Assembly (NCBI GenBank): GCA_027036735.1
Contig: JALWDU010000017.1
Coordinates: forward strand, 1 to 52,254
Reading direction: 5' to 3'
DNA from: Aquificales bacterium
GTDB taxonomy: Bacteria > Aquificota > Aquificia > Aquificales > QOAS01
Length of the DNA: 52,254 nt
Notes under the pieces: generated by a model
What the model was told of the DNA's origin: nothing
Databases searched by the model: none
What the model saw: only the letters and a program-made list of their open reading frames with translations
In this document: positions 1-52,254 of the stretch, piece by piece
Layout: each line of letters begins with the position of its first letter
Position numbering within the stretch: the first letter of the stretch is position 1
Program-made: the position numbers and the translations under genes

Positions 1-221
1 AGCTGTTTCCTAATCTCGCGGACGTTTATCCTCTTCCTCGCACCCCTGGTTTTGACCGCGTAAATCCTATCCCTCGTGGGGATACCCGCCTGGTTTAGCC
101 AGAGCCTTACAGCCTCACGGGATACGCCAAAAATCTTGGCAATAAGTTCCATAGAATACCGTTTTTGGTTATACAGATAATCTAAAACAGCCCTTCCGGG
201 GAAGCGGCTTCTCCTAGCCAT
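1..221 (-). CDS. Partial helix-turn-helix DNA-binding protein (3' end runs off window)
   Basis: Not in ORF track. ATG at 221 with GGAGG upstream; translates MARRSRFPGRAVLDYLYNQKRYSMELIAKIFGVSREAVRLWLNQAGIPTR..., an HTH-like pattern, open to the window edge. Confidence 0.6.
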   Translation of the reverse strand, partial: MARRSRFPGRAVLDYLYNQKRYSMELIAKIFGVSREAVRLWLNQAGIPTRDRIYAVKTRGARKRINVREIRKQ

Positions 222-352
222 CTCCTACCACCTCCTTCGTTTTTTTATCAATTTAAAAACTTAATCCACTTGTAAAAACAAAACTATGTTTGTCGGCATA
301 TGGGTTAAATCACCCTTATTCGGTTAACATTTTAATAAGGCAAAGGTAATAT

Positions 353-745
353 TTAAAAATTCCTATATAGCAGTATTACGGGTATTAGGCTTTCGCAGTC
401 CTGCTTGAAGCCCACCGTTCCTATATGCTCCCCGTTTTCACCGTAGAAGGAGAAGTATCTAAAGGGTTCCTCCATCCCCATGGCGGAGGCTACGAGTTCC
501 TTCCAAACGGTGTGTATATCCTCGTCGTAGTAGTCCTCTATGGGTTTTTGAAGTTCAAAGGATACCACCTCTTGGGGGGAAAAGGTTATCTCTATCCTCC
601 TACCCTCGGCGGTGAAGTCCTGGGCGGAGGCATACCTCTCGAAGAGTTCCCTTAACCTATCGGTGTCCCCTTTGAGGTATATGCGGTGTTCTATACCAAA
701 CTTTTCGCGGTTGGGAACGACCTTAACCTCTTTAACCTCGAACAT
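353..745 (-). CDS. Hypothetical protein (130 aa)
   Basis: ORF with host-like amino acid composition; ATG at 745 (MFEVKEVKV) preferred over the track start at 799; no recognisable motif. Confidence 0.55.
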   Translation of the reverse strand: MFEVKEVKVVPNREKFGIEHRIYLKGDTDRLRELFERYASAQDFTAEGRRIEITFSPQEVVSFELQKPIEDYYDEDIHTVWKELVASAMGMEEPFRYFSFYGENGEHIGTVGFKQDCESLIPVILLYRNF

Positions 746-856
746 GTATATTTTGCAAATTATTTGCAACAACCCCGGGTGGGGAATGAGGAAAGTCAAC
801 CTTTGGGAGAAGTGTGGGAAGAAGAAAACCCAATAAAGGGAAGGAAAAAGGGTTTC

Positions 857-1501
857 TCACTTTTTAAGAAGATTAACCGCAAACTCCTTGTTGTTGTAAA
901 GCTCTATCGAATAGTTGTCCCAAAAAACGCAGGTTCCAATAACGATGAACTCACCACCGGAAGGGTGCTTGTAAACCGCTCCCAAAACGGGTTTGAAACC
1001 CTTGTTGGACTTTGCGGTTTCTTCGCCTTCGATAACCACCTCGGTGTTTTCGCCCTCGAGGCTTACGGAGGGGGTGCAGGCGAGCATCAACTTTTCCACA
1101 CCGTCGTTGTATTGGTAAACTTTCGAGGTAACGACAAAGTAGGCATCCCCTTTGTGGTTGTTAACCTCATCGGTAACCTCGTCGGGGTTCATCCTCAAAC
1201 CAAAGGCGGTGGCGAGGGTGTTAACGGTGTCGGCGATATTGTCCTCGTTTTTGTAATACCCGAGGATTATCACCCTCTTGCCGCTTTCGACGAGTTTCTT
1301 AACGTCCTCAACCTCTTTTTCGTTAAAGGGTATTTCGGGGTAGTTAAAGACTATAACGTCGTATTCGGGGAGTTTAGACCAATCGGTAACCTCGTCGACC
1401 TCTATGCCGTTTTCCTTGCAAACCTTCTGCAGGATAGAAAAGTAGTAGTAGTCGGTAATGGTAAACTCCTGGTGGGTGTAATCCCATGCAACTCTTGTCA
1501 T
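857..1501 (-). CDS. GldG/IFT52 (GIFT, DUF4350-like) class I glutamine amidotransferase-like domain protein
   Basis: YDVIVFNYPEIPF..EVEDVKKLVESGKRVIILG, N.LATAFGL, and C-terminal FWDNYSIELYNNKEFAVNLL match the GIFT pattern; AGGAGG SD before ATG 1501. Confidence 0.6.
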   Translation of the reverse strand: MTRVAWDYTHQEFTITDYYYFSILQKVCKENGIEVDEVTDWSKLPEYDVIVFNYPEIPFNEKEVEDVKKLVESGKRVIILGYYKNEDNIADTVNTLATAFGLRMNPDEVTDEVNNHKGDAYFVVTSKVYQYNDGVEKLMLACTPSVSLEGENTEVVIEGEETAKSNKGFKPVLGAVYKHPSGGEFIVIGTCVFWDNYSIELYNNKEFAVNLLKK

Positions 1502-1596
1502 TTCCAACCTCCTTTTAAGGGTTTTATAGGGTTAAAAACCTCTGAAGGGTTTTTGAGGAATAAAGGAACCTTTAAAGGGATAGAAGATAGCAAACC

Positions 1597-2154
1597 TCAA
1601 ACGGTCATGATTTCCTTCTCTTTAGCCTCTACGAGTTCGTTAACCATCTGAACGTATTTGTCGGTGAGTTTTTGAAGGCGGTCGAGAAGCCTCCTAATTT
1701 CGTCCTCGCTAACGCCCTCGAGGTCTTCGAGCTTGTCCTTAGCCTCGCGGCGGACGTTTCTTATGGCGACCCTAGCCTCTTCCGCCAGGCGGTGGAGTAG
1801 TCTGACGAGCTCCTTCCTCCTCTCCTCGGTTAGAGGGGGGAGGGTTATCCTGATGATATTGCCCTGCACGGTGGGGTTGAGATTTAAAAATTCCCTAATA
1901 GCCTTCTCTATTTCGGGGACGGCGTTTTGGTCCCAAGGCTGTATCACTATCTGGTTGGGTTCGGGAACCATAACGCTGGCAATCTGTTTAATCGGCATCT
2001 TGGAGCCGTAATATTCGACCTTGATATCCTCGACCAATTTGGTGGAAGCCCTTCCGGTTCTAAAACCGGCTATCTCGTTTTTGAAGTATTCGACCGCCTT
2101 TTTCATGGATATTTCGGCTCCCTTGAATATCGCCTCAACGTCGGGTGTTGTCAT
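1597..2154 (-). CDS. frr: Ribosome recycling factor
   Basis: RTGRAS, IQPWD, PPLTEERRKELV and ARVAIRNVRR motifs; 185 aa; SD present. Confidence 0.97.
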   Translation of the reverse strand: MTTPDVEAIFKGAEISMKKAVEYFKNEIAGFRTGRASTKLVEDIKVEYYGSKMPIKQIASVMVPEPNQIVIQPWDQNAVPEIEKAIREFLNLNPTVQGNIIRITLPPLTEERRKELVRLLHRLAEEARVAIRNVRREAKDKLEDLEGVSEDEIRRLLDRLQKLTDKYVQMVNELVEAKEKEIMTV

Positions 2155-2792
2155 CTCTCAACCTCCTTGAGTGTGTGGGTTTTAAATAGCTTTACACCTA
2201 TAAATGTATAGTATGTAAGCCAAAAGGTGGCTATTACCGAAAAGAGACCCACCGTGAAGTGGATAAACTTCACCAACCCCGCCAAAAGGGTCAAAAGCAT
2301 AAAACCCCACAGTAGGAGTAAGGTTTTTATCCCCCAAGGGGTGGTGTAGAGTTCCTTTGCCCTCTTTAGGTTCTCCACAAAACCCCTCCAATCGGTGGAG
2401 GCGAAGAGGGGAATATATACCCCGTGGAGGATGAGGGATAAAACCAAAGCCCAGAAGGGGGTAAAGAGCAAGATGCCTTCCACCAAAAGGTGGAACTTGT
2501 AAATAAGGGTGTTGTAAACGATATAGGAGGCTATTCCCTCGACGAAAAAGAGGAGATAGAGAATTACCGCGGCTACAAATCCCCAACGGGCGAAGCGCTT
2601 TATATCTTCGAGTATATTTTCGATAGAGCCGTGGAGACCCACCAGGTATAGGGTGGCTATAAACCAACCGGCGATAACCCCGATAACGGGTGCGAACATG
2701 AAGAGCAGGGTATAGTTTCCGAGGATTATGAGGAATACGACGGGATTGTCGAATAGGAACTTAAAGCTCTCCTTAAAAGCCTCCTTCCACAT
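2151..2792 (-). CDS. Hypothetical multi-pass membrane protein
   Basis: Several hydrophobic segments; 4-bp overlap with frr suggests co-transcription. Confidence 0.7.
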   Translation of the reverse strand: MWKEAFKESFKFLFDNPVVFLIILGNYTLLFMFAPVIGVIAGWFIATLYLVGLHGSIENILEDIKRFARWGFVAAVILYLLFFVEGIASYIVYNTLIYKFHLLVEGILLFTPFWALVLSLILHGVYIPLFASTDWRGFVENLKRAKELYTTPWGIKTLLLLWGFMLLTLLAGLVKFIHFTVGLFSVIATFWLTYYTFIGVKLFKTHTLKEVER

Positions 2793-2838
2793 CAAGGGGA
2801 AAATTATCCCCGTAGGGGCATAAACTTTTAGAGAAGTT

Positions 2839-3717
2839 ATGAGAGCCTATCCCGAGTGCATTCCCTGTCTCGTCAAGCAGGGCTTAAACGCCGCCGAAAA
2901 GCTAAACCTCCCCAAGGAGAAACTATACGAGGTTGCGAAAGCCGGCGTTCGCTATCTGGCGCAGTTTGAGGAGTTCGACCGCTCCCCCGCCTATTACGCC
3001 TACCACATACAGAAATTTGTTAAGGAACTGACCGGTGTGGAAGACCCCTTTGGGGAGATAAAGAGAATTTCCAACCTAAAGGCGGATGAAATTTTAAACA
3101 AACTCGACGTGGAGGAGTATCTGAAGGGAGACCGATTGAGGAGGGCTTTAAAACTTTCCGCAATAGGGAATATACTCGACTTCGCTATACTCTCGGAGGA
3201 GGAAGCTTACGGGAAAATCCTCCAACTGTTGGAAAAGGATTTCGCGATAGACCACTCCGAGTGGTTCGAAAGGGAACTCGAGACCTCCGAGAGGGTCTTA
3301 ATCTTGGGCGACAACGCGGGGGAGATAGTTTTCGACAAATTCCTCGTAAAGGTCTTAAAGGAGTTGGGTAAAGAGGTGGTTTACGCCGTTAAGGGTGCGC
3401 CAATTTTGAACGACGCCACCCTCGAGGATGCGAAAATGGTTTCCCTAACCTCCCTTTGTAGGGTTATAACAAACGGCAACGACCGCGTTGGAACCGATTT
3501 GTCGGTAGCCTCGGAGGAGTTTTTAAACGAGTGGCAAAGGGCGGATTTGGTTATCTCCAAAGGTCAGGCGAATTTCGAAAGCCTAAGCGGTATTGGGGAT
3601 AAGGTTATCTACTTCCTCCTAACCGCAAAGTGCCGCCCCGTCGTTTTGGAAAGCGGCGCCTCTAAGGTGGGGGATTTGATTTTTAAAAGGAATAAACCCC
3701 TCGAGGGGGGGAATTAA
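2839..3717 (+). CDS. DUF89/ARMT1-like damage-control phosphatase
   Basis: N-terminal ECIPC, AIGNILDF, DNAGEIVFD, P(I)LNDAT, SKGQANFESL and LTAKC motifs. Confidence 0.92.
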   Translation: MRAYPECIPCLVKQGLNAAEKLNLPKEKLYEVAKAGVRYLAQFEEFDRSPAYYAYHIQKFVKELTGVEDPFGEIKRISNLKADEILNKLDVEEYLKGDRLRRALKLSAIGNILDFAILSEEEAYGKILQLLEKDFAIDHSEWFERELETSERVLILGDNAGEIVFDKFLVKVLKELGKEVVYAVKGAPILNDATLEDAKMVSLTSLCRVITNGNDRVGTDLSVASEEFLNEWQRADLVISKGQANFESLSGIGDKVIYFLLTAKCRPVVLESGASKVGDLIFKRNKPLEGGN

Positions 3718-6700
3718 ATTAAACCCAATTTCTTTTTCATTTCATCGTCATAAATGGCTTTATCCCAATTTTGGGCTTTCTTTATCTCTTCGGGGTCAAA
3801 GATTGCACCGTGGAGGTCGGCTCCTTCGAGATTTGCATTTTCAAGGTCAACTTCAGTTAGATTAGCCATATTTAAATTGGCACCTTCCAAATGAGCTTCT
3901 CTCAAATTAGCTTTGGTTAAATTTGCCCCTTTTAAACAAGCATTTTCCAAAAAAGCCATCCATAAATTAGCATTTATTAAATTTGCATTTGCTAAAATGC
4001 AATGTCTTAAATTTGCTAGCATTAGATTTGCTCCTGTTAAAAGACCTTCTGATATATCAGACTTATATAAATCAGCCATTAATAAGTTTGCTCCCCGTAA
4101 ATTAATTTGCTTTAGTCTGGAATACATTAAAGTAGCTCCTGATATTTCAGCTTTTTCTAAAAAAGCTTTCTCTAAATTGGTTTCTACCAAGTAAGCATCT
4201 CTTAAATTTACCTCTTTTAAGTTTGCTTCAAACAATTTAGTTTTGAATAAAGTAGCTTTTTCTAAATTAGCTTGTTCTAAACAAGCTTTTGTTAGATTGG
4301 TATAGCTTAAATCGGTTTTACTTAAATTAATTCCCACAAAATTTATTTTTTTTAAATTTAAAAATTTCAACGGAAATTCTTCTATAAAAGTATCTTCACA
4401 ACTCTGGATAAATTTAACCATACAAACAAATCTATTTTTGGTTTCTAAATCCCTAAACTTAACAGGTGTTACTTTATTGGTGAAAATCCAAAAATTTCCG
4501 AAACACCAAAGAGCTTTTTTGAAAATATCTTTAAAAATATCTTCGTCATCATTGTTGCTATTTTTGCCTTTATTTTCATTAATATTAACATCTATAAAAG
4601 TAAAATTTTTTCTTAGTAACTTAGGAAACAGTTCTTCTATTTTCTCCTTAAATTTCCGTTGTTTATCCTTATCTCTTCCCCTATGAAGGTCTATTAACTC
4701 CTCCAAATATTGTCTAATTTCTTTTGTCATCTTTCGGTGGGAAAAGGTATTCCAGATAATCCTTTCAGCCTCTTTTTCATCTTCGGGTAAATTCATCATT
4801 TTGTAGTAGATGTATTCGGCGGTTAAATACTCCTGAAAGGATTTGTGAAGAAATTCAACCTCGTAGTTGTGTTCTCTAAAGTAGAAGCCTACAAGGATAT
4901 CCGTAAAAATATCTAATTCTATTCTTTCTTCTTTTTGCTTATTATCATTATCTTTAGTTTCCCTCTTATTACCTTCCATTTTAACTTTATTTTTTATTAT
5001 TTGAAATATCTCTTGAAAACCTTTGAGTTGTTTTATATCTTCTTTGTTAGCAACAAGACTTCCCTTCTTAAATTCCATCAAAAATGCAAGTTCCCTTAAA
5101 AAGTCGGGATATTTATCCCTTATTTCAAAAGGTAAAGGGTTATTTCCCATATCCCAAACGCGGTTTAGTAGTTTGTTAAATACTCTTTCATAGAATTGCG
5201 TCCTCGAAGTGGTTTCCTTTAATAAAGGGCACTTTTTTTTAGTCTCTATTAAACATTCATAAACCAACAAAAAGAGGATTATAGGTTGGTTTATTAACTC
5301 TCTAAGGTGGCATCTGTTATCCCTAAAAATCTCATCAAAAAACCAGTCATCTTCGGGTTCTTCATATTCCAAAAGGAGTTTTATTAAATCTTCCTTTATA
5401 GATTCTAACTTTCCCTTAAACTTTTGTAAGTTTTCCAAATTTAATTTCTCCAAAGCCCTTTCAAAGTTATTGAGATATTGGGTTATATCCTCCTCATCGA
5501 ATTCTCTAAGCTCCAAAACCAAGGTTTGGAAATCTATGGCGGCTTTGTTTAAAACGTCGGTAGGAATATAACGGGAAGTAATCAATATTAGGGTATTATC
5601 CTCGTCGCTCACGGCATCGTAGAACTTACCAAGCAATTCTTTTATTTCTTCATTTGTAAAGTTTCGAGGAACGACGTATTCATCCAACCCGTCGAGGATT
5701 AAAAATTTTCCCTCCCACGATTTGATTTCTATTCCATACTTCCTTTTGATGTGATTGTTTATGACCTCATAGGGATTTTCAAGGAGTTTTCCATCTTTGG
5801 TTTCTTTGATATCTCTATACCTTATAAGGAAGGCTTGTTGGGAAATATTCAACTTATTGTTTACATAGTCGTAAATCAATTTTTTGGTGAAGGAAGTCTT
5901 ACCCTCTCCGGGATAGCCCAAAAGTAGAACCATTTTTGGTGAAGGTGGTTTTAAAAACTCGAAAGGATTTTTACCCCTTAACAGGTCAGGGATAAATTCG
6001 GTTAACCTAACCTTTCTGGGGGGATAAAAGTAAAAATTACCCCTCTTTCCGCCTATTCTGTCGTTTTTTCTGCATCTTATGGGGTTCTCTTTTTTAAGAC
6101 CCTTTTCCTTAAAAAGGAGATTTCTCTCGTAAATCCTAAAGGAGGGTTCGACATACAAATCCTTTAAAGGGATTTTAAAAACTTTTTCGTTTTTCAAAAT
6201 GGGGTCTTCGAATTCCTTTGCGAACTCGTAAAGTTTCCTTTTATATTTGTAAACCGAGGAGTAGCGGCTTTCTTCTTCTATCCACTTCTTTAGTTGAGAT
6301 ACCCCTTTATCCTCATCGCTTTTTTCCAAGTCCAGTATTCGGTAGAAATGGTTTTCCGCTAAACGGACGGTATCCCCGAATATACGTTCCTCATTTTTTG
6401 TAATAACCTTTTCAAGTTCTTTATTTCGGTTTTCGTCGCTTAGCAAAATCCGCTTGTAGTATTCCCATATTTGGCTTAGAACCTCATTTTGTGGAAAATT
6501 TTTGAAATCGAACTCCTCAAGTTTCGGATTTGTCCCTTCCAATTGGAGGAGTTTTTTCACAATTTCTTCATTCCCGTGAATGTTTTTTATTCCGTATCCC
6601 CTTAAGGTTTCCACGAAAGCGGTAAAAAAGGCGGTGGATAGAATGGTTTTAAAAACCTCTTCCGGTGTGGAATTTTTCCAATTGCTGTAAACCTCTGCAA

Positions 6701-6800
6701 ATATTTTCTTTATCCCCTCCGATGTCAGATTGATAAAAACACCTTTTGCCACTTCTACCACGAAAGGAAAAAGCGAAGATGTTAGAAAAGCCTCCAACAT
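3714..6800 (-). CDS. NACHT (STAND) NTPase with N-terminal helical region and about 37 C-terminal pentapeptide repeats
   Basis: DLYVEP pre-P-loop, Walker A GYPGEGKT, Walker B LILDGLDE, LITSR, FLHKSFQEYLTAEY; A(D/N)LxxA-type repeats over about 186 aa; AT-rich relative to flanks. Confidence 0.9.
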   Translation of the reverse strand: MLEAFLTSSLFPFVVEVAKGVFINLTSEGIKKIFAEVYSNWKNSTPEEVFKTILSTAFFTAFVETLRGYGIKNIHGNEEIVKKLLQLEGTNPKLEEFDFKNFPQNEVLSQIWEYYKRILLSDENRNKELEKVITKNEERIFGDTVRLAENHFYRILDLEKSDEDKGVSQLKKWIEEESRYSSVYKYKRKLYEFAKEFEDPILKNEKVFKIPLKDLYVEPSFRIYERNLLFKEKGLKKENPIRCRKNDRIGGKRGNFYFYPPRKVRLTEFIPDLLRGKNPFEFLKPPSPKMVLLLGYPGEGKTSFTKKLIYDYVNNKLNISQQAFLIRYRDIKETKDGKLLENPYEVINNHIKRKYGIEIKSWEGKFLILDGLDEYVVPRNFTNEEIKELLGKFYDAVSDEDNTLILITSRYIPTDVLNKAAIDFQTLVLELREFDEEDITQYLNNFERALEKLNLENLQKFKGKLESIKEDLIKLLLEYEEPEDDWFFDEIFRDNRCHLRELINQPIILFLLVYECLIETKKKCPLLKETTSRTQFYERVFNKLLNRVWDMGNNPLPFEIRDKYPDFLRELAFLMEFKKGSLVANKEDIKQLKGFQEIFQIIKNKVKMEGNKRETKDNDNKQKEERIELDIFTDILVGFYFREHNYEVEFLHKSFQEYLTAEYIYYKMMNLPEDEKEAERIIWNTFSHRKMTKEIRQYLEELIDLHRGRDKDKQRKFKEKIEELFPKLLRKNFTFIDVNINENKGKNSNNDDEDIFKDIFKKALWCFGNFWIFTNKVTPVKFRDLETKNRFVCMVKFIQSCEDTFIEEFPLKFLNLKKINFVGINLSKTDLSYTNLTKACLEQANLEKATLFKTKLFEANLKEVNLRDAYLVETNLEKAFLEKAEISGATLMYSRLKQINLRGANLLMADLYKSDISEGLLTGANLMLANLRHCILANANLINANLWMAFLENACLKGANLTKANLREAHLEGANLNMANLTEVDLENANLEGADLHGAIFDPEEIKKAQNWDKAIYDDEMKKKLGLI
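3729..3830. repeat. 102-bp block shared with 14063-14164 (NACHT 3' tail, copy 1)
   Basis: Manual alignment shows 5 mismatches in 102 bp; encodes LEGADLxGAIFDPEEIKKAxNWDKAIYDDEMKKK. Confidence 0.95.
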
Positions 6801-7022
6801 TTGTAGTTATTATTATCCACCTACCTCAAATGGTGTTTTGGATTATCAAACAATACACGCGGAAGGTGGAAAAAATAGACCTCTAAATGGAAAAATATTT
6901 TTGTATTTCACAACTCAAGTTTTATCTTTCCCTCCACATATTGGCGGATTAGCGAGGATATTTTCCGTTTCCAATCCAGCCCTTTGCGTGGGGGGGTTAA
7001 ATATTCCTTCCTTATAGTGGAG

Positions 7023-7985
7023 ATGGATATCCTCCAAACCGCAAGGGAAGTTATAGATACCGAAATCCAACAGTTGGAAAAGTTGAAGAATTGTCTCGAC
7101 GGGGAATTTGTCAAGGCGGTAAACCTCTTAAAGGAATGCAGGGGAAAGGTTGTCGTTACCGGAATGGGTAAGTCGGGTCTTATAGGAAAAAAGATAGCGG
7201 CGACGCTCGCCTCCACGGGAACGCCCGCCTTCTTCCTCCATCCCGCCGAGGCGCTTCACGGGGATTTGGGAATGGTCTCAAAGGGGGACGTGGTGATAGC
7301 GATTTCCAACAGCGGTCAGAGTTCCGAGGTGCTGGCGCTTATCCCCTATTTCAAAAGGCTCGGTATTCCGATAATAGCGGTAACAAATAATCCAAACTCG
7401 GAACTGGCAAAAAGGTCGGATGCGGTTTTAAAGCTCTGCGTTGAGAAGGAGGCTTGCCCCCTCAATCTCGCCCCCACCTCTTCGACGACCAACACCCTCG
7501 TTTTGGGCGATGCCCTCGCGGTGGTTCTGATGAAGCTAAAGGGCTTTACCGCGAGGGATTTCGGTCTCCGTCACCCCGCCGGGTCTTTGGGTAGGAAACT
7601 TAAGACGGTCGGCGATTTGGGACATTTCAACCCCGACGAGGTGCCCATCGTTCACGAGAATACCCCGATGAGGGAAGTGGTTTTGGAGATTTCCCGCAAG
7701 GGGTTCGGTGCAACCGCCGTTGTGAACGACGAGGGAAAACTGGTGGGAATTATCACCGACGGGGATTTGAGGAGATTCGTCCAAAGGGGGGGAGATTTCA
7801 ACAGAGACCTCGCAAGGGATGTTATGACGAAAAACCCCAAAACCGCAAAGGTGGACGAACTGGCTATGGAAGCCCTAAAGAGGATGGAAGACCACAAGAT
7901 AACCGTCCTCATAGTGGTCGATGAGGAAAACCGCCCGATAGGGATAATCCATATCCACGACATCATGAGGGGGGAGGTAGCCTAA
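7023..7985 (+). CDS. kdsD: Arabinose-5-phosphate isomerase (KpsF/GutQ, SIS + CBS)
   Basis: [40 protein letters not shown] and C-terminal CBS pair. Confidence 0.95.
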
Positions 7986-8034
7986 AGCCCTCCCCTTGGC
8001 GGTTCGGCGGAAAATTCCCTTCCTTGGAAGGGGT

Positions 8035-8562
8035 TTAATTTCCCCCTTTGGGGACGTAAAAGTAAATATCCACCCCGTAGGCTTTTATATCGACCAAAGA
8101 ACCCCTATAGGAGACCTCAAAACAACCGCTTTGGTCGCAGATTTCGGCTTTTAGAGGTCTTAAAAACCTATCGGTGTAGAGCTCAACCCTTACACTCCCC
8201 TTGCGGGTCTCTATTTCGTATCCGTTGTCCATCTTTAGGACTGTATAGTTGGGAAAGACCAACCGGTGTTTGAGTATCCTCCAAAGCTCCAAGGGGAGGG
8301 TAAGTTTTCGACTTCCAAATCCCAAAGTACGGTTTTTGTAGTAAACAAATCCCGCGTAGAGGAGGGGAAAGACAACCCTATCCCCCTTGGGGTAATACTT
8401 GAAGGGAATACCCCCGTCGGTTCCAAAAAGTATCCTTCCCACAAAGGGTTTTGGAATGTTGTCAGCCCTCAAGGTGGGTGGAATCTGAACCTTCGTTCCA
8501 CCCCTTGGGGTGCAGGAAAAGAGTAAAACCGCCAAGAGGAGTAATAAGCTTAAAACCCTCAC
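8035..8562 (-). CDS. Hypothetical lipoprotein
   Basis: Lipobox-like LLLLAVLLFSC at the N-terminus; overlaps proB stop. Confidence 0.7.
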   Translation of the reverse strand: MRVLSLLLLLAVLLFSCTPRGGTKVQIPPTLRADNIPKPFVGRILFGTDGGIPFKYYPKGDRVVFPLLYAGFVYYKNRTLGFGSRKLTLPLELWRILKHRLVFPNYTVLKMDNGYEIETRKGSVRVELYTDRFLRPLKAEICDQSGCFEVSYRGSLVDIKAYGVDIYFYVPKGGN

Positions 8563-9638
8563 AGGAGGATAAGATTATCGCGGTGGACTACCTCCGAAGG
8601 TCGGTCGGGAAAGAGCTTTTTTATCTCCTCGGTGGTTTTTCCCACTATTTTCCTTAGTTCGGAGGAGGAGAAGTTTACCCTCCCTTTGGCGACCGGTGTT
8701 CCGTCCTCCGAAAGTATCGAGACGGTATCCCCCCTCTCGAAGTGTCCCTCAACCCTTTTCACCCCCACGGCGAGGAGGCTTTTACCCCTCCGAAGAGCCT
8801 TTTCGGCACCGCGGTCGATGTGCAGTATGCCCTTAGGCTGTTCTATGTAGGCGATTAGCTTCTTCCTACCCCTAACCGGGTGGGGTGAGGGTTTTATTAA
8901 AGTCCCCTCGAAGGGTTTCCCCTTTAAAACGTCCTCCAAAGGGGTATGCTTTCCCACTATCGCCAGCGGTATGCCGAGCGAGTGAATTATCTTTGCCGCC
9001 TCCAGCTTCGATTTCATACCGCCCGAACCGTATTCGCTCTTTGTGGTCTTGGCAAACTTCAAAACCTCGTCGGGTGAAGAAACTTCCCTTATTAGTTCAC
9101 TCCCCGCTTCGCGGGGGTCTCCCGTATAGATACCGCCCGCCGTGGAAACGATAACCACGAATTTGGGGTTTAGCATCACCGCCAGATGGGCGGCTAAAAA
9201 GTCGTTGTCCCCGAAAATGAGCTCCTCGACCGCTATGGCGTCGTTTTCGTTCACGATTGGAATAATGCCCCACCGCAGCAGTTGGGAAAAGGTATTTTTG
9301 GCGTTCTCGTAGCGCTCGCGGTTTTTGAACACGTCGGCGTTTAGGAGCACCTGGCTGACCTTAAGCCCGTAGTTTCCGAAAATGGTGTCGTAGATGTGCA
9401 TCAGATACGCCTGACCCACCGAGGCGAGCGCCTGCTTCTCCACGAGGGATTTGGGTTTTCTGCCCAAGCCGAGTTTCTTTATACCCGCCAAAACCGCGCC
9501 GGAGGAGACCAAAACGAATTTAAAACCCTCCTTTCGGAGCCTCTTTATCCTCTCCGCCAGGGAAGATATAAACGCCAAATCCAAGTCCCCTTCGGGGGTT
9601 TGGAGGAGGTTGGAACCCACCTTTAGGAGGACGAGCAT
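8559..9638 (-). CDS. proB: Glutamate 5-kinase with PUA domain
   Basis: LKVGS, VSSGAV, ASVGQ, PIVNENDA, FGDNDFLAA, GSGGMKSK and PUA SLLAVGV..VEGHF.RGD. Confidence 0.97.
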   Translation of the reverse strand: MLVLLKVGSNLLQTPEGDLDLAFISSLAERIKRLRKEGFKFVLVSSGAVLAGIKKLGLGRKPKSLVEKQALASVGQAYLMHIYDTIFGNYGLKVSQVLLNADVFKNRERYENAKNTFSQLLRWGIIPIVNENDAIAVEELIFGDNDFLAAHLAVMLNPKFVVIVSTAGGIYTGDPREAGSELIREVSSPDEVLKFAKTTKSEYGSGGMKSKLEAAKIIHSLGIPLAIVGKHTPLEDVLKGKPFEGTLIKPSPHPVRGRKKLIAYIEQPKGILHIDRGAEKALRRGKSLLAVGVKRVEGHFERGDTVSILSEDGTPVAKGRVNFSSSELRKIVGKTTEEIKKLFPDRPSEVVHRDNLILL

Positions 9639-9639
9639 T

Positions 9640-9849
9640 TCACCCTTCCCGCGTAGGGATGTATTTCCAACCTATATAGCCCACAACGGGGGCGGTTACC
9701 AGGAGGGCGAGAACAAATGCCCCTTTGGGGAAGATGTATTCGAATGTAGACCACATGTAGAGGAAAAAGAGGTATACGAAATATGCGGTCAGCAACCACC
9801 CGAGGGCGGCGGAAAAGACCTTCCAGGCTAGCTTGAACCTCTCGAACAT
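9640..9849 (-). CDS. Small two-TM membrane protein
   Basis: 69 aa with two hydrophobic stretches, tightly packed between purS and proB on the same strand. Confidence 0.65.
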   Translation of the reverse strand: MFERFKLAWKVFSAALGWLLTAYFVYLFFLYMWSTFEYIFPKGAFVLALLVTAPVVGYIGWKYIPTREG

Positions 9850-9850
9850 C

Positions 9851-10072
9851 TTATCCCCTTTCGACGGTGTAATCCTCTATTAGGTCGTTTACCAACACCT
9901 TTTTTGCTATTTCGTGAACCTGCTCCTCGCTTTCCGCCTCGAGGAGGACTACCTTTCCGACCCTCACGTTGGAAACACCCTTATAACCCTTCTCCTGAAG
10001 GAGTTCCTCCACAGCCCTACCTTGGGGGTCGAGCAATCCCTTTTTGGGGGTTATCAAGACCTTAAAGAGCAT
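9851..10072 (-). CDS. purS: Phosphoribosylformylglycinamidine synthase subunit PurS
   Basis: PKKGLLDPQGRAV, VRVGK and LVNDLIEDY motifs; ATG at 10072. Confidence 0.93.
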   Translation of the reverse strand: MLFKVLITPKKGLLDPQGRAVEELLQEKGYKGVSNVRVGKVVLLEAESEEQVHEIAKKVLVNDLIEDYTVERG

Positions 10073-10121
10073 AGGTTTAGATTTTACCAACCGCCCGGAG
10101 GGGAATATTTTTATATCCCCC

Positions 10122-10898
10122 ATGGATAGGTGGAAGAAGGATAGATACACCTTTGAGGATTTGAAGGAGATAATGAAGGAACTCCGACAAAAGTGTCCCT
10201 GGGATAGGAAGCAGACCCACGACAGCCTGAAGAAATACCTAATAGAGGAGACCTACGAGGTTATAGACGCCATAGAGAAAAGGGATTGGGAGGCGCTGAA
10301 GGAGGAACTCGGCGACCTTTTACTCCAACCGGTATTCCACGCCCGCCTTGCGGAGGAGGAGGGGCGTTTCGATATCGACGATGTGGTCGACCACCTTTGC
10401 AAAAAACTGATAAAGAGGCACCCCCACGTCTTCGGGGAGGAGGAGGCTAAGACCGCCGAAGAGGTTTTGAAAAATTGGGAAAAACGCAAGTTGGAGGAGA
10501 GAAAATCGGTTCTCGAAGGGGTTCCCAAACACCTACCCGCCCTTATGAGGGCTGAAAAACTGCAGAAAAAAGCCGCCAAGGTGGGTTTCGACTGGAAGGA
10601 CCTCAAAGAGGTTAAGGAAAAAGTCCTCGAGGAGTGGAAGGAGTTTTGGGAGGCACTCGAGCGGGGAAATAGGGAGGAGATAGAACACGAGTTTGGAGAT
10701 TTGCTCTTTGCGTTGGTCAACCTAGCGAGGTTTTTAAATATCGACCCCGAGGAAGCCCTCCAAAAGGCGAACGAGAGGTTTATAAAGAGATTTTCCCACG
10801 TCGAGCGGAGGGTCAAAGAGAGCGGAAAACCTTGGGAGGAGTTTACACTCGAAGAGTTAGACCGCTTTTGGGAAGAGGCGAAAAAGCACAACCCCTAG
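10122..10898 (+). CDS. mazG: Nucleoside triphosphate pyrophosphohydrolase MazG
   Basis: CPWDRKQTH, EETYEV, EELGDLLLQ, KLIKRHPHVF and EFGDLLF tandem MazG domains. Confidence 0.96.
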   Translation: MDRWKKDRYTFEDLKEIMKELRQKCPWDRKQTHDSLKKYLIEETYEVIDAIEKRDWEALKEELGDLLLQPVFHARLAEEEGRFDIDDVVDHLCKKLIKRHPHVFGEEEAKTAEEVLKNWEKRKLEERKSVLEGVPKHLPALMRAEKLQKKAAKVGFDWKDLKEVKEKVLEEWKEFWEALERGNREEIEHEFGDLLFALVNLARFLNIDPEEALQKANERFIKRFSHVERRVKESGKPWEEFTLEELDRFWEEAKKHNP

Positions 10899-10936
10899 GA
10901 GTGGGTCTTATACTTAACCCACCAAAGGAGGTAGAA

Positions 10937-11479
10937 ATGAAAAAGTTGCTACTCGGAAGTGCGCTAATCGGTGCCCTCGCCCTCCCCCAAGCGGTTCAGG
11001 CTCAAAAATTGGTTTGCGTGAACGGGGATGAACTCCTGAAGGAATCCCACTACGCCCAGGAGCTAAAGGCTCAACTCACCAAAAAGAAGGCGGAGCTCAT
11101 TAAAAAATACCAGCAGAAGGCGAAGGAATTGATTTCCAAGTTGAAATCCCTCCAGAGGGAGCTATCCAGCGGTCTCCTATCGGAGGAAGCCCAAAAGCAA
11201 AAACAAGAGGAGTATATGAAACTGCAACAGCAACTGCAGATGTTGCAGATGGAAGCCCAACAGGAGGCGCAAAGGTATATAACCAAGCAGCTCCAAAAGT
11301 TGGATAGTTTGACCAAGGCGGCGGTTAAGGCGCTGGCGAAAACGGTCGGTTTCGACGCCGCCATAGACTGCAACGCCCTACTATACCACTCCCCAAAAAT
11401 AGACATAACCCCCCAAGTGGCGAAGGTTATAGACCAATTGGCGTCGCAAAATAACGAAACCTCTGAGGGGAAAAAGTGA
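10937..11479 (+). CDS. skp: OmpH/Skp periplasmic chaperone
   Basis: Signal peptide, long Q/K/E coiled coil, C-terminal DITPQV; GGAGG SD before ATG 10937. Confidence 0.8.
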   Translation: MKKLLLGSALIGALALPQAVQAQKLVCVNGDELLKESHYAQELKAQLTKKKAELIKKYQQKAKELISKLKSLQRELSSGLLSEEAQKQKQEEYMKLQQQLQMLQMEAQQEAQRYITKQLQKLDSLTKAAVKALAKTVGFDAAIDCNALLYHSPKIDITPQVAKVIDQLASQNNETSEGKK

Positions 11480-11583
11480 GTTAATTCCCCTCCTCTTGAC
11501 AAATTTGTCGCCCCGAAATCCACCGATAGGTGTTTCTCCGTTCCCTTACTCCCCTTGGAGTATGAGGCAACCTTTCCCCTTAG

Positions 11584-12342
11584 ATGGGGAAGGTTTATCT
11601 GGTCGGAGCGGGACCCGGCGACCCGCAACTGCTGACCCTGAGGGCTTACAGGCTTCTGCAGACCGCCGATGCGGTGCTTTACGACGCTCTCGTAAGCGAT
11701 GAAATTTTGGAACTAATCCCGCCTTCGGCGGAAAGGATATTTGTTGGAAAGCGGTGCGGCAACCATTACAAAACCCAAGACGAGATAAACCGCCTGATAT
11801 ACCGCTATTCGTTGTTGTATCCCAAGGTCGTTAGGTTAAAGGGTGGAGACCCCTTTCTCTTCGGAAGGGGAGGGGAGGAGTTGCTGTTTTTAGCCGAAAG
11901 GGGGGTGGAGGTGGAGGTCGTTCCGGGCATTTCCTCAGTCTTCGGGGCTGCCGCTTCGGCTGGAATACCCCTAACCCTTAGGGGGGTTAGCTCCTCCCTC
12001 CTCGTGGTGAGCGGACACCGATTGGAAGGTATAGATTGGAAGACTTTGGCGTCGGCGGAAACGCTCGTCTTCCTAATGGGAATCGGCAATCGGCGGGAAA
12101 TCGCGCGCAGGTTGATAGGGGCGGGTAGGAGCCCCGACGAGGGCGTCGCCTTTGTGGAAAACGCCACCACGCCTTTGGAAAGGAGGGTATACGCCACCCT
12201 GAAAGAGGTTGCGGAAAACCCCCCCGAAGTGGGGACACCCGCGCTCTTTATAGTGGGGTCGGTTGTGGATGTGGGAATAAAAACCTCCTTTGGAAAACCC
12301 CTAAACCTTCCCACCGGTGGGGAAATGAAAAGGGACATTTAA
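11584..12342 (+). CDS. cobA: Uroporphyrinogen-III C-methyltransferase (SUMT)
   Basis: VYLVGAGPGDP, YDALV, RLKGGDPFLFGRGGEE and VVPGISS motifs. Confidence 0.95.
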   Translation: MGKVYLVGAGPGDPQLLTLRAYRLLQTADAVLYDALVSDEILELIPPSAERIFVGKRCGNHYKTQDEINRLIYRYSLLYPKVVRLKGGDPFLFGRGGEELLFLAERGVEVEVVPGISSVFGAAASAGIPLTLRGVSSSLLVVSGHRLEGIDWKTLASAETLVFLMGIGNRREIARRLIGAGRSPDEGVAFVENATTPLERRVYATLKEVAENPPEVGTPALFIVGSVVDVGIKTSFGKPLNLPTGGEMKRDI

Positions 12343-12449
12343 CACCTCCTGTCGTTTCCATTTTTTCCAACCGTTATAGGATTGCGCCTATAAAGAAAAC
12401 ACCCGCGGAGTCATAAAATTTAAATCCTTTAAATCTGCAGGAGGATTAA

Positions 12450-13919
<1,470 letters not shown>

Positions 13920-14047
13920 TTTTTTCCTTCCCTTTTAAAGGTTCCTTTCAATAGAAGTCCTTTTTTTGGAGTAATTCTTTAATTCGAAACCCTTTAAAGG
14001 TTGCCGAGTAAATTGGAACAAAAAGGGGTTTTGAAAACGGGGAAGAC

Positions 14048-16195
14048 CTATTGGAGTCCAAGTTTCTTTTTCATTTCATCGTCGTAAATGGCTTTATCCC
14101 AATTTTTAGCTTTCTTTATCTCTTCGGGGTCAAAGATTGCACCGCGGAGGTCGGCACCTTCGAGGTTGGCATTTTGAAGGTTGGCATTTTGGAGGTGAGC
14201 GCAGGTTAAATTAGTGTTAACTAAATTTGTTTGAGTTAAGTCTGCTCCTATTAAAATAGCTCTATTTAGATTAGCACCGCTTAAATTAGCTCTATTTAAA
14301 TCAGCTCTATGTAAATTAGCGAAACTTAAATGGGCACCTATTAAATCAACACCTATTAAAGTGATTTCTGATAAAGGAAGTTTAGCTATAAAGGTATCCA
14401 CACGCATTTGAGTGTGTTTTAACAAATCTGCAAATCTATTTTTTTAGTATTCCTCTTCCAATTGAATTGGTTTTATATTTCTCACAAAAATCCACAAATT
14501 TCCAAAACACCAAAGGGGTTTATTTAAAGGTTTTTCCCCCACCAATTCGTGCGGTTTTACAACAAAATCTTTTTCCAACAAAGAAGGGAAAACATCTTTC
14601 ATCTTTTCCAAAAATTGGTCTTGTTTTTCCCTATCCTCCTTGCGGTGTTTTTCAATGATGGTTTCCAAAAACTTCCTAACTTTGGGTGAAATCTGTTTTT
14701 TCGAAAATAAATCCCATATTAGGTCTTCATACTCTTTATTTTCCTTATTGAGGTTTTCCAATAACCGGTTGTAGATATTCGAGGCCGCCAAATACTCTTG
14801 GAAAGTTTTGTGTATAAATTCCACCGTTTGGGTTCCCTTATCGTTACCCCTGTGGGGGTAAAAGAAGGTTAAAAGACTCCCCAAAAGGGCTTTTTCGGAA
14901 AGTTTGGTTTTCCTCTTGAGGGTTTCAAAAACCTTTAGTTTCTCAACTTCTTCTAAGGTTGCATAAGGTTTGTTCGAGAACTCTATGAAGAATGCGAGTT
15001 CTTCCAAAAACCTCCTATATAGGTAATCCCAGTCGGCAGAGGGAATCACCTTTTTTAGGGGGTTATAAGTGTCATTTGTTTCTATACTTTTTTCCCACTC
15101 CCGTTGGATTACCGTATTTATAAGTTCCTTGTATAGTTCGATATCGTTCCCTATTGTTGGAGTTTTTCCTTTCCTCAAATAGAGGTGGGCGAGCATATAG
15201 AGCAATAAGGGTTGGTCTACTAAAGGTTCTTTCTCCCTTAGATTGTCCTTAACTCTCTCCTTTAAGAGGTCAAAGTTTTCGAGATACACCTTTGGGGGAT
15301 TTTCTGGATTTACCCTTTTCTGGTATTCGTATTTTTCCTCCAAAACTTGTTTGTATTTGTCCAAAAATTCGTTTATCTCCTCGAGGTTAAAAGGTTGTAA
15401 TTCCCAGACGGTGTAGCCCAATCTTTTGTTTAAATCTTCTAAGAATTCTCTAAAATGTTCTTCAGTAGGATATTTAGGGCGTGAGGTTATCAGAACCTTG
15501 CAGTTGTATTTACTTAAACCTTCTACCAATTTTTCTAAAAGGTTTTTGGTTTCTTTCTCCGTCAGGTGGTAGTTCATAATAAATTCGTCCAACCCGTCGA
15601 GGAGGAGAATGGAATTTCTATAACCCTTAAAGAGGTATATAACCTCCTCATCCCACAAAGAGGGGTCGTGGGGCTGGTCGTATTCCCCTCTTAGGTAATT
15701 TGTTAAAACCTTTACCGGGTCGTCTTTAAATTCCTTGGGTAGATATCTCAACCGAACCGTGTAGAGGTTTCTTTTGAAAACCTTTTTGGGATAAGGTTCT
15801 CGGTTGTTTTCCGCCCAATCGTAGGAGAGTTTTTTTATTAGAGAACTTTTACCGCCACCGGGTTGCCCCAAGAGGAGGATGAAACTATTTTGGTTATTCT
15901 CCCACCTATCCCATATCAGGTCGGAAACACCTTTGGGTTCCAACGATTGGTTTGAAATTAAATCTTTAACTCCTTTGGGGTCGGTGTAGACCTCCTTTAG
16001 GGAAACTCCCAAATCCCCGTCCAGGGGTAGGGGTTTTTCAAAAACCCTTTTAAGGGTCTCCTCATATTTATTTTTTACCTTTTTACGTTTAGAGCGATTT
16101 TCTCCTTTTTCCCAAATAGAGAAACCTACTTTCGTAAAAAGTATAGAAAAAATTTTCTCTCCTATTTGAGTGATAAGGTTTATAAAGTCCATCAA
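14048..16195 (-). pseudogene. NACHT + pentapeptide-repeat protein, paralogue 2, split by one in-frame TAA (14444-14446)
   Basis: Walker A GQPGGGKS, Walker B LLLDGLDE and FIHKTFQEYLAA in 14444-16195. The reading frame continues past the TAA (KNRFADLLKHTQ...) into about 16 pentapeptide repeats, collinear with paralogue 1. Confidence 0.85.
14063..14164. repeat. 102-bp block shared with 3729-3830 (NACHT 3' tail, copy 2)
   Basis: About 95% identical to 3729-3830, same orientation. Confidence 0.95.
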
Positions 16196-16304
16196 ATGTT
16201 ATTTTGCAATCGTTATTCGGTAAACCCTTAGAGGGGGCGGAAGTTAATACCCACCTTCGGTTTGGAAAGGTTATTTTTCCCGCGGAGTGGAGAATTAAAA
16301 CCTT

Positions 16305-17606
16305 ATGCAAAAACTCCTAAAGGGTATTGTGGGTTCATTTCTGGTTTTGGGAAGTGTATTTGCCGCAAACCAAAATGCGACGGCTGACGCCTATAACGAA
16401 TACCTCTGGTTTAAGGTCTTTTCGGAGGTTTACTTTATCGCCAAAAACTACTACGTAAAACCGATAACCCCGAAGCAACTGATTATCAACGCGGCAAAGG
16501 GGATGCTCGAAAAGTTAGACCCCTACAGCGAATACTTTACCCCCGAGGAGCTAAAGGAATTTGAGGAGGATACAACCGGAAAGTTCGGCGGGATTGGGAT
16601 AGAGATATCGCTCGAGAATGGTCGTCCGGTGGTGGTTGCTCCCATCGAGGGAACGCCCGCCTACCGCGCCGGTTTGAGGGCGGGGGATATCATCGTGAAG
16701 GTGAACGGCGAGGACACTTATGGGATGTCCATTGCCGATGTGGTGAAAAAGATAAGGGGTAAGCCGGGCACTTTTGTGGAGCTGACTATATTCCGCCCCG
16801 ATGAGAACAAGACCTTTACGGTAAAGGTTGAAAGGGCTATTATCCACGTGACACCCGTTAAGTGGACGGTTATAGAGCCGGAGCATATAGGGTATGTAAA
16901 GGTCGTTCAGTTCCAGCCCGATACCGCCGAAAAGTTGAAGGAGGTTATAGACAAGCTCCTCCAAAGGCGTGTTAAGGGGCTTATAGTCGATTTGAGGAAT
17001 AATCCCGGCGGTTTGTTAGACCAGGCTGTGGCTGTAGCCGACCTCTTCCTTCCCAAGGGTAAGGTGGTAGTTTCGATAAAGGGTAGGGTTCAGCACGAGG
17101 TTTTGAAAACCCAACATCCCGCCGAGGTTCCCGAAAGTATGAAGGTGGTAATCCTCGTAAATAGGGGGACGGCTTCCGCCTCTGAGATAGTCTCCGGCTG
17201 TCTGCAGGATTACAAGAGGGCTATCCTGGTCGGGGAGAGAACTTTCGGGAAGTTCAGGGTTCAGACCCTCATACCGGTGGAGGGTGGCAAATACGGCACG
17301 GTGAAGATTACAACCGCCTTTTACTACACCCCGAAGGGGAGAATGTTGGATAAAAAGGGTCTCACCCCCGATATAGAGGTTAAGATGACAAACGAGGAGT
17401 GGAAAAAGCTCTACGAGGCGGTGAGGGAGAAAAGGATAAAGAACAACATAGGGTATAACGAAGCCGTTTTAGACCGCAAATTGGACAAGCAACTTCGGGT
17501 CGCCATTGAGGTTATAGAGGGTAAATATCACCCCAAAGGGGTAGAGGCAAAAAATAACACCTCCAAAGGGAACGAGGAGAAAAACGCAACCTCCGTAGTG
17601 AGGTAA
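16305..17606 (+). CDS. ctpA: S41 family C-terminal processing protease
   Basis: LDPYS, GIGIEI PDZ, DLRNNPGGLL, TASASEIVSG (catalytic Ser) and TFGK (catalytic Lys). Confidence 0.95.
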   Translation: MQKLLKGIVGSFLVLGSVFAANQNATADAYNEYLWFKVFSEVYFIAKNYYVKPITPKQLIINAAKGMLEKLDPYSEYFTPEELKEFEEDTTGKFGGIGIEISLENGRPVVVAPIEGTPAYRAGLRAGDIIVKVNGEDTYGMSIADVVKKIRGKPGTFVELTIFRPDENKTFTVKVERAIIHVTPVKWTVIEPEHIGYVKVVQFQPDTAEKLKEVIDKLLQRRVKGLIVDLRNNPGGLLDQAVAVADLFLPKGKVVVSIKGRVQHEVLKTQHPAEVPESMKVVILVNRGTASASEIVSGCLQDYKRAILVGERTFGKFRVQTLIPVEGGKYGTVKITTAFYYTPKGRMLDKKGLTPDIEVKMTNEEWKKLYEAVREKRIKNNIGYNEAVLDRKLDKQLRVAIEVIEGKYHPKGVEAKNNTSKGNEEKNATSVVR

Positions 17607-17872
17607 ATGTTTTTCCCTTTGCAGGTTTGCTTTCCTTTCTTACTTTTCTCGGGTTGAGAATTAACCTTTCCTCCGAGTGGAAGGGAATAATAGGGTTTAA
17701 CCCAGGCAAGGTTTTACGAAAATCTCTTTCACAATAAGGGTCTTTTGCTTTGCGAAAACCCTAAAAGGTTTGTTTAAAGCTCTTCCCTTAAAGGTTGGGT
17801 AAATTTTGGTGTTCCTCAAGGGGGATTTAGCGTTTGCTATTCCCCCCTTTTGACGCTAGCTTGCCTATACCC

Positions 17873-18619
17873 ATGAGAAAGTTGCTGTTAGGCGGGCTTC
17901 TGGCTTTTTCGGTTTCGACCTTTGCCGACGGACACGGCGAGTCGGTGCGGTGGGGCTACGAGGGGGATATCGCCCCCCAATATTGGGGTGACCTCTCCCC
18001 CGCCTTTATCATGTGTAAGATAGGGAAAAATCAATCGCCGATAGATATCTCCAAGGAGGGGTTAACAAAAGCTTGTTTGCAACCTTTGGAGGTTAATTAC
18101 TCCGCCGATGTTATGGCATTTTTAAACAACGGACACACCGTAAAGGTGGAAACGGCGGGTGAGAGTTATATCGTCCTCGACGGAAGGAAATTCTATTTGA
18201 GGCAGTTCCACTTCCACACCCCCAGCGAACACACGATAAATGGAAAACACTACCCTATGGAGGTTCACTTCGTCCACACCGACAGATACGGGAATATAGC
18301 GGTTGTGGGCGTCCTCTTTAAGGTCGGAAAGAGAAATCCCGCCCTCGATAGGTTAATTCCCTATATACCCTACAAGGTTGGGGAGAAAAATTACCTCCTC
18401 TTGAAGTTTAATCCGATATACCTCTTTCCCCAAAATAGGGATTACTACCGCTACAGCGGTTCTTTAACCACCCCGCCCTGCTCGGAGGGGGTTAGGTGGG
18501 TCGTCTTCAAGGAGGTTGTAGAGGTCTCCCCCGAGCAACTGGAGGCTTTCGAAAGGGCTATAGGTGTGGAGAACAACCGCCCCGTTCAACCGCTCAACGC
18601 GAGGAGGATACTCTATTAA
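17873..18619 (+). CDS. cah: Periplasmic alpha-carbonic anhydrase
   Basis: Signal peptide, WGY, NQSPIDI, QFHFHTPSEH and EVHFVH zinc ligands, GSLTTPPCSEGV, NNRPVQPLN. Confidence 0.96.
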   Translation: MRKLLLGGLLAFSVSTFADGHGESVRWGYEGDIAPQYWGDLSPAFIMCKIGKNQSPIDISKEGLTKACLQPLEVNYSADVMAFLNNGHTVKVETAGESYIVLDGRKFYLRQFHFHTPSEHTINGKHYPMEVHFVHTDRYGNIAVVGVLFKVGKRNPALDRLIPYIPYKVGEKNYLLLKFNPIYLFPQNRDYYRYSGSLTTPPCSEGVRWVVFKEVVEVSPEQLEAFERAIGVENNRPVQPLNARRILY

Positions 18620-18660
18620 TCCCCTTTTTGGTCGCCTTTTTCTTCCTACCTTTAATGGGT

Positions 18661-20313
18661 ATGGAAAATCCCGCCCTTTACTACCACGAGAGGACTAAAC
18701 ACTACCCCTGGAGGTATGCGAGGTCTCTGGGTTACCTCGATTGGGATACCCAACCGAACCCCTTCCGCTTTTGGGAGGGTGCGGAGGTTGTAAGGCTACC
18801 TCTGTTGGAAGACCCTTCCCACCCCCCTTTGGCGCTCTACGATTTATCCCTCGTAGGGGAGCAACCCTTTACTTTGGAAAACCTTTCGAAGTTTCTCGAA
18901 CTGGCGCTCGGACTTTCGGCGTGGAAGTCGGCGGGGGGCAGCACCTGGGCGGTCAGGATGAACCCCTCCAGCGGCAACCTGCACCCGACCGAGTGCTACC
19001 TGATACTGCCCGATGTGGCGGGTCTGAGGGGGGTCTTTCACTACAACCCGTTTCTGCACGCTTTGGAGAAGGTAAGGGATATCCCCGCGCCTCTGGCGCG
19101 GGCTATTAGGGAACACTTCAAAACGGAGGGCTTTATCGCCGTTTTGACCTCCATTCCCTGGCGCGAGAGCTGGAAATACGGCGAGAGGGCACTCCGCTAC
19201 TGCCTCCTAGATACGGGACACGCCATAGGGTCTTTGCGCTTTTCTGCGAACCTAAAGGGGTGGAGGGTAAAGTGGCTCTCCGCCTTGGGCGACGGAGACC
19301 TAAAGACCCTTTTGGGGTTCGATAAGGTTGAGTTCCCCGAAGGGGAGGAGGAGTTTCCCGAACTCGCCCTGTTCGTTTTTCCGAAATCGACCCCCGATGT
19401 GGAGAGGGATATCCCTCCCCAAATTGTGGAGGCTTTTGGAAAGCTTCCCTTTTACGGGAAACCGAACGTCCTAAGCCCCGACAGGGTGATATGGGAAGTT
19501 GTTTATACCACCGCAAGGGGGATAGAGAAGCCGAGAACTTCCCCTCTGAGGTTTTCCTACGGCGATAAACCCCTAAGGGTGGAGGTTCCCTACAAACTCC
19601 GTTCGGCGGAGGAGATTATCAGAACCCGTAGGAGCGGACACATATACGACCCCAACGTGTGGATAGACAAAGGAGTCTTCCTCCAAATGTTGGATAGAAC
19701 CCTGCCGAGGGATAGCTTTTCGCCCTTCGACGTTGAGATTTCCCCCACCTTTATAAGTTTGGTCTTATTCGTCCACCGCGTTAGGGGTATTCCAAAAGGG
19801 CTTTACACCTTTATAAGGAACGAAAGACATTTAGACCTCTTTAGGGAGCGCTTTAAGAGGGATTTCCTCTGGGAGGAGGTGGAGGAGAACCTATACCTCC
19901 TTGCGGAGGGGGATACGACCGATATTGCGGCGTATCTGTCGTGTATGCAAGAGATTGCGGGAAATAGCGCCTTTGCGGCGGCGATGGTAGCCGAGTTCGA
20001 ACCGGTGGTTTCCAAAGCGCCCTGGCTTTATAGAAATATCCACTGGGAGGCGGGCTTAATAGGGCAGGTGCTCTACCTGGAGGCTACCGGATACGGAATA
20101 AAGGGAACGGGCATAGGGTGCTTTTTCGACGACCTCACCCACGAGGTGTTGGGGTTGGCAAAGATACGCAAAGGGGTGATGTCGAACCTTTTAGAACCGG
20201 AGGTGGAGGTCGACAGAAGCCTGCAGGTGGTCTACCACTTTACGGTAGGGGGTGCCTACGAAGACCCGCGCATTCAAACGATTCCGCCCTACTATCACTT
20301 GGAAAGAGTTTAA
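18661..20313 (+). CDS. SagB/ThcOx-like double-domain nitroreductase
   Basis: YHERTKH, RMNPSSGNLHPTE, WKYGERALRY..LDTGHA, RRS, EAG..GQ.LYLEA and GIGCFFDD motifs. Confidence 0.88.
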   Translation: MENPALYYHERTKHYPWRYARSLGYLDWDTQPNPFRFWEGAEVVRLPLLEDPSHPPLALYDLSLVGEQPFTLENLSKFLELALGLSAWKSAGGSTWAVRMNPSSGNLHPTECYLILPDVAGLRGVFHYNPFLHALEKVRDIPAPLARAIREHFKTEGFIAVLTSIPWRESWKYGERALRYCLLDTGHAIGSLRFSANLKGWRVKWLSALGDGDLKTLLGFDKVEFPEGEEEFPELALFVFPKSTPDVERDIPPQIVEAFGKLPFYGKPNVLSPDRVIWEVVYTTARGIEKPRTSPLRFSYGDKPLRVEVPYKLRSAEEIIRTRRSGHIYDPNVWIDKGVFLQMLDRTLPRDSFSPFDVEISPTFISLVLFVHRVRGIPKGLYTFIRNERHLDLFRERFKRDFLWEEVEENLYLLAEGDTTDIAAYLSCMQEIAGNSAFAAAMVAEFEPVVSKAPWLYRNIHWEAGLIGQVLYLEATGYGIKGTGIGCFFDDLTHEVLGLAKIRKGVMSNLLEPEVEVDRSLQVVYHFTVGGAYEDPRIQTIPPYYHLERV

Positions 20314-20315
20314 AG

Positions 20316-20340
20316 CCCGCGCGGAGCGCGGGGATTTCTC
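20316..20340 (+). terminator. Putative intrinsic terminator after nitroreductase
   Basis: CCCGCGC-GGA-GCGCGGG perfect 7-bp GC stem just after the stop, followed by ATTTCTCTTT. Confidence 0.55.
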
Positions 20341-20360
20341 TTTCCCTAAAATCTACCCCT

Positions 20361-21890
20361 ATGTCCGAAATGGGTAGGCTCCTACTGCTGGGCGGTCTCG
20401 CCGGCACCCTGTTTGCCTCCGGCATCGGCGATGTGGAGAGATTTTTCACCGCCCAAGGGGTTATAGTGGCTAAATCGGATAACAACACCTACGTGTGCGA
20501 TAAGGGTCTGCCCTATTTTAGGGTGGGTTTTCCCGTCTCCACCTTTAGGGGTAGCTATGTGGAAAATCCCCTAACGGGAAAAAAGAGCTTCGTGATACTC
20601 GGCGAGAGCGGTAAGGGTATCGTTGTGGAAAGCTTTAAAACCAATTCGGTAATCCGCATTACGGAAAATAAGGGCGTGAGGGTCGGCGACATAGCCCGTC
20701 TCCGCTATAAGGAGATATGCTTTAAGGGTTCGGATTTGGCTTTCGAGAAGCTCCAAAACCTCCTGCCGGTGGTTAGGAGCGACAATCCCGCCGCCTGCCG
20801 TTGGGGTATAGAGGAGAGAGCCGACGGCTACGAAGTCCTTTTCGAGGGAAAGGAGGTCTTCTTCGCCCGGAAGGAACTGCCGTCCTACGCCTATTCGGAG
20901 AGGAAAGTCCCCTTTAGGGAGCTCAACATATTCGTCAAAGCCTACGAGCTGGGTAGGTTTTCGGAGGTGCCCGTCGGTGTGGACGCCCTCTCCAACGGAA
21001 AGCTGACCCTCGTGGCGGTGGCTCTACCCGAAGGGGTCAAACTCTATCAGGAGGTCGGCGGGGGACTGAACCCCATAGGGTTGCTCCCCACCCCCAACGG
21101 CAAGCTGGTGGGTATCCGCATGGTGAGTGTCGGGGGAACGGTTTACATCCTCGGGAACGCCCTAACGCCCGACGCGCAACCGGTCTCCTTCGTGGCGAAA
21201 TTGGTAGGAACGAACCCGGTTGTGGTGAAAAGCGATATTCCCTACCTCTTCGGGGTTTTGAGGAAGGGGGATAAACCCCTCGTCGTGGTTCAAAAGTTCG
21301 ACAGCTCCTTCGGGGAGACCTACAGATTCGACCTAACCCGCCTAAAGGTTGGGGAAAAGTTGAATACCCCCGAAGGGTTTAGGGCGGATACCGCCATCCT
21401 CTCGTCGGACGGAAAGTTGGTCTTTATAGACAGCGGCGGGATTTTGAGGATTTTCGAGGGTTCCTTTAAAGGGGGTTTCAAACACGTGGTTGACATCGAG
21501 GGGAACTTCGGAAAATCCTACACCGCCGTTGGAGTTCCCTCTCCGGTCGGCGACACCTCTTTGAGGAAGGTATTCTTCCCCCCCCACCCGGTGGAGGTTC
21601 AGCTTTTTGGCTTTAAAGGTTTCCTCGTCGCGGAGAACGAGAGCGAGCAAATAGTTCCCCTCCTGGGAGGAAAGTTGCTAAAGTTCCGCGGTGGGAAGTT
21701 GGTATTCGTAGCCCAAACCGAAAGGGGTCTCTACGAGAAAAAGACCCTAAGGGGTTTTGTGTTCGAGGACGCCCTTCAGGGGATAGCGGTTGACGGAAAT
21801 GGAACACCCTTTGCGGTTAGCGGTTACAAAAACCCCTTCCTCTTCCAAAAGGGTGGTAAGATTTACAGACTAGAATTTAGGTATTTCTAA
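20361..21890 (+). CDS. Exported hypothetical protein, probable C-terminal beta-propeller (VCBS/FG-GAP-like)
   Basis: Signal peptide MGRLLLLGGLAGTLFA, ENPLTGK motif and beta-rich repeats; family assignment tentative. Confidence 0.6.
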   Translation: MSEMGRLLLLGGLAGTLFASGIGDVERFFTAQGVIVAKSDNNTYVCDKGLPYFRVGFPVSTFRGSYVENPLTGKKSFVILGESGKGIVVESFKTNSVIRITENKGVRVGDIARLRYKEICFKGSDLAFEKLQNLLPVVRSDNPAACRWGIEERADGYEVLFEGKEVFFARKELPSYAYSERKVPFRELNIFVKAYELGRFSEVPVGVDALSNGKLTLVAVALPEGVKLYQEVGGGLNPIGLLPTPNGKLVGIRMVSVGGTVYILGNALTPDAQPVSFVAKLVGTNPVVVKSDIPYLFGVLRKGDKPLVVVQKFDSSFGETYRFDLTRLKVGEKLNTPEGFRADTAILSSDGKLVFIDSGGILRIFEGSFKGGFKHVVDIEGNFGKSYTAVGVPSPVGDTSLRKVFFPPHPVEVQLFGFKGFLVAENESEQIVPLLGGKLLKFRGGKLVFVAQTERGLYEKKTLRGFVFEDALQGIAVDGNGTPFAVSGYKNPFLFQKGGKIYRLEFRYF

Positions 21891-21893
21891 GCC

Positions 21894-23114
21894 ATGCCCG
21901 GACTATTAAACACCGTTTTGGAGAAATTGCGGGACATATACGCCCGCCTCGAGAGTCCCGCCCTCAAGGAGGTCGTCGAGAGGGCGGAGCTCGAGGAATA
22001 CGAGGACAAGGTGGTAGTCCGGGTTCCCGACGAGTATTGCAAGTTTGCCTTTTTGAAGGAGATTTACCCGCTGATAAAGAGGGAGCTCGACGTCTCCCTC
22101 ATCGTCCTCACCCCCTCCGAGGACGTTATTTTCGAGCTAAGTCCCAAATACACCTTTAAGAACTTCATAGTGGGTAAGGGCAACCTCCTGGCGGTACGCG
22201 CCTGCCAGGTGGCGGTCGAAAACCTCCGGAAGAAGAGTATCCCCTACAACCCTATATTTGTCTATGGGAGGGTCGGCGTCGGTAAGACCCACCTTCTGCA
22301 GGCTACCGGTAACCGAGCCCTCGAGAGGGGTTTTAAGGTGGTCTATAGAAGTTCGATAGACTTCGCCGAGGAGGTCGTCAGCGCCATAAAGGAGAACTCC
22401 CTCCCCTATCTGCGGGATTTCTACAAAAATGTCGATGTCCTCCTCATAGACGACATCCAATTCATGGCGGGTAAGGAGCGCACCCAACTGGAATTTTTCA
22501 ACATCTTCAACCACCTCTATCAAAACAACAAGCTGGTGGTGATAGCGAGCGACCGACCGCCCAAAAAGCTCAAGGACGTTATGGACAGACTGATAAACCG
22601 CTTCGAGGGCGGTCTGGTGGTGGAGCTAAAGCTCGACCGGATAACCAAGCGCGCGATAATAAAGGAGAAGCTGATAATCTACGGTCTGCCGGTCGATGAG
22701 GACATCATCGAATACATAGCCGAAAACACCGGCGACAACGTTAGGGAGATAGAGGGCTTTATCGCCAAACTGAAGGCAGAAAAGGGCTTAATCTACACCC
22801 CCAAGGGGGAGGAGAAGAGAAGGGAAATACCCCCCGAAAGGGTTTTGGAAGAGGTTTCCTCCTACTACGGTTTGCCGGTGAAAAAACTCCTCCAAAAGAC
22901 GAGGAATAGAAAGGTCTCCCTCGTGAGGCAAATCGCCATGTATCTAGTCCGTCAGGTGTGCGGTCTTCCCCTCGCCAAGATAGGGGAGCTCTTTGGTGTC
23001 TCCGACCACACCAGCGTTCTATACGCCATCAGGCGGGTCGAGAAGCTAAAGAGGGAAAAACCCGAAATAGGGGAAGAGGTGGAATTTCTGAAGACCAAAC
23101 TACTCGAGGTTTGA
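21894..23114 (+). CDS. dnaA: Chromosomal replication initiator DnaA
   Basis: KYTFKNFIVG, YNPIFVYGRVGVGKTHLL, LLIDDIQF, SDRPP, RFEGG, NVREIEG and domain IV RQIAMYL...DHTSV. Confidence 0.95.
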   Translation: MPGLLNTVLEKLRDIYARLESPALKEVVERAELEEYEDKVVVRVPDEYCKFAFLKEIYPLIKRELDVSLIVLTPSEDVIFELSPKYTFKNFIVGKGNLLAVRACQVAVENLRKKSIPYNPIFVYGRVGVGKTHLLQATGNRALERGFKVVYRSSIDFAEEVVSAIKENSLPYLRDFYKNVDVLLIDDIQFMAGKERTQLEFFNIFNHLYQNNKLVVIASDRPPKKLKDVMDRLINRFEGGLVVELKLDRITKRAIIKEKLIIYGLPVDEDIIEYIAENTGDNVREIEGFIAKLKAEKGLIYTPKGEEKRREIPPERVLEEVSSYYGLPVKKLLQKTRNRKVSLVRQIAMYLVRQVCGLPLAKIGELFGVSDHTSVLYAIRRVEKLKREKPEIGEEVEFLKTKLLEV

Positions 23115-24983
23115 AAAGTCGAAGACCTTCGATAGGTCTGCCAAAGTCTGTTTGACCTCCGATAGGTCTAGTTCTTCCGAAATCTCCACCCCGTAGGCGG
23201 TCTTGTAGTCGAAGGGAACCCCCTTGTGGAGAACCAAAAGGGTTTTGGACTTCAGGAGGTCAAAGGATATCCCCCTCTCCGCCGAAAGGCACCTGTTACT
23301 TTCGATTTCCCTTTTAACGGCATAGGGGGTTACCCATTTGTCTATCTTAACCGGTGCGTTTATCCCCTCCGCTCCATCGGAGGAGGCTATTAAAACGGCG
23401 TCCTCCGGAGGGGTTTCCGAGATTTTAACCAATTCCCCGAAGAGGTTGTAAACCTCGTAGCCCCTCTCCGTTTTGAGGGCTACCGCGCCGAGGGGCAAAG
23501 GTTCGTCCAGTATGTAGAGGCTTCCGCCGTTTAGTTTGAAGAGTTCCCTCAAGACCTCAAAGAGTATCCTCCTCTTGGTCTCCCTCTTTTGGGACTTGAA
23601 GAAGACCTTAACCTCCCTGTCGGGGAGTAGGTGGTATTTGAGACCCTTAAGGGTCTTCCTAATTCTTTCGAGACCTTCGAGGGAGTTTATCACCTCGGTT
23701 AGTTTCTCCCCTTCGGGGTAGAGGACTATATTCAGGTTTGCCCCTTCGAGGGTCTCCCTATTTTCCTCCAAAAATCGGACTACACCCTCCGCCGAAGGCG
23801 GGTCTAAAACTTTAACCTTTTTGTCGTAGAGCAGCTCCTCGACCGAGACCTCCACCCCTATGTCGCCGAGGAAGAGCTTCAGGTTCTCCACGAAGTCGGC
23901 TTTTGCGTCCCTTAGGAGTTTTTTGTTCTTCTCCCCCTTTAGGGCTATGTCGATTAGGTTGACCTTAAGAGCCCCTTCGGGGGGGTTATAGACTTTGCGC
24001 TCCTCGAAGATATATTCGATTGCGGCGTGTTCCTCTATAGGTTTGTCGACCACCACGTAGGGGGAGACCTTCACCTCCTCCCACCTGGGGTCTTCCTTCT
24101 CCAATTTCACCATGTAGGGTTCGAGCAGTCGGTTTATAGCCTCCCCGAAGAGGTCGATATACTTGCATATCACCTTGTTGGGGAGTCTTAGGTGCTTGAG
24201 CAACCCGGTGCGGTCTTTGTCCTTCCAACCCCTGTCGGTGGGTAGGTATATCGGAACCACCCTTTCGAGGGGAACCTCGCTTTCGAAACCCCCGTCGAAT
24301 GTGAGGAGCAGGGTATCGTCCTTAAACTCCTTCAGTCTTCCTACCCTATAGGAACCCTTTACGCGGAAGGCGAAGTGTTTTTTGAGCGTTTCGGGGGAAA
24401 ATCTCTTGGCAAATACCTCAAAGGGTCTGTTTACCGCTATTCCCCCCTTGAAGGCGAGGGTTAGGTATTCGAACTTCTCCGGTTTTACCGCAAACCAGCG
24501 CCATATTTGGTATTCGACGCCCTCCTCCTCCACCTTGTAGTTTAGACCGGTCTCGTGGAGGAATTTAAACCAGAGGCTGAGGTTCCACCCCTCTTTGGTC
24601 TTTTTTCTTAGTCTCCTAAAGAGGGGGTTAGCCTTGAAGTTTGGAGACAGAACGCGGTTGAAATCGGCGGCAAAGAGCGCGAAGGCGGCGTATTTCGGGA
24701 GTTTACCCTCTTCGAGGTAGCCCTCTTTAATTTTTTCCACCGATTGGATTTGTTCCTTCAGTTCCTCCGGTAGGAGCGAAGTCCAATCTATATCCCCCGT
24801 CGAGTGGAGGGTGTCCCCTTCCACCCAGAAAAAGGCTTCGTCGGTGAGGGAGTTCAAAACCAGCGCGAGGTCGGTCAAAGATATATCCCCCGCGAGGGAA
24901 ACCTTATAGGCGTAGTCCCTTATGTTGTGTATCCGCTTTATTTTGTAAACCTGCGTTGTGTACTCGTAAGCCATAAAACTCAA
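23100..24983 (-). CDS. Divergent prokaryotic Argonaute-like protein (N-L1-PAZ*-L2-MID-truncated PIWI*), probably catalytically inactive
   Basis: Collinear by-eye similarity to Aquifex aeolicus Ago as recalled: QVYKI~NLYRI, RVKGSYRVGRL~RVKPIGIDFVGRV, DRTGLLKHLRL~ERNEVADIVRM, ADFVENLKLFLGDIGVEV~EEFLKELINFLKNKGIKL, ANLNIVLYPE~VDLVIVFLEE, VYNLFGELVK~IFNSKGELVR, LADLSKVFDFSN~ILSLTLMNYSS. Likely ATG at 24974. Confidence 0.7.
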   Translation of the reverse strand: MSFMAYEYTTQVYKIKRIHNIRDYAYKVSLAGDISLTDLALVLNSLTDEAFFWVEGDTLHSTGDIDWTSLLPEELKEQIQSVEKIKEGYLEEGKLPKYAAFALFAADFNRVLSPNFKANPLFRRLRKKTKEGWNLSLWFKFLHETGLNYKVEEEGVEYQIWRWFAVKPEKFEYLTLAFKGGIAVNRPFEVFAKRFSPETLKKHFAFRVKGSYRVGRLKEFKDDTLLLTFDGGFESEVPLERVVPIYLPTDRGWKDKDRTGLLKHLRLPNKVICKYIDLFGEAINRLLEPYMVKLEKEDPRWEEVKVSPYVVVDKPIEEHAAIEYIFEERKVYNPPEGALKVNLIDIALKGEKNKKLLRDAKADFVENLKLFLGDIGVEVSVEELLYDKKVKVLDPPSAEGVVRFLEENRETLEGANLNIVLYPEGEKLTEVINSLEGLERIRKTLKGLKYHLLPDREVKVFFKSQKRETKRRILFEVLRELFKLNGGSLYILDEPLPLGAVALKTERGYEVYNLFGELVKISETPPEDAVLIASSDGAEGINAPVKIDKWVTPYAVKREIESNRCLSAERGISFDLLKSKTLLVLHKGVPFDYKTAYGVEISEELDLSEVKQTLADLSKVFDFSNLE

Positions 24984-25019
24984 AAGGTAGAATTGGAGGA
25001 AGAAATGACAAGATAGGTT

Positions 25020-26228
25020 TCACCATTTAACTTCCATTGCCGCCATAAGGGTATCCTTGTTGTTCTTACCCGTTTGGGTGTTGGCGGAGCTTATATCGTA
25101 GTGGACGTGCTTGAACGCCAAAGCCGTTTTTACGTATTTATTCCACTCGTATTGGACACCGGCGAGGAACTGCCAGCGGTCGGCTTTGGTGTAGTCGGTG
25201 GAGCTCTCCACGGAGGAGTCGAAGTTCCACCTGCCGTAACGACCGAATAGGGTGACGGGTTTGCCCGTTAGGGGTTTCAGATATAGGTCGCCGTTGATGG
25301 CAAAGCCGTTATTGGTGTAGGAGCTTCCCTGCTCGGGGTCTTCGTTATCCCACACGTATTGAGCCGCCACGAGGAAGTAGCGGTTTTTGTAGCCGACCAA
25401 GGGATGGATTATTGCCGTATCGGTTTCGTTGTCGTAGTTGTTGGAGATATAGGCTACGTGAAGCGCACCGAAGAAGTTTTGGGTGAAGTCGTAGGCTACC
25501 CTAGCCGCAACCGCCTTGCCGAAGTGCTTGTCGTCCTCCGTTCCGTGGTAGCCCTCGCCGTTGTAAACGCCAAACATGTAGGAAGCCTTTTTGTAGTTGC
25601 CCTTAAAGGCTATTCCGTAATCGGCGGATACCACAAGGTGGGCGCCGTCCTTATCCTCTATAAAGGTTTTGTCAACGAAGCGGTGGAACCAGGCGTGGTG
25701 TTCCTCCCAATCTATCCACGGTCGGTGGACGAGACCTATCTCCGTCTGCAGGAGTGGATTAATCTTCCAATTTAGGTAGGCGTATTTGAGCCTGAAGTTA
25801 TTCGAACCGTTGGTATCGGTGTAGATATCGGCGGTTATACGGAAGTAATCCTTACCGCTCTTGTCGAAATACTTCCTTATCTCGATGTAGGCTCTATCGA
25901 CTTTAAACTGCCCTTTCTCCCTGTCGGAGGCGGCGGGAGCGTCGGAGGTGTAATCGTAGTGGATGTAAGCCTTTCCGCTAATTTTTAGCTCGGCGAGGGC
26001 TTTCAACCTCTTCCAATCGGAGGAGGTAAGACCTTCGCCACCTTCAGAGGTCTTCGACTTTCCGAGGTGCTCCTCGTGGAGTTTTATAAGCTTTTGAGCC
26101 TCCTCGTGGGTAAACACACCTTTAGCCTCGAGTAGTTTAACCAGATCGGTGTAATCGTCCGCCGAAGCCAAACCTACCAGACCCGCGAGGGAAAAGAGAC
26201 CGATAGCCAAACCCTTTTTGAGGTTCAT
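25020..26228 (-). CDS. Outer-membrane beta-barrel porin (phosphate-porin-like)
   Basis: Signal peptide, N-terminal LVKLLEAKGVFTHEEA helical segment, FKVDRAYIE, RLKYAY, alternating beta strands, C-terminal Trp. Confidence 0.75.
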   Translation of the reverse strand: MNLKKGLAIGLFSLAGLVGLASADDYTDLVKLLEAKGVFTHEEAQKLIKLHEEHLGKSKTSEGGEGLTSSDWKRLKALAELKISGKAYIHYDYTSDAPAASDREKGQFKVDRAYIEIRKYFDKSGKDYFRITADIYTDTNGSNNFRLKYAYLNWKINPLLQTEIGLVHRPWIDWEEHHAWFHRFVDKTFIEDKDGAHLVVSADYGIAFKGNYKKASYMFGVYNGEGYHGTEDDKHFGKAVAARVAYDFTQNFFGALHVAYISNNYDNETDTAIIHPLVGYKNRYFLVAAQYVWDNEDPEQGSSYTNNGFAINGDLYLKPLTGKPVTLFGRYGRWNFDSSVESSTDYTKADRWQFLAGVQYEWNKYVKTALAFKHVHYDISSANTQTGKNNKDTLMAAMEVKW

Positions 26229-26276
26229 AACTTCTCTCTTTCTACCCGAAGGAGGTTAATTTTTTGTTAACCCCCG

Positions 26277-27137
26277 TTAGGGTCTCAGTTTGAGCTTAAT
26301 AACCCGCAGGGGGTCAACCGCGGTGTCGTTTAGATAAACCCCTAAGTGGAGGTGGTATCCTGTTGACCTACCGGTGGAACCGACTTTTCCAATTACCTCC
26401 CCTTGGCGGACAAACTCACCCCTTTTGACATCCACCTCCGAAAGGTGGGCGTATAGGCTCATCAAACCCCAACCGTGGTCGATTATCACCGTCTTTCCCG
26501 TCAGGGGCATCCAACCGGCGTAAATCACCCTACCGCTGAGTATTGCGTAAACGGGCGTCCCCCTCGGGGCGGCGAAGTCCACCCCCTTGTGGAAGCCGTG
26601 ATACACGCCGTTTATATACCTTTCCGACCCAAAGGGGGTGGTTATGTATTTGTAGCGCTCCAGCGGTGGGATAGCCCTCCTTTCGTAGAACCTCACGGGG
26701 GTGTAGGTCTTCAGCAACCTCCTAACGGAGGGGTATTGAAATCCCTTCCCGTCGGTGGATTTTTTTCCTTTTTCCACCTCGGGGTGTGGATGTTTTCCAA
26801 ACCTTATACGGGAAACCCTAACCTTTAGCTTTTTCACCTTTAGGGGAACCTTTGCGAGAAGGTAGCCGTCCCTGTAGAGGTATAGGAAAACCCTTCCCGA
26901 CCACCAACGGGGGACTGCGAAGGGTAGGTAATCCACCCTTTGGGGGTGAAAGTGGGTAAAGACCCTTTCGGAGGAGTGGTTTTTCAACACGACCCTGTAG
27001 GTGGAATTGGAGCTCAGTCCCCTACACTTTAAGAGTCCCAAATGTCCCGAAACCCCGTCGTAGGAGAGTTTGCAATGCTCTATCCCCCAAAGGGGTAATA
27101 GGATTAGGAGAGACACCAGGAGTGCCGCCCGAAGCAT
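26277..27137 (-). CDS. M23 family metallopeptidase
   Basis: HKGVDFAAPRGTPV, HGWGLMSLYAHL and STGYHLH zinc motifs. Confidence 0.93.
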   Translation of the reverse strand: MLRAALLVSLLILLPLWGIEHCKLSYDGVSGHLGLLKCRGLSSNSTYRVVLKNHSSERVFTHFHPQRVDYLPFAVPRWWSGRVFLYLYRDGYLLAKVPLKVKKLKVRVSRIRFGKHPHPEVEKGKKSTDGKGFQYPSVRRLLKTYTPVRFYERRAIPPLERYKYITTPFGSERYINGVYHGFHKGVDFAAPRGTPVYAILSGRVIYAGWMPLTGKTVIIDHGWGLMSLYAHLSEVDVKRGEFVRQGEVIGKVGSTGRSTGYHLHLGVYLNDTAVDPLRVIKLKLRP

Positions 27138-27165
27138 TACACCTTAATAGGGTAATTTAGAGGGA

Positions 27166-28095
27166 ATGGGGTTGAAAATCTCCCTACCGCTCCCGAAGGT
27201 GGTTAAGAGGTTTACCCGCCTCCGCAGGGAGAGGGTCAGGATAAACTTCGGCGGAAAGGTTTATATAGCCTTTACCATTTTGGTCGGTGTCGCGGCGGTC
27301 AACACCGGTAACAACATCCTCTACATCCTCCTATCCTTCCTGCTCGCCCTGATGGGTATATCGGGTCTGCTGTCGAGATACAACCTCAGCGGTTTAAAGG
27401 CTTACCTCGTCCCGCCCGACGAAGTTTGGTGTTGCAAACCGGCGACTTTCAGGGTGAGATTGGAAAACCGCAAGTATTTCCCCGCCTTTTTGGTGGAGGT
27501 CTTCGAGAGGAGCATAGGACTGCACAAGCTCTTCCCCATGGTGGAGAGGACGGAGGAGGAGGGGGTAAGGCTCACCTTTCCCAAAAGGGGTGTTTACAGG
27601 ATGAACGCCCTCGAGGGAAAGAGCACCTTCCCCTTTGGACTCTTTGAGAGGAGTTTTTCGGTTCCCCTCGAGGAGGAGATTCTCGTCTATCCCAAACCTA
27701 TAGAGGTGAAGGTCAAACCTCCCCTGTCGAAACCTCGGAGGGGAAAGGGAGAGAGTTTTCTCCACTTTAGGAGGAGCGGAGAGGGCGCCGTCGAGGGGAT
27801 AAAGGAATACGCCGGCGAGGGTATGAGGCTCATCCACTGGAAGGCTTTCGCGAAATTGGGGGAGCTCTACGCCAAAGAGGTGGCGGAGGAGACCTTTCTG
27901 CGCGAGGTTATCGTCGATATGGATAAAATCCCCGCTTCCGATAAGGAGGAGCGCATATCGAAGGCTACCTATCTGGTCTTACACTTTTCCCGCCTCGGCT
28001 ACGCCGTCGGTTTGAAATACGGGGAAAGGGAAATCCCGCCTTCGGCGGGGAGGGAACATTTAAGGGAACTCCTAAAATTTTTGGCTTTACTTTAA
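27166..28095 (+). CDS. DUF58 domain protein
   Basis: N-terminal TM with AAVNTGNN, FPKRG, FPFGLF, EYAGEGMRLIHWK (variant of REY..GD.R.IHWK). Confidence 0.85.
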   Translation: MGLKISLPLPKVVKRFTRLRRERVRINFGGKVYIAFTILVGVAAVNTGNNILYILLSFLLALMGISGLLSRYNLSGLKAYLVPPDEVWCCKPATFRVRLENRKYFPAFLVEVFERSIGLHKLFPMVERTEEEGVRLTFPKRGVYRMNALEGKSTFPFGLFERSFSVPLEEEILVYPKPIEVKVKPPLSKPRRGKGESFLHFRRSGEGAVEGIKEYAGEGMRLIHWKAFAKLGELYAKEVAEETFLREVIVDMDKIPASDKEERISKATYLVLHFSRLGYAVGLKYGEREIPPSAGREHLRELLKFLALL

Positions 28096-28102
28096 AGCTT
28101 CT

Positions 28103-28705
28103 ATGCGCCTCTTTCTCCTGCGCCACGCCCAGTCGGAGGGCAACAGACGGGGGATTTTTCAGGGGAAATTAGACCTCCCCCTATCGGAGGAGGGGATAAA
28201 ACAAGCCCAAAAGGCGGGCGAGTTTTTAAAGAGGTTTTCCTTTGACAGGATAATAACCTCCCCCCAATTGAGGGCGAAGCAGACCGCCGAGATTGTCGCC
28301 GATATCCTAAACCTACCCCTCGAGGTGGACGAAAGACTTAGGGAAATCTCCTACGGGGTATTGGAGGGAAAGAGACACTCGGAGGTGGAAAATTGGGAAC
28401 CCTACAAGAGGTGGTTGGAAGACCCCGTTAAAAACCCCCTCGAGGGTGTGGGCGACTTTAACGACCTTCAGAGGAGGCTTGAAAACTTTTTAAAAGACCA
28501 CTACGGGGAGGAAAAGAACATTCTCGCCGTCACCCACGGGGGGATAGTTAGGGCTTTTATATGCCTTTTGGGGGGTTTGGGATTTAGCCACATGTGGAGG
28601 TTTTCGGTTGGAAATGTTTCCCTCTCGATGGTGGAGGTGAAAGGGGTAAAACCCCCGAGGGGAAAGATAAAGTTTGTAAACCTCCCGACGGTCGAACTCC
28701 TTTAA
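28103..28705 (+). CDS. Histidine phosphatase (phosphoglycerate mutase family)
   Basis: RHAQS, SPQLRAKQTA, LREISYG and VTHGG motifs. Confidence 0.92.
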   Translation: MRLFLLRHAQSEGNRRGIFQGKLDLPLSEEGIKQAQKAGEFLKRFSFDRIITSPQLRAKQTAEIVADILNLPLEVDERLREISYGVLEGKRHSEVENWEPYKRWLEDPVKNPLEGVGDFNDLQRRLENFLKDHYGEEKNILAVTHGGIVRAFICLLGGLGFSHMWRFSVGNVSLSMVEVKGVKPPRGKIKFVNLPTVELL

Positions 28706-29733
28706 ACTATCGAGGGGACGAGGTGTTTCAGTCCCTCCCCTTCGCCGTATCCGAGCATCAGATTCGCGTTTTGGAGCGCTTGGCCGCTCGCCCCCTTTAG
28801 GAGGTTGTCTATCGCGCATACAACGACGGCGGTCTCCGTCCTCTCGTCGTAGGCGGGATATACAAAGGCGAAGTTGGTATTTGCGACCTCCTTGCTCTTG
28901 GGCGGCTGGTTTACAACCCTAACGAAGTATTCGCCTTTATAAACCTCCCTATAGAGGGAGGCGATATCGAATTTTTTAGACCTAACATAGACGGTCGATA
29001 TCATTCCCCTATCTATCGGCACAACGGTGGGGGTAAAGCGGACTTTCCACCCCTTTGGGGAAACCCTATTTGCGACAAACTCCATTTCGGGTATATGTCT
29101 GTGTCCCACAACCTTGTAGGGGAACATGTTGTTCACCATTTCCGGGAAGTGGAAATGCTGTTTTAAACCCCTTCCCGCACCGCTCACGCCCGACAGGGCG
29201 TGCACTACTATCACATCGTCCAAAATGAGGTCGGAAGCCTCCCTTAGGAGGGGATAGAGCGCCAAAAGCGTGGCGGTCGGATAGCAGCCGGGGTTTGCCA
29301 CCAGCCGGGCTTTTTTCACCTCTTCCCTAAAGAGTTCGGGAAGACCATAGACCGCCTCCTCCAGTAGGTCGGGGTATTTGTGCTCGAACCCGTAAAAGGT
29401 CTTAAAGTCCTCCAAGTTTTTAAACCTATAAGCCCCCGAGAGGTCTACGACTTTGTAACCCTCCTTTAGGAGTTTGGGGGCTATCTCCATAGACACCTCG
29501 TGGGGGAGAGCCAAAAAGAGCAGTTCCACATCGGGTGGGATGCTTTCGTAGTCCTCGAAGTGGAGCTTTCCCACACTAAAGAGTTCCAAAAAGGGGAAGA
29601 CTTCGGAAACCCTCTTCCCCTTGTGGGTGTTGGAACCGAGGTAGGCGATTTCCATTTTGGGGTGGTTTATGAGGAGCTTTACGAGTTCCAAACCGGTGTA
29701 GCCGGTCGCCCCGAGTATGCCAACCTTACCCAT
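28702..29733 (-). CDS. argC: N-acetyl-gamma-glutamyl-phosphate reductase
   Basis: GATGYTG, DLSGAYR, ANPGCYPT, SGVSGAG, HRHIPE and DNLLKGASGQA; ATG at 29733. Confidence 0.97.
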   Translation of the reverse strand: MGKVGILGATGYTGLELVKLLINHPKMEIAYLGSNTHKGKRVSEVFPFLELFSVGKLHFEDYESIPPDVELLFLALPHEVSMEIAPKLLKEGYKVVDLSGAYRFKNLEDFKTFYGFEHKYPDLLEEAVYGLPELFREEVKKARLVANPGCYPTATLLALYPLLREASDLILDDVIVVHALSGVSGAGRGLKQHFHFPEMVNNMFPYKVVGHRHIPEMEFVANRVSPKGWKVRFTPTVVPIDRGMISTVYVRSKKFDIASLYREVYKGEYFVRVVNQPPKSKEVANTNFAFVYPAYDERTETAVVVCAIDNLLKGASGQALQNANLMLGYGEGEGLKHLVPSIV

Positions 29734-29767
29734 CAAAGGTTCAATTTTCCTTTTAATAGACCTATTG

Positions 29768-30289
29768 ATGGCGAAGATTATTAAGTTCAACCCCCGCGGG
29801 GAGGGACCGGAGAAGAGACCCAAAAAGGGTGGGGAAGAGGGGGAAAAACCCAAAGGGGAAAAGACTATAAAAGTCCCCGCAAAGGGTGGGGAAAAGAAAA
29901 GTCCCCTTAAGGGGACTCTGGAAAATGCGAAACCCCTCACGCAGGAGGATTTCGACAAACTCTTCGAAGCCCTAAGGGAGGGTTTGAAAAGGCTCTACCC
30001 CTCACAGGTGGAGGAGGTTCTCGGCTTTACCGGTTTGGGGGAAAAGAACGGAAACAAAGCCTTTGCGGTTGGTCTGGTTATTTGGAAACGCTACGGGGTC
30101 GAGCAACTCTACACCTCCACGGCTGTTTTACTCTTTGAAAACAACAAACTCAAAAAGGTTTCCTTTTTGGAGGCTAAAAACAACTATTGGGATTGGAGGA
30201 CGATGATAAAACTCCACAAGGGGGAATTCCACACGGAGGAGATATTCAACCGCTTTATGGAGCTCGTTAGGGGTCAGTTTAGGGTTTGA
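29768..30289 (+). CDS. Hypothetical protein with G/E/K/P low-complexity N-terminus
   Basis: MAKIIKFNPR start, charged linker, then a globular domain; no family recognised. Confidence 0.65.
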   Translation: MAKIIKFNPRGEGPEKRPKKGGEEGEKPKGEKTIKVPAKGGEKKSPLKGTLENAKPLTQEDFDKLFEALREGLKRLYPSQVEEVLGFTGLGEKNGNKAFAVGLVIWKRYGVEQLYTSTAVLLFENNKLKKVSFLEAKNNYWDWRTMIKLHKGEFHTEEIFNRFMELVRGQFRV

Positions 30290-30568
30290 TTAATCCGTTT
30301 CCTCCAAGGGGAATTTTTCTATCCTTCCCCTCTCGAGGTCTTCGAGGGATTTTTCCAATTGGGGTGGAATTCTTCTTAATTCGTGCCTTTTGGGGGTTAG
30401 GAAGTTGTCTTCCACCTTTAGGGGGAAAGGAATTCCCCTTTCCCTTAAAACGGCTTTGAGAAAAATGTTCACCGCCGTAGAGAGATTTAAACCCAACTCG
30501 TTTAGGATTTTTTCAACCTCCTTTTTAACCTCCCTATCTACCCTTATGCTCAAAACTTCCTTGGACAT
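30290..30568 (-). CDS. RelB/DinJ family antitoxin (ribbon-helix-helix)
   Basis: SIRVDREVK, LGLNLSTAVNIFL and RERGIPF motifs; GGGAGG SD. Confidence 0.9.
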   Translation of the reverse strand: MSKEVLSIRVDREVKKEVEKILNELGLNLSTAVNIFLKAVLRERGIPFPLKVEDNFLTPKRHELRRIPPQLEKSLEDLERGRIEKFPLEETD

Positions 30569-30592
30569 AACCCAATACCTCCCAAAGGAGTA

Positions 30593-30665
30593 TTGTAATC
30601 ATAGATTACAACACTATACAATTTGGGTCTAACATATTGCTTTTGTATTACATTTGTTGTAATAT
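30593..30665. promoter_or_regulatory. TA intergenic region: palindromic operators plus sigma70 promoter for the toxin
   Basis: TTGTAATC-ATA-GATTACAA (30593-30611); ATTACA-TTTGT-TGTAAT (30647-30663); TTGCTT(30637)-N17-TAATAT(30660) facing the toxin gene. Confidence 0.7.
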
Positions 30666-30677
30666 ACAAATCCTGCT

Positions 30678-31010
30678 ATGGATAATCACAAATGGGAAGT
30701 ATATCAAACCGAAACTTTTGGCGATTTACTAAAGGATAGGAAAAGGGCGGACTCCAAAAGGTTTGAAAAGGAAATGAGACTCCTCAAAGAGTTTCTAAAC
30801 GATTTGTTACTTTCTTTGGAAATGCGGAAACCGGTTCCCGAAAGGTGGAATTTTCATCAATTGAACAACTTTAGGTTTAAAGGTCGGTTATACAAAAATG
30901 CTTATGACGCCCACTTAAGGGGTGATTTGGTCTTAATATTGCAAATAGATTTCGACCGAAAACGGATATTTTTGCTTTTCATAGGCTCCCATTCGGAATT
31001 ATTCGGTTAA
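30678..31010 (+). CDS. YafQ-like (RelE superfamily) mRNA interferase toxin
   Basis: FHQL, YDAHLRGDLVLI and C-terminal GSHSELF; His/His/Asp/His/Phe positions typical of YafQ appear retained. Confidence 0.85.
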   Translation: MDNHKWEVYQTETFGDLLKDRKRADSKRFEKEMRLLKEFLNDLLLSLEMRKPVPERWNFHQLNNFRFKGRLYKNAYDAHLRGDLVLILQIDFDRKRIFLLFIGSHSELFG

Positions 31011-31033
31011 TCCCCCCTTAAAGGGGGAGCCCC

Positions 31034-32503
<1,470 letters not shown>

Positions 32504-32578
32504 TTAATCACCCCGCGAACAGGAAGAAATCCTCCCTAGAGGTGGAAAAGTCTAGGGTTTAGAATTTCTAACCCTCCC

Positions 32579-34384
32579 ATGGCGGTGGAATTCTTTTCAA
32601 CCCTTGTCGGTTATGTGAAGAGTTTGAAACTCCAAGAGTTGGTCGTTTTCGTTTCCTACCCTTTGGGGTTTGGTATCTCCATACTCTCCATCCGGTGGTT
32701 TTTGAAAAGGAGGCAACCGCCGCCGCAGGAGAGAGCGGCTCTATACGCCATCGACGCACTCCTCTTCGCGCTGCTGGGCGTCTTTCTACTTCAAAAGATT
32801 TACGACCCTATATTGAAGCTCCTCTTTAGGGATATGTTTTTATCCCTCACCGCCTTAGCCCTCTCCGTTTCGGTGTTTTCCATCTCCGAAAGGTTCAAAA
32901 GGCTCCGTTGGCTGACCTATACCGGTTTAATTCTCTCCCTACTCGTGGAGGTGGTAATTATCTTCACCACCGACCTGAGGTTGATAAACGTTTTAATCCC
33001 CCTTAGGAAGTTGCTGATACTGCTCTCGGTATATCCGGCGCTGTTAGCCTTGCTGGAATTGCTCCCTTCGAAGCGGTTGAGGAGGTTGCTCGCCTTTTTC
33101 TTCACCCTGCTAATGGTGGGGGTTGGCATCGCCTGGGAGTTGGGGGTTGTCGAATTCGACCTAAAGGCGTTCATAGGTTTGGCGGTTGTGGCGGTCGCCT
33201 CGCTGATATACTCCTGGTTGCTCGTAAACGGCTTAACCCTAGCCGAGAGGTTGCTAAAGAATTGGTCGGTCGAAGCCGAAGACCGCGAACAGCTACTCTC
33301 CTCCCTCCAACAGTTGGCACTCGTATTCCTTTTATGGGTTTACTGGCAGGTGGGGGTTCACACCCTAAACCTGGGGGATTTAGTCTCCAAATTGGAGAAC
33401 CTATACCTGATAGATACCGACATAGTTAGGATAAACCTCTACAACCTGCTTTCGGCATCCTTCCTCCTCTGGTTCCTCTACACCTTAATTAACCTCCTAA
33501 AGAAGGTCGTCAAGTTCCTCTTTCCCCCGCAGGAGAGGGAGGAAAAGGGGGGTTCCCTCGAGGCGGTCGTTTACAATCTCGGCATCCTCTTCGTGGTGGC
33601 GGTATTTTTGGCGAAATTGGGGCTAACCTGGAAGGTTATCCTCCCCCTAGCCGGTGCGTTGGGTATAGGTTTGGGGTTCGGTCTGCAGACTATACTCAAC
33701 AACTACGTTAGCGGTTTCATCTTGATGTTTAGCAAAAACATCAAGGTTGGTGACTTTGTGGAGCTCCCCGGCAACGCCGGGCGTTTTATAAACAATCCAT
33801 CTTCGACAATTTTTGGAAGGGTGGAGGATATCAGCGTGCTGACCACCCGCATAAAGACCCTCGACGGGATAGACATACTCGTTCCAAACTCCACCTTTAT
33901 AGGGAGCCAAATTATCAACTACTCTTTCAGGAACCATTATGTTAGGGTTAGGTTCCCCTTTGGGGTAGCCTATTCCTCCGACCCCAAAAAGGTCAAGGAG
34001 ATACTTTTAAAGGTCGCCTACGAATGTCCCTGGGCTAAAAACTATTACAAACCGCCGCAGGTGTGGTTTGTCGAAATGGGCGACAGCGCCTTAATCTTCC
34101 ACCTACTCTTTTGGGTCGATATAAGGGAGGTTTGGAGAAACGCTTATGCAACGGTGTCGCACGGTCTTTTTGACTGGGTAAACACCAACGCCTGGTATAA
34201 ACTCAAGGAGGCGGGTATAGAAATACCTTTCCCCCAACAGGACCTTTGGTTTAGAAACTCCCTAAAGGTGGTTTTGGAAAAAGATGACGGCACACCCCTT
34301 GCGGTTTTTGACAAACCAAACCTACCCCAAAGGGAGGGCGAAAATAATACCCGTGAGGGAAATAAGTCAACCACCCCGCTATGA
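32579..34384 (+). CDS. mscS: Mechanosensitive ion channel MscS family protein with extended TM region
   Basis: GALGIGLGFGLQ, NYVSGF, IKVGDFVE, VPNS, GVAYSSDP and GIEIPFPQQD; last codons and stop come from the downstream repeat. Confidence 0.93.
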   Translation: MAVEFFSTLVGYVKSLKLQELVVFVSYPLGFGISILSIRWFLKRRQPPPQERAALYAIDALLFALLGVFLLQKIYDPILKLLFRDMFLSLTALALSVSVFSISERFKRLRWLTYTGLILSLLVEVVIIFTTDLRLINVLIPLRKLLILLSVYPALLALLELLPSKRLRRLLAFFFTLLMVGVGIAWELGVVEFDLKAFIGLAVVAVASLIYSWLLVNGLTLAERLLKNWSVEAEDREQLLSSLQQLALVFLLWVYWQVGVHTLNLGDLVSKLENLYLIDTDIVRINLYNLLSASFLLWFLYTLINLLKKVVKFLFPPQEREEKGGSLEAVVYNLGILFVVAVFLAKLGLTWKVILPLAGALGIGLGFGLQTILNNYVSGFILMFSKNIKVGDFVELPGNAGRFINNPSSTIFGRVEDISVLTTRIKTLDGIDILVPNSTFIGSQIINYSFRNHYVRVRFPFGVAYSSDPKKVKEILLKVAYECPWAKNYYKPPQVWFVEMGDSALIFHLLFWVDIREVWRNAYATVSHGLFDWVNTNAWYKLKEAGIEIPFPQQDLWFRNSLKVVLEKDDGTPLAVFDKPNLPQREGENNTREGNKSTTPL

Positions 34385-34611
34385 GCAGCGCGGCTTGACT
34401 TTAGGCAGTGGCTACTCCAAAAGGAGATAACTACCACCAAGGCGGGTTGTTAGCCTAATCCCCTCACAAGGGGATTATCTTTGTTTTAGGTTAACCCGCA
34501 AGGTTTTTAAATTTTGTTATTTTTTTGTTTTTGTTCTTGTTTTTAACCTTGGGGGTTGGGGAATAGGGAACTCACCTATTCTCCCATATGTTTTCAAAGA
34601 ACCACCGCCTT
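34365..34611. mobile_element. Non-autonomous structured element copy A (IS200/IS605 omega-RNA/end-like)
   Basis: Inverted repeat of 43560-43794; starts GTCAACCACCCCGCT-ATGAGC-AGCGCGGCTTGAC; several hairpins; no transposase ORF. Confidence 0.65.
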
Positions 34612-34935
34612 GATAACTATATTATCAACAAACTTTTGGAGTTTACAAGTATTTTTCTCCCTGGGTCGCTTCCCTCTCCCTATCACAGATAGGGGGTTTC
34701 CAACGACCGTTTTCTATGAAACCCTATTTCACAACCTATAGGTGTCAAGCCTGGTCGTTTCCCCGTTTTAGGTTTCACCGAAGGTTTCGAAAACCCTCGC
34801 GGTGGTCTTTATACTCCTCCCCACCACGGTAGGGGCTCTTTTCCTCCATATCAAAATGGGTGTTCCCCTTAGGGAACTTGCGGGGTTTTTTCTCTTCGTG
34901 GTTTTCCCCTATACGGTGTTAATACTTTTCTATAA

Positions 34936-35439
34936 GTGGCTGAAAGAAAACCTCCAAAGGTGAAAGTAAGGCTAAAAAGACCTATATGGGTCGTTGTAGC
35001 CTTCGGTTGCAACGTAGGGGATTGCCAAAAACAGATAGACCTCGCCCTGGAACTGTTAAGAAAAAAGATACACCTCAAAAGGGTTTCTCCGATATACAAA
35101 TCGAAACCCTACGGGGTAGAGAATCAACCCGATTTCCTCAACGGGGTAATCTTCGGATACACCCGCCTGAAGCCGTTCGATTTGTTGCGTTTCCTCAAGT
35201 GGGTCGAAAGGGAGGTCGGTAGGGAACCCCGCTGCAGGTGGTGCGAGAGGGAAATAGACCTCGACGTGGTCTATTACGGCACTTTAGAAGTCCGCTTTGA
35301 GGAGCTGAAAATTCCCCACCCCGATAGGGTTAACAGGGATTTTGTCTTAAAACCCCTCGATTGGATTATGCCGAATTTCGAAGACCCCCTTTTGGGACTT
35401 TCCCCGAAGGGGCTTATAAGGAAATTTCTAAAGGTCTAA
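34936..35439 (+). CDS. folK: 2-amino-4-hydroxy-6-hydroxymethyldihydropteridine diphosphokinase
   Basis: AFGCNVGD, SPIYKSKPYG, QPDFLNGV, REIDLDVV and IPHP...RDFVL. Confidence 0.93.
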   Translation: MAERKPPKVKVRLKRPIWVVVAFGCNVGDCQKQIDLALELLRKKIHLKRVSPIYKSKPYGVENQPDFLNGVIFGYTRLKPFDLLRFLKWVEREVGREPRCRWCEREIDLDVVYYGTLEVRFEELKIPHPDRVNRDFVLKPLDWIMPNFEDPLLGLSPKGLIRKFLKV

Positions 35440-35744
35440 CCCCTAAGGGCTTTTATAAGCGTGAAGACCAGACCGACTATAAAGGTAGCTTGACCTATAA
35501 ATAGGACTATTAGCCACTTTAGCAAGTCATTTTTAGTCTTTTGGATTTCCGCCGTTAGTTTGCTCTCCAAAACCTGTAAATCCTGTTTGGTAGCAAGTTC
35601 CTCCTTTAATTCCTCTTTTAGGTTCGTCTTGAGGTTTAGGCTCTGTTCCTTTACAAGCTCCTCCACCGCCTCGGTGAGGGTTTTAGCCTCCTCCTCCCCG
35701 AAGTGTTTTTCAAAAATTTTGTATATCTCCAGAACCTTACCCAT
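35436..35744 (-). CDS. DUF1640/CCDC90-like coiled-coil membrane-anchored protein
   Basis: FGEEEA, LATKQDL and LLKWLI followed by a C-terminal TM helix. Confidence 0.85.
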   Translation of the reverse strand: MGKVLEIYKIFEKHFGEEEAKTLTEAVEELVKEQSLNLKTNLKEELKEELATKQDLQVLESKLTAEIQKTKNDLLKWLIVLFIGQATFIVGLVFTLIKALRG

Positions 35745-36031
35745 GGTTTTTTATTTAATCTAACCTCCGAGTGGTTATTTTTTCGGTGCCCCCAAAAGGA
35801 ATTAATAACACTTTTTCATGTACCGTAGTAGATATTCATTCAATACCACTATCACTTGCTCATGAGATTAATAATCAACCTATTAATGTCAAAAAAAGTT
35901 ATAGCCAAATTTTCCTATCCCATCTCGAGGGACTTTTAGACAAAACCCCTTGAACGGCTCCTTGGCCACTCAAAAAAATTCTCTATAAATGCCATTTAAA
36001 TTTTTAAGTTGCTATTATCAATTCTTACCCC

Positions 36032-37267
36032 ATGACGCTATATCAAAAGCTGGAATACAACTTGGAACTGATTACCCCCACCTTTATAGGTGGGGCATTT
36101 CCGGAAAGACAAGCCGAACTCCGCCCGGCTTCTTTTATAGGGATACTCCGCTGGTGGTTTAGAAATCTGGCTTTGACCGTTACAGATGATATAGATGCGA
36201 TTTATAGTTTAGAGAGTGAGCTATTTGGGAATACAGAGAAAGCAGGAAGGGTTTGGGTTAAGTTTAAGGAAATAGTAACGCAGGATTATGAGGAATTTAA
36301 AAATCCCGTAGGGGTTAATATATCTAGCTTAGCTTACTTAGGTTATGGAAATTTTAGTTTCGTAAATTGCGAAAAAAAGAAATATTTTCACATTTGTAGT
36401 AAAAATCAATTTTTTAAAGGTAATACAAATATTAAAGCCTTTATACCTTCGGGAACTACTATAAATCTAACCCTTTTAGTTCCCAAGAAATACGAAAAAC
36501 TAATAAAGAGTCTCCTTTACATAGTTTCCCAATTCGGAGCTATCGGAGGAAGAAACCGCAGAGGTTGGGGAAATTTTTATTTGAATCCTTTAGACAAAAA
36601 GGATTATTGGGATTCTTATAGAGTTGAAAAAGCATATAAAAATTTTGTAGATGCTTTATGCGAACATAATATTCCAAGAGGAAAACCGGCGCAGATTATT
36701 AAAATTTATGAAAAACGCTATAAAAAATCAAATTACTTAAAAGTTTTATATGAAATAGGTGAAGTTTATAAAGCGTTTAGAAAACAAAAATCTTTAAAAT
36801 TTTGGAATGTAAAAAGTATTTTAGCTTCTAAATCTAATGATGGTTATCTAGCATACAATTACACTTGGTTTGGACTTCCAATACAAATTAAACCTAAATC
36901 TAAAAAATGGAGAAAAAATTCAGAATTTATAGAGGTTAACTTATTTCAAAAGAAGAATAACAAAGAAGAAAGCAAAAGATTGGCATCACCTGTTTTGTTT
37001 AGAATCTTTCGGGATACAACTTTGAGAAATTACGGAGTACTTCTTATAGTTTTTGATAGAAAAGAACTTTACAGGGAGAAGGAAGGTTATTGGTTTTGGA
37101 ATTTCCCTAATAGGGAAGTCAAAGCTAAGTTAATAAAAAAAGAGGGTAAAAGGAAAGTCCTAATAGCAGAAAAGCCAGTTAGGATGGATAAGAACTTTGA
37201 AAGTTTCATAAATGAATTTCTAAATTTAGTAAAGCCTTCTTGGAAACACTCTTTAACCCTTCCTTAG
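36032..37267 (+). CDS. cmr1: Type III-B CRISPR RAMP Cmr1
   Basis: LITPTFIGGA, ELRPASFIGILRWWFR, ELFG, GAIGGRNRRGWG and RLASPV. Confidence 0.93.
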   Translation: MTLYQKLEYNLELITPTFIGGAFPERQAELRPASFIGILRWWFRNLALTVTDDIDAIYSLESELFGNTEKAGRVWVKFKEIVTQDYEEFKNPVGVNISSLAYLGYGNFSFVNCEKKKYFHICSKNQFFKGNTNIKAFIPSGTTINLTLLVPKKYEKLIKSLLYIVSQFGAIGGRNRRGWGNFYLNPLDKKDYWDSYRVEKAYKNFVDALCEHNIPRGKPAQIIKIYEKRYKKSNYLKVLYEIGEVYKAFRKQKSLKFWNVKSILASKSNDGYLAYNYTWFGLPIQIKPKSKKWRKNSEFIEVNLFQKKNNKEESKRLASPVLFRIFRDTTLRNYGVLLIVFDRKELYREKEGYWFWNFPNREVKAKLIKKEGKRKVLIAEKPVRMDKNFESFINEFLNLVKPSWKHSLTLP

Positions 37268-37277
37268 GAGGCTAAAA

Positions 37278-39482
37278 ATGGAAAATAAAACCTCTTGGTT
37301 ATTAATATTCACCTTCTCCCCCGTTCAAAGGTTTATAAGCTCCGCAAAAAAGACTAAAGACCTATTTGCGGGAAGTTATCTCCTATCCTTTCTCACAAAA
37401 ATGGTTCTAACCGAACTTGAAAATCAATTAAAGGGAAGTCTTATTAAGGTTTATCCTCAAGTGAAGGAAAACGAAATGGATTACCACTCCCTTACGGTGG
37501 GAAATTATCCAAACCGCTTTGTGGTGATTTTGAAGGATAAAACACAAGAAGAGGTGAAAGAAGTAATAAAAACTTTAAAAGGACTATTCCATAAAGAACT
37601 TTTAGAGTTAGCCGGTAATACCTGCAACCTTTTTGTTGAAAAGGCTTTGAAAGGAGCGGAGGAATGTCCCTCAAAGCTTGAAAATATCCCTCACCTGAAA
37701 AGGGCTATAGACCAATTACTGAAACACATAGAGGATTATTTCAGCGCTTTTGTGGTTGCAAAACCGGTAAGGTTATACCAAACGGGGAATAAATTTAAAA
37801 TAGAAGACTACCAAAGGGAATACGAAATAACGGAAAAACTCCTCGGGGGAAGAAAAACTTTTAGACCCTACGAGGGGAAAGTAGACAATACAACTTTTGA
37901 CGGAAAGAAATACCCCGACGGGTGCACCACCTGCGGCGAGAGACTTCACCTAGCAATAAACTGGCAAAAGGCTCGCATAGATGATGTTAGAGAAGAAGAA
38001 AAACTTTGTGGACTCTGTTATGCCAAGAGAAACCTTTACTGGGTCTATTTGAAAAATAAACTCCAAAAGGTGGAGGATAAGGAGCTTGAACTCCTGATGA
38101 CGAGATTTCCTTCAACTCACGATATAGCTTTGGCAAGGGAGAAGTATGAGTTTTTTAAAACCTTAAGAGAAATTTATCAAAATAAAGAAATTCTTCAAAA
38201 GTTCTCAAATAGGGTTGAAGATATTACCTTTTTGGTATGGGATATCCTAAGGGTACTAAAAGCATTTACCGCTGAAGGGGCTAAAAGCTATGGGATAAAT
38301 CTTTTTTACAGGAGGGAATTGGAAGAACTGATAAGACCAATATTACCCACCGAAAATGATTTAAAGAATTTCTTGAAGAGGAAACAAAAAAAGGAAGAAG
38401 CATTAGAAAACTTTAAGGAAAATTTAAAAGCTCCATGGGCTATATCCGTGGAATACCTTTCCACCTCCTTCATTGAAAAGTTATTAAAGGAGCTAAGAGA
38501 TGAAGAAAAAGAAAAAATCCAACTCCTTAGGGAGTGGCTGACCACCCTACATAACTATTTCGGTGCGGTTAAAGAGATAACCCAGAAGAATTTCGAAAAA
38601 GAATTCAACAAACCTCCCTATTTTGCAATAATCTACTCCGACGGGGATAATATAGGGAAAATACTCGGAGGGGAGGAAGAATTTTTAAAACAGGGATTGG
38701 AATTTAATTTGGAATTTCACCAAAAGTTTTCCGAAAAACTTTCGGAATACGCCTTAGAAACATCCAAAGTAATAGAAAAGCCTTCCGATAAAGGGATTGG
38801 TTTTGCAAAAGTAATCTACGCCGGAGGGGACGATATTTTCGCCTTTCTCCACGGGAGTGAGGTGATAAGGGCTCTAAGAGTTTGTTCTAAAAATTATAAA
38901 GAAAAATTGAAAAGCCTTTTAAATGAAGAAAAGGCAACCACTTCCGCGGGAGTTGTTTTAGGACACGCCAAGGTAAGTCTGAAATATATCAACGAAAAGG
39001 TAAAAGAAGCGGAAAGTAAGGCTAAAAAGGTGTTCGGAAGGAATGCATTCGTTATAAAGGTGATATCACGAAGCGGAGAAGAGAGCGAATTCGGGGCTAA
39101 ATATCAATACCGCAATAGTGGAGTGGAAATTTCAACATTAGACCTTTTGGAGGAAATAACAAAAGGATACTCCGAAGGTTATATATCTTCAAAACTACCC
39201 TACACACTGAGGGACATAGCCGACCGATTTTTCCCGCCTCCTAAGGACGAAAAAGACAACGAAAACGAAAAGAGGGAAGTAGCCAAAGCACTCCTAAAGA
39301 GGGAACTCTCGAGGAAAATAGACTCCAATTTCGGAAAAAGAGAGGAAATTACCCAAAAAGTGTTAGAGCTTTTTGAAATTCAACTCAAAGCGCACGGGCT
39401 TAAAGTAAATAAAGCGCTAAAAAACATAGCGGGAATGTTTTACGTAGCACGGAGACTATCCGATTACTACCGGGGGCTATGA
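37278..39482 (+). CDS. cas10: Type III-B Cas10/Cmr2 (no HD domain, intact palm)
   Basis: FTFSPVQRFISSAKKTKDLFAGSYLLS start, CTTCGE...LCGLC zinc ribbon, SDGDNIG, YAGGDD and SAGVV. Confidence 0.96.
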   Translation: MENKTSWLLIFTFSPVQRFISSAKKTKDLFAGSYLLSFLTKMVLTELENQLKGSLIKVYPQVKENEMDYHSLTVGNYPNRFVVILKDKTQEEVKEVIKTLKGLFHKELLELAGNTCNLFVEKALKGAEECPSKLENIPHLKRAIDQLLKHIEDYFSAFVVAKPVRLYQTGNKFKIEDYQREYEITEKLLGGRKTFRPYEGKVDNTTFDGKKYPDGCTTCGERLHLAINWQKARIDDVREEEKLCGLCYAKRNLYWVYLKNKLQKVEDKELELLMTRFPSTHDIALAREKYEFFKTLREIYQNKEILQKFSNRVEDITFLVWDILRVLKAFTAEGAKSYGINLFYRRELEELIRPILPTENDLKNFLKRKQKKEEALENFKENLKAPWAISVEYLSTSFIEKLLKELRDEEKEKIQLLREWLTTLHNYFGAVKEITQKNFEKEFNKPPYFAIIYSDGDNIGKILGGEEEFLKQGLEFNLEFHQKFSEKLSEYALETSKVIEKPSDKGIGFAKVIYAGGDDIFAFLHGSEVIRALRVCSKNYKEKLKSLLNEEKATTSAGVVLGHAKVSLKYINEKVKEAESKAKKVFGRNAFVIKVISRSGEESEFGAKYQYRNSGVEISTLDLLEEITKGYSEGYISSKLPYTLRDIADRFFPPPKDEKDNENEKREVAKALLKRELSRKIDSNFGKREEITQKVLELFEIQLKAHGLKVNKALKNIAGMFYVARRLSDYYRGL

Positions 39483-39483
39483 G

Positions 39484-40551
39484 ATGGTAGAACTTTTTGA
39501 GGTTAAAGCCTTAGACTTTTGGTCTTTCGGAGGGCTTAAAAATTTCCAAGCGGGAGTGGATACCTACAGAAAACCGGTATTTCCCCCCGACATTATGAAG
39601 TTTTTCCACATTGTGGATTTAAATAAACTCATTCCCGTAGCGGTTTTTTTGAAAAAGGAAGACGAAATTTACCTTCCCGTTCCGGCGGACTTGCTCCAAC
39701 CGAGAAAAGGAGAAAAGGGAGAGCTAAAAATCTCTCCCTTGATAAAAAAGGGAAAACTCCCCGAAGGGGCTTTAACCGATTTGGAAAGTTTTAAAGTATT
39801 GCCTTTCATTGAAAAATCGGAAGTGAAATACGAAGGAGCTAAGGGATATTTGCCTTTTGGTAAGCTTAAAAACTACTTTACGGAAAACAGAATATACGGT
39901 GCGGATACCGACAACTTAAAAGGTTTGGATTACTTTGTCAGTTTCGAACCCAAAGTGGGATTAACACTAAATTTTGACACCTTTAGCGCGGAAGAGAGCA
40001 GACTTTACTTCACGTTTGCGGTAAGACCAAAAAAAGACACCTCATTGGTTGTGGTGTTTAAAAAGAAAAACGACGATAGTGCTAAAATCGAGGAAGGAAT
40101 TTACCATATAGGCGGGGAAACGAGGGTTTCAAAAGTCCAAAAGGTGGAAAACGAAGAGTTTCAAAACTTTTTAGAGGAAAAAATTAACATATGTAAAGGA
40201 AAACTCTACAAAATTTATTTGCTATCCCACACCTACATAGATGGAAAACTCGAAATAGAAAAAACTTTGTTGAGGGTTGGAAATGTAGATTTCGAGCTCG
40301 TTTGGGCTTTCACAAAGGGCAAAGAGTGGATTAGCGGTTATAAAAAACCGGCTGTGGAGATGCTTTTACCTTCAACTGTTTTGGTTTTGAAAGCCAAGGA
40401 TGACGCTTTAACTAACAGATTAAACTACATAGGGGCAAAAACAAAGCTTCCCATTTATGAGGGCAAGGACGAAAAGAAACTAAAAGAGGAAGAAGTTTTT
40501 CTTCACGACTACGGTTGGAATTGGGGAATTTTAATACCAACGGAGGTTTAG
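39484..40551 (+). CDS. cmr3: Type III-B Cmr3
   Basis: Follows cas10; N-terminal DFWSFG..F, LYF, IGGETR and terminal YGWNWG Gly-rich motif. Confidence 0.85.
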   Translation: MVELFEVKALDFWSFGGLKNFQAGVDTYRKPVFPPDIMKFFHIVDLNKLIPVAVFLKKEDEIYLPVPADLLQPRKGEKGELKISPLIKKGKLPEGALTDLESFKVLPFIEKSEVKYEGAKGYLPFGKLKNYFTENRIYGADTDNLKGLDYFVSFEPKVGLTLNFDTFSAEESRLYFTFAVRPKKDTSLVVVFKKKNDDSAKIEEGIYHIGGETRVSKVQKVENEEFQNFLEEKINICKGKLYKIYLLSHTYIDGKLEIEKTLLRVGNVDFELVWAFTKGKEWISGYKKPAVEMLLPSTVLVLKAKDDALTNRLNYIGAKTKLPIYEGKDEKKLKEEEVFLHDYGWNWGILIPTEV

Positions 40552-40553
40552 AG

Positions 40554-41510
40554 ATGAAGTATAAGGTGGAACCTAAAAAGGTTATTTTCTTTCACGCCAT
40601 TACTCCCGTCCATATGGGGGCGGGGCAGGGTTTGGACCACATAGACCTTCCCATCCAAAGGGAACAGCATACGAAATTTCCGATTTTTTACGCATCGGGA
40701 ATAAAGGGAGCTTTGAGGCACCAGGCATTGGAAATTGCTAAGGAGGAGTGCGGAGAAGATATAAGACTAACGGAACTTGATGAATCGGTGGAACAATACA
40801 ATTGCAATAAAAACGCAGATAAAAGCGAAGAAAACCAAGAACAAAAATGTAAAGAGCAAGTGGAAATATTGGCAAAGATTTTCGGAAGTCAAAACTGTAA
40901 AGGAAAATTAACGGTAAGCGATGCAAAAATTCTGTTTTTTCCGGTTAAATCCTTAAAAGGAGTTTTTGCCTATGTAACCTGCCCCTACGTTTTAAACCGC
41001 TACGGGGAGGATACCGGAAAGGAGAAAATTTTTGACTCGGAAATTCCTGAAGGGAAAATTCTTGCTTCGGAAACATTAAAGGTAGATGACAATGAAAATA
41101 AAGTAGTCCTCGAAGAGTTTGAATTTGAAAATGGAAAGGATAAAGCAGTTAATGAAATAATAAAAAAACTAAACCTTCCCGAGGAACTAAAAAATAAGAT
41201 TTCCCAAAGGGTTGCTATAGTTAGCGACGACATTTTTAGTTATTTCGCAGAAAACCTAACCGAGGTTGTAAACAGGATAAAGGTAAATCCCGAAACTGGA
41301 ACGGTAAAAGAAGGAGGACTTTGGACGGAGGAATACCTCCCCGCCGAAAGTGTCCTCTATTCGTTGTGGTTTGAAAGCGAAGACCTAAGTGGTAATGAAG
41401 AACGCTACCTACCCTCCAATGGTTCACTTCTAATTTTGGGAGGAGACCAAACGGTTGGAAAGGGAATTGTGAAACTTTACGAAAGGGGGTTTAAAAATGA
41501 AAACTCTTAA
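40554..41510 (+). CDS. cmr4: Type III-B Cmr4 (RNA-cleaving backbone)
   Basis: HAITPVHMGAG, IDLPIQRE (catalytic Asp present), SGIKGALR, DAKILFFPVKS, LWTEEYLP and LGGDQTVGKG. Confidence 0.96.
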   Translation: MKYKVEPKKVIFFHAITPVHMGAGQGLDHIDLPIQREQHTKFPIFYASGIKGALRHQALEIAKEECGEDIRLTELDESVEQYNCNKNADKSEENQEQKCKEQVEILAKIFGSQNCKGKLTVSDAKILFFPVKSLKGVFAYVTCPYVLNRYGEDTGKEKIFDSEIPEGKILASETLKVDDNENKVVLEEFEFENGKDKAVNEIIKKLNLPEELKNKISQRVAIVSDDIFSYFAENLTEVVNRIKVNPETGTVKEGGLWTEEYLPAESVLYSLWFESEDLSGNEERYLPSNGSLLILGGDQTVGKGIVKLYERGFKNENS

Positions 41511-41916
41511 ACAAGAGTATGCAACAACAGCATTTAGGTTTGTAGAAGAGGTTAGGGATAAAAATTTTAAAAAAGATTACCTCTCTAGGGTAAAAAAACT
41601 TCCATCAATGATAACCCATAACGGGCTTTTGACAACTTTAACTTTTCTTTACTCCAAGGCTAAGGGAGATTTGGAAAACAAAGCGGATGGAGTGATTTTA
41701 AGGCAATTAACAGAATTCTTACAGAGTTTTGAAAAGAAAAATAGTGAGCAATATAAATCCGATAAAGAAAAAATACGAGGTTTTATAAAAGAATTAGCGG
41801 AGAAAACCGATTCTAAAGGGCTACTTCTTTACACAAAAAGGGCTCTCCAGCTCTCCCAATGGCTCAAGCGCATAGCGGAAGGAACCTTTGAGGGGGAAAC
41901 TTCAAATGAAGGTTAG
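41497..41916 (+). CDS. cmr5: Type III-B small subunit Cmr5
   Basis: YLSRVKKLPSMITHNGLLTTLTFL and WLKRIAE. Confidence 0.93.
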   Translation: MKTLKQEYATTAFRFVEEVRDKNFKKDYLSRVKKLPSMITHNGLLTTLTFLYSKAKGDLENKADGVILRQLTEFLQSFEKKNSEQYKSDKEKIRGFIKELAEKTDSKGLLLYTKRALQLSQWLKRIAEGTFEGETSNEG

Positions 41917-42865
41917 CATTAAGGAATGCGATAACTTTTCGCTTCTCTTTAACAAATTGGCGGTATTGGTTGAAATTGGAAGAGATAAGTTTTATCAAAA
42001 GGTTATAAGTAGTAATAAAGCAGAAAATCTAAAGGCTACCCTTTTAAGTAAGCTAATAGAAATTTATACTTACAAAGGAAAAAATTTTGCAAACCAATAT
42101 GTGGAAACCCTAAAAAGTGCCAACTTTGCAGTTTTGGAGTTTGAAACCCAAACCCGTTTGGTTGTGGGTATGGGAATACCCTCCTTTTTTGAAAATGGGA
42201 TAACACTTCACCACACTTACGGGGCTCCCTATATTCCCGCCTCTTCCGTTAAAGGACTTTTGAGATTTTCTTATTTAGTGGGCTGTTTGAATGTATTCCC
42301 CCTTGGAATTTCGAATTTACCGAAACCCTTTGAGTGGAAAAACGAAGATTTGGAACCGGAGGAGTTTTTAAAAATTCTTTCGGGAATCGAAAAACTCCTG
42401 GTGGAAGCGGAAAATTTTGAAAAATTCTCAAAAGGTATAAGGAACAATGAAACCCTGAAGGATTATTTGGAACTGCTCCATAACAACGAAGGGAGTTTAA
42501 AAGATTTTTACACTACTTACGTTGAACTTTTCGGAAGCCTATACCAAAAAGGTAAGGTGATTTACGCAGATGCGATTGCAACGAAATTTAAGTTTGCGGT
42601 TGATATAATGAACCCACACTTTACGGAGTATTATCAAAATCCCAAAAAGGAAATACACCTCATAGCAGATATCCACAATCCAACACCAATTCCGTTTTTG
42701 GCGGTTGATAGAGGTTCCGTTTTTAGTTTTGCGTATAAATCTGCTAAAGACTTTATGAAAAAACAACTTTTGGAGGAACTGTTAAAAGAAGGTTTAAGCT
42801 TATTCGGTATCGGGGGGAAGAAAAGGAAAGGATACGGTTTCCTTGAAAGGTCGAATTCCAGTTAA
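41906..42865 (+). CDS. cmr6: Type III-B RAMP Cmr6
   Basis: RLVVGMG, ENGITLHHTYGAPYIPASSVKG, DIMNPH, PTPIPFL and GIGGKKRKGYG. Confidence 0.95.
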   Translation: MKVSIKECDNFSLLFNKLAVLVEIGRDKFYQKVISSNKAENLKATLLSKLIEIYTYKGKNFANQYVETLKSANFAVLEFETQTRLVVGMGIPSFFENGITLHHTYGAPYIPASSVKGLLRFSYLVGCLNVFPLGISNLPKPFEWKNEDLEPEEFLKILSGIEKLLVEAENFEKFSKGIRNNETLKDYLELLHNNEGSLKDFYTTYVELFGSLYQKGKVIYADAIATKFKFAVDIMNPHFTEYYQNPKKEIHLIADIHNPTPIPFLAVDRGSVFSFAYKSAKDFMKKQLLEELLKEGLSLFGIGGKKRKGYGFLERSNSS

Positions 42866-42879
42866 ATATTACCCTCCAA

Positions 42880-43296
42880 ATGCTGGAAAGATTCACCGTT
42901 GCCCTTTTGGGGTTTTATCTCGGATTTTCCACCTTTTTCAGTTTTGTAGTTGCCCCTATCCTCTTTTCGGTTTTGGATAAATCCTCGGCTGGCGAGGTGG
43001 TGGCGAAAATATTCCCCCTCTATTTCGGTTCCGCCACCACCCTTTTGGGTCTGTCCGCCCTTCTCACCCTCAAAGGTGGGTATAAAAAGGTCGCCTACCT
43101 CCTATTGGTGGGAACTTTAATCGCCGCCTTTCAGGAGTTTTATATCCTTCCCCTTGCTGGGGAACTTAAATCCTCAAACCCTTCGGCGTTCAAGGTTTGG
43201 CATGGTATATCGATGCTCCTAAATGTGGTCGACATATTTATAGCCACCTTCGGGGTGTTTTATCTAATCAAGGTTCCCCGCAAGGGAGACGGTTAA
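42880..43296 (+). CDS. DUF4149 (TMEM205-like) membrane protein
   Basis: FVVAPILF, AGEVVAKIFPLYF and FKVWHGISMLLN with four TM segments. Confidence 0.88.
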   Translation: MLERFTVALLGFYLGFSTFFSFVVAPILFSVLDKSSAGEVVAKIFPLYFGSATTLLGLSALLTLKGGYKKVAYLLLVGTLIAAFQEFYILPLAGELKSSNPSAFKVWHGISMLLNVVDIFIATFGVFYLIKVPRKGDG

Positions 43297-43559
43297 AACA
43301 GTAACAAACGGAGGAGTTCCAAGGTTTTTTCCAATACCTCTCGGGGTGCTTTTGCTATAAACTCCGCTTGACGGGCTTTCTAATCTAAATTCCTCACTTG
43401 GTCTGCCAATATTACATCCCTAACGGGTAATCCCTCGGGAATTTTCACCTCGAATGGATAACCTTTCTCTTTCGAAGTTATAGGACAGAATATTCCCAAA
43501 CCCGTTTTGGCATTATAATCCCTTGGAGATAGACATATGGCGGGTCTCCTTCCAGCATT
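43293..43559 (-). pseudogene. mazF: MazF/PemK toxin remnant
   Basis: AGRRPAICLSPRDYNAKTGLGIFCPITSKEKGYPFEV...ILADQVRNLD*KARQAEFIAKAP. TAG (43380-43382) sits at the conserved Trp and the 5' codons are replaced by the repeat element. Confidence 0.85.
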
Positions 43560-43794
43560 AAGGCGGGTGGTTCTTTGGGAACACAAGGGGGAATAGGTAA
43601 GTTCCCTATTCTCCAACCCGCAAGGTAAAAAAAATAAAATAACAAGATTTAAAAACCTTGCGGGTCAACCTGAAACAAGGATAAGCCCCTTGTGAGGGGA
43701 TTGGGCTAACAACCCGCCTTGGTGGTGGCTATCTCCTTTTGGAGTAGCCACTGCCTAAAGTCAAGCCCCGCTGCTCATAGCGGGGTGGTTGACT
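43560..43794. mobile_element. Non-autonomous structured element copy B (IS200/IS605 omega-RNA/end-like)
   Basis: Reverse complement of 34365-34611 (about 9 mismatches in the first ~155 nt); stems more perfect than in copy A; ends AAGCCCC...GGGGTGGTTGAC. Confidence 0.65.
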
Positions 43795-43992
43795 ACCTTC
43801 CCTCTTTCCCCAATCCACTTCGCCGTGGAGATTTTTAGAGTTTATTCGGTTCGAAAGTTCGGTAAGGTCTTTTTTGATAACTATCTTTGCACCTTTAACG
43901 TTAGTTCTTACAACTTGTGGAATGGGATTCAAATAACTCCTCCGGCAGGTTTCGAAATAACTTTCCTCTTCCCTCCTAAAGGTCTGTTCCAT
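43795..43992 (-). pseudogene. mazE: MazE/AbrB antitoxin remnant
   Basis: KIVIKK..LTELSNRINSKNLHGEVDWGKREG matches the MazE C-terminus; the element interrupts it immediately after EG; N-terminus decayed. Confidence 0.7.
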
Positions 43993-44013
43993 TAAGTTTA
44001 TATAACTACCGCC

Positions 44014-44379
44014 ATGGTTGGGGAAAATATCGAAAAACTCTACGCGGTCTATTTGATACCTTTCACCTCCGACGAAAGTTATTCGCTAATTCTCATATAC
44101 AAACCCGAAGGGGAAGATTTCTTTAAAGCTCTATTTTTGACCAAGAGCCTCGAGACGGGGGAGGAAAACAAAAACCTCCTAAAGCTAGATAAAAAGGAGT
44201 TTAACGAGGAGCAGGCTCTAAAGGTATTCGACTACACGGTCAAAGACCTCTTTAGGAGGGAAATACAGAGCATAGACCCCGGGGCGAACCTATACGAAAT
44301 AAAGTTCGAAAACCCCGAAAGGGTCGATTACAACCTATCCCAGGTTAGGGAACTTCTGAAGAAATTGGAACTCGCATAG
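44014..44379 (+). CDS. Hypothetical protein (121 aa)
   Basis: Clean ORF with host-like codon use, 9 bp upstream of the next gene. Confidence 0.7.
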   Translation: MVGENIEKLYAVYLIPFTSDESYSLILIYKPEGEDFFKALFLTKSLETGEENKNLLKLDKKEFNEEQALKVFDYTVKDLFRREIQSIDPGANLYEIKFENPERVDYNLSQVRELLKKLELA

Positions 44380-44388
44380 GAAAGGACG

Positions 44389-45141
44389 ATGAATTTCGAA
44401 TTTGGGTTTTATCTAATATCGGCGCTCCTCCTGTGGTGGTGGATATACAAACCCCACCGCGAGGTTTTCAAAAAACTCGGTCTCACCTTTTTGGGGTTGG
44501 GCTTTACAGTCTTTCTCCTCGAATTGGTGGCTTCGCTATTTGAGAAAAGTCCCTCGTTAAGTATCTTCCAAATACTCGGTTCCACCGCCGTGGGTATTTT
44601 TTACTTCGTTTTGCTCCGCTTTAGGAGGTGGAATGCGGTAAAGGTTGCCCCCGTGGTGGCTTCTATAGCCTTTCTGTTCTCCCTTTTGGGTTTAAAGGTC
44701 GGTTCCTTCGAGTGGAGGGATAGGTTTGTCCTCCTCCACGTTATGGTTTCCACCTTCACATTTACCCTTTTGGTGCTATCGGCAATCTTTTCCCTTTTGA
44801 GGTTCTCCGCCGAAAGGAAACTAAAAAGGGGGGAGTTAACCCTACCCCTCGGGGTTCCGGTTCACCTCCTGGCAAAACTCGAGAGGAGTTTCTTTTTCTT
44901 CGGCTTCCTCTTTCTGACTATGGAGCTGATAATCAGCCTCATCTGGTTGAAGCTCAAATTCCAAACCTTTAGGTGGGACGAGAGAATAGTTTCGACCCTC
45001 TTACTGTGGTTTTACTATTGGCTTCTCTTCCACCTCGATAGGTTTGGCGTCGTTTGGGCGAGGCGGTGGTTTGCGGTGCTAAACCTGGTTGGCGCCTTTG
45101 CCCTGGTTTTGGCGCTAACCTTTACCCGCCACGGCTTTTAA
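44389..45141 (+). CDS. Cytochrome c assembly protein (CcsA/YpjD-like)
   Basis: Multi-TM; LLHV (conserved His), ERKLK, G(L)IW...WDERI tryptophan-rich motif. Confidence 0.8.
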   Translation: MNFEFGFYLISALLLWWWIYKPHREVFKKLGLTFLGLGFTVFLLELVASLFEKSPSLSIFQILGSTAVGIFYFVLLRFRRWNAVKVAPVVASIAFLFSLLGLKVGSFEWRDRFVLLHVMVSTFTFTLLVLSAIFSLLRFSAERKLKRGELTLPLGVPVHLLAKLERSFFFFGFLFLTMELIISLIWLKLKFQTFRWDERIVSTLLLWFYYWLLFHLDRFGVVWARRWFAVLNLVGAFALVLALTFTRHGF

Positions 45142-45197
45142 GTTTTTATTAACCCCTATCCCCCTTCGGGGGTATGGTAGGAATTTATTTTTAAACG

Positions 45198-46952
45198 ATG
45201 ACCTATATCCCGTTTGCCAGAAAATACAGACCGCAGTTTTTCCGCGAGGTGGTCGGTCAGGAAGGGGCTGTTAGAACCCTCCAAAACGCGATAAAGAGCG
45301 GTAGGGTAGCCCACGCCTACATATTTGCGGGACCCCGCGGTGTGGGTAAGACGACGATAGCCCGCATATTGGCGAAGGCTCTAAACTGCGAAAATCCCCA
45401 AAACGGGGAGCCGTGCGGCGAGTGCGAAAACTGCAAGGCTATAGCAAAGGGCAATTTCCCCGACCTAATCGAGATAGACGCCGCCTCCAACAGGGGAATA
45501 GACGATATACGGCAGCTGAAGGAGAGCGTAACCTACGCCCCCATTAAGGGGAAATACAAGGTCTACATAATCGACGAGGCGCATATGCTCACGAAAGAGG
45601 CGTTCAACGCCCTCCTGAAGACCCTCGAGGAACCGCCGCCGAGAACGGTCTTTGTCCTCTGCACCACCGAGCTGGACAAGATAATCCCCACGATTCAATC
45701 CCGCTGTCAGCGTATCATCTTTAGAAAACTCCCCGAAGGGGAAATAGTTTCCCAGCTCAAAAAGATTTGCGAAAAGGAGGGCATCAGATACACCGAGGAG
45801 GCGCTAAAGGTTATAGCCGAAGCGAGCGAGGGCTGTATGCGGGACGCCGCCTCAATACTCGACCAAGCCGCGATATACTGCGACAACGATATTACAGCCG
45901 AAAAGGTTAGGGAATTCCTCGGTATAGTCTCCCGCGCGAGGGTGGAGGAATTCGTTAAAAACCTCTCGGCGGGAAATATCGAATACTGCATTAACGAACT
46001 CCAAAAGTTGGAGGAGGAAGGCTACAACCTAACCCGCTTTTGGGAAGAAGTTCATTCGATACTCTTTGAGGCTCTCCTGAACAAAAAGCTGAACCGCCGA
46101 GAGGGTGGGATATTTGAAGACCTCGCGCGGGAACCACTCGAAAAGCTCCTCTACCTGGAGCAGATAACCAACAAAGCCCTTTCGGAGGCTAAGTTTAAGG
46201 AACCCCTTAGGGTCTTCCAACTGGCGGTTTTGAAGACCGACCTGCTGAAGGAGATTATTCCGCTCGGCGAACTCCTAAAGTTGGCCAAATACGGCTTAAC
46301 TCCTAAGACGGGGGGAGAAGGTCAAACCTCCAAAGGTGTCGGCGAAAAATCCGTCTCCAAAGCGGAGGAAAAGGTTCGGACACCCTACGAGGGGGATAAA
46401 TCGGTTTCCACCCCCAAAGGTGGAGAATTAAAACCTACTCCCCAAGGGGTTGAAAAAAGCGCCCCCCCCGAAGGGTTTGAAAGGGAAAAACATCGGGTGT
46501 TGGAACAACCGTTCCCCTCACAGGTGGGGGAAAGAGAAACCGAACGACGGGAGGAGAAACCTCAAATCCCAACAGCCAAAGGTGCGACCGAAATTAAAGC
46601 AACCTCAGAAGGTGAAAAATTGGAAGCCGCCCGGAGTGGGAAATCCGAAACGACGGATACCGCTACGGGTGTTAAGGGTAAGGTTAAACCCTCGAAGGAG
46701 TGGTTTGTTAACCGACTCGTAAAGGACGGGATAGTGGAAAAACCCTTTGTGGGTCTCCTCGCCAAGTATATAGAGGAAACCCCCGAGGGGTTGAAGGTAA
46801 AGGTTCCCTCCTCATTTGCGAAGAGTTTCCCCGAGGATTTCGAGAAACTGCAAAAGTATTACGGCAAATACGCAACCTTTGAGGTAATAGAGGAGGTGAA
46901 ACCTTCCGAAAAAAAGTTCAAAAAGCTAAAAAATACCCGCTATCTGTTTTGA
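45198..46952 (+). CDS. dnaX: DNA polymerase III subunit gamma/tau with long low-complexity linker
   Basis: ARKYRP, GPRGVGKTT, CxxC/CxxC zinc module, EIDAASN, IIDEAHML, KTLEEPP and SRC. Confidence 0.97.
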   Translation: MTYIPFARKYRPQFFREVVGQEGAVRTLQNAIKSGRVAHAYIFAGPRGVGKTTIARILAKALNCENPQNGEPCGECENCKAIAKGNFPDLIEIDAASNRGIDDIRQLKESVTYAPIKGKYKVYIIDEAHMLTKEAFNALLKTLEEPPPRTVFVLCTTELDKIIPTIQSRCQRIIFRKLPEGEIVSQLKKICEKEGIRYTEEALKVIAEASEGCMRDAASILDQAAIYCDNDITAEKVREFLGIVSRARVEEFVKNLSAGNIEYCINELQKLEEEGYNLTRFWEEVHSILFEALLNKKLNRREGGIFEDLAREPLEKLLYLEQITNKALSEAKFKEPLRVFQLAVLKTDLLKEIIPLGELLKLAKYGLTPKTGGEGQTSKGVGEKSVSKAEEKVRTPYEGDKSVSTPKGGELKPTPQGVEKSAPPEGFEREKHRVLEQPFPSQVGERETERREEKPQIPTAKGATEIKATSEGEKLEAARSGKSETTDTATGVKGKVKPSKEWFVNRLVKDGIVEKPFVGLLAKYIEETPEGLKVKVPSSFAKSFPEDFEKLQKYYGKYATFEVIEEVKPSEKKFKKLKNTRYLF

Positions 46953-47010
46953 AGGTTTTGGAATACTTCGACGGGAAGGTGGTCGCCCGCTACGAGAGGA
47001 GGAAAAAAAC

Positions 47011-47511
47011 TTAATAACAGTAATAGGCGGGGTATTTAAACCCTCCCTCGAAGAGTTTCCTCTTTATCTCCTCAAAGGTTGTCCAGACCTTTGCGCCGGC
47101 GATACCCTCCGCCTCTATCTTTACCACCGGCGGCTTGCATCCCGGTTGCAGGCGGGAAAATTTCAATATCCTCACCCCGTTTGTCCTATCCCAAAGTTGG
47201 AAAAAGGGATTGTAGGGAAGTTTCCACCCTTTGACGTAAACGGTTAGGGAGACCTTTTGAGGTTGTTTTCCCAAAAAGGTTTGATACAACCCGTCGTAGA
47301 AGGAGATAAAGTCGTCCCCCGAGAGGTCTATCCTTATATACCCTTCGCGGGTGTATTCCTTTATTACCCCCCGCAAGGTGTCCCCGTAAAAGTTTATGGA
47401 AACCTCCGTATGGGGGGGAAGAATCTTTTCTATAAGTTCCAGGTAGGGTTTCGGAAGGTTTAGCCCCTCCCCGAAGAGGAGAAGGGGAACAAGAAAAAAA
47501 AGCCACTTCAT
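47011..47511 (-). CDS. Hypothetical exported protein
   Basis: MKWLFFLVPLLLFG signal-like N-terminus; no family recognised. Confidence 0.6.
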   Translation of the reverse strand: MKWLFFLVPLLLFGEGLNLPKPYLELIEKILPPHTEVSINFYGDTLRGVIKEYTREGYIRIDLSGDDFISFYDGLYQTFLGKQPQKVSLTVYVKGWKLPYNPFFQLWDRTNGVRILKFSRLQPGCKPPVVKIEAEGIAGAKVWTTFEEIKRKLFEGGFKYPAYYCY

Positions 47512-47521
47512 GGAAGGGAAA

Positions 47522-48103
47522 TTATTCCTCCTCCCTGTGGTGGGGTAGGTCTCTCTTTAGAGCCACCTTTCCCGTTCTTATCATCTCCTTTATCCCGAAG
47601 GGTTTAACCATCTCTATAAAGTTGTTGACCGTATCCTCGTCGGCGGTCAACTCGATGGTGTAGCTGCTGTGCGACACGTCGACAATTTTCGCGCCGAATA
47701 TCTGAACCAGGCGGTAGACCTCCTCCTTAGCCCTCTGGTTTCCGAGGTTTACCTTTATGAGGAGCAGTTCCCTCTCTATGTGGGGTAGGTCGGTTAAGTC
47801 TCTAACCTTAATGGTGTTTATCAAACGTCGGAGCTGCTTTACCACCTGCTCTATTACGTGCTCGTCGCCTTCGACCACTATCGTCATACGGGAAAGTCCC
47901 TTTTCGTGGGTTTCCCCAACCGACAGGCTCTCGATGTTGTAACCCTTTCCCGCTATTAGGGTGACTATCCTAGAGAGAACGCCGTGCTCGTTTTGAACGA
48001 GGAGGTCGATTATATGTTTTCTAACTTTGCCCTTCGGGAGTTTTCTAAACTTGGGGGCGGTTACAACTTTGAGCCCCTCTTCCCTTCCTACGGTGTCCGC
48101 CAT
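47522..48103 (-). CDS. ilvN: Acetolactate synthase small (regulatory) subunit
   Basis: LVQNEHGVLSRI, GYNIESLSV, QLRRLINTIKV, ERELLLIKV and RTGKVAL. Confidence 0.96.
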   Translation of the reverse strand: MADTVGREEGLKVVTAPKFRKLPKGKVRKHIIDLLVQNEHGVLSRIVTLIAGKGYNIESLSVGETHEKGLSRMTIVVEGDEHVIEQVVKQLRRLINTIKVRDLTDLPHIERELLLIKVNLGNQRAKEEVYRLVQIFGAKIVDVSHSSYTIELTADEDTVNNFIEMVKPFGIKEMIRTGKVALKRDLPHHREEE

Positions 48104-48184
48104 AGGGATAAGTATCCAAGATTAACCGCCCCTTGCAAGGAATTTCATTCCACCGCCAAACCCCCGCGGGGAAAATAGAAGAAC

Positions 48185-49510
48185 ATGGAAACACTTTTGG
48201 CATTTCTGGTTTTTATCGGAATCCTCATTCTGGTTCACGAATTCGGACACTTCATAGTGGCTAAGGCCTTCGGCGTAAAGGTTGAAGTCTTTTCGATAGG
48301 TTTCGGACCCCCGCTGATTAGAAAAAGGTGGGGTGAAACGGTCTATCAGATAGCCCTTCTGCCGCTTGGCGGCTATGTGAAGATGTACGGGGAGGAGGAC
48401 AGCCCCGAGGCGCGCCGAGACCCCCGCTCCTTTTACGCCAAACCGCCGTGGCAGAGGATACTAATCGCCTTCGCGGGACCCCTCTTTAACTTCCTCTTCG
48501 CAATTTTGGCTTTTTGGGTGGTATACCTCTCACCCCAACCGGTTCCCAAATACATTTTCGAACCCCCCAAAGTGGGTTATGTCGAACCAAAATCCCCCGC
48601 GGCGGAGGTCGGTTTAAAAGAGGGGGACCTGATAGTGGCGGTTAACGGAGTGAAGGTCCACTCCTGGGAGCAGTTGGACGAGCTCCTGCGGGAGGATACC
48701 GGCAAAGAAGCGACCCTCACCGTTAAGAGGGACGGAAAACTTATCCAACTTAAGGTAAAACTCTCCTACGACCTCCTCAAAAAGGGTTTGGGGATACTTC
48801 CCTACCTTCCGCCGGTTGTGGGAAAGGTTGAAAAGGGTTCCCCCGCCGAGCAGGTCGGTTTAAAACCGGGAGACCGCATTTTGGAGGTAAACGGTGTAAA
48901 AGTCCATTCATGGTGGGATTTACCCCAATTGATACAGCAGTCGGGCGGAAAACCTATAAGGTTAACCGTCGAGAGGAACGGAAAGATTTTCACCCTTACG
49001 GTGGTTCCCAAAGCGGTTAAACTTCCCAACGGAAAGGTTCGCTACATACTCGGTATATCCGCACCGGTGGAGTATAAGGAGATTCACCACAGTCCGTTAG
49101 AGGCTTTAAAACTCGCCATAGACCGCACGTGGTTTCTAACCGTTATGACCGTAAAGGTGCTCTGGGGACTTATAACCGGACAGGTATCGGTTAAGACGCT
49201 CGGGGGACCCCTTGCCATAGCCGGTTTCGCCGGGGAGGCGGCGAAACTCGGAATTATTCCCTTTATAGCCGCTATGGGAACGCTATCGGTTCAGCTCGCC
49301 CTCTTCAACCTCATACCCTTACCCCTATTGGACGGGGGATTAATACTCCTATTCCTCATAGAGTGGATTACCGGAAGACCCATTCCCAACAAGGTGAAGG
49401 AGTGGTGGTTCAAAATAGGAGTCGTTATCATCGTCTCCCTAATGCTGTTTATAATTTCCCAAGACCTCATAAGGGTTTTAACCACCGGTAAATTACTCCC
49501 CTCCCCTTAA
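48185..49510 (+). CDS. rseP: RIP metalloprotease RseP
   Basis: HEFGH zinc motif, FSIGFGP, AGPLFN, two PDZ domains and NLIPLPLLDGG. Confidence 0.97.
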   Translation: METLLAFLVFIGILILVHEFGHFIVAKAFGVKVEVFSIGFGPPLIRKRWGETVYQIALLPLGGYVKMYGEEDSPEARRDPRSFYAKPPWQRILIAFAGPLFNFLFAILAFWVVYLSPQPVPKYIFEPPKVGYVEPKSPAAEVGLKEGDLIVAVNGVKVHSWEQLDELLREDTGKEATLTVKRDGKLIQLKVKLSYDLLKKGLGILPYLPPVVGKVEKGSPAEQVGLKPGDRILEVNGVKVHSWWDLPQLIQQSGGKPIRLTVERNGKIFTLTVVPKAVKLPNGKVRYILGISAPVEYKEIHHSPLEALKLAIDRTWFLTVMTVKVLWGLITGQVSVKTLGGPLAIAGFAGEAAKLGIIPFIAAMGTLSVQLALFNLIPLPLLDGGLILLFLIEWITGRPIPNKVKEWWFKIGVVIIVSLMLFIISQDLIRVLTTGKLLPSP

Positions 49511-49592
49511 GTTCTCTCTCTTTCCTTAAATAACCCTTTAGGGGGTGTTATGAATTTGAAGACCGTAAAGAGTTCAGTAATTTGCAGGAAAT

Positions 49593-50741
49593 TTAAACCA
49601 AAGCCTTTATCCTCTCTATAACCTCTTTGTGGTCTAGGTTTGTTCTGAAACCATCGCCGGAAAAGTGGGTTGGAACCCCGCTGAGGACTTTCAAAACATC
49701 TTTTTTCCTCGGAAGGGAGGGGAGTTTAAAGGCTTTCCCTAAAGCGGATAGGGTGTAAAAGCCTACCGTTTGGAGTTTGCTTTCCTCTCTTATCACCTTC
49801 AGGAGTTTTTCGGTCTCCTTTTGATACCTTATATTGGGGAGTTCTTCGAGCATACCCTCCACGTATTGTTCGTTCCAGAGTTTTCCCACCCACAGGGGTC
49901 CCGCAAAGTCTAGTTTGTGACCGCAAACGGGACAGGTTGTGTCGAGTTCCCTAAGGCGGTCGAAGGGAATTGTCCCCCTGTAGAGGCACTTATGACAATA
50001 GAGCAGATACCCTATGGAGGTCTTCATTATTTCGTCCACCCTGCGGGCTCCCCGATACCTTTTAACGAAGACCCTAAAGTGGTGTAGGTAGGAATAGCTA
50101 AAGAGCACCTCTATGGGGATATCGTATTGGAAGAAGAACTCCGCGACTTTTTTTATCAATATCCTCAGTCCCACTTCGTGGTAGAACTCGTTTTCGATGG
50201 GTTTGGCAAAGTAGCGTCTAAGACAGGTCTTCGGGTAGGTGGCGCTCAGGGGTGCCGTATCGGTCGCGGTGATGCCGGCACCCCCCCGGTGAGCGAGCGC
50301 CTTTGCAGTGGCGTCCAGAAAATCGACCGGTGTCCCGAAGGGGTCTATATCTATGTAATCGAAATATTTGGTCTTTAGCAGGAAGACGTTGGCGTCCTCG
50401 TTCCATATCTCCACCTTGGCGGGGTCTATTCGGTTCAGCTCCAAATTCCGTTTGGCGTATTTCAGAGCGTCCAGGGATATGTCGTTTATGTAGACCTTTT
50501 CCACGTTGGGGACTTCCTTGAGAATCCTTATGCTCCTAATGGCGGAGGCGGCTAAGGGTTCGGCAACCTTTATAGGTCTGTCCTTTTCCTTCACAAAGAC
50601 CCTTAGGAGTAAAACGGTTAAATCCCTGTTTACCGCCATAGCGGGGTTGTAAAAGACCTCGTTCCTCTCGGTGATGTGTTCGACAACCTTTTTGGGAACC
50701 TCTACGAGTGCCGAACCCTCTTCTATCCTAACAAGGGACAT
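49593..50741 (-). CDS. trm1: tRNA (guanine-26/27 N2)-dimethyltransferase Trm1
   Basis: VFYNPAMAVNRD, LAASAIRSIR, IDIDPFGTP, TATDTAPL, EVGLRIL, CPVCG and GPLWVGKL. Confidence 0.95.
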   Translation of the reverse strand: MSLVRIEEGSALVEVPKKVVEHITERNEVFYNPAMAVNRDLTVLLLRVFVKEKDRPIKVAEPLAASAIRSIRILKEVPNVEKVYINDISLDALKYAKRNLELNRIDPAKVEIWNEDANVFLLKTKYFDYIDIDPFGTPVDFLDATAKALAHRGGAGITATDTAPLSATYPKTCLRRYFAKPIENEFYHEVGLRILIKKVAEFFFQYDIPIEVLFSYSYLHHFRVFVKRYRGARRVDEIMKTSIGYLLYCHKCLYRGTIPFDRLRELDTTCPVCGHKLDFAGPLWVGKLWNEQYVEGMLEELPNIRYQKETEKLLKVIREESKLQTVGFYTLSALGKAFKLPSLPRKKDVLKVLSGVPTHFSGDGFRTNLDHKEVIERIKALV

Positions 50742-50788
50742 AGAAGGGAAATTCTAAACCGCACAAGGGGTTAAAATTCTTTCCCACC

Positions 50789-51757
50789 TTGGTTTGGAAA
50801 CTCTTTAACCCCTACCTCTGGGCGGTAAAGGTTCGGGAGAAACTCTACCTCAAAGGGGTTCTAAAAAAGTGCCGCCCAAAAGCGGTTGTCGTTTCAATTG
50901 GAAACCTCTCGGTGGGCGGAACGGGAAAGACACCCACCACCTCGGAGCTCGCAAAATTCTTTTCCTCCAAAGGTGTGAAAACGGCTATCCTCCTAAGGGG
51001 CTACGGGAGAAAAACGAGGGGGGCGCTCCTGGTTTCGGCGGGTGATAGACCCCTCTTGAGCGTCGAGGAGGCGGGGGACGAGGCTTTCCTATACGCCTCT
51101 AGGCTGAAGGGTGTAGCGGTGGCGGTTGCCGAAAGGCGTTGCGAGGGGGCTCGTCTGCTCGAAGAGAGCTTTAACCCCGACCTCATTTTGCTCGACGACG
51201 GCTTTCAGCACCTGGCGATTGAGCGCGATTTCGACATAGTCCTGCTGACCCCAAGGGATTTGAAGGATAGGGTTTTGCCCTTCGGGAGGTTGAGGGAACC
51301 CCTTTCCGCCCTTCGGAGGGCAAACTTTTGTCTATTTTCGAAAACCTCACCCCCACACGGGGAGCTCGAAAGGCTCTGCCTCCAAATGGGAAAACCCTTC
51401 GGCTACCTCGAGGTGGTCGGATACAGACTCCTAACCCCCGAGGGGGAGGAGGTTCCCTTCGAAACCCTCAAAGGGAGAAAGGTCGGTATAGTCTCCGCCG
51501 TGGGGGACAACAAAGGTTTTCAAAACACCCTTAAAGGTTTGGCAAATAGATACGGCTTCCAAATAGTGGAAACGCTTGCATTTCCCGACCACTACGGGTA
51601 TGAGGGGGTAAAACTCGACCCCTCCCTCCTTTGGATAACCACCTTTAAAGACCTCTACAAGTTGAGGGAAAGGACAAACGCAAATCTCCTCGTATTGGAT
51701 AGGGAGATAAGGCTTCCGAAAAACCTTTTGGAGGAACTTGAGAAGGCGGTCAGATAA
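50789..51757 (+). CDS. lpxK: Tetraacyldisaccharide 4'-kinase
   Basis: SIGNLSVGGTGKTP, LRGYG, GDEA, LDDGFQH, LPFGRLRE, FPDHY and TFKD. Confidence 0.96.
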   Translation: MVWKLFNPYLWAVKVREKLYLKGVLKKCRPKAVVVSIGNLSVGGTGKTPTTSELAKFFSSKGVKTAILLRGYGRKTRGALLVSAGDRPLLSVEEAGDEAFLYASRLKGVAVAVAERRCEGARLLEESFNPDLILLDDGFQHLAIERDFDIVLLTPRDLKDRVLPFGRLREPLSALRRANFCLFSKTSPPHGELERLCLQMGKPFGYLEVVGYRLLTPEGEEVPFETLKGRKVGIVSAVGDNKGFQNTLKGLANRYGFQIVETLAFPDHYGYEGVKLDPSLLWITTFKDLYKLRERTNANLLVLDREIRLPKNLLEELEKAVR

Positions 51758-52254
51758 CCACCTTTTGGAGCCTCTTATCCCTCCCCAAAACCACTATTGG
51801 GATTGTCATTTCACCGAGGCGCGACACCATGTGGGAGCCGAAGCGTTTGTCGAGGAGCATATCCTCGGAGACGGCGTTTAACTTAGGAAAATTTATCCCG
51901 CGCTCCGCGCGGCTTATCACCTTTACACCCCTACCCAGACTTTGACCTTCGGAAGCCCGCCCAACCAGGTAGGAGGGGTAATAGTTGGTCGTTATAAAGG
52001 TAACCTTTTTTTCGTTGTAGCGCCTGCTTATCAAACCGGTGAGTATCTCCCTATACCAGTCGGTTAGTACCTCGTTTCCGAGGTCGTCCAATACGAGAAT
52101 GGGAACGCGCGCCAGCGATTCGATAATCTCCGACGCCCCCTTTTCGGCGAAGCTCTCGCGCAGTTTTATCGACAGCTCTTTGGTATCGGTGAAAAGTCCC
52201 TTTATCCTATACTTGGTGTAGAGGTATTTGAGAACCGCCGACACTATATAGGTC
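51750..52254 (-). CDS. dnaC: DnaC/IstB-like AAA+ helicase loader (5' part outside window)
   Basis: Frame open to the window edge (...TYIVSAVL, end of Walker A), ILVLDDLG Walker B, RYNEKKVTFITTN, R(F)GSHMVSRL. Confidence 0.8.
   Translation of the reverse strand, partial: TYIVSAVLKYLYTKYRIKGLFTDTKELSIKLRESFAEKGASEIIESLARVPILVLDDLGNEVLTDWYREILTGLISRRYNEKKVTFITTNYYPSYLVGRASEGQSLGRGVKVISRAERGINFPKLNAVSEDMLLDKRFGSHMVSRLGEMTIPIVVLGRDKRLQKVVI

Follow-up and report, generated by a model that had tools for sequence, protein, structure and literature searches.

Gene-less IS200/IS605-type elements with a putative omega-RNA scaffold in hydrothermal-vent Aquificota

The window, by which we mean the whole 52,254-nt stretch of DNA analysed here, carries a structured sequence whose two copies form an inverted repeat. 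What is this sequence, how did it reach its present positions, and which protein might use an RNA made from it? A sequence-only reading had described it as an orphan omega-RNA-like element ending at 34611, present twice, with no nuclease or transposase gene. It had further proposed stand-alone guide-RNA cassettes or non-autonomous elements, similar to palindrome-associated transposable elements (PATEs), served in trans.

Copies and the parent element

The repeated structured element is real. The arms of the inverted repeat pair 34355-34532 with 43627-43804 (178 nt, 92% identity) and 34540-34606 with 43566-43632 (67 nt, 87%). When aligned, the two copies, A and B, have about 245 nt in common at 86-92% identity. 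BLAST and nhmmer located exactly four copies in the 1.35-Mb assembly, rather than two. Copy C is a third full copy (C94:60382-60720), whose terminus reads TTGAA and not TTGAC. Copy D is partial, a 120-nt match at C107:7541-7660, and forms the 3′ end of a 475-aa tnpB open reading frame. The statement that no nuclease gene accompanies the element is thus correct for the window and incorrect for the genome, in which the cognate tnpB lies on contig C107.

The parent element (G000:C107:5946-7660) encodes an apparently intact TnpB with the Pfam domains OrfB_IS605, Cas12f1-like_TNB and HTH_OrfB. With the gene-less element it shares its last 120 nt, at about 80% identity, and some 58 nt of its left end. 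The tnpB frame is open through the whole scaffold, and its stop is the TGA within the terminal GGTTGAC. Since this frame runs through the matching segment, the RNA-sense strand is the minus strand of the window for copy A and the plus strand for copy B. G-U pairs are fixed on the same strand (A minus, B plus). The functional strand is therefore opposite to the one first used to describe the folds. Of the five tnpB genes in the genome, that of copy D is the only one with this right end. In the four orthologues L023, L024, L065 and L082, as in the parent, the tnpB frame closes with these same 120 nt.

The TnpB of copy D and two orthologues are 76-81% identical and occupy different insertion sites. 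All three keep RuvC-I (IDLG), RuvC-III (SDTNGA) and the zinc finger. At RuvC-II the canonical Glu is replaced by Gly (FIGDL), and an alternative Glu is conserved in PEAYTS. Large clades with the same replacement have been described by Altae-Tran et al., who argued that they are active through the alternative Glu (PMC10691335). In this Gly the C107 protein resembles the rearranged RIIr-5 clade, and that clade is probably active. A 98%-identical tnpB copy is found at yet another site; together with the polymorphic site of copy A (below), it implies recent mobility in the population.

Insertion sites and anatomy

Thirteen gene-less copies occur in five congeneric genomes, ten of them beyond A, B and C; the tnpB-linked copies stand at other sites. 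The congeners are metagenome-assembled genomes (MAGs) of hydrothermal-vent Aquificota, one of which is mislabelled as Gammaproteobacteria. Complete gene-less elements are 339-400 nt long and follow one order: host TTCAT, a left end with a subterminal palindrome, a predicted promoter, a spacer of 9-10 nt, the scaffold, the right end and then unrelated flank. The structured scaffold starts with AAGGCGGGT and extends for about 245 nt, and the element terminates in GCGGGGTGGTTGAC. In all 11 complete gene-less copies, and in the tnpB element as well, the left end follows TTCAT. The left end is conserved across the 11 gene-less copies. The ends have no terminal inverted repeats and instead carry subterminal imperfect palindromes, with hairpins CCCCCTATC-TGT-GATAGGGGG on the left and GCCCCGC-loop-GCGGGG on the right. 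In the G002 copies the left and right hairpins have nearly the same sequence (CCCCGCATTTTTAATGCGGGG and CCTCGCATTTCTAATGCGGGG). The downstream stretch shared by copies A and C was considered as a CRISPR leader or repeat; this candidate was dropped, the stretch being the transposon left end common to the tnpB element.

Eleven of the 13 gene-less copies have a predicted sigma70-like promoter at the same position, and 9-10 nt separate the end of its -10 box from AAGGCGGGT. Most relatives have the form TTGCAA, 17 nt, TATAAT; from the match to consensus and the fixed position a promoter function may be proposed. No open reading frame is conserved in 11 gene-less copies; the longest stop-free frames vary in strand and frame. 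Similarity among 23 copies stops exactly after GGTTGAC, and unique flank lies beyond. This sharp boundary agrees with the suggestion that the scaffold abuts a flank-derived guide. The features of copies A and B are collected in Table 1.

Table 1. Coordinates of the features of copies A and B in the window
Feature	Position	Strand	Basis or remark
Target/TAM pentanucleotide TTCAT	34716..34720	-	host DNA directly 5′ of the left end of copy A
Left end (LE) of copy A	34657..34715	-	homologous over about 58 nt to the LE of the C107 tnpB element
LE subterminal imperfect palindrome CCCCCTATC-TGT-GATAGGGAG	34696-34676	-	within an outer GGTCG/CGACC stem
Predicted sigma70-like promoter TTGTAA, 16 nt, GATAAT	34621..34648	-	consensus scan
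PATE-specific 5′ half of the predicted RNA	34488..34611	-	RNAalifold and pair counts, 13 copies
5′ AAGGCGG(G)T segment	within 34488..34611	-	PATE-specific half
Hairpin GGGAGAATAGG/CCTATTCCCC	34585-34558	-	PATE-specific half
Stem ACCCCCAAGG/CCTTGCGGGT with A-rich loop of variable length	34556-34494	-	PATE-specific half
3′ core of the omega-RNA scaffold, 122 nt	34366..34487	-	nhmmer and BLAST against the tnpB 3′ end; covariation
Core hairpin 1, CCCCT-TGTG-AGGGG	34473-34460	-	
Core hairpin 2, AGGC...GCCT	34456-34440	-	
Core hairpin 3, GGTGGTAGTTATCTCC...GGAGTAGCCACTGCC	34438-34404	-	
Core hairpin 4 = right-end (RE) hairpin, GTCAAGCCGCGC...GCGGGGTGGTTGAC	34399-34366	-	doubles as the transposon right end
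Predicted guide of copy A, TTATTTCCCTCACGGGTATT	34346..34365	-	antisense to the last codons of the MscS-family gene 32579-34384
Copy B, 5′-truncated, scaffold only	43557..43793	+	without left end or promoter
Predicted guide of copy B, TACCTTCCCTCTTTCCCCAA	43794..43813	+	antisense to the 3′ end of a MazE-like ORF

Copy A is a complete gene-less element of 350 nt on the minus strand (34366-34715), so that it runs well past 34611, the end first assigned to it; this position is only the truncation point of copy B. It sits immediately 3′ of TTCAT and has no target duplication. The corresponding empty site was found in the congener G004, where contig C140 is contiguous straight over the junction (...GGGGGAAATAA|ATGAAACTC...), and in a Logan contig from run X2, where 34365 runs directly into ATGAAACTCTGATTTAC. 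Both read ...GGGAAATAA|ATGAAAC... at the empty site. The empty sites being continuous over the junction, copy A is a 350-nt insertion, complete and polymorphic in the population. Precise insertion 3′ of TTCAT without duplication is a signature of IS200/IS605 elements. Together with the C107 tnpB parent, which shares both ends, it bears out the suggestion that the ends are of this type. TTCAT joined to the predicted guide of copy A gives the empty-site sequence of G004, with one mismatch in the first 16 nt.

Copy B has a different history. At the orthologous site in G004 (L074), 78 nt stand in its place and end in TTCAT directly before TACCTTCC...; this joint indicates that copy B inserted at TTCAT, at the junction of mazE and mazF. 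A single deletion then took away its left end and promoter together with 78 nt of host DNA. The similarity of A and B for this reason ends at 34611/43557, the far boundary of the sequence-only reading. Copy B is now an immobile, promoter-less fossil inside a dead mazEF locus.

We note that copies A and B both lie at the 3′ ends of genes, with their predicted guides antisense to those coding ends.

Structure and covariation of the predicted RNA

Both copies fold strongly, whichever strand is read. Relative to shuffled sequences the folding z-score is -7.2 for copy B and -5.4 for copy A, and none of 200 shuffles was as good. The local hairpins described earlier are all present, namely the terminal hairpin, GTGGCTA/TAGCCAC, the 11-bp stem and GAATAGG/CCTATTC; the length-variable loop of the 11-bp stem, read as T-rich, is A-rich in the RNA sense. 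The view that the fold matches no recognised RNA family is also upheld. Rfam covariance models run over the whole window at gathering thresholds gave no match, HEARO included, and a permissive scan of 34200-34800 (E ≤ 10) gave chance-level matches only, none of them credible.

The 122-nt 3′ module comprises four hairpins and is common to gene-less and tnpB-linked copies. Over 20 sequences, 96.5% of the cells at its 35 pairs are paired and 12 of the 35 pairs show compensatory changes. Shuffled controls gave 6.0 ± 1.6 compensatory pairs, none of 500 reaching 12, and slid controls gave 1-5. The sequence-only reading had made itself depend on a parent element sharing these ends and on covariation among copies; the C107 tnpB element is such a parent, and covariation is present at these 12 pairs. 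Compensatory changes also separate the gene-less copies from each other (six with AU and five with GC at one pair), which speaks for selection on pairing in the RNA since the origin of the gene-less lineage.

The 5′ half is specific to the gene-less copies. Across 13 copies 97.7% of its cells are paired, with one compensatory pair in each of two hairpins. The GAATAGG hairpin aligns to the tnpB coding region at -393 to -358 from the right end (z about 3-6). This alignment suggests that the gene-less element may have arisen by internal deletions. Elsewhere, homology between the PATE promoter region and the tnpB coding sequence is patchy, the region of the GAATAGG hairpin being the only consistent local match.

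A long-range helix between AAGGCGGGT and ACCCGCCTT had also been proposed. The complementarity is real, but the helix shows no covariation and only disruptive changes. It competes with the local hairpin CAGGC...GCCTG, which does covary. In the tnpB-linked copies no 5′ partner of at least 6 nt was found within 570 nt. A pseudoknot of the ISDra2 type (PMC10097598), in which nucleotides immediately 5′ of the guide pair with a segment further upstream, was looked for by eye; no conserved partner was found, and neither this pseudoknot nor the triplex of ISDra2 was identified.

Function in trans and relation to known systems

We take copies A and B to be gene-less IS200/IS605-type elements (PATEs) that derive from a tnpB-only insertion sequence of hydrothermal-vent Aquificota and would supply RNA for TnpB in trans, and give this reading a probability of about 0.7. 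Transcription would start at the element's own sigma70-like promoter (TTGCAA, 17 nt, TATAAT), 7-10 nt upstream of AAGGCGGGT. The transcript of the roughly 245-nt scaffold would pass the right end into the flank and so acquire a guide of 16-20 nt. TnpB encoded on C107 would then bind the PATE RNA in trans. After excision by a Y1 TnpA, the complex would cut the restored donor joint of TTCAT and guide, and recombination would restore the element, as in the model of Meers et al. (10.1101/2023.03.14.532601). The PATE would thus borrow both its transposase and its nuclease. As this model predicts, each of the four guides (A, B, C and D) has its own flank as its sole match: with as many as three mismatches tolerated in 16 nt, no other TTCAT-adjacent match was found in the genome. 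The non-autonomous part of the earlier proposal is sustained by the lack of a conserved open reading frame and by the parental ends; transcription of the RNA and its loading onto a TnpB supplied in trans are what we infer from the sequences. Against this reading, the PATE scaffold and that of the sole cognate TnpB in the genome are no more than about 80% identical. The 5′ half has no counterpart beside tnpB, and its compatibility with TnpB is assumed.

The main competing account is that the elements are inert DNA parasites or relics, non-autonomous IS200/IS605 derivatives in which the RNA scaffold is untranscribed, unused baggage and the structure reflects recent descent together with the DNA hairpins needed by TnpA. 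In favour of decay, copy A has four changes that weaken its helices (a G.G in the right-end hairpin, a C.C in the stem of the A-rich loop, an A.C in the long stem and a 1-nt deletion in the 5′ segment). Since copy B is truncated, without promoter and left end, and copy C ends in TTGAA, the copies in this genome may be decaying. No Y1 TnpA (PF01797) is present in the 95.7%-complete assembly. The congeners G004, G005 and G006 do have Y1 TnpA genes, but these lie between different ends, and the end motifs of the present family were not found at the TnpA loci of congeners and other Aquificales. The sequencing runs that hold the element are DNA metagenomes only, with no RNA run among them, and the 5′ module and the long-range helix show little or no covariation. 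Nevertheless, we judge this account unlikely. Compensatory changes are seen in the three hairpins of the 3′ module other than the terminal TnpA-type one, and they occur among the gene-less copies as well. In 11 of 13 copies, spread over five genomes, the predicted promoter is conserved and its distance from the scaffold is fixed. The whole scaffold of about 245 nt has been kept although a TnpA substrate needs the two ends only.

It is very improbable that the copies are domesticated guide-RNA genes, each with a fixed guide serving a host function such as TldR-like repression or defence. Such a role would fit the predicted promoter of their own, the Gly at the canonical RuvC-II glutamate of the cognate TnpB and the position of A and B at gene 3′ ends with antisense guides. 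The guides, however, match their own flank only, and no guide match to a promoter or mobile element and no conserved synteny of any copy was seen. Insertion sites vary among genomes, and one congener and contigs from the population lack copy A. The TnpB is itself still enclosed by mobile ends at differing sites, including the 98%-identical copy, and its Gly variant falls in the described, probably active clade. A sequence without any relation to TnpB, such as a separate structured sRNA or riboswitch, a HEARO-type RNA of IscB or a gene for a small protein, would account for the strong predicted folding, and is refuted by the homology of the 3′ 122 nt to the end of the tnpB gene, with neither an Rfam match (HEARO included) nor a frame that agrees in strand and phase between copies.

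Within the preferred reading of PATEs acting in trans, a stronger version is that each PATE is an independently promoted, trans-acting guide-RNA gene with a remodelled scaffold, several such units loading one TnpB with several guides. We offer this tentatively and consider it more doubtful than not. Remodelling here would comprise the addition of a 5′ segment with complementarity to the core and the replacement of the tnpB zinc-finger coding stretch by a hairpin. Such a system, if real, would be a natural halfway stage between a transposon that carries a single guide and a separate effector that draws on a repertoire of many guides, and at least seven PATEs in G002 would share one nuclease.

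PATEs were described as non-autonomous IS200/IS605 derivatives in Haloquadratum walsbyi (PMC3119063). Meers et al. reported PATE-like elements in Geobacillus stearothermophilus and noted that PATEs often encode omega-RNAs requiring TnpB from other elements (10.1101/2023.03.14.532601). The present elements resemble them in having no protein gene, in sharing subterminal-hairpin ends with a gene-bearing insertion sequence, in inserting 3′ of a fixed motif without duplication and in encoding a putative omega-RNA that would depend on TnpB in trans. The present family is new, and was found only in a handful of MAGs of vent Aquificota. Two features may set it apart from the described PATEs: a predicted sigma70-like promoter, internal and conserved, lies just upstream of the scaffold, and in the 5′ half a stem with an A-rich loop replaces the zinc-finger coding stretch. 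We regard both as modest twists. The family is a new, well-resolved one of a known kind, since PATEs with omega-RNAs that need TnpB in trans are already in the literature.

Its value is accordingly that of a well-annotated test case rather than of a new principle, the idea having been published. It provides a clean natural example of OMEGA modularity, in which guide-RNA cassettes have shed the nuclease gene and kept promoter, scaffold and transposon ends. This thermophilic family offers a candidate TAM (TTCAT), a 122-nt core supported by covariation, natural empty sites and a cognate TnpB of the little-studied Gly-RuvC-II clade. These would permit bench tests of the loading of TnpB in trans by PATE RNAs and of the activity of a TnpB with a rearranged catalytic site.

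The guide RNAs of TldRs and other exapted TnpB proteins likewise have a TnpB-family scaffold, a fixed guide and a locus of their own (PMC10705468). A TldR is a truncated, nuclease-dead protein from an immobile locus linked to host genes, and its guide matches a host promoter (PMC10705468); the Aquificota elements are instead mobile and polymorphic, with guides that match their own flanks only.

The closest parallel to the parent is with ISDra2 and IS1341-type tnpB-only elements (PMC8612924), in which the scaffold also overlaps the 3′ end of tnpB and stops at the right end, and the guide is the adjacent flank. The Aquificota elements differ from ISDra2 in showing no RNA sequence similarity and belonging to no Rfam family, in the Gly at RuvC-II of their TnpB (RIIr-5-like, PMC10691335) and in the parental tnpB frame, which stays open through the whole scaffold to the TGA in GGTTGAC. 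The core scaffold of the ISDra2 omega-RNA is 116 nt (PMC10097598), and both cores, at about 116-122 nt, have four stems. In both systems a TAM pentanucleotide stands 5′ of the left end, TTGAT in ISDra2 and TTCAT here.

The tnpB frame and the omega-RNA core

In three orthologues, element D (the tnpB-bearing parent) and loci L023 and L024, the tnpB frame is open across the entire omega-RNA core and stops at the TGA within the terminal GGTTGAC. The resulting TnpB tail of roughly 75 residues is conserved (LKLKxLEWKKIxEVHLIWK...); the omega-RNA scaffold is thus wholly embedded in coding sequence. In element D, the stretch that separates the left end from tnpB has a small divergent ORF of about 59 aa (MQKKEYVRTSLRIEKHLWKEF...) at the usual position of tnpA; this ORF looks like a ribbon-helix-helix protein.

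An insert of about 40 nt, AAAGCGTTAA-(hairpin)-GTGCTATTGTTA, sits between hairpins 1 and 2 of the core in the PATE of congener G005 (L014) and in two metagenome tnpB-linked copies (L077 and L083). It resembles the end sequence adjoining a tnpA gene at G004:C28 (L056: AAGCGTTAACCTCCGCCTTTAGGCGGAGTGCTATTGTTAGC) and may represent either a very small element nested in the core or a site at which expansion is tolerated.

Variant ends and hosts of PATE copies

The PATE at L030, in congener G002, carries ...CCCCCTGCTTTAGCGGGGGGAGTGTCAT in place of the left end. This sequence belongs to another TnpB family, whose right end it forms, and is also present in the window's genome. The replacement indicates that two IS families inserted here in nested or adjacent fashion. 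Copy C is the best-preserved PATE of the window's genome apart from its terminus, which is GGTTGAA and not GGTTGAC; the change falls on the presumed right-end cleavage position.

At least seven copies of the Aquificota PATE (QOAS01 contigs, loci L060-L070) are found in 'Gammaproteobacteria bacterium MAG 128'. A genome-collection search assigned this MAG and the window's genome to one genus, and its deposited label 'Gammaproteobacteria' is therefore probably wrong.

The mazEF-like pair and a coding repeat

Copy B is hosted by a mazEF-like pair. At the orthologous locus of congener G004 (L074) the mazE/mazF junction is intact, and the ATG of mazF forms part of ATGAA, which is complementary to the TTCAT target; an in-frame stop interrupts that mazF. 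The window's mazF fragment is without its start, and the MazF-like toxin therefore looks dead in both genomes.

A 124-nt direct repeat in the window forms the common 3′ coding end of minus-strand genes, such as a 1028-aa ORF. It has the look of a C-terminal segment shared by paralogy, not of a mobile element.

Coordinates of the features discussed
Feature	Location	Strand	Remark
tnpB, element D	G000:C107:6232-7660		
Divergent ORF, element D	G000:C107:~6000-6230		
L030 PATE	G002:C26:1-450		
CCCCCTGCTTTAGCGGGGGGAGTGTCAT, in the window's genome	G000:C94:~26750		
Copy C	G000:C94:60382-60720		
mazEF-like pair	window 43380-43992	minus	compared with L074 3100-3330
MazE/AbrB-like gene, 87 aa	window 43729-43992	minus	last codons replaced by copy B
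PemK/MazF fragment	window 43380-43616	minus	lacks first ~17 profile positions
Direct repeat, 92%	window 3724-3847 and 14058-14181		also C86:6344-6437
1028-aa ORF	window 3714-6800	minus
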